Shown in pieces: positions 1 to 64,000 of a DNA stretch of 64,000 bases; positions within the stretch are counted from its first letter, which is position 1; each line of letters opens with the position of its first letter. Both the position numbers and the translations under genes were made by a program. The notes beneath the pieces were generated by a model. That model saw nothing but the letters and a program-made list of their open reading frames with translations, did not search any database and was not told where the DNA came from. The stretch comes from an uncultured Gammaproteobacteria bacterium (lineage in GTDB: Bacteria > Pseudomonadota > Gammaproteobacteria > CAZYYU01): assembly GCA_964651735.1 (NCBI GenBank), contig CAZYYU010000006.1:31945-95944 (forward strand). The letters run 5' to 3'.

Positions 1-39
1 CGTTTAGAACGTGGCAATTTAGATTCAGCAGATCCGGTT

Positions 40-1431
40 GTGTATCATTACGAGAATATGAAAGAAAACCGAGAGTTATTGGGCCATTTTTTAAGCTGGA
101 CGGATAAAAAATTTAATTATGATGGAATACCATTTGTAAAAGTACATAAATCGCACAATACAACCCAAGGCGACTTTTGTGAAGAGAAAAAAGATGAATC
201 TAATGGAAAATACTCCGTTCGTTATGTTTCCAAAAGGGGTCATGGGTCTTCGGCGGAAGTAACCATATATGTGGAGAAACGATGCCTGTCAGACAATAAA
301 CAACGTATTGCTGCTATTGATAGAGATATTGTAGAAAAAGATTCATCAAAATCGCAACTACAACGTGATAAGTTTATTGCCATAAAAGAAGCCGAAAGTT
401 TTCAGGTGGGTATCAATCTTATTCTCGCAGGAAATGCTGCGAAAAAAGAGGATTTTGATAGGGAAATTTCCAATATTAAATCTAGTATTCGCCGCTTAGA
501 AAGTGACATTATAGAAAGTGAGGAAGAACTAAATACTCTACGAGTAATTCTGAAAAATTTAATCACTGAATTTAAGGGAATTGAGAATGTTTTAGGTTTT
601 GTTTATGATTTTGTCAATGTCGTTTCGTATGATTCTGCTCTAATCAACGAATTTATTAAGCAATATACAAAATATATTAGTAATAGAAAGATCCCAAAAC
701 CTAGTCAATCTGTCGAATTTGATGTGCTTGTCAATAGTAATATGAGTGAGGAAAGATTAGTATCGAAAGATAAAGAAACTCAGGAAGATGTATTCGTACG
801 AAGTACAGTTCTTGAAAGTGAATATGTACCATTAAATGATCACTTAAATTCGGAGATCGAACCACCTGAAGAATTGTGTTGTTCGATAAGTACAATGCTC
901 TTAGTAGACCCGGTGGTTGCTACACACTGTGGTCATTCATTTGAACGAAAAGATCTTTCAAGTTATTTTCAACTCCAAGATTCTTTTGTGGTAGATTGTC
1001 CTGAGTGTCGTCATCCGATTAGAGAGAACGAATTGGTCACGAACTATAAACTTATAGATGTGATACGATGGTGGAAAAAGGAAAATCAAGTTACACTTAA
1101 TTTTAACAATGATACACCCATTCCTAAATCAGATAAAGAATTAGAAGAGCTCGATATAATAATTTCTGAATGTGATATTGAGTTGGGATCTCTCAAGCTC
1201 AAAGTGGAACAGTTAGAACGTGCTCAATCTATACGTCGAAGCTGCTTAAATGAAGGAAAAATTCTCTTAAAAAGAATCCATGAAGATGAAGACGAAGACG
1301 AAGAAAAGAAAAGCAATTCTCAAGATATCTCAGCAGGCTTGATCAGTATAGTCGGTCAACGATCTGGTAGTCCACTACATGAGAGAGAAAAAGATGATCT
1401 GCATTCTAATGGACCAGAACTTAAGAAATAG
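40..1431 (+). CDS. U-box domain, coiled-coil protein (eukaryotic-like E3 ubiquitin ligase candidate; effector-like)
   Basis: 463-aa ORF. Residues ~275-346 read PPEELCCSISTMLLVDPVVATHCGHSFERKDLSSYF..CPECRHPIRENELVTNYKLIDVIRWW, which fits the U-box pattern. Acidic EDEDEDEE block near the C-terminus. The frame is open back to nt 1, so the true start may be upstream of the window or at ATG 58. Confidence 0.8.
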   Translation: MYHYENMKENRELLGHFLSWTDKKFNYDGIPFVKVHKSHNTTQGDFCEEKKDESNGKYSVRYVSKRGHGSSAEVTIYVEKRCLSDNKQRIAAIDRDIVEKDSSKSQLQRDKFIAIKEAESFQVGINLILAGNAAKKEDFDREISNIKSSIRRLESDIIESEEELNTLRVILKNLITEFKGIENVLGFVYDFVNVVSYDSALINEFIKQYTKYISNRKIPKPSQSVEFDVLVNSNMSEERLVSKDKETQEDVFVRSTVLESEYVPLNDHLNSEIEPPEELCCSISTMLLVDPVVATHCGHSFERKDLSSYFQLQDSFVVDCPECRHPIRENELVTNYKLIDVIRWWKKENQVTLNFNNDTPIPKSDKELEELDIIISECDIELGSLKLKVEQLERAQSIRRSCLNEGKILLKRIHEDEDEDEEKKSNSQDISAGLISIVGQRSGSPLHEREKDDLHSNGPELKK

Positions 1432-1446
1432 TTTAGTCTAGCTTAA

Positions 1447-1476
1447 AAAGCCCTTATTATTAAGGGCTTTTTATTT
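1447..1476 (+). terminator. Rho-independent terminator hairpin after the U-box gene
   Basis: aaaaagccctta-ttat-taagggcttttta: near-perfect stem followed by a T-run, about 15 nt after the stop codon. Confidence 0.7.
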
Positions 1477-1508
1477 GTATGAAACAACTACTGATATATC
1501 TTGATGAG

Positions 1509-1535
1509 ATGACAGAAATGTCATAATAATGTCAT
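1509..1535 (+). promoter_or_regulatory. Operator-like half-site cluster ATGACA-N4-TGTCAT-N5-TGTCAT
   Basis: atgacagaaatgtcataataatgtcat lies 58-84 nt upstream of the ATG at 1593. It is a perfect 6-4-6 inverted repeat plus a third half-site 11 bp further on. Confidence 0.25.
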
Positions 1536-1592
1536 CCCAAAATCATATTTTAATGTTACTATACAACTTCTTTTGTTAAAGGGAGAAGTGGA

Positions 1593-3293
1593 ATGAGTGG
1601 AACAGAACGACGTGAAGTTCCTAATGTTAACAACCTCACTGCAGCTGATTTACAACAGTTTACAACATCAGTGTTACAAGGAGGGCTACTAGATACAGAT
1701 TTAATTGCCTTTCTGCAAAACGCAGATACCAATTGTCGTAATGATCATAAAATGTTTATATTCATTCTTTATGAATCTATTCGAATAACACTGAATATTG
1801 AATCCCAAGGAATTTTCAATAAGCGATATGGATATGTACACGAATTTTATGAGCAGAGTTGGCTGTTTTGTAATAATCCGAATTATCAGATTGGAAATTT
1901 GGCAAATGTAATTCCAAAGCTAACACAAGCTTTCAATTTAATGCTAATTAATTCAAAGATACGTATTACATTAGATAGCAGTGTTGTATATTTTTGTGTT
2001 AGTTCAACAATGCTTGAAATATCAATTAAAGAGATTGAAAAAGATATCACAGAAGTAAATTGTGAGTCTGCCGAATTAGAGAGCCATGTTGACTATTTGT
2101 TTAAGTTTTATTTAACTTGGATATCAAATAAAATATCTGGTGAATATTTAAAGGATTATTTTGAAATAATTCAAGACAAAAATATTGATTTAATTGTGAG
2201 GATGTTGAAAGTCTTCTCTTCTATACTTGTTTCAAAATATGGCATAAATAAATATAAGGAGTATATAGATTTTTTTGAGTCACAAGATAGAAAGAGAGAA
2301 AATTTATTGAAATATTCAAAAAAACCTATTATGGGGGATGCAATTCTAATCCATTGGTATCCATATGGTGCTGATCAAACAGGCCATGTTGGTTTATTAA
2401 TATTGCCTGATGGGCTAAAAGTAGAACCTTCATCATGTCTTGATTTTCTAGCCAGTCCAGCCGTAGAGAATGCGATGTATCGAGGATTAGTTCCTATTTT
2501 TGATGATTCAACGGAAAAAAAACAAGATGTCAAATTAGTTCTAAAAAATGCTCAAGAAGGATCTGTCAAGGGGAGATTTGTAACAACTTTCGAAGAAGAT
2601 ATGAAGCTTCATTTCATTAATGAAAAGGATTTTTCGAAAGATGAATTGAAAAAAAAATTGAATGAAAGAATAGAAGCGGTGTTAATAAAGGACCTTAATG
2701 TAGCTTATATGAGAGCTGTTTACGAATTTAAGTATGAGTTTTTATTGATGATAGATGCATTAAATTGGACCTTACCCGGCCGAGGATACAAAGAGCGACA
2801 TCACAATTGCTGTACATTTGTGCTATCGATGATATTTGAGGGAAAAATTGGTTATCTGGATTTGTACGACCAACTTCCCTTTCGTGAGACAGAATGGAAT
2901 AAACTGATTGATTACATGAATTATCCCGGCGGTCATTCAATGCTGTATGAAGTATTATGGTATTTTTTACCGGCACTAATAGAATGCTGGCGACCTGATA
3001 AGTTGATTTGTAAAATGTTTGAATTAGCTGAAAAAAATAGAGTGACTACCACTCCAAAAAATACTACGGAATTAGTTAAAGTTCTTAGTATGAGTGAACC
3101 CGACACATCACAACCACGCCCTCCTACTGAACTAGAGCTGTTTGAAAATTCATGGCGAGGACGTCTATTTCCTAATCAAAAAGCAAAAACTCCTGGTTTA
3201 AATTGGCTGATCAAATCACATAAAGCACTATTTTCAGAGTTCCCACATTTAAAAGAGGAGTTGGAAACTAATGCAGCCAAAGATCATAATTAA
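1593..3293 (+). CDS. Hypothetical protein with a possible LRAT/H-rev107-like permuted NlpC/P60 (His..Cys) domain
   Basis: 566-aa ORF with SD gggaga 6-8 nt upstream. GDAILIHWYPYGADQTGHVGLLILPDGLKVEPSS (aa 248-281) and HHNCCTFV (aa 403-410) resemble the LRAT-family His box and NCEHFV Cys box. Confidence 0.6.
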   Translation: MSGTERREVPNVNNLTAADLQQFTTSVLQGGLLDTDLIAFLQNADTNCRNDHKMFIFILYESIRITLNIESQGIFNKRYGYVHEFYEQSWLFCNNPNYQIGNLANVIPKLTQAFNLMLINSKIRITLDSSVVYFCVSSTMLEISIKEIEKDITEVNCESAELESHVDYLFKFYLTWISNKISGEYLKDYFEIIQDKNIDLIVRMLKVFSSILVSKYGINKYKEYIDFFESQDRKRENLLKYSKKPIMGDAILIHWYPYGADQTGHVGLLILPDGLKVEPSSCLDFLASPAVENAMYRGLVPIFDDSTEKKQDVKLVLKNAQEGSVKGRFVTTFEEDMKLHFINEKDFSKDELKKKLNERIEAVLIKDLNVAYMRAVYEFKYEFLLMIDALNWTLPGRGYKERHHNCCTFVLSMIFEGKIGYLDLYDQLPFRETEWNKLIDYMNYPGGHSMLYEVLWYFLPALIECWRPDKLICKMFELAEKNRVTTTPKNTTELVKVLSMSEPDTSQPRPPTELELFENSWRGRLFPNQKAKTPGLNWLIKSHKALFSEFPHLKEELETNAAKDHN

Positions 3294-3311
3294 GACAGCA
3301 GGGTCAGGGAT

Positions 3312-3505
3312 GGGGGTCAAACCGAGCCTCTTAAAAATAATCTCAATCAAATCAACCAGTTAAAAGGTTCATCTTGCCGTCTTCAACAAGGCTTCTTGCA
3401 TTGCTAGGGATGAAATAAAAACTTGCGCGGTTTGACACCGCAAGGTGAAAAGGCTAATTACTTGAAATAACGAGAGTTTTTTTAAACAGGCTCGGTTTGA
3501 CCCCC
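3312..3505 (+). mobile_element. MITE-like nested-palindrome element, copy 1 (shorter, inner repeat degenerate)
   Basis: Termini gggggtcaaaccgagcctctt ... caggctcggtttgaccccc form an inverted repeat. An inner pair is built around gtcttcaacaaggcttctt / gcggtttgacaccgc. Same family as the copies at 39283, 40358 and 43005. Confidence 0.75.
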
Positions 3506-3536
3506 TCCTGTACTAGCGGGTTTGGGGGAAATTGGG

Positions 3537-3542
3537 TATAAT
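3537..3542 (+). promoter_or_regulatory. Candidate -10 hexamer (TATAAT) for tRNA-Leu/tig transcription
   Basis: Perfect tataat lies 10 nt upstream of the mature tRNA 5' end. No convincing -35 is seen; the MITE end lies about 31 nt upstream. Confidence 0.35.
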
Positions 3543-3552
3543 CGCTCGTTTT

Positions 3553-3634
3553 GCGAGAGTGGCGAAACTGGTAGACGCGCTGGATTTAGGTTCCAGTGGG
3601 GTAACCTGTGAGAGTTCGAGTCTCTCCTCTCGCA
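3553..3634 (+). tRNA. tRNA-Leu (anticodon UAG), long variable arm, CCA not encoded
   Basis: Acceptor stem GCGAGAG/CTCTCGC. Anticodon stem-loop CTGGA-TTTAGGT-TCCAG. T-arm GAGAG-TTCGAGT-CTCTC. Discriminator A. Confidence 0.95.
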
Positions 3635-3663
3635 CTCTAATAAACTGTGGTGAGGTTATATCG

Positions 3664-4956
3664 ATGGTAAATGCTAGCTTAATTAAAGAATTAGGTGGAT
3701 TGAAACGTGAATTAAGTATCACGGTTCCAGGTGATCGTTTGGAAAACCAAATTTCTAAAAACTTACAACAACTTTCCCAGAAAGTGCAAATCAAAGGATT
3801 TAGACCTGGTAAAATTCCCATGGCTGAAATGAAGCGTCGATACGGTGAAGAGATCCGTCAGCGTGAACTTATCGAGATTCTCAGTGAGCATTTTGATAGC
3901 AAAGTGAAGGATGCGGGTGTGGTCCCTGCAGGTGCTCCCGATATTTCTCCTAAGATTCACGAAGCTAATCCATCTTTAGAATATACATTTACCTTTGAAA
4001 TCTATCCTTCAATTAATTTAAAGTCCTTGAAGGGTGTAAAAATCGAGAAATTGACCTCAGAATTGTCTGATGAGGATCTCAATGAAGTGCTGGAAGGGCT
4101 TCGTAAGCAGCATAAGACCTGGCAGGAAGTGGATAGAAAATCCAAAAAGGGCGATCAAGTCTTAATGGATTTTGATGGTACTATCGATGGTGTACCACTG
4201 CCTGGCGGAAGTGCCAAAGATTTTGCGCTTGAACTCGGCAGTCAATCCATGATTCCTGGCTTTGAAGAAGGTATCATCGGAATGAAGCCTCAAGAAGAAG
4301 GTGAGCTTAATTTGAAGTTCCCCAAAGATTACCATCATAAAGATATCGCTGGAAAAGCTGTGGTATTTAAAATTAAAATCAATAAAGTTCAAGAAGGCCA
4401 ATTACCTGAATTAAATGATGAATTTGCCAAAAAATTAGATGTTGAAGAGGGGCTTGAAGCACTTAAAAATCAAATCAAGGCTCGGCTCGATGATGAAATT
4501 AAGCTCAGAACACAGCGCCAGCTGGCTAAAGAAGTTCAAGAGCAGTTACTCAAAGTGAATGAGTTTGAAGTGCCCAATGCTTTGATCGAACAAGAAATTG
4601 AGCGCCTACATAAACTGGCTCACGAAAGACCCGGTATTGTGGGGCATGATCATGAATCTCATGAAGAATTTGAAGCAATTGCTAGAAAGAACGTATCTAC
4701 AGGCCTACTTTTCCTCAAAGTTGCTGAAGAATTCAAGCTAGAACCCACACCTGAACGAATTGACGCTAAAATAGAAGAGCTGTCTAAACAATTCGATAAT
4801 CCTCAACAGATCAAATTGTATTATAAAGCGAATAAAGAATTAGCGAATAAATTACGTGCGGATGTGTTAGAAGATATGATTGTCGAGAAACTTTTAGAAG
4901 ATGCTGATATCAAAGTGAAATCGGTAAAATTTGATAAGTTTAAGGAGCTCGCATAA
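3664..4956 (+). CDS. tig: Trigger factor
   Basis: Start reset to ATG 3664 ([22 protein letters not shown]) because the track ORF start at 3532 overlaps tRNA-Leu. FKBP-type region GFRPGKIP, and gene order tig-clpP-clpX-lon. Confidence 0.93.
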
Positions 4957-5576
4957 TGTATAATCAATTAGTGCCTATGGTCATTGAGACCAGCTCACGT
5001 GGTGAGAGGGCTTATGATATTTATTCTCGATTGCTAAAAGAACGTATTATTTTTCTCGTTGGTCAAGTTGAAGAGCATATGGCGAATTTAGTGATTGCTC
5101 AGCTTTTGTTTTTAGAATCTGAAAATCCTGAAAAACCCATCCATCTTTATATTAACTCTCCGGGTGGGGTAGTCACTGCTGGCATGGCTATTTATGATAC
5201 GATGCAATTTATTAAACCCGAAGTGACGACCCTTTGCTTAGGTCAAGCATGTAGTATTGGTGCAGTATTATTAGGTGCAGGTGCCAAAGGACAACGATTC
5301 TGTTTGCCCCATTCAACAGTGATGATTCATCAAGTAGCGGGTGGTTATCAGGGTCAAGGCACGGACATTCAAATTCATGCCAAAGAAACACAGCGGGTCA
5401 GTGACCAAATTAATACCATTATCGCAAGACATACTGGCAAAACTGCCCAAGTGGTTGAAAAAGACACTAATCGTGATCACTATATGTCTGCTGAGGAAGC
5501 TGTGACTTATGGTTTGGTGGATAAAATTATCGAATCTCGCATTTTATTGACAAAGCCTGAAGAAGAGATGGCATAA
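4956..5576 (+). CDS. clpP: ATP-dependent Clp protease proteolytic subunit
   Basis: [18 protein letters not shown] and [11 protein letters not shown] (active-site Ser context). TAATG overlap with the tig stop. Confidence 0.97.
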
Positions 5577-5589
5577 TTCTTAGCTATAA

Positions 5590-5617
5590 TTGAAATATAA
5601 GGGTACTGACCCCATCT
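5590..5617 (+). promoter_or_regulatory. Sigma-32 (RpoH)-type heat-shock promoter candidate upstream of clpX
   Basis: ttgaaa-N14-ccccatcta matches the E. coli sigma-32 consensus CTTGAA-N13-15-CCCCATNT. It sits in the clpP-clpX spacer, about 50 nt upstream of the clpX ATG. Confidence 0.55.
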
Positions 5618-5668
5618 ACAGATTGAGTGTTAGCGAAACATATTGGGTACAACTGGTGGAGTATATAA

Positions 5669-6919
5669 ATGGCTAAAATAACAACGATGACCTGTTCTTT
5701 TTGTGGCAAGAACCGTGATGAGGTCAAAAAACTCATTGCAGGACCCTCGGTTTATGTCTGTGATGAGTGTGTTGCACTCTGTAATGACATCATCAAAGAA
5801 GAAGAAGCCACCGCACCCGCTGCAAAAACGGATGAAAAATTACCAACTCCACAAAAGATTCATGCAGCCTTAAATGATTATGTGATCGGACAAGAGTATG
5901 CAAAAAAAGCACTTTCAGTGGCTGTTTATAATCACTATAAACGTTTATACACCAAAGCGAATGACGATGTTGAGCTGGGTAAAAGTAATATTTTGCTGAT
6001 CGGTCCCACAGGTTCAGGTAAAACTTTATTAGCTGAAACCTTGGCAAGAACCTTAAATGTTCCCTTTACGATGGCGGACGCTACCACCTTAACTGAAGCG
6101 GGGTATGTGGGCGAGGACGTAGAAAATATCATTCAAAAACTTTTACAGAAATGTGATTATAATGTTGAAAAAGCACAACAAGGTATTATCTACATCGATG
6201 AAATCGACAAAATTTCACGTAAATCTGAAGGGCCTTCACTGACCCGTGATGTGTCTGGTGAGGGAGTGCAGCAAGCATTACTTAAATTAATTGAAGGTAC
6301 ACAAGCGAGTATTCCTCCACAAGGTGGAAGAAAACATCCGAACCAAGAATTTTTACAAGTGGATACTCGAAATATTTTATTTATTTGCGGTGGTGCTTTT
6401 GATGGCTTGGATAAAGTGATTACCAATCGTACTCAAGAGAGCAGCATAGGATTTTCTGCTGACGTCAAAAGTAAAAATGATCGACGAAAAATCGGAGAAA
6501 TTTTACGCAACGTAGAACCCGAAGATTTAATTAAATTTGGAATGATCCCTGAATTTATTGGACGATTACCGGTTGTCGCTGTCCTAGATGAGTTGGATGA
6601 AAAAGCATTAGTACAGATTTTAACGGAACCCAAAAACGCATTAACCAAACAATATAGTAAATTATTTGCGATGGAAAATGTTGACCTTGAATTTCGCGAA
6701 AAGGCTTTACATTCCATCGCAAAAAAATCAATGGCAAGGAAATCAGGTGCACGTGGACTTCGGTCTATTTTAGAGCACGTACTGCTGGACACCATGTATG
6801 ATTTACCAGCATGTGAAGGTTTAAGTAAAGTTGTGGTTGATGAAAATGTTATTGAAGGTAAGAGCAAACCAATATTGATTTTTGAACAAGATGAAGCACA
6901 GGATGAAGCAGCTTCATAA
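5669..6919 (+). CDS. clpX: ATP-dependent Clp protease ATP-binding subunit ClpX
   Basis: N-terminal zinc finger CSFCGK..CDEC and Walker [12 protein letters not shown]. 416 aa. Confidence 0.97.
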
Positions 6920-6934
6920 ACCCGAGGAGTTAAG

Positions 6935-9352
6935 ATGAGTGAATCATTGGAAAAGTTAACATTACCATTACTTCCCTTGAGAGATGTGGTTGTGTATCCG
7001 CATATGGTTATCCCGCTTTTTGTAGGACGTGCGAAGTCTATTAAGGCTTTAGAAAGAGCGATGGAAGCCGATAAACGCGTTTTTTTAGTTTCTCAAAGTG
7101 ATGCAGGTGTTAATGATCCTACTGCTAAAGATCTTCATACTGTTGGTACCTTATCAACCATCTTACAGCTTTTAAAACTTCCTGACCAAACGGTGAAAGT
7201 TTTGGTTGAAGGAAATCAGCGTGCCGTATTAAATAAATTTACAGATGATGAAAATGCTTACGTTGCAGAAATTACTTTGCTTCAAGATGTTATAGATCGT
7301 CAATCTGAACTTGATGTTACCATCAAGGCCTTACTAAAAGAATTTGAAAAATACGTTAAAGTAAATAAACGAATCCCTCCAGAAATTTTAAATTCACTGG
7401 CCTCAATCGATGATCCAGGTCGTTTAGCAGATACTATCGCAGCTCATGTACCTTTGGAATTAAAATTAAAACAAGAAATTTTAGAAGTGAGTAATGTCAC
7501 CAACCGAGTTGAAATGGTATTAACAAATCTTAAACACGAAATTGACAAGATGCATGTTGATAAACGTGTTCAAGAGCGCGTTGACGAAGCAATGAAAAAT
7601 GCACAACGCGAATATTATTTAAATATGAAGCTTAAAGCGATTCAAGAAGAGTTAGGTGATATTGGTGAAGGCGGTCTAACTGAATTAGAGCAACTTGAAA
7701 ACAAAATTAAAAAATCAGGAATGAGTAAAGAGGCAATGGTCAAAGCCAAAGCTGAGTTGGGTAAGCTAAAAATGATGCCTCCGATGTCGGCAGAAGCCAC
7801 AGTTTCTCGTAATTATTTAGATTGGTTGTTAGCTGTACCCTGGAAGAAAAAATCCAAAGTGAATAAAGACCTCACCAAAGCTGAGGGCGTTTTAGAACAC
7901 GACCATTATGGTTTGGAAAAAGTTAAAGAACGAATTATTGAATATTTAGCAGTACAACAACGCGCTAAAAAAGTAAAAGGACCTATTTTATGTTTAGTAG
8001 GACCACCCGGTGTGGGTAAAACCTCTTTAGGTGAATCCATTGCTCGCGCAACAGGTCGTACTTTTATTCGTATGTCTTTGGGTGGAATCCGAGATGAAGC
8101 AGAAATTCGAGGACATCGAAGAACTTATATTGGATCAATGCCTGGTAAAATATTGCAAAAAATGGCAAAAGGTGAAGTGAAAAATCCTTTATTTATGTTG
8201 GATGAAGTGGACAAGATGGCGATGGATTTTCGCGGTGATCCTGCCTCAGCATTATTAGAAGTTTTAGATCCTGAACAAAATCATGCGTTTAATGATCACT
8301 ACATGGAAGTGGATTACGATTTATCAGATGTCATGTTTGTGGCTACCTCTAATTCTATGAATATTCCAGCTCCCTTGCTAGATCGTATGGAAGTACTTCG
8401 TTTGCCTGGATATACCGAGCAAGAAAAATGCAGTATTGCTATGAAATATCTAGTACCTAAACAAATTAAGCAATCAGGTATGAGTGCTGATGAAATTGCT
8501 ATCGCAGAAAATTCCATTCGCGATATCATTCGTTATTACACACGTGAAGCAGGTGTGCGAAATCTAGAGCGTGAAATTGCAAAAATTTGTCGAAAAGTAG
8601 TTAAAGAAAAAACCATCAAACCGGATCAAAAGAAAGTACATATTAGCTCTAATAATCTTGAAAAATATCTTGGGGTTAAAAAATATCGTTATGGTTTAGC
8701 AGATGAGACTGATCAGGTTGGACAGGTCACTGGTTTGGCCTGGACCGAAGTGGGTGGAGAATTACTAAAGATTGAAGCTGTTGTGATGCCCGGTAAAGGT
8801 AAAATAACTACGACGGGAAGTTTAGGTGAGGTGATGCAAGAATCTATTCAAGCTGCCATGACTGTAGTTCGTACTCGATCTCGGGTTTTAGGTATACCCG
8901 ATGCCTTCTTTCCAAAACATGATGTGCATGTGCATGTTCCTGAGGGTGCAACCCCTAAAGACGGTCCTAGCGCAGGCATTGGAATGTGTATTGCATTAAT
9001 TTCAGCCATTACACAAACACCCATTCGTTGTGATGTAGCCATGACAGGTGAAATTACATTGCGAGGTGAGGTACTTCCTATTGGTGGTTTAAAAGAAAAA
9101 TTAATTGCTGCCTTAAGAGGGCAGGTAAAAACCGTAATTATTCCCGAAGATAATGCGCGTGAACTCAAGGAAATTCCTAAAAATATTACCTCTCACTTGG
9201 AAATTATACCAGTGAAATGGATGGATCAAGTCATGCAAGTTGCTTTAACATACATGCCTCAGCCTTTGGGTGCTCAGGAAGAAATGATTCCTGTGGTAAA
9301 ATCTAAAGCACGTATGAAAAAATCGAAATATAAACGGGATCAAGCACATTAA
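6935..9352 (+). CDS. lon: Lon protease
   Basis: Walker A GPPGVGKTS and catalytic Ser motif PKDGPSAG. 805 aa. Confidence 0.97.
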   Translation: MSESLEKLTLPLLPLRDVVVYPHMVIPLFVGRAKSIKALERAMEADKRVFLVSQSDAGVNDPTAKDLHTVGTLSTILQLLKLPDQTVKVLVEGNQRAVLNKFTDDENAYVAEITLLQDVIDRQSELDVTIKALLKEFEKYVKVNKRIPPEILNSLASIDDPGRLADTIAAHVPLELKLKQEILEVSNVTNRVEMVLTNLKHEIDKMHVDKRVQERVDEAMKNAQREYYLNMKLKAIQEELGDIGEGGLTELEQLENKIKKSGMSKEAMVKAKAELGKLKMMPPMSAEATVSRNYLDWLLAVPWKKKSKVNKDLTKAEGVLEHDHYGLEKVKERIIEYLAVQQRAKKVKGPILCLVGPPGVGKTSLGESIARATGRTFIRMSLGGIRDEAEIRGHRRTYIGSMPGKILQKMAKGEVKNPLFMLDEVDKMAMDFRGDPASALLEVLDPEQNHAFNDHYMEVDYDLSDVMFVATSNSMNIPAPLLDRMEVLRLPGYTEQEKCSIAMKYLVPKQIKQSGMSADEIAIAENSIRDIIRYYTREAGVRNLEREIAKICRKVVKEKTIKPDQKKVHISSNNLEKYLGVKKYRYGLADETDQVGQVTGLAWTEVGGELLKIEAVVMPGKGKITTTGSLGEVMQESIQAAMTVVRTRSRVLGIPDAFFPKHDVHVHVPEGATPKDGPSAGIGMCIALISAITQTPIRCDVAMTGEITLRGEVLPIGGLKEKLIAALRGQVKTVIIPEDNARELKEIPKNITSHLEIIPVKWMDQVMQVALTYMPQPLGAQEEMIPVVKSKARMKKSKYKRDQAH

Positions 9353-29140: not shown

Positions 29141-29165
29141 CCCTCCCCCGCTGAAAGCGGGAAGG
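29141..29165 (+). repeat. Short GC-rich hairpin, possibly a degenerate relative of the GC-rich module
   Basis: ccctcccccgc-tgaaa-gcgggaagg lies in the divergent promoter region between 29072(-) and dusA. Confidence 0.3.
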
Positions 29166-29193
29166 AATATAAATTTGCAATTTTTACATAAAA

Positions 29194-30174
29194 ATGTACA
29201 CTAAAACCATGATGACCCGAGTAATTAGCATAGCCCCCATGATGAAATGCACTGATAGGCATTTTCGTTATCTTATGCGTTTGATCACCAAAGATGCGCT
29301 CATGTACACAGAAATGATCACGATGGATGCTATATTGCATGGGAATAAAGAGTGGTTACTGGGTTATGATCCACTTGAGCATCCCTTGGCTATACAGCTT
29401 GGAGGGAGCGATCCAAAAAAATTGGCTGAATGCGCAGGTATATCAGAGAGCTACGGTTATCGAGAAGTGAATCTTAATGTGGGATGTCCCAGTGACCGTG
29501 TGAGGGCAGGTAGCTTTGGCGCTTGTTTAATGAAAGACCCTGGATTGGTTGCAGAATGTGTGTCCGCCATGAAATCCAGTGTAAAAATTCCAGTGACGGT
29601 AAAATGTCGAATTGGTGTGGATGAATGTGATAGTTATGAGCATTTACATCACTTTGTAAAACAACTGGTCGATACAGGCCTAGATGGATTAATTGTTCAT
29701 GCTAGAAAAGCCTGGTTAAATGGATTAAGTCCCAAAGATAATCGCACAATTCCACCTTTACGTTATGATATTGTTTATCAATTAAAAAATGATTTTCCAT
29801 TACTGCCTATTTCAATTAATGGTGGAATTAATACTTTGGATGAAGTGAGTGAACATTTAGCAAAAGTCGATGGTGTGATGATCGGAAGAGCAGCATACAA
29901 TAATCCCTTTATTTTAGAGGATCTAGATCATTTATTTTTTAATAGAATAAAAACTCAAAAAACACGCTTAGCAGTGTTAGAAGATTATTTACCTTATATG
30001 TTTAAACAAGTATCGCAAGGGATTAGTTTGCATAAACTGACAAAACATATGCTCGGTATTTTTCATGGAATGCCAAATGGAAAAAACTGGCGACGCTTGT
30101 TGAGCACTGAATTGCCTTTCACTCAAAATCCTGAGGCATTTTTGAATGCAACATTGCAAGGGCAATATCAATGA
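29194..30174 (+). CDS. dusA: tRNA-dihydrouridine synthase A
   Basis: ISIAPMMKCTDRHFRY, NLNVGCP and VHARKAWL motifs. 326 aa. Confidence 0.93.
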   Translation: MYTKTMMTRVISIAPMMKCTDRHFRYLMRLITKDALMYTEMITMDAILHGNKEWLLGYDPLEHPLAIQLGGSDPKKLAECAGISESYGYREVNLNVGCPSDRVRAGSFGACLMKDPGLVAECVSAMKSSVKIPVTVKCRIGVDECDSYEHLHHFVKQLVDTGLDGLIVHARKAWLNGLSPKDNRTIPPLRYDIVYQLKNDFPLLPISINGGINTLDEVSEHLAKVDGVMIGRAAYNNPFILEDLDHLFFNRIKTQKTRLAVLEDYLPYMFKQVSQGISLHKLTKHMLGIFHGMPNGKNWRRLLSTELPFTQNPEAFLNATLQGQYQ

Positions 30175-30198
30175 ATGTAGTGTATAATTATCATATTA

Positions 30199-30945
30199 AT
30201 GTTAGTTAGGGTAAGAACTATGGCTGCTCTCAGATGTTTTATTACAAATAAGTTGCTAAACCCAAAAGACCTACGTCGTGGGGATCTGGTGAGGAAAGAA
30301 ATTTTTGATCTAATTCAAAAGGATTACCCTGGATTCTCTGAGGAATCATATATCAGCATGGTTGAGCTCAATCGATATCGCAAACTGTACATCTCGCATC
30401 TTATTGCATCACTCACCACGCATCACGATGGACTTGAGAAAGAGGTAGAAGAGGCTCTCGATAAACACGGAATTTTATCCGAGAATATTGAAGAAGAAAT
30501 AGAACAAAAGCTCACCTTCAGTCAAAGATTGTCAGATAATATTGCTCGATTTGGCGGAAGCTGGGCATTCATTGGGATTTACTTTGCCTTTATTTTCGTG
30601 TGGATAGGAATCAATACATGGACATATAAAACACAAACCTTTGATCCATATCCTTATATTCTACTTAATTTAATATTATCTTGTATCGCAGCTGTTCAAG
30701 CACCGATAATTATGATGAGTCAAAATCGCTTAGAAGAAAAAGACAGAAGGCGAGGTGAGTACGATTATAAAATTAATCTCAAAGCAGAATTAGAAATTCG
30801 AGTGTTGAATGAAAAAATTAATCACATCATTAATCAACAAAATAAAAAACTCATGGAAATACAAGATCTACAAGCGGATTACCTGGCTGATATTTTACAA
30901 TCCTTAGAAAAGAAAATACCCAAAGAGAAACTAAAGGTTGATTGA
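30199..30945 (+). CDS. DUF1003-domain membrane protein
   Basis: FGGSWAFIGIYF..DPYPYILLNLILSCIAAVQAPIIMMSQNR is the DUF1003 core. An alternative start lies at ATG 30220. Confidence 0.8.
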   Translation: MLVRVRTMAALRCFITNKLLNPKDLRRGDLVRKEIFDLIQKDYPGFSEESYISMVELNRYRKLYISHLIASLTTHHDGLEKEVEEALDKHGILSENIEEEIEQKLTFSQRLSDNIARFGGSWAFIGIYFAFIFVWIGINTWTYKTQTFDPYPYILLNLILSCIAAVQAPIIMMSQNRLEEKDRRRGEYDYKINLKAELEIRVLNEKINHIINQQNKKLMEIQDLQADYLADILQSLEKKIPKEKLKVD

Positions 30946-30947
30946 TA

Positions 30948-31020
<73 letters not shown>

Positions 31021-31073
31021 ATCGTTGGAAAGACAAGTTGCCTATTAAAGCTGCAAAATGATGATCGGTCAAG

Positions 31074-31520
31074 TTATAGATAGCAAAGAAAGCCCCAACT
31101 ACAATTATTATTGATTTTAAAGCACTTTTTAGCATCTACTATGGTTTCATTGTCTTGGTCTGTCACGGTTACATGAATGTTGTACCAGCCATCTGGCATG
31201 GTGGTCGAAGTAATTACATTTTTGTGTATAGTCAGCAAATCATCCTTTTTGATAGGGCACCGTCCATTGGATAATTGGGTGCATAAATTTTGGGTGATAT
31301 CGTAAATGACTCCTCCATAAAGTGTTACAGTGGTATGGATTTGACCACTAAGGATATCCTTGTCCGTTTTGCCAGATATATCTAAAGACAGTGTGTCGCC
31401 AGGTTTAGTCATCAATCGGGGAGAAATTGATATTCCATAAACTTTTATCTCTGCAAAAAGAGAATTGCTGACTAATAAAAGTAGTGATGCCATGCAACTT
31501 TTTATAAGTAATTTCAACAT
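31074..31520 (-). CDS. Secreted ML-domain-like (MD-2/NPC2-type lipid-recognition) protein
   Basis: Signal peptide ..LLLLVSNSLFA with SD aggaag. NLCTQLSNGRCPIKKDDLLTIHKNV....MPDGWYNIHVTVTDQDNETIVDAKKCFKI parallels NPC2 DGC..G.NCPIQKDKTY......P..K..VEW.L.D......FCWEIPV.I. Confidence 0.6.
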   Translation of the reverse strand: MLKLLIKSCMASLLLLVSNSLFAEIKVYGISISPRLMTKPGDTLSLDISGKTDKDILSGQIHTTVTLYGGVIYDITQNLCTQLSNGRCPIKKDDLLTIHKNVITSTTMPDGWYNIHVTVTDQDNETIVDAKKCFKINNNCSWGFLCYL

Positions 31521-31598
31521 TCCTGACTTCCTTGAGGTTGATTAAGCCGCATTATATCGTTAAGAGTCTAAATTCACAATTCGTATCGGTTAGCTAAT

Positions 31599-31835
31599 TC
31601 ACTTATCTCCAAAAAGAAATCTTTGCATCTCTTTTTCCAAAAATTCACGAGATTTAGGATCAACCAAACTGAGACGGTATTCATTGATCAACATCGTTTG
31701 ATGAGCTAACCACATTCCCCAAGCTTTTTGACTGATATTTTCATAAATATTTTTTCCGATCTCACCCGGGTAGGGAATATAATCCAAGCCTTCTAATTCC
31801 TCATTTAGTTTTTTACAAAAAACTTTATTTGTCAT
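31599..31835 (-). CDS. yggX: Fe(2+)-trafficking / oxidative-damage protection protein YggX
   Basis: 78 aa. [43 protein letters not shown] fits YggX. Lies downstream of mutY. Confidence 0.92.
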
Positions 31836-32884
31836 AGTGATACCTCTAATACTTTGAGTAATTTATTGACCGGGGCTGCCACGCCACCTGGCAAACTATT
31901 GCTTAATTTATACCAAATTACCGCCTGTGAATCCATGATTTTATGTGATTTTGTGGTGCTTCGGATAATGACTGGAGTGATATCCAGATGAAAATGGCTA
32001 AAGGTGTGTCTAAAAAGTTCAAGTGATTCAATACTATTAACAGAACAATTAAAGTGATTTTTAGGTATGGTCTCAGCCATGTCTAGGCTATCTGCTTCAG
32101 GGAAGGTCCAAAGTCCCCCCCAAATTCCAGTAGGCGGTCTTTTTTGAAGTAAAAGCTCATTATGTTGATTGAGTATCATTAAAAAATATTTATGTCGAAC
32201 CGGTATGGCAGATTTAGATTTTTTATGTGGATAGGCTGCAGGTGTACCCAATTTATAAGCCTCGCAGTTTTTTTGTAGTGGGCAACTGTGGCACTTTGGT
32301 TTGGATCGAGTGCAAATCATTGCGCCTAAATCCATCATAGCTTGAGTGTAGGCTTTGAAGTTTTTTTGAGGAGTGTATTTTTCTGCGATTTCCCAGAGTT
32401 TATTAGAGACCTCAGTTTTGCCAGGCCATCCTTCTATGGCGTGAACACGGCAAAGTACGCGTTTAACATTGCCATCTAAAATGGGTGCTGGTTCATTCAA
32501 GGATAAGGACAAGATAGCACCTGCCGTTGAACGCCCTATACCGGGAAGGTTTTCTAAGTCTTCAAGGGTGTGTGGAAATTTGCCCTTGTAGATATCAACG
32601 ATTTTTTTTGCACAAGCATGTAAATTTCTGGCTCTGGCATAATACCCAAGACCGCTCCATAAATTCATGACTTTATCACTTGGGGCTTTTGCCAGTGAGA
32701 AAACATCAGGAAATTCACTCATAAATTTTTGGAAATAGGGAATGACGGTGGTCACTTGAGTTTGTTGCAACATAATTTCTGATACCCAAACACGGTAGGG
32801 CGAAATGTCTTGCTGCCAGGGCAAATCCTTTCTACCGTATTTTTCATACCAGGCTAATACTTGAGCTGCAAAGTTTTTAATCAT
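31832..32884 (-). CDS. mutY: A/G-specific adenine DNA glycosylase MutY
   Basis: HhH-GPD ([12 protein letters not shown]) and a 4Fe-4S cluster loop [15 protein letters not shown]. 350 aa. Confidence 0.95.
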
Positions 32885-32886
32885 CT

Positions 32887-34869
32887 TTAAAAGGGTAAGG
32901 CTTTTCTAATAGATTCAATCGTATCACCCAATGGCCTTTCAGCGGCTTTTTCAATTTGCTTAATCAGTTGCTTTTTTGCGGCTGCTTTTGAAAGTTCAAC
33001 CACATTGAGTTTGACATTAAACTCATCAAAAGTACCGGTGATTGTAACGGGAATTTCGTAATCACTTAAATCCATATGCAATATTTCAGTATTAATATCA
33101 ATAGATTTTTTGGATTTTAGCTTGAGATTATAGTCTATGGCTTTGCTCACTAAATTGGTGGCTCCATCAGCACTTACTTTAAAAGTAGGGGATTCTAAAA
33201 GCACTTGAGAGTTGTAAACAACTCCATTTTTTATAGTGGCGACGCTGCTCAAAGTAGAATAGGGAGTTTTACCGCGATCCTTAGCTGCATTATCTGATCG
33301 TTGGATGAGCGAAGCCGCTCGTTGCAATTGATAATCTAAATCTACCCCTTGAATCTCACCATTTCGGCTCACAAAATTAATATTACCATTAAGATTATTG
33401 ACCTCACCTTGAACACGTAAATTTGCTTGAACATTTGCAGTTCCCGAAATTTTTGATTCGCCAATTAACAGTTTTTCAGCAGCGGAAATATTGATGCCAC
33501 TTAAATTTTGATTAATTTGAATAACTGGCTCTTTAGTTTTTGTGCTAATAGAAGCAGACCCTGTAGTAGTACCGCCGAAAATGCCGGCGACAATATTCGT
33601 TAAATTAAGCACCTCATCTTCATAACTTAAATTACTACTAAAACGATCAAATTGAATTTTATCAGCAATAATAGTACCAAAAGAGAGTTTTCCATTCGCT
33701 TTGAAATTTGAGTTACTCTGATTTTTTGCACCTTGATCGGCGGTCTTCGTAGATTCAGATGCCATTTTATATTTATTTAAAGAAATTTGATTGCCAATAA
33801 TAGTAAAATTCAAAAGACTATTAACCATATTCCATCTGAGAGAGCCTGTAAATTTTGTCTGGTCTATAGTGCCACGTATATTATCTAATTGGATGACATT
33901 AGGTATTATCGTTAAATCCATGGATATTAAGGCTGAAGATAATGCATCACTCGATGCAGTGTGAATAGGGTAACCCAGAGAAGTGGCTACATTTTTAAGG
34001 TTAAAATTTTCAGTATCTAGATGTCCTATAATATTAGGGGTGCTAAATACTTTGCTTCCCTGAATATTACCCACTGCTTTGAAACTGGGCAGTTGAATAT
34101 GAAATGGTTTTAAAACGAGTTGTTCTGATTTGAAATTTAATTCAGCATCGCCCGAAATTTTCGTATCTTTTTTACCCTGAATAGTCAAACGATAGTCTCT
34201 TAACACTAAAAGTTCATCCTCTGAGTGGAATTCAACATTTCCGGCAAAAATATAATGGGAGTTGTCATAGTTGAAATCTGCATTTAATTTAAAGGGCTTT
34301 TCAAGTTGCATGTTTTTCGTGGAAAAATTAAGTTTTGTCAGGCTTGTGATTTTATGCTCAGGTATGTTGTTGTATTTAATGTTAGCGTTTTGAATAAGAA
34401 TTTTTGAAATATCCACACTGTATTTTTGAGCAGTGGCTGTTTCAGTCTCTTCATTTTTTGCACTCTTAGATTTCTCAAGAGTCCAATTATTTTCTGAAGC
34501 GTTATTTTTAGTGAGATTAATGTCTACATCACTCATCAGTATCTCATCAATTTTAATCTGTTTAGAAAAAAGTGGCCTTAATTGGACACTCACGATAATT
34601 TTTTTGGCGTTGATGAGAGGCTCATTTGGAAAATTTGGCTTATTTTTTAGTATAACGTGTTCAGCCGAAACGCCTAAGAGGGGATACAGAGTCCACTTGA
34701 GTTCACCTTCTATCGCTAATTCTTGGCCACTTTGTTCTGCTACCATTTTTGTTAAATAAGGTTTTATATTGTTAGGATTGATGAAAATCGTAACTGCAGC
34801 AAAGGCAAGCCCAGCGATCACTACTAATGAGAGTAGTATCCATACTAGTATTTTAAGGATTTTTTTCAT
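32887..34869 (-). CDS. asmA: AsmA-family outer-membrane biogenesis protein
   Basis: N-terminal membrane anchor and long beta-rich repetitive body. 660 aa, with typical AsmA N-terminal and C-terminal regions. Confidence 0.75.
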
Positions 34870-34914
34870 AGCGATTTCCTTGTCCTAAAAAACAATTATG
34901 CTACTCTATATCCC

Positions 34915-35601
34915 ATGAATGAACAACATCACCGACCCATACGAAGCTTTGTTCGTAGAGAAGGTAAAATCACCAAAAGTCAACGCAATGCTTTGAACGA
35001 GCTTTTGCCTCTCTATGCTATTCAACTAGAGCCGGGTCAATTACTCGATGTGAAATCGATTTTTAAGCGCGAAGCCCCTCTGAGCATAGAGATAGGTTTT
35101 GGGAATGGAGAGGCCATATTTGAACTGGCCAAATCTCAGCCTGAAAAAGACTTTATCGGTATAGAGGTTTACCGTCCGGGTGTTGGCGCTTTATTACAGA
35201 AAATCGCAGAAGCCCAGCTCAAAAACCTTCGAGTGATCGTTGAGGATGCTACGGTGGTTTTTAATGAGTATCTACCCGATGAAAGCCTAGAGTGTGTGAT
35301 GCTTTATTTCCCCGATCCTTGGCATAAACAACGCCATAAAAAACGCCGCATCATACGTTCCGATTTCATAAATATAGTTGTAAAAAAGCTAAAATGTAAT
35401 GGAATATGGGCCTTGGCCACTGATTGGGAAGATTATGCTTTACAAATGCTCAAAGAAATATCATCATGTAATAAATTGCGTAACATGGCTCCAAGTGGGG
35501 AGTTTTCTCAACGAAATGCGTTGAGGCCGATGACAAAATTTGAAAAACGTGGAAAGCGATTAGGGCATGGAGTTTGGGATCTGGTGTTCCAAAAATTATA
35601 G
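34915..35601 (+). CDS. trmB: tRNA (guanine46-N7)-methyltransferase
   Basis: IEIGFGNGEAIFELA..DFIGIEV and FPDPWHKQRHKKRR motifs. 228 aa. Confidence 0.95.
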   Translation: MNEQHHRPIRSFVRREGKITKSQRNALNELLPLYAIQLEPGQLLDVKSIFKREAPLSIEIGFGNGEAIFELAKSQPEKDFIGIEVYRPGVGALLQKIAEAQLKNLRVIVEDATVVFNEYLPDESLECVMLYFPDPWHKQRHKKRRIIRSDFINIVVKKLKCNGIWALATDWEDYALQMLKEISSCNKLRNMAPSGEFSQRNALRPMTKFEKRGKRLGHGVWDLVFQKL

Positions 35602-35610
35602 AGGAATAAC

Positions 35611-35985
35611 ATGAGAAAAGTAGCCTTATTGATGTTGTTAATTCCATTGTATTCATCTGCATTTACTTCGGCAGCAGAAGGATACGAGTACGTGGCCCGA
35701 CGTTGCAAAAATATCGAATGCACCTCAGAAATGATCAGAATGATCGATGACCAAATCTCCGCATTACTCGTTAAACGCAATGCATTTGTTAAGGTTCAAG
35801 CCGAGATGAGGGCAGGGGATGTGCTAGCGCCAAAAACTCTGCGAACGCCTGAACAGCAGGCCCAAGGTGTAGCCAACCGAGCCAAAGCACAAGGTTACAG
35901 TCCCGGTGCAGCTGACAAGATTTTTAATGCGATTCATGAAGAATCCAATGCATATGAACAAAAGATAATGGAAGAAAATAAATAG
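35611..35985 (+). CDS. Small secreted AroQ (type II) chorismate-mutase-like protein
   Basis: Signal peptide MRKVALLMLLIPLYSSAFTSAA. IRMIDDQISALLVKRNAFV ... FNAIHEESNAYEQ aligns by eye with the E. coli PheA CM domain ([23 protein letters not shown] ... FQLIIEDSVLTQQ). Confidence 0.45.
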   Translation: MRKVALLMLLIPLYSSAFTSAAEGYEYVARRCKNIECTSEMIRMIDDQISALLVKRNAFVKVQAEMRAGDVLAPKTLRTPEQQAQGVANRAKAQGYSPGAADKIFNAIHEESNAYEQKIMEENK

Positions 35986-36006
35986 TTTTTAATAAGAGGT
36001 ATTATT

Positions 36007-38103
36007 ATGTTAAAAGAAGTTCACGATTCAGAAGCAAGCTCAAGCTCTAGCACAGGTGGTAAGCGATCAACCTACGCAAGCTTATCTTCACAATTAGCTG
36101 TGACTGATGGAATGATGTTGGCAGAAGATCATCCTTTATATCCAGTCTCTCAACTCGATGTCATAGACCCTAGAGTGTTAGAACATCCGATTTTTGAAAA
36201 TTATACTATCGATCATACCGAACTCTGTAAAATGCTCGTGAAATATAACCGAGTACCTGGCCGTGCTAAAATTGATCTGCCTTGGCAAGTGATTTGTTTA
36301 ATGGCGAATGGTGGAATCACCTCTTCTAGTTTTAGAACCTCATTTGATCAAAACAAGATTATTACTGATTTAATTTATCAGGCCTATGTGAATTTAGATG
36401 AAGATCAAAAAACCGATGCCTTCGGTCAAAATCCCATTCATTTTCTTGCCTTAGCGGCCAATAAAGAAATTTATGATGCTGTTTGTAAATCAAAATGCGC
36501 CGATAAAACTGCACTGAATAATAATGGATGCAGTGTCATTGGTTATGCTGCTTTGAGTTGTGTAGGCAAAGATCGCCATATGTTGAGTCATTTGGCTGAT
36601 AAAAAAGGACATAATCTTTCACGTGAGGAATTTGTAGATGCTCAAGGAAATCGCTTGCTGCATTATTTAGCCAGAGCAGGTGCAATTGATGTGATGATTC
36701 ACTTTATTCGCGCTGATAGTGATGTCTTTGATGTTGATGCGAATAATCAAGAAGGATATGCACCTTTACATCTGTTATTACTTTTTGGACATGTTGAAGC
36801 CTTTAAAGTGGCTTTTGACAAATTTAAAACACTCGACTCTTATGAGAAAACTCAAGGCTCAGGAATGAATTTTGCTCACTGTGCTGCGGCATCAGGTAGT
36901 GAAGATGGGATTCGCTTTGTTTGCGAAAAATTCCCTGATTTACGTCAAACAAAAGACGATAATGGTGCGACCATTGGTCTACATGGTGTGCGATCAGGGT
37001 CTAAAGATTTCATTAGATTTTTAGGCGCAGAAGGTTATGGCTTGGATGCGGTAGATAATAGAGGCTATGGTGCATTTGAATATGCTGTGGCTTATAACAA
37101 GACGCATTTAATTTCCACTATTCAAAGCAAAGGTATTAGTCATCGTTTGCCACCTTTGCGTGTTGCTGCTGAAAATGGTCAATGTGAAGCCTTTGATAAA
37201 TTGCTCAAGATGTTTAAATCTCTTGATGTGATGAAAACCGATAAAGAAGGTCTATATCCTATTCAATATGCCAAAGATGATAAAACACGCCGACATATTG
37301 CTAAACAGATGGTGAAGAATTTGCTCGATGAGGTCAATCCTTTTGGAACTAAACATAAGCTTGCTGAGTGGGATGAAACTAATCCCTCTGTGACTAAAAC
37401 ATTGCAAAAATATTTAGATGATTTATTCACTAAAGCGGGATCATGGATACCAAAAGAACGCGTTCAAGCTTTTATTAAGAAGATCGAAGCCTTTGATCTT
37501 AATAAAGAAGTGGATGGAGATCAAAAATCTCAAGCGGGTTCTCAAAAACAAGCCACAAAAACTACGGCCTTAAGAGAGTCTAGCGGAAGTCATGATGAAG
37601 CGTCTTATGAATTGGTTGAAGAAAATAATATAGAGAAGTTGTTAAGTGCGCTTAAAGAAGAAATGGTAGAAATCTTAGTATTGCGCGCGAAGAAATCCTT
37701 TGAAGATCGTGCTTCAAATAAAGGCGCACATCATAAAGACTTTATCGGAGAATACATTAGATTTCTGCATGCGTGTCATCAACGATTAGATCCAAACGTA
37801 GAAATTAGTGATGAAGATAAAAAGGTCCTCACTACAAAAGAAGCCATAGTGCAAACCGCAAGGGAATTTAAAGATGCTATTGGTGATAAAGCGACCCAGT
37901 TAAGAGATGATTTTGTTGCAAAGAATCCTAAAGCAGCTGAGAAGATAGGTGGCGCAGTAGATAAAATTGTTGAAATTAAAGACCGTGCTGTACAAGCCTA
38001 TGAGGCGAAGAAGAAGAAAGGAGGAGAGCCAGCTACAGATATTCTGGAGTTTGCTCAGTCAGATGGTAGTGGAAGTAATCCATTTGATGACCACAGTAAT
38101 TGA
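36007..38103 (+). CDS. Large ankyrin-repeat protein (effector-like)
   Basis: 698 aa with multiple ANK units (GQNPIHFLALAANKEIYDAV, GNRLLHYLARAGAIDVM, GYAPLHLLLLFGHVEAF, MNFAHCAAASGSEDGIRF, ...). Charged helical C-terminal half and an acidic C-terminus. Confidence 0.88.
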   Translation: MLKEVHDSEASSSSSTGGKRSTYASLSSQLAVTDGMMLAEDHPLYPVSQLDVIDPRVLEHPIFENYTIDHTELCKMLVKYNRVPGRAKIDLPWQVICLMANGGITSSSFRTSFDQNKIITDLIYQAYVNLDEDQKTDAFGQNPIHFLALAANKEIYDAVCKSKCADKTALNNNGCSVIGYAALSCVGKDRHMLSHLADKKGHNLSREEFVDAQGNRLLHYLARAGAIDVMIHFIRADSDVFDVDANNQEGYAPLHLLLLFGHVEAFKVAFDKFKTLDSYEKTQGSGMNFAHCAAASGSEDGIRFVCEKFPDLRQTKDDNGATIGLHGVRSGSKDFIRFLGAEGYGLDAVDNRGYGAFEYAVAYNKTHLISTIQSKGISHRLPPLRVAAENGQCEAFDKLLKMFKSLDVMKTDKEGLYPIQYAKDDKTRRHIAKQMVKNLLDEVNPFGTKHKLAEWDETNPSVTKTLQKYLDDLFTKAGSWIPKERVQAFIKKIEAFDLNKEVDGDQKSQAGSQKQATKTTALRESSGSHDEASYELVEENNIEKLLSALKEEMVEILVLRAKKSFEDRASNKGAHHKDFIGEYIRFLHACHQRLDPNVEISDEDKKVLTTKEAIVQTAREFKDAIGDKATQLRDDFVAKNPKAAEKIGGAVDKIVEIKDRAVQAYEAKKKKGGEPATDILEFAQSDGSGSNPFDDHSN

Positions 38104-38168
38104 TTTCTCGATGACAAGGGCTCGGACTTGATATATTTACTCTGTCCAGTAAAATGGATCTTTCGTAC

Positions 38169-38242
38169 GGGCCCATAGCTCAGTTGGTTAGAGCAGAGGA
38201 CTCATAATCCTTTGGTCCTAGGTTCAAGTCCTAGTGGGCCCA
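38169..38242 (+). tRNA. tRNA with CAU anticodon, most like the lysidine-modified tRNA-Ile2 (ileX type); elongator tRNA-Met not excluded
   Basis: GGGCCCATAGCTCAGTTGGTTAGAGCAGAGGACTCATAATCCTTTGGTCCTAGGTTCAAGTCCTAGTGGGCCCA. It shares the GACTCATAATC..TTGGTC..GGTTCAAGTCC features of E. coli ileX, from memory. Confidence 0.9.
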
Positions 38243-38264
38243 GATCTCCAGGAGGGAGAAGCAT

Positions 38265-39278
38265 TTGATTCAAACTACTTTCAACATTGCTGATGAAATA
38301 GTTCTGCCTGGAACTAAAAAAGTTATTTTATTTCCCGCACCCAATCTCAACAACCAAGCAAAAATTAATGTACCTGTGCATGTTTTTCACGGTAAAAAAC
38401 GTGGACCTCAATTATTTATTTTAAGTGGTATTCATGGTGATGAATTAAATGGAATTGAAATTATTCGCAGGTTACATAAGCATATTCATACTGATCATTT
38501 ATCCGGAACCTTAATAACTTTACCCATGGTTAATATTCATGGTCTTATGGTGCAAAAACGCTATTTTACCGATAGACGTGATTTGAATAGAACTTTTCCC
38601 GGTAAGGAAACAGGTACACTCGCCTCACGATTTGCTCACGGAATTATGCATCATATTGTCAAAGGATCTGATTATGGCATTGATTTACATACCGGTGCGG
38701 TAGGGCACACAAATATGCCACAAATTCGTGTGGATTTTAGTGTGACAGGTGCTAAAAAATTTGCTCAAAGTTTTGCACCGCCCATTATTCTTGAAGCAGA
38801 CACCCCTACACGATCTTTGCGGGAGGCTGCGAGTAAACTGGATATTCCCGTAATAGTCTATGAAGGTGGAGAAGCATTACGATACAGTGAAATCTGCATC
38901 CGCGAAGGTGTGAGAGGCATTATGCATGCCATGAAATATTTGAAAATGATCGATTTTGTCGAAAGACACATTCCACACAAAACCATCATCGCCAACACCA
39001 GTCGATGGTTACGCGCCCCAGCGAGTGGACTCGTACAACCGGTAGTCGATGTCTTCACCAAAAAAGTAAAAAAAGGCCAATTATTAGCACATATCCATGA
39101 TCCCTTTTTGATTAATCCCACGGTTGATGTCTTAGCACCTTTTGAAGGAATCGTGGTAGGTCAAGCAATGCGCGCCATGGCAACGGAAGGTGATGCGCTT
39201 TATCATATTGCCAGTTCTAAGAAAATGGCAGGGTATAAGCCCTATATTGATGAGTATAGGGATACTGTTAGCTTGTGA
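38265..39278 (+). CDS. Succinylglutamate desuccinylase/aspartoacylase (AstE/AspA, M14-like) family protein
   Basis: SGIHGDELNGIEIIRRL and DLNRTFPG motifs. TTG start with SD ggaggga. Confidence 0.82.
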   Translation: MIQTTFNIADEIVLPGTKKVILFPAPNLNNQAKINVPVHVFHGKKRGPQLFILSGIHGDELNGIEIIRRLHKHIHTDHLSGTLITLPMVNIHGLMVQKRYFTDRRDLNRTFPGKETGTLASRFAHGIMHHIVKGSDYGIDLHTGAVGHTNMPQIRVDFSVTGAKKFAQSFAPPIILEADTPTRSLREAASKLDIPVIVYEGGEALRYSEICIREGVRGIMHAMKYLKMIDFVERHIPHKTIIANTSRWLRAPASGLVQPVVDVFTKKVKKGQLLAHIHDPFLINPTVDVLAPFEGIVVGQAMRAMATEGDALYHIASSKKMAGYKPYIDEYRDTVSL

Positions 39279-39282
39279 TGTA

Positions 39283-39494
39283 GGGGTCAAACCGAGCCTC
39301 TTTATAAGATTTCTAAATAAATCAAGCGCTTAGAGTCTCCTTCATGCGGTGTCAAACAAGGCTTCTTTTTTTCCGGAGAAATAATTATTGCTAATGCTAC
39401 GATCGAACAAAGAAGCGTGGTTTGACACCGCTAGGGATGAGCTTTAACAAGTTGATTTAAATGAGGATTTTTTGAAGAGGCTCGGTTTGACCCC
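39283..39494 (+). mobile_element. MITE-like nested-palindrome element, copy 2 (full length)
   Basis: Outer inverted repeat ggggtcaaaccgagcctctt / aagaggctcggtttgacccc. Inner inverted repeat gcggtgtcaaacaaggcttctt / aagaagcgtggtttgacaccgc. Starts 5 nt after the upstream stop. Confidence 0.85.
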
Positions 39495-39571
39495 TATATT
39501 TTTCCATTTATTGACCTCATTGTCGGTATTGACGATAATGTAATTGTTATCACATTTGATAGGTGTAAACC

Positions 39572-58416: not shown

Positions 58417-59697
58417 GTGCGGGTGAAGAAAATATTAAGGACAAATCAAGTTTTAATCAGTGTCATCATACTGATATTTGCTTTCATCCAATGGTCGCCC
58501 ATGTCTTTTGCGCAAGCCCTGATTAAGAGTCTGCAGGTTTCAACAAAATCGCAACAAGCCTCTTTGGTTTTCGAGTTGGATAATGAGTTTACTTATCGTT
58601 CTTTCAAATTAGCGGATCCTGATCGTTTGGTGATTGATTTTATTGATGTGAAAAATGCGGTGGATTTTAATAAAGTGAATTTATCTAATACACCCGTTGA
58701 TAAAATTCGATCGGGTATTCATGAAAACAAATATGAACGCATCGTTTTGGATTTGAATAAAAATTATCCTCATAAAATTATTGAAGTCGATAGAGATGAG
58801 AGTAGGGGGCCGCGCTTAGTTATCGAGTTCCAATATGCTATCAAGCAAGTCTTAAAGAAAGAGGAGCAACCTGTTGTTATTGTTAAGAATTCTGCTTCTA
58901 AACCGAAGCCGACTGTGGTTGCTTTGGAGCCGGATACTAATCGTGACATTATTGTGGTGATAGACCCAGGTCATGGGGGTAAAGATCCTGGAGCCACAGG
59001 TCCCTTTGGCTCACGTGAAAAAGATATTGTCTTGGCGATTGCCAAAAAATTGCAAGCGGAAATCAATCAACAGCCAGGATTTAAAGCGATCTTGACGAGG
59101 AGTGGTGATTATTATTTGGGATTGAGGCAACGTTTAAATTTGGCTCATAAACATAAAGCAGATATGTTCGTGGCCATTCATGCCGATGCCTATAAACATC
59201 AACATGCTGCTGGTGCAGCGGTCTATGCCTTGTCCGAGCACGGTGCAACCAGTGAGGCGGCCAGATGGCTAGCGCAGCGTGAAAATGAATCGGAATTAGT
59301 GGGTGGAGTGGATTTGACGGATAAAGATAAAATACTCAAATCTGTTTTACTGGATTTATCACAAACTTATTCGATTGGAGTGAGTCTTACGATGGGCTCG
59401 AATATTTTAGAGCAAATGTCGAAGTTTTCGCCCTTACATCATGATAAAGTGGAACAAGCAGCCTTTGTGGTTCTCAAATCCCCCGATATTCCCTCGCTGC
59501 TGATCGAAACTGGATTTTTATCCAACCCTCGTGAAGAGGCTAAATTACGCACTCCTGAATATCAGGGGCGAGTGGCTGTTGCCTTGATGAGTGGAATTAA
59601 AAGTTATTTTGTAAACAACCCACCTCGGGGAACATCATTAGCTATGTTGCGGGAGCGTAATAATGAAAATCAAATCCCTAGACCCCTTACTCGCTAA
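58417..59697 (+). CDS. amiB: N-acetylmuramoyl-L-alanine amidase (AMIN + Amidase_3)
   Basis: Signal peptide and AMIN-like N-terminal domain (RLVIDF), IDPGHGGKDPGA, and HADA. Position nnr-tsaE-amiB-mutL as in E. coli. Confidence 0.9.
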   Translation: MRVKKILRTNQVLISVIILIFAFIQWSPMSFAQALIKSLQVSTKSQQASLVFELDNEFTYRSFKLADPDRLVIDFIDVKNAVDFNKVNLSNTPVDKIRSGIHENKYERIVLDLNKNYPHKIIEVDRDESRGPRLVIEFQYAIKQVLKKEEQPVVIVKNSASKPKPTVVALEPDTNRDIIVVIDPGHGGKDPGATGPFGSREKDIVLAIAKKLQAEINQQPGFKAILTRSGDYYLGLRQRLNLAHKHKADMFVAIHADAYKHQHAAGAAVYALSEHGATSEAARWLAQRENESELVGGVDLTDKDKILKSVLLDLSQTYSIGVSLTMGSNILEQMSKFSPLHHDKVEQAAFVVLKSPDIPSLLIETGFLSNPREEAKLRTPEYQGRVAVALMSGIKSYFVNNPPRGTSLAMLRERNNENQIPRPLTR

Positions 59698-61480
59698 TCA
59701 AATTGCGGCGGGTGAGGTCGTTGAGCGACCCGCTTCTGTGGTTAAAGAGTTAGTGGAAAACAGTATTGATGCCGGTGCCACACATATTGAAATTGACATT
59801 GAGCAAGGTGGAAAGGGGCTCATCAGAATTCGAGATAATGGCAGTGGAATTTTAAAAGACGATTTACACTTAGCCTTGTCTCGACATGCCACCAGTAAAA
59901 TCGAAAATTTGTCGGATTTAGAAAATGTCTTGAGCTTGGGTTTTAGAGGTGAGGCGCTGGCCAGTGTAAGTGCGGTATCTCGATTAACCCTAACCTCCAA
60001 AACAGCTGAACAAGAGACGGCCTGGTCTATTAAAGCAGAGGGTCGATTACCGGATACTAGCTTAAGTCCAGCTTCTCATCCTGTGGGCACCACCGTTGAA
60101 GTCAGGGATTTATTTTTTAATACCCCAGCACGGCGAAAATTTTTAAAGGGTGATAAAACAGAATCTCAACATATTGAAACTTTGATAAAACGTTTATCAA
60201 TCAGTTGCTTCCCTGTAAGTCTTCAACTGAAATCTCAACAAAAAGAGCTGCTCAATTTACCGGCTGCAAGCTCCATGGCTGAGTTTGAACAGCGTATTGC
60301 AAAAGTGTGTGGACAAGCCTTTATAGACAATGCCATTGCCTTTGAAAAAGAAGTGGCGGGTCTAAAACTGTGGGGGTGGATAGGATTACCGACCTTTTCC
60401 AGAAGTCAGAGTGATATGCAATATTTTTATGTGAATGGGCGTTTTGTGCGAGATAAGTTGTTGATTCATGCTGTTCGTCAAGCCTATCAGGATGTGCTGT
60501 ATCAGGGACGACAGCCGGTTTTTGTTTTGTTTTTAGATATTGATCCTAGTGTCGTGGATGTGAATGTACATCCGACCAAGCATGAGGTGCGGTTTAGGGA
60601 TGCTAAGATGGTTCATGATATTGTGCGTAGGACTTTGAAAGAGGTGATTGGGCAGGTGCGACCTGGTCATGTTCAGAATCAGAATGAGGCGGCCTTTATC
60701 CCCCCCTCCGCCCCTTTGGGGCACCTCCCCCCTGAGGGGGGAGGATTATCTTTTGCTCCCCCTTCCGGGGGGAGCTGTCGACCTCTTCCAATTCACTCTT
60801 CAATCATCAAAGAGCAACTAGCCCTCTACAGCACCCAGCAAGCTCCAAATCGCACACACGCTCCCATCGACACTACAACAGCTCCACCCCCCGAAATCCC
60901 ACCCCTAGGCTACGCCATAGCCCAACTCCACGGCATCTACATCCTCGCCCAAAACGAAAAGGGCTTAGTCCTCATTGATATGCACGCCGCTCACGAACGT
61001 ATCTCATACGAACGCCTCAAAAAAGCCTGCTCTCTAGGAAATGTACCAGCTCAAGACTTACTCATTCCCCTGACATTCAATGTCAACGAAGAAGAAGCAA
61101 CCCTCGCAGAAGAGCGCTCAGAGGATTTTGCGACCTTAGGCCTAAAGGTCGAGCGCATTGCTCAAGATCTCCTTGCCATCCGATCAGTTCCCAGTATTTT
61201 ACAAGACGCCAATGCCGAGCAACTCGTCAGAGATGTGATTGCCGATTTTATGACTTATGAAGACAGTTCTCGAATCCAAGAACATATGAATGAGATATTG
61301 GCAACGATGGCCTGTCATGGCTCGGTCCGCGCTAATCGAAAATTAACGATCATGGAAATGAATGCTATCTTAAGGGATATGGAAGTTACCGAGAGAAGTG
61401 GGCAGTGTAATCATGGTCGCCCAACCTGGATTCAGATGAGCTTAGAAGAACTTGATAAACTGTTTTTAAGAGGCAGGTAA
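59663..61480 (+). CDS. mutL: DNA mismatch repair protein MutL
   Basis: NQIAAGEVVERPASVVKELVENSIDAG, DNGSGI and GFRGEAL. C-terminal domain QLHGIYILAQNEKGLVLIDMHAAHERI and ACHGSVRAN. The linker carries the GC-rich repeat. Confidence 0.96.
   Translation: MKIKSLDPLLANQIAAGEVVERPASVVKELVENSIDAGATHIEIDIEQGGKGLIRIRDNGSGILKDDLHLALSRHATSKIENLSDLENVLSLGFRGEALASVSAVSRLTLTSKTAEQETAWSIKAEGRLPDTSLSPASHPVGTTVEVRDLFFNTPARRKFLKGDKTESQHIETLIKRLSISCFPVSLQLKSQQKELLNLPAASSMAEFEQRIAKVCGQAFIDNAIAFEKEVAGLKLWGWIGLPTFSRSQSDMQYFYVNGRFVRDKLLIHAVRQAYQDVLYQGRQPVFVLFLDIDPSVVDVNVHPTKHEVRFRDAKMVHDIVRRTLKEVIGQVRPGHVQNQNEAAFIPPSAPLGHLPPEGGGLSFAPPSGGSCRPLPIHSSIIKEQLALYSTQQAPNRTHAPIDTTTAPPPEIPPLGYAIAQLHGIYILAQNEKGLVLIDMHAAHERISYERLKKACSLGNVPAQDLLIPLTFNVNEEEATLAEERSEDFATLGLKVERIAQDLLAIRSVPSILQDANAEQLVRDVIADFMTYEDSSRIQEHMNEILATMACHGSVRANRKLTIMEMNAILRDMEVTERSGQCNHGRPTWIQMSLEELDKLFLRGR
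60700..60744 (-). repeat. GC-rich palindromic module (inverted orientation) inside the mutL linker coding region
   Basis: ccccccctccgcccctttggggcacctcccccctgaggggggagg is the reverse complement of the 48168-type module. Confidence 0.85.
60755..60775. repeat. Accessory GC-rich hairpin next to the mutL module
   Basis: gctccccc-ttcc-ggggggagc, translated as APPSGGS. Confidence 0.6.
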
Positions 61481-61506
61481 CAGGAGAGAAAAATATCTCC
61501 TGTTAC
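61477..61506. terminator. Bidirectional hairpin between convergent mutL and 61521(-) gene
   Basis: gtaacaggaga-gaaaaata-tctcctgttac: 11-bp perfect stem overlapping the mutL stop codon. Confidence 0.6.
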
Positions 61507-61520
61507 CAAATTCTCACTCA

Positions 61521-62153
61521 TTAAGGCGAAACATATGTTACTGGAAAACTAAAACTGAGGTTTTCAAGAATGCCTATAGGCGTAACATAGGCTGCAATTG
61601 ATATATTTCCAAATGCTAGAATGTTTAAACCTGATCCGGCGAGGATTGTTTGCAGACTAGTTGCTCCTACTACTCCAGGGGTTAGATTAGGATTATTTGC
61701 AGAAACTAGAAATCCTTTTGAATAGATGGAATTTTGTCCAGCAAAGCCATTCAAAACAAGGCTTTCATCCGCTTGTTCTAACACGGTATTACTAGCTGGA
61801 AATGGTGCCGTGACTCCGTAAGCTACTATTCGTGTTCCTGTGCAACGCCATTGACCTACACTTTTCGGTGTAGTTAAAGCATTACCAAAAACATCATAGG
61901 TACCTGCTGGAAAAACTGATCCTACCAATAAAAAGGTGGATCCAGCTGGCACTACAGTGGCTGGATTAGAAACAATACCAGACCCCGTGTTTGCATAGAA
62001 TAAACCACCATTTGAAGGTGAAACTAGTACTTGCAATTGGTTTGTGGTAACTAAGGCACCGGATCCGGCCATTACTTGAAAGGACAAAGCAAACAATAAT
62101 AGGGACATTAAGGTCAAGGAAGCCAGTTTAGTGCTCAATGTATAGGTGTTCAT
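61521..62153 (-). CDS. Secreted beta-rich hypothetical protein
   Basis: Signal peptide ..LLLFALSFQVMAGSGA with SD aaggag. Gly/Ser/Thr/Asn/Val-rich. No recognisable motif. Confidence 0.7.
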   Translation of the reverse strand: MNTYTLSTKLASLTLMSLLLFALSFQVMAGSGALVTTNQLQVLVSPSNGGLFYANTGSGIVSNPATVVPAGSTFLLVGSVFPAGTYDVFGNALTTPKSVGQWRCTGTRIVAYGVTAPFPASNTVLEQADESLVLNGFAGQNSIYSKGFLVSANNPNLTPGVVGATSLQTILAGSGLNILAFGNISIAAYVTPIGILENLSFSFPVTYVSP

Positions 62154-62377
62154 ACTATGTACTCCTTAAATATGTACTGTGTCCTTACACTCAGCGTTCA
62201 TCCTAAACTAGCAAAGTTCATGTATTTTTCTGCTTAATTTCATTATAGCATATTTGGGTATTTTCAATCCGATATTCATGAATAATAGGGCGGGAATGGC
62301 CTGTTGTCCCCTATAAATAATTATGATAATATACTAAATTATAGCAATTTTTCTAACTTATATCAGAGGTTGATATT

Positions 62378-63283
62378 ATGGCTAGTTTAGATCTAGAGGA
62401 AGACGATAGGGAGAAACAAAATGAAGATGCTCAAACGAAAAGAATTAAAGAGATTTTAGTAGAATTACTAGTCACTGATGTATTCGCCTCAGCTAAGACC
62501 TTTACTATTCTCGAGGAGAAGGACGCCGAATTAGGAAATTATAGCCAAGCTTTATTGAAAGAAGTAGGCAGACGATATTATTTAGATCCTCCCTTATTGT
62601 TTGGGAGATTGTATGTTAAAGAAAGGTTTTGGGCCCAATCTTTACTTGAAATTGTAGATAAGTATCAGCATATTAAAAAGTTAAAGAAGCTGAAGAATAT
62701 TTGTATCATCGTAGAAGCTATTCGAGATGGAAGATCGCAATTCCAAAATCAAAATTTATCAGAGACGGTATTTAATGATGCTGATGAGTTGCAAGAACTG
62801 CGAGAACACCTGTGGTTTTTTCTGGCAAGTCATCAAGATAATGGAGTTTCTTCCATTGAGGCATTTGACAAAATTGCAAAACACGCTGCTCGATATTTAC
62901 ATAGCGATTGGGACACCGATCGTGCACAAGCAGGTAATGAAAAATACGCACAATTGGTTCAATTATTTCAAGCGATCAGAAACATTGATGATTTTGATGC
63001 CATAGAAAGATTAACAAAAATACGAGCTTTGATTATCGCTGAGCTTGAAGCGGATCCGGATGAAAATAATCTCATTTCTAATCGAGGTGGATTTTTTGGT
63101 GCTTATAAAACGATGAGTAAGTGCTTAAATAAACTTGGTTTTCTACATTATTCCTATAAGGGCAGAACAGCTATTTCCACGACAGATCATTTGCTAATTG
63201 AGTTAGTTGATACGATTAACGAACACCTGATGAACTTAGGGGTTGAGGATCCAGATCAACTGCCTCGTGTTGAAGTACTGTAG
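62378..63283 (+). CDS. Hypothetical helical protein (effector-like orphan)
   Basis: 301-aa ORF with SD agagg. Acidic N-terminus. No recognisable motif. Confidence 0.7.
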   Translation: MASLDLEEDDREKQNEDAQTKRIKEILVELLVTDVFASAKTFTILEEKDAELGNYSQALLKEVGRRYYLDPPLLFGRLYVKERFWAQSLLEIVDKYQHIKKLKKLKNICIIVEAIRDGRSQFQNQNLSETVFNDADELQELREHLWFFLASHQDNGVSSIEAFDKIAKHAARYLHSDWDTDRAQAGNEKYAQLVQLFQAIRNIDDFDAIERLTKIRALIIAELEADPDENNLISNRGGFFGAYKTMSKCLNKLGFLHYSYKGRTAISTTDHLLIELVDTINEHLMNLGVEDPDQLPRVEVL

Positions 63284-63291
63284 GTTTAGTT

Positions 63292-64000
63292 ATGGCCTCC
63301 ACTAGTGAAGAGAAAACCCCCATCGATTTGTACAAAGTGATTGATTATCCTTTCACTCGGCAATTTGGATTTGGACGTTTTTTTGATTTTAAGGATTATT
63401 TTACTCGAGAACTTAAGCCGCATTTATTTTTATTGATTGAAGGGCAAAATATCAGTTTCGTTGATGTGCTCTTTAATAAGAAAGAACATAATAAATTAGT
63501 CAGTTTATACCGTATTTTTGAGGAAAGCTTAAAATTAAGCGAGCTTGATGAGGAATCCCTCGAGCACATTAAAATACTTTCCTCTCGTTATTTCTCAAAC
63601 ATTCAATATGCTCGACAGATGGAATATGATCCTGCTACTGCCTGGGATAATTCTCTTAAAGTGCGGATGTCTGCTTTTGTTAATTTCACCACGAAAAAGA
63701 AAAATGCTTTTTTTGATGAGTTAATTGAAGTATTGCAGGACACTTTTGATCATCCGAATGGAAAAATGCCGGATGAGGTGAAGAGTTGTTTTGTACATCT
63801 TGACCGTTTAAATGATGAATTATTGGATGATTTTGTAGAGTATCTTTTAGAGCAAAATGCTGACTTGAGTGAAAATATGCTTAAAGATGCTTCACTCCCA
63901 AATCGAATTTTTCAGGTCTTTGAAAGTAAAAAAACAAGAGTAGATTCTGATCAAAGCCATCATCAAGACTGTAGTCATGATGAAAACAGCGAACATTCTA
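63292..64000 (+). CDS. Hypothetical protein, 3'-truncated by the window end (absent from the ORF track)
   Basis: My own translation from ATG 63292 (frame 1) gives MASTSEEKTPIDLYKVIDYPFTRQFGFGRFFDF...SHHQDCSHDENSEHS. It has no stop through nt 64000 (236 codons). Confidence 0.65.
   Translation, partial: MASTSEEKTPIDLYKVIDYPFTRQFGFGRFFDFKDYFTRELKPHLFLLIEGQNISFVDVLFNKKEHNKLVSLYRIFEESLKLSELDEESLEHIKILSSRYFSNIQYARQMEYDPATAWDNSLKVRMSAFVNFTTKKKNAFFDELIEVLQDTFDHPNGKMPDEVKSCFVHLDRLNDELLDDFVEYLLEQNADLSENMLKDASLPNRIFQVFESKKTRVDSDQSHHQDCSHDENSEHS

What the first reader, a model, noticed from the sequence alone, without database searches (positions are those of the whole stretch)
60700..60775. GC-rich palindromic module translated in frame inside the MutL linker
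In an AT-rich window, 60700-60744 is the reverse complement of the intergenic module at 48168-48214 and of the copy at 22787-22828. A second hairpin, gctccccc-ttcc-ggggggagc, follows at 60755-60775. The mutL frame reads straight through (..FIPPSAPLGHLPPEGGGLSFAPPSGGSCRP..) in the poorly conserved linker between the N-terminal ATPase and C-terminal dimerisation domains. Relative to the coding strand, this copy has the same orientation and the same reading frame as the tamA copy (PSLRLRHLPPWGGG). So the repeat persists inside ORFs as a peptide-coding insertion. That behaviour is established for Rickettsia palindromic elements. I do not recognise this element family.
Basis: partly seen in the sequence, partly recalled or inferred. 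Interest (0 to 1): 0.75.

Follow-up and report, generated by a model that had tools for sequence, protein, structure and literature searches.

The report
GC-rich hairpin repeat inside mutL
A 45-base, GC-rich, double-hairpin repeat that is scattered through this AT-rich bacterial genome (and, in related forms, through many other bacteria) sits in frame inside the flexible linker of the DNA-repair protein MutL and adds 15 amino acids; this kind of event is already known from other small palindromic repeats.

Summary
The window (about 38% GC, from an activated-sludge metagenome) holds three copies of a 42-47 nt module: hairpin CCTCCCCCC-N3-GGGGGGAGG, then T, then hairpin GCC(CC)-GAA-(GG)GGC, then a GGAGGGGGG tail. 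One copy, in reverse orientation, lies in frame in the mutL linker and adds 15 codons (PPSAPLGHLPPEGGG). A second splits the TamA signal peptide. A third lies 32 nt upstream of dnaG.

One orthologue (L040 for MutL, L161 for TamA) lacks the module at each site. Three close MutL relatives carry modules in the same linker, in either orientation and in other reading frames, so there were several insertion events.

The same sequencing runs hold dozens of further copies with unrelated AT-rich flanks. The same layout turns up across phyla (Deinococcus, Sinorhizobium, Dehalococcoidia, Clostridia, Xanthomonas-like variants). Its second stem covaries and its loop is almost always a GNA triloop. Rfam has no match. 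The GTAG/CGTC tags of described REPs and MITE-type terminal inverted repeats are absent.

Best reading: a REP-like, non-autonomous hairpin repeat tolerated in a disordered linker. That makes it a new family of a known phenomenon (Rickettsia palindromic elements, intragenic REPs). How it moves was not shown. Interest is moderate.

The parts
60700..60746 (-). Module copy inside mutL, with the module's own 5'-3' direction on the minus strand. On the plus (mutL sense) strand it reads C-rich block 60700-60709, hairpin 2 (60710-60714 paired with 60718-60722), A 60723, hairpin 1 (60724-60732 paired with 60736-60744). It encodes MutL residues 347-361, PPSAPLGHLPPEGGG.
   Evidence: (I8, I16)
60755..60775 (.). 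Second hairpin GCTCCCCC-TTCC-GGGGGGAGC. It is a hairpin-1-like partial or decayed module and encodes (A)PPSGGS. The same variant hairpin follows the mutL stop codon in relative L036 (5184-5202).
59663..61480 (+). mutL ORF (605 aa). The N-terminal ATPase and C-terminal dimerisation/endonuclease domains lie in one frame on either side of the module.
48166..48214 (+). Intergenic module copy, 32 nt upstream of the dnaG ORF start (48134, minus strand), in the divergent region between dnaG and ORF 48284-49885.
22786..22828 (+). Module copy with the short hairpin 2 (GCC-GAA-GGC). It is read on the minus strand as PSLRLRHLPPWGGG, inside the TamA signal peptide.
21058..22857 (-). tamA. The likely start is ATG 22857, which overlaps the end of rluD. 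The product starts MKIIRQIVLI[PSLRLRHLPPWGGG]IILALLFLISLHVSAA|SK.

Best explanation
The 45-nt stretch in mutL is one copy of a small, non-autonomous, GC-rich double-hairpin repeat. It is REP-like or mini-MITE-like and is dispersed in this low-GC gammaproteobacterial genome.

SHOWN:
- It is a repeat.
- It is an insertion relative to orthologues.
- It is a multiple of three long, and the reading frame used has no stop codon. MutL therefore stays intact and gains 15 Pro/Gly-rich residues in the interdomain linker, which varies in length and is predicted to lack structure.
- The tamA copy likewise sits in a tolerant place, inside the signal peptide, lengthening the segment ahead of an intact hydrophobic core.
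- Close relatives carry several modules in the same linker, in either orientation and in other frames, so there were at least three separate events.
- The two hairpins are conserved by compensatory change.
- The module belongs to a cross-phylum superfamily.

INFERRED:
- Copies survive in the linker because insertions there are harmless (a survivorship 'safe harbour'), not because MutL needs them.
- The element spreads as a folded single DNA strand handled in trans by an enzyme that reads the conserved hairpin-1 stem and G-rich tail, for example a Y1/HUH transposase of the RAYT/IS200 kind. The basis is that hairpin 2 nearly always ends in a C-GNA-G triloop. From my own knowledge, that is the extra-stable DNA mini-hairpin motif d(GCGAAGC) rather than a favoured RNA loop. 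No transposase was identified.
For: - Repeat, and not chance.
- Insertion relative to orthologues: mutL; tamA.
- Copy number: in runs from the same community the module is found in 31 (mutL copy) and 37 (dnaG copy) Logan contigs of X1. Those shown (the longest) have unrelated, mostly AT-rich flanks and depths of 3-9x, like the host's 3.5-7x. Summed depth over the module is 258-2529. One contig has a tandem duplicate.
- Relatives: L036 has a '+' and a '-' module in the linker, L037 has decayed versions of both, L038 has two '+' modules, and L040 has none. L037 also has decayed intergenic copies, and L036 has a hairpin directly after the mutL stop.
- Frames: all six frames of the three window copies are open except one with a loop TGA, and all give Pro/Gly/Arg-rich peptides.
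- Folding: hairpin 1 of 9 bp plus hairpin 2 of 5 bp, -16 kcal/mol, z -2.2 to -3.3; with the second hairpin, -26.3 kcal/mol, z -4.4.
- Hairpin 2 covariation: 40 unique variants form 94% of the possible inner pairs, against 24% in shuffles, and loops are nearly all GAA/GCA/GTA/GGA. In the formal count 100% of cells are paired, 3 pairs show compensatory changes, and 0 of 500 shuffles reach the score.
- Linker: AF2 gives pLDDT below 50 and coil for residues 334-415, except a short helix at 380-390 (the model is weak overall).
- Orientation relative to flanking genes is not fixed and divergent contexts are rare, as for REPs (PMC3733652).
Against: - No transposase, target-site duplication or empty/filled polymorphism was found. 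No joints appeared, and flank comparison is blurred by divergence.
- Only 64 kb of the host genome could be read. The host contig is masked in the look-up tool. The host copy number therefore rests on community contigs, which may include relatives.
- The superfamily hits were retrieved with patterns that fix hairpin 1, TGCC and part of the tail. Conservation of those parts is partly imposed by the search.
- The same hairpin 1 also occurs inside clearly different repeats (a 115-nt MITE with terminal inverted repeats in a Competibacteraceae MAG). Some of the similarity may therefore be convergent.
- Seven modules or remnants crowd into the mutL linker across four lineages. This could also mean targeting or selection rather than mere tolerance.
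Confidence: 0.75

Rival explanations
1. The module in mutL is kept by selection because it acts in cis on mutL. Either its very stable mRNA structure tunes MutL translation, or its homopolymer runs (C7, C6, G6, C5, G6) make mutL prone to slippage. In the second case the cell could switch mismatch repair off and on again, a contingency mutator locus.
For: - The 121-nt mRNA stretch folds at -61 kcal/mol, z -4.2.
- Four related lineages all keep one or two modules in this one linker, whereas their remaining roughly 30 kb of contig holds few copies.
- REP insertions are reported to be frequent in DNA replication and repair genes (PMC3733652).
- Homopolymer and short-repeat slippage switches in mismatch-repair genes are known in other bacteria (own knowledge).
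Against: - No length variants of the runs were seen in four runs (sections 4). Contigs do hide rare variants.
- L037's copies are decaying by substitution, which argues against constraint.
- L040 does well without any module.
- Orientation and frame differ between relatives.
- The relatives' contigs were chosen because they carry mutL, so the apparent enrichment is biased.
Confidence: 0.1
2. The copies spread without any dedicated transposase. Possible routes are recombination or gene conversion between existing copies, or hairpin-primed or template-switch repair synthesis. Different block combinations (C-rich block, hairpin 1, hairpin 2, G-rich tail) would arise in this way.
For: - Architectures are modular. 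There is a full palindrome in L067, three-way-junction forms with an upstream C-rich block (L041, L116, L150), forms lacking the 5' arm (L045, L152, L154), and units where hairpin 1's 3' arm plus hairpin 2 are swapped for another insert (L107).
- Orientation differs at the same linker site between close relatives.
- No target-site duplication is visible.
Against: Dozens of copies with unrelated flanks and the new tamA insertion absent from an 83%-identical orthologue require movement to new sites, not only exchange between old ones.
Confidence: 0.12
3. It is not a mobile repeat. The Pro/Gly-rich linker segment evolved in place, or the homopolymer-rich stretch is an assembly artefact (a chimeric join at a repeat).
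For: - MutL linkers are naturally variable and often Pro-rich.
- No single Logan contig bridges 60656-60736.
Against: - The stretch has 91% DNA identity to an intergenic copy.
- Both junctions are confirmed separately, and both flanks are mutL in one frame.
- The tamA copy is spanned without any difference by independent contigs.
- Chance expectation is 0.
Confidence: 0.03

Closest known systems
Rickettsia palindromic elements (RPE; Ogata et al. 2000, own knowledge; RPE-4 and RPE-6 are treated as CGTC-type REPs in PMC3733652)
   Same: A dispersed palindromic repeat of an AT-rich, probably host-associated bacterium. It is found both between genes and in frame inside genes, where it adds a peptide segment without destroying the protein. 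Insertion sites lie in tolerant regions.
   Different: Size is 42-47 nt, against about 100-150 nt for RPE-1 and similar elements. Composition is extremely GC-rich. The layout is two hairpins plus a G-rich tail. The host is a gammaproteobacterium. The family is not lineage-restricted.
REP elements of the GTAG and CGTC super-families and their intragenic copies (Di Nocera, De Gregorio & Rocco 2013, PMC3733652)
   Same: Small GC-rich stem-loop repeats. They lie mostly between convergent or co-directional genes, occur in several phyla, and sometimes sit inside ORFs, notably DNA synthesis and repair genes (uvrA, uvrB, recB, dnaE). They encode up to 20-30 residues and are sometimes inserted twice in one gene.
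   Different: There is no unpaired GTAG or CGTC tag and no CCA tail. A second, covarying hairpin with a GNA triloop and a GGAGGGGG tail is present. Copies in the window are singletons, not head-to-head dimers. mutL is not among the genes listed there (0 occurrences of 'mutL'). No RAYT was seen.
GC clusters and double-hairpin / repetitive hairpin-forming elements of fungal, chytrid and sponge mitochondria (PMC2800124 and references there; details from own knowledge)
   Same: GC-rich hairpin or double-hairpin repeats that invade AT-rich genomes. They occur in intergenic regions, rRNA and protein-coding genes and are suspected to be mobile. No enzyme is known.
   Different: They occur in organelles, not bacteria. 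The sequences are unrelated. This is an analogy only.
Bacterial MITEs that overlap ORFs, such as Coxiella burnetii QMITE1/QMITE2 (PMC5896051)
   Same: Non-autonomous repeats in a low-GC gammaproteobacterium. Some overlap ORFs and lie near DNA-repair genes.
   Different: QMITEs are 150-400 bp with direct repeats of 2-11 nt, and QMITE2 carries a GTAG REP. The module here is 45 nt and has no terminal inverted repeats and no visible direct repeats.
Rhizobial intergenic repeats (RIMEs, Sm-repeats, AB and C palindromes; mentioned in PMC2573895)
   Same: A Sinorhizobium replicon carries the same layout: TCTCCCCC-TTGC-GGGGGAGG-T-GCCC-GGCA-GGGC-AGAGGAGGG. The module may therefore overlap one of these named but functionally unexplained repeat classes.
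   Different: Their consensus sequences could not be read here (PMC177356 is not held), so identity is untested.

Membership tests
Rickettsia palindromic elements (RPE) | Dispersed palindromic repeat present in many copies in the genome | tested here: met
   There are 3 copies plus 1 partial copy in 64 kb. In the same runs 31 (mutL copy) and 37 (dnaG copy) Logan contigs of X1 carry the module; those shown have unrelated, mostly AT-rich flanks.
Rickettsia palindromic elements (RPE) | In-frame insertion in ORFs that is absent from orthologues, with the host protein otherwise intact | tested here: met
   mutL. tamA.
Rickettsia palindromic elements (RPE) | Sequence and size of RPE families (about 100-150 bp, Rickettsia lineage) | tested here: not met
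   The module is 42-47 nt. The host is a gammaproteobacterium. RPE sizes are from own knowledge. No RPE sequence was available for alignment.
REP, GTAG/CGTC super-families (PMC3733652) | Short GC-rich stem-loop repeat in high copy number | tested here: met
REP, GTAG/CGTC super-families (PMC3733652) | Unpaired GTAG or CGTC tag at one end (plus a CCA-type tail in the CGTC, GTAG-1 and GTAG-2 families) | tested here: not met
   The ends are CCTCCCCCC... and ...GGAGGGGG(G) in all 77 unique modules and in the three window copies.
REP, GTAG/CGTC super-families (PMC3733652) | Location mainly between convergent or co-directional genes, rarely between divergent ones | tested here: met
   GC3-phase calls on flanks of GC-rich loci give co-directional 24, convergent 9, divergent 3. 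This is a rough method. One of the three window copies is in a divergent region.
REP, GTAG/CGTC super-families (PMC3733652) | Association with a RAYT (Y1 transposase) gene flanked by the repeats | not testable with these tools
   Only 64 kb of the host is readable. No transposase appeared among the 28 distinct window ORFs scanned.
MITE | Terminal inverted repeats | tested here: not met
   The left end CCTCCCCCC and right end GGAGGGGGG are mirror images, not reverse complements. Inverted symmetry is internal (the hairpins).
MITE | Target-site duplication | tested here: inconclusive
   TTAT flanks the mutL copy on both sides and TA flanks the tamA copy. Nothing comparable flanks the dnaG copy or the GC-rich copies. 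No empty allele was found in the runs.
Described structured RNA families (Rfam 15) | Match to a covariance model at gathering score | tested here: not met
   The window and 11 loci carrying the module gave only tRNA and 5S hits. A permissive scan of 48100-48300 gave only chance-level hits with E of 0.44 or more.

The most novel reading that the evidence does not exclude
The module may be more than a selfish repeat. It could be a cross-phylum, sequence- and structure-conserved nucleic-acid device. Its G-rich tail (GGAGGGGGG) mirrors the hairpin-1 purine arm (GGGGGGAGG). That would allow an intramolecular purine-motif triplex (H-DNA) or a three- or four-way junction, read by a conserved and still unknown protein. 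Placed in mutL, its homopolymer runs could in addition act as a reversible mutator switch.
Probability: 0.12. Interest if true: 0.75.

Novelty: new member of a known kind. Interest (0 to 1): 0.45.

Why it matters
- **MutL linker.** The MutL interdomain linker can absorb repeated invasions by a hairpin repeat in either orientation. This is a natural experiment on how little that linker's sequence matters.
- **Tolerant sites.** The case adds mutL, and a signal peptide, to the places where palindromic repeats are translated.
- **An unfiled repeat superfamily.** The module is a small, very widespread double-hairpin repeat (covarying stem, GNA triloop, mirrored G blocks). Rfam and the GTAG/CGTC REP scheme do not cover it, and no mobilising enzyme is known for it.
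- **Annotation.** Such modules generate spurious Pro/Gly/Arg-rich 'hypothetical proteins' and break short-read assemblies. Naming the family would help both.

Tried and rejected
- **Rfam.** The window, 11 module-bearing loci and a permissive local scan gave nothing.
- **5'-UTR leader or riboswitch with a sequestered Shine-Dalgarno.** Some GC-rich copies are followed by ATG. The idea was rejected because only 55 of 140 copies have any long ORF starting downstream and orientation relative to flanking coding strands is not consistent.
- **Literature searches by sequence string** returned only primer coincidences.
- **Search for proteins carrying the module-encoded peptide.** The first query was too short.
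- **Covariance model.** The MAFFT alignment of 30 modules (A3) did not respect the stems, so no model was built. A hand-made alignment with nhmmer was used instead.
- **Target-site duplication and exact boundaries.** Filled versus empty site comparisons are too diverged to decide.
- **RNA evidence.** No RNA runs hold the region.
- **AF2 of MutL.** With 12 sequences the model is poor (mean pLDDT 56.7). It is used only as weak support for a disordered linker.
- **'Type B' hits.** Hits from the first genome scan in Chloroflexaceae and Competibacteraceae share hairpin 1 but are different, larger repeats. They are not counted as the same family.
Full report
**1. What is in the sequence**

The window averages about 38% GC. 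At 60700-60746 the plus strand reads CCCCCCCTCC GCCCC-TTT-GGGGC A CCTCCCCCC-TGA-GGGGGGAGG AT. Two further copies lie on the other strand sense:
- 48166-48214: CCTCCCCCCC-TC-GGGGGGAGG T GCCCC-GAA-GGGGC GGAGGGGGGGGG.
- 22786-22828: CCTCCCCCCC-AA-GGGGGGAGG T GCC-GAA-GGC GGAGGGAGGG.

The repeat finder pairs 48166-48212 with 60700-60746 at 91% complementarity over 47 nt. It pairs 22786-27 with 60704-45 at 79%. The hairpin-1 pattern occurs three times exactly, plus once with three mismatches (60755-60775). No match occurred in 100 shuffles. A hand-aligned profile searched with nhmmer finds no further copies in the window.

The module is therefore: hairpin 1 (9 bp), T, hairpin 2 (3-5 bp with a 3-nt loop), and a G-rich tail that mirrors the 3' arm of hairpin 1. 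As single-stranded DNA it folds into exactly these two hairpins at -13 to -17 kcal/mol, with z -2.2 to -3.3 for three of the four folded copies. The 48166 copy (z -1.4) prefers an alternative long stem between the C arm and the tail. With the extra hairpin at 60755-60775 the stretch reaches -26.3 kcal/mol, z -4.4.

**2. Gene context**

ORF 59663-61480 is MutL, with all four Pfam domains and 605 aa. The module occupies codons 347-361 (PPSAPLGHLPPEGGG), and the second hairpin occupies about codons 366-371. Both lie between the last conserved N-terminal block (HPTKHEVRFR...) and the C-terminal block (PPLGYA...). An AlphaFold model is poor overall because the alignment is shallow. It shows residues 334-415 as coil with pLDDT below 50, except a short helix at 380-390.

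The 22786 copy lies in ORF 21058-22863 on the minus strand, which is TamA. The TamA profile starts aligning only at residue 31, after the module. The most plausible start is ATG 22857, which overlaps the rluD stop, and the public gene call uses the same start (P0121). The N-terminus then reads MKIIRQIVLI[PSLRLRHLPPWGGG]IILALLFLISLHVSAA|SK. The module interrupts a signal peptide but leaves an 11-residue hydrophobic core and the cleavage motif.

The 48166 copy lies 32 nt upstream of the dnaG ORF, in a divergent intergenic region. All three copies have the same orientation relative to the nearest gene's sense strand. With three copies this is not significant.

**3. Is it an insertion?**

*MutL.* The four closest MutLs (P0002-P0005) are 82-88% identical to the window's outside the linker, and their DNA was fetched.
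- L040 has no module. Its linker reads ...KQQPISFAQPH..., where the window reads ...[module]LSFA[hairpin]... The small motif (L/M/I)SF is shared with more distant MutLs.
- L036 carries two modules in the same linker: one in '+' orientation (CCTCCCCCC-TAC-GGGAGGAG A TCCC-GAA-GGGA GAGGGGGGG) and one in '-' orientation.
- L037, whose MutL is 95% identical to L036's, has substitution-decayed versions of both.
- L038 has two '+' modules.
- The frames used differ. For example, L036's '-' copy is read ...GTSPRRGE..., against GHLPPEGG in the window.
- Among the 120 best MutL hits, only this small clade has module-derived peptides.

*TamA.* The closest orthologue (P0122, 83% identical, from the same sample as L036) has a plain signal peptide, MNILKKLILPTLLLISFQIIAA|PKY. 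Its DNA shows a 54-nt gap where the window has the module plus about 11 nt.

Both intragenic copies are therefore insertions. The tamA one is specific to the window's lineage. The mutL linker was hit at least three times within the clade. Whether the window's '-' copy is orthologous to L036's '-' copy cannot be decided.

**4. Is it a dispersed repeat and not an artefact?**

The window comes from activated-sludge runs (X1 and X2 hold 94% and 85% of its words). Logan contigs of these runs cover the unique flanks at 3.5-7x. Over the module, 31 contigs (mutL copy, X1) and 37 contigs (dnaG copy, X1) pile up. Those shown (the longest) have unrelated, mostly AT-rich flanks and depths of 3-9x, and summed depth over the module is 258-2529. 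One contig shows a tandem duplicate. Similarity begins at 60695-60703 and ends at 60741-60749, which sets the element's size at about 45 nt.

This implies tens to a few hundred copies in low-GC genomes of that community. How many belong to the host itself cannot be settled, because the host contig could not be read beyond the window.

The tamA copy is spanned without any difference by independent contigs of three runs. For mutL each junction is confirmed separately, and both flanks are mutL in one frame. No length variants and no empty alleles were seen, although contigs hide rare variants.

**5. The wider family**

An exact-pattern scan of species-representative genomes (hairpin 1 plus TGCC) gave 35 loci. 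Eleven of them have the complete layout, including a tail that the pattern did not demand. They come from Dehalococcoidia, Caulobacterales, Rhizomicrobium, Mesorhizobium, Clostridia and an unnamed proteobacterium. Seventy-seven unique complete modules were collected.

Annotated replicons of cultured bacteria carry it too:
- Deinococcus aquaticus, between ureC and ureB: CCTCCCC-TTGA-GGGGAGG-T-GCCC-GAA-GGGC-GGAGGGG.
- Sinorhizobium.
- A Xanthomonas sacchari tandem array with the same layout but different stem letters and an outer stem that closes a cloverleaf-like unit.

Hairpin 2 varies in length and sequence but stays paired: 94% of possible inner pairs, against 24% in shuffles, across 40 unique variants. 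In the formal count 100% of cells are paired, three pairs show compensatory changes, and 0 of 500 shuffles reach the score. Its loop is almost always GAA, GCA, GTA or GGA closed by C-G.

Variants exist:
- With an upstream C-rich block that can pair with the tail (L041, L116, L150).
- As a full palindrome (L067).
- Without the 5' arm (L045, L152).
- In tandem arrays (L064, L085, L107).

Orientation relative to neighbouring genes is not fixed and divergent contexts are rare. That argues against a 5'-leader RNA and fits REP-like repeats. Rfam has no matching family.

Two caveats apply. The search patterns impose part of the conservation. Hairpin 1 alone also occurs inside unrelated larger repeats, for example a 115-nt MITE with 11-nt terminal inverted repeats in a Competibacteraceae MAG.

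**6. How it most likely works**

*Shown.* The element is a repeat that has reached new sites, including two ORFs. Insertions that survive in ORFs are multiples of three (45 nt in mutL; 42 nt of module within a 54-nt gap in tamA). The element is nearly stop-free in all six frames and always encodes Pro/Gly/Arg-rich, disorder-friendly peptides. The two ORF sites are places where extra residues do little harm.

*Inferred.* The linker is a safe harbour where copies accumulate by survivorship. The element is probably handled as folded single-stranded DNA. The C-GNA-G triloop is the classic extra-stable DNA mini-hairpin (own knowledge: d(GCGAAGC), Hirao and co-workers), whereas RNA elements favour tetraloops. 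The stem of hairpin 1 and the tail are conserved in sequence while the distal stem of hairpin 2 is free to vary. That is what recognition by a trans-acting protein such as a Y1/HUH (RAYT/IS200-type) transposase would produce.

No such gene was found in the 28 distinct window ORFs scanned. No target duplication could be established. The mobilisation step is therefore a hypothesis with roughly even odds.

**7. Rivals**

- A cis function in mutL (mRNA structure of -61 kcal/mol; slippage-prone C7/G6 runs as a mutator switch) cannot be excluded. The crowding of modules in this one linker hints at it, as does the reported excess of REPs in repair genes (PMC3733652). Against it stand the decay in L037, the module-free L040, and the lack of length variants.
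- Spread by recombination or repair synthesis fits the modular architectures. It does not by itself explain new sites.
- In-place evolution and assembly error are effectively refuted.

**8. Comparison with what is known**

The behaviour matches Rickettsia palindromic elements and the intragenic REPs catalogued by Di Nocera et al. (PMC3733652). They already report REPs inside uvrA, uvrB, recB and dnaE, double insertions in one gene, and inserts of 20-30 residues.

The module fails the defining features of those families. It has no GTAG or CGTC tag, it is far smaller than RPE-1-type elements, and it has no MITE-type terminal inverted repeats. Coxiella QMITEs are 150-400 bp (PMC5896051). Mitochondrial GC clusters and double-hairpin elements are an architectural analogy only (PMC2800124). 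It may overlap the named but unexplained rhizobial repeats (RIME, Sm-repeats, AB/C palindromes; PMC2573895), which could not be checked.

**9. Verdict**

It is a new family within a known phenomenon. Interest is 0.45.

Noticed in passing
window 3310-3505, 39278-39499, 40354-40571, 42995-43216: A second, unrelated repeat family: palindromic elements of about 190-215 nt with terminal inverted repeats GGGGGTCAAACCGAGCCTCTT... (MITE-like). Two copies flank the PhzF-like gene 39572-40354. The terminal motif resembles the GGGGWSAS motif that PMC3733652 reports for inverted repeats next to tyrosine-transposase genes.
   Followed up: partly
window 40-1431 (+): The ORF has a eukaryote-type U-box (E3 ubiquitin ligase) domain. 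Several neighbouring ORFs match no family (1593-3293, 11211-13367, 48284-49885, 61521-62153, 62378-63283). This suggests a host-associated lifestyle, but the taxonomic order is not established.
   Followed up: no
window 56225-56256 and 56310-56341: A 32-nt inverted repeat, 97% complementary, with a 53-nt spacer, in the intergenic region before ORF 56370-57899 (I17). It is unrelated to the module.
   Followed up: no
L005, L008, L012, L018, L020, L025, L033 (Competibacteraceae MAG): A repeat of about 115 nt with 11-nt terminal inverted repeats GTAASCGTTCA. It contains the same hairpin 1 plus other C/G-rich hairpins, and at least 7 copies lie in one MAG. This shows that the hairpin-1 motif is shared by distinct elements.
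   Followed up: partly
L162 1440-2080 (Xanthomonas sacchari plasmid NZ_CP010410, 409.1-409.7 kb): A tandem array (period about 135 nt) of a cloverleaf-like unit. It has an outer stem GTACCCTCA/TGAGGGTAC and three hairpins, with the same hairpin-T-hairpin-tail order as the module but different stem letters. It lies between two oxidoreductase genes.
   Followed up: partly
L107 4795-5449 (seawater metagenome contig, 71% GC): A 100-nt tandem array of 6.6 units that carries the module. In some units the 3' arm of hairpin 1 plus hairpin 2 are replaced by an unrelated 22-nt insert between the C arm and the G tail.
   Followed up: partly
L034 6685-6709 (Dehalococcoidia MAG): A module identical to those of two other Dehalococcoidia species lies about 85 nt downstream of a 5S rRNA gene.
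   Followed up: no
L038 8749-9807: An IS110-family transposase gene (DEDD_Tnp_IS110, Transposase_20) lies about 4 kb downstream of mutL in a relative. No module lies next to it.
   Followed up: partly
window 46428-48134 and 48284-49885: dnaG is not preceded by rpsU as in many gammaproteobacteria. Instead it faces a divergent 533-aa ORF with a hydrophobic Gly/Ala-rich centre and no family match.
   Followed up: no
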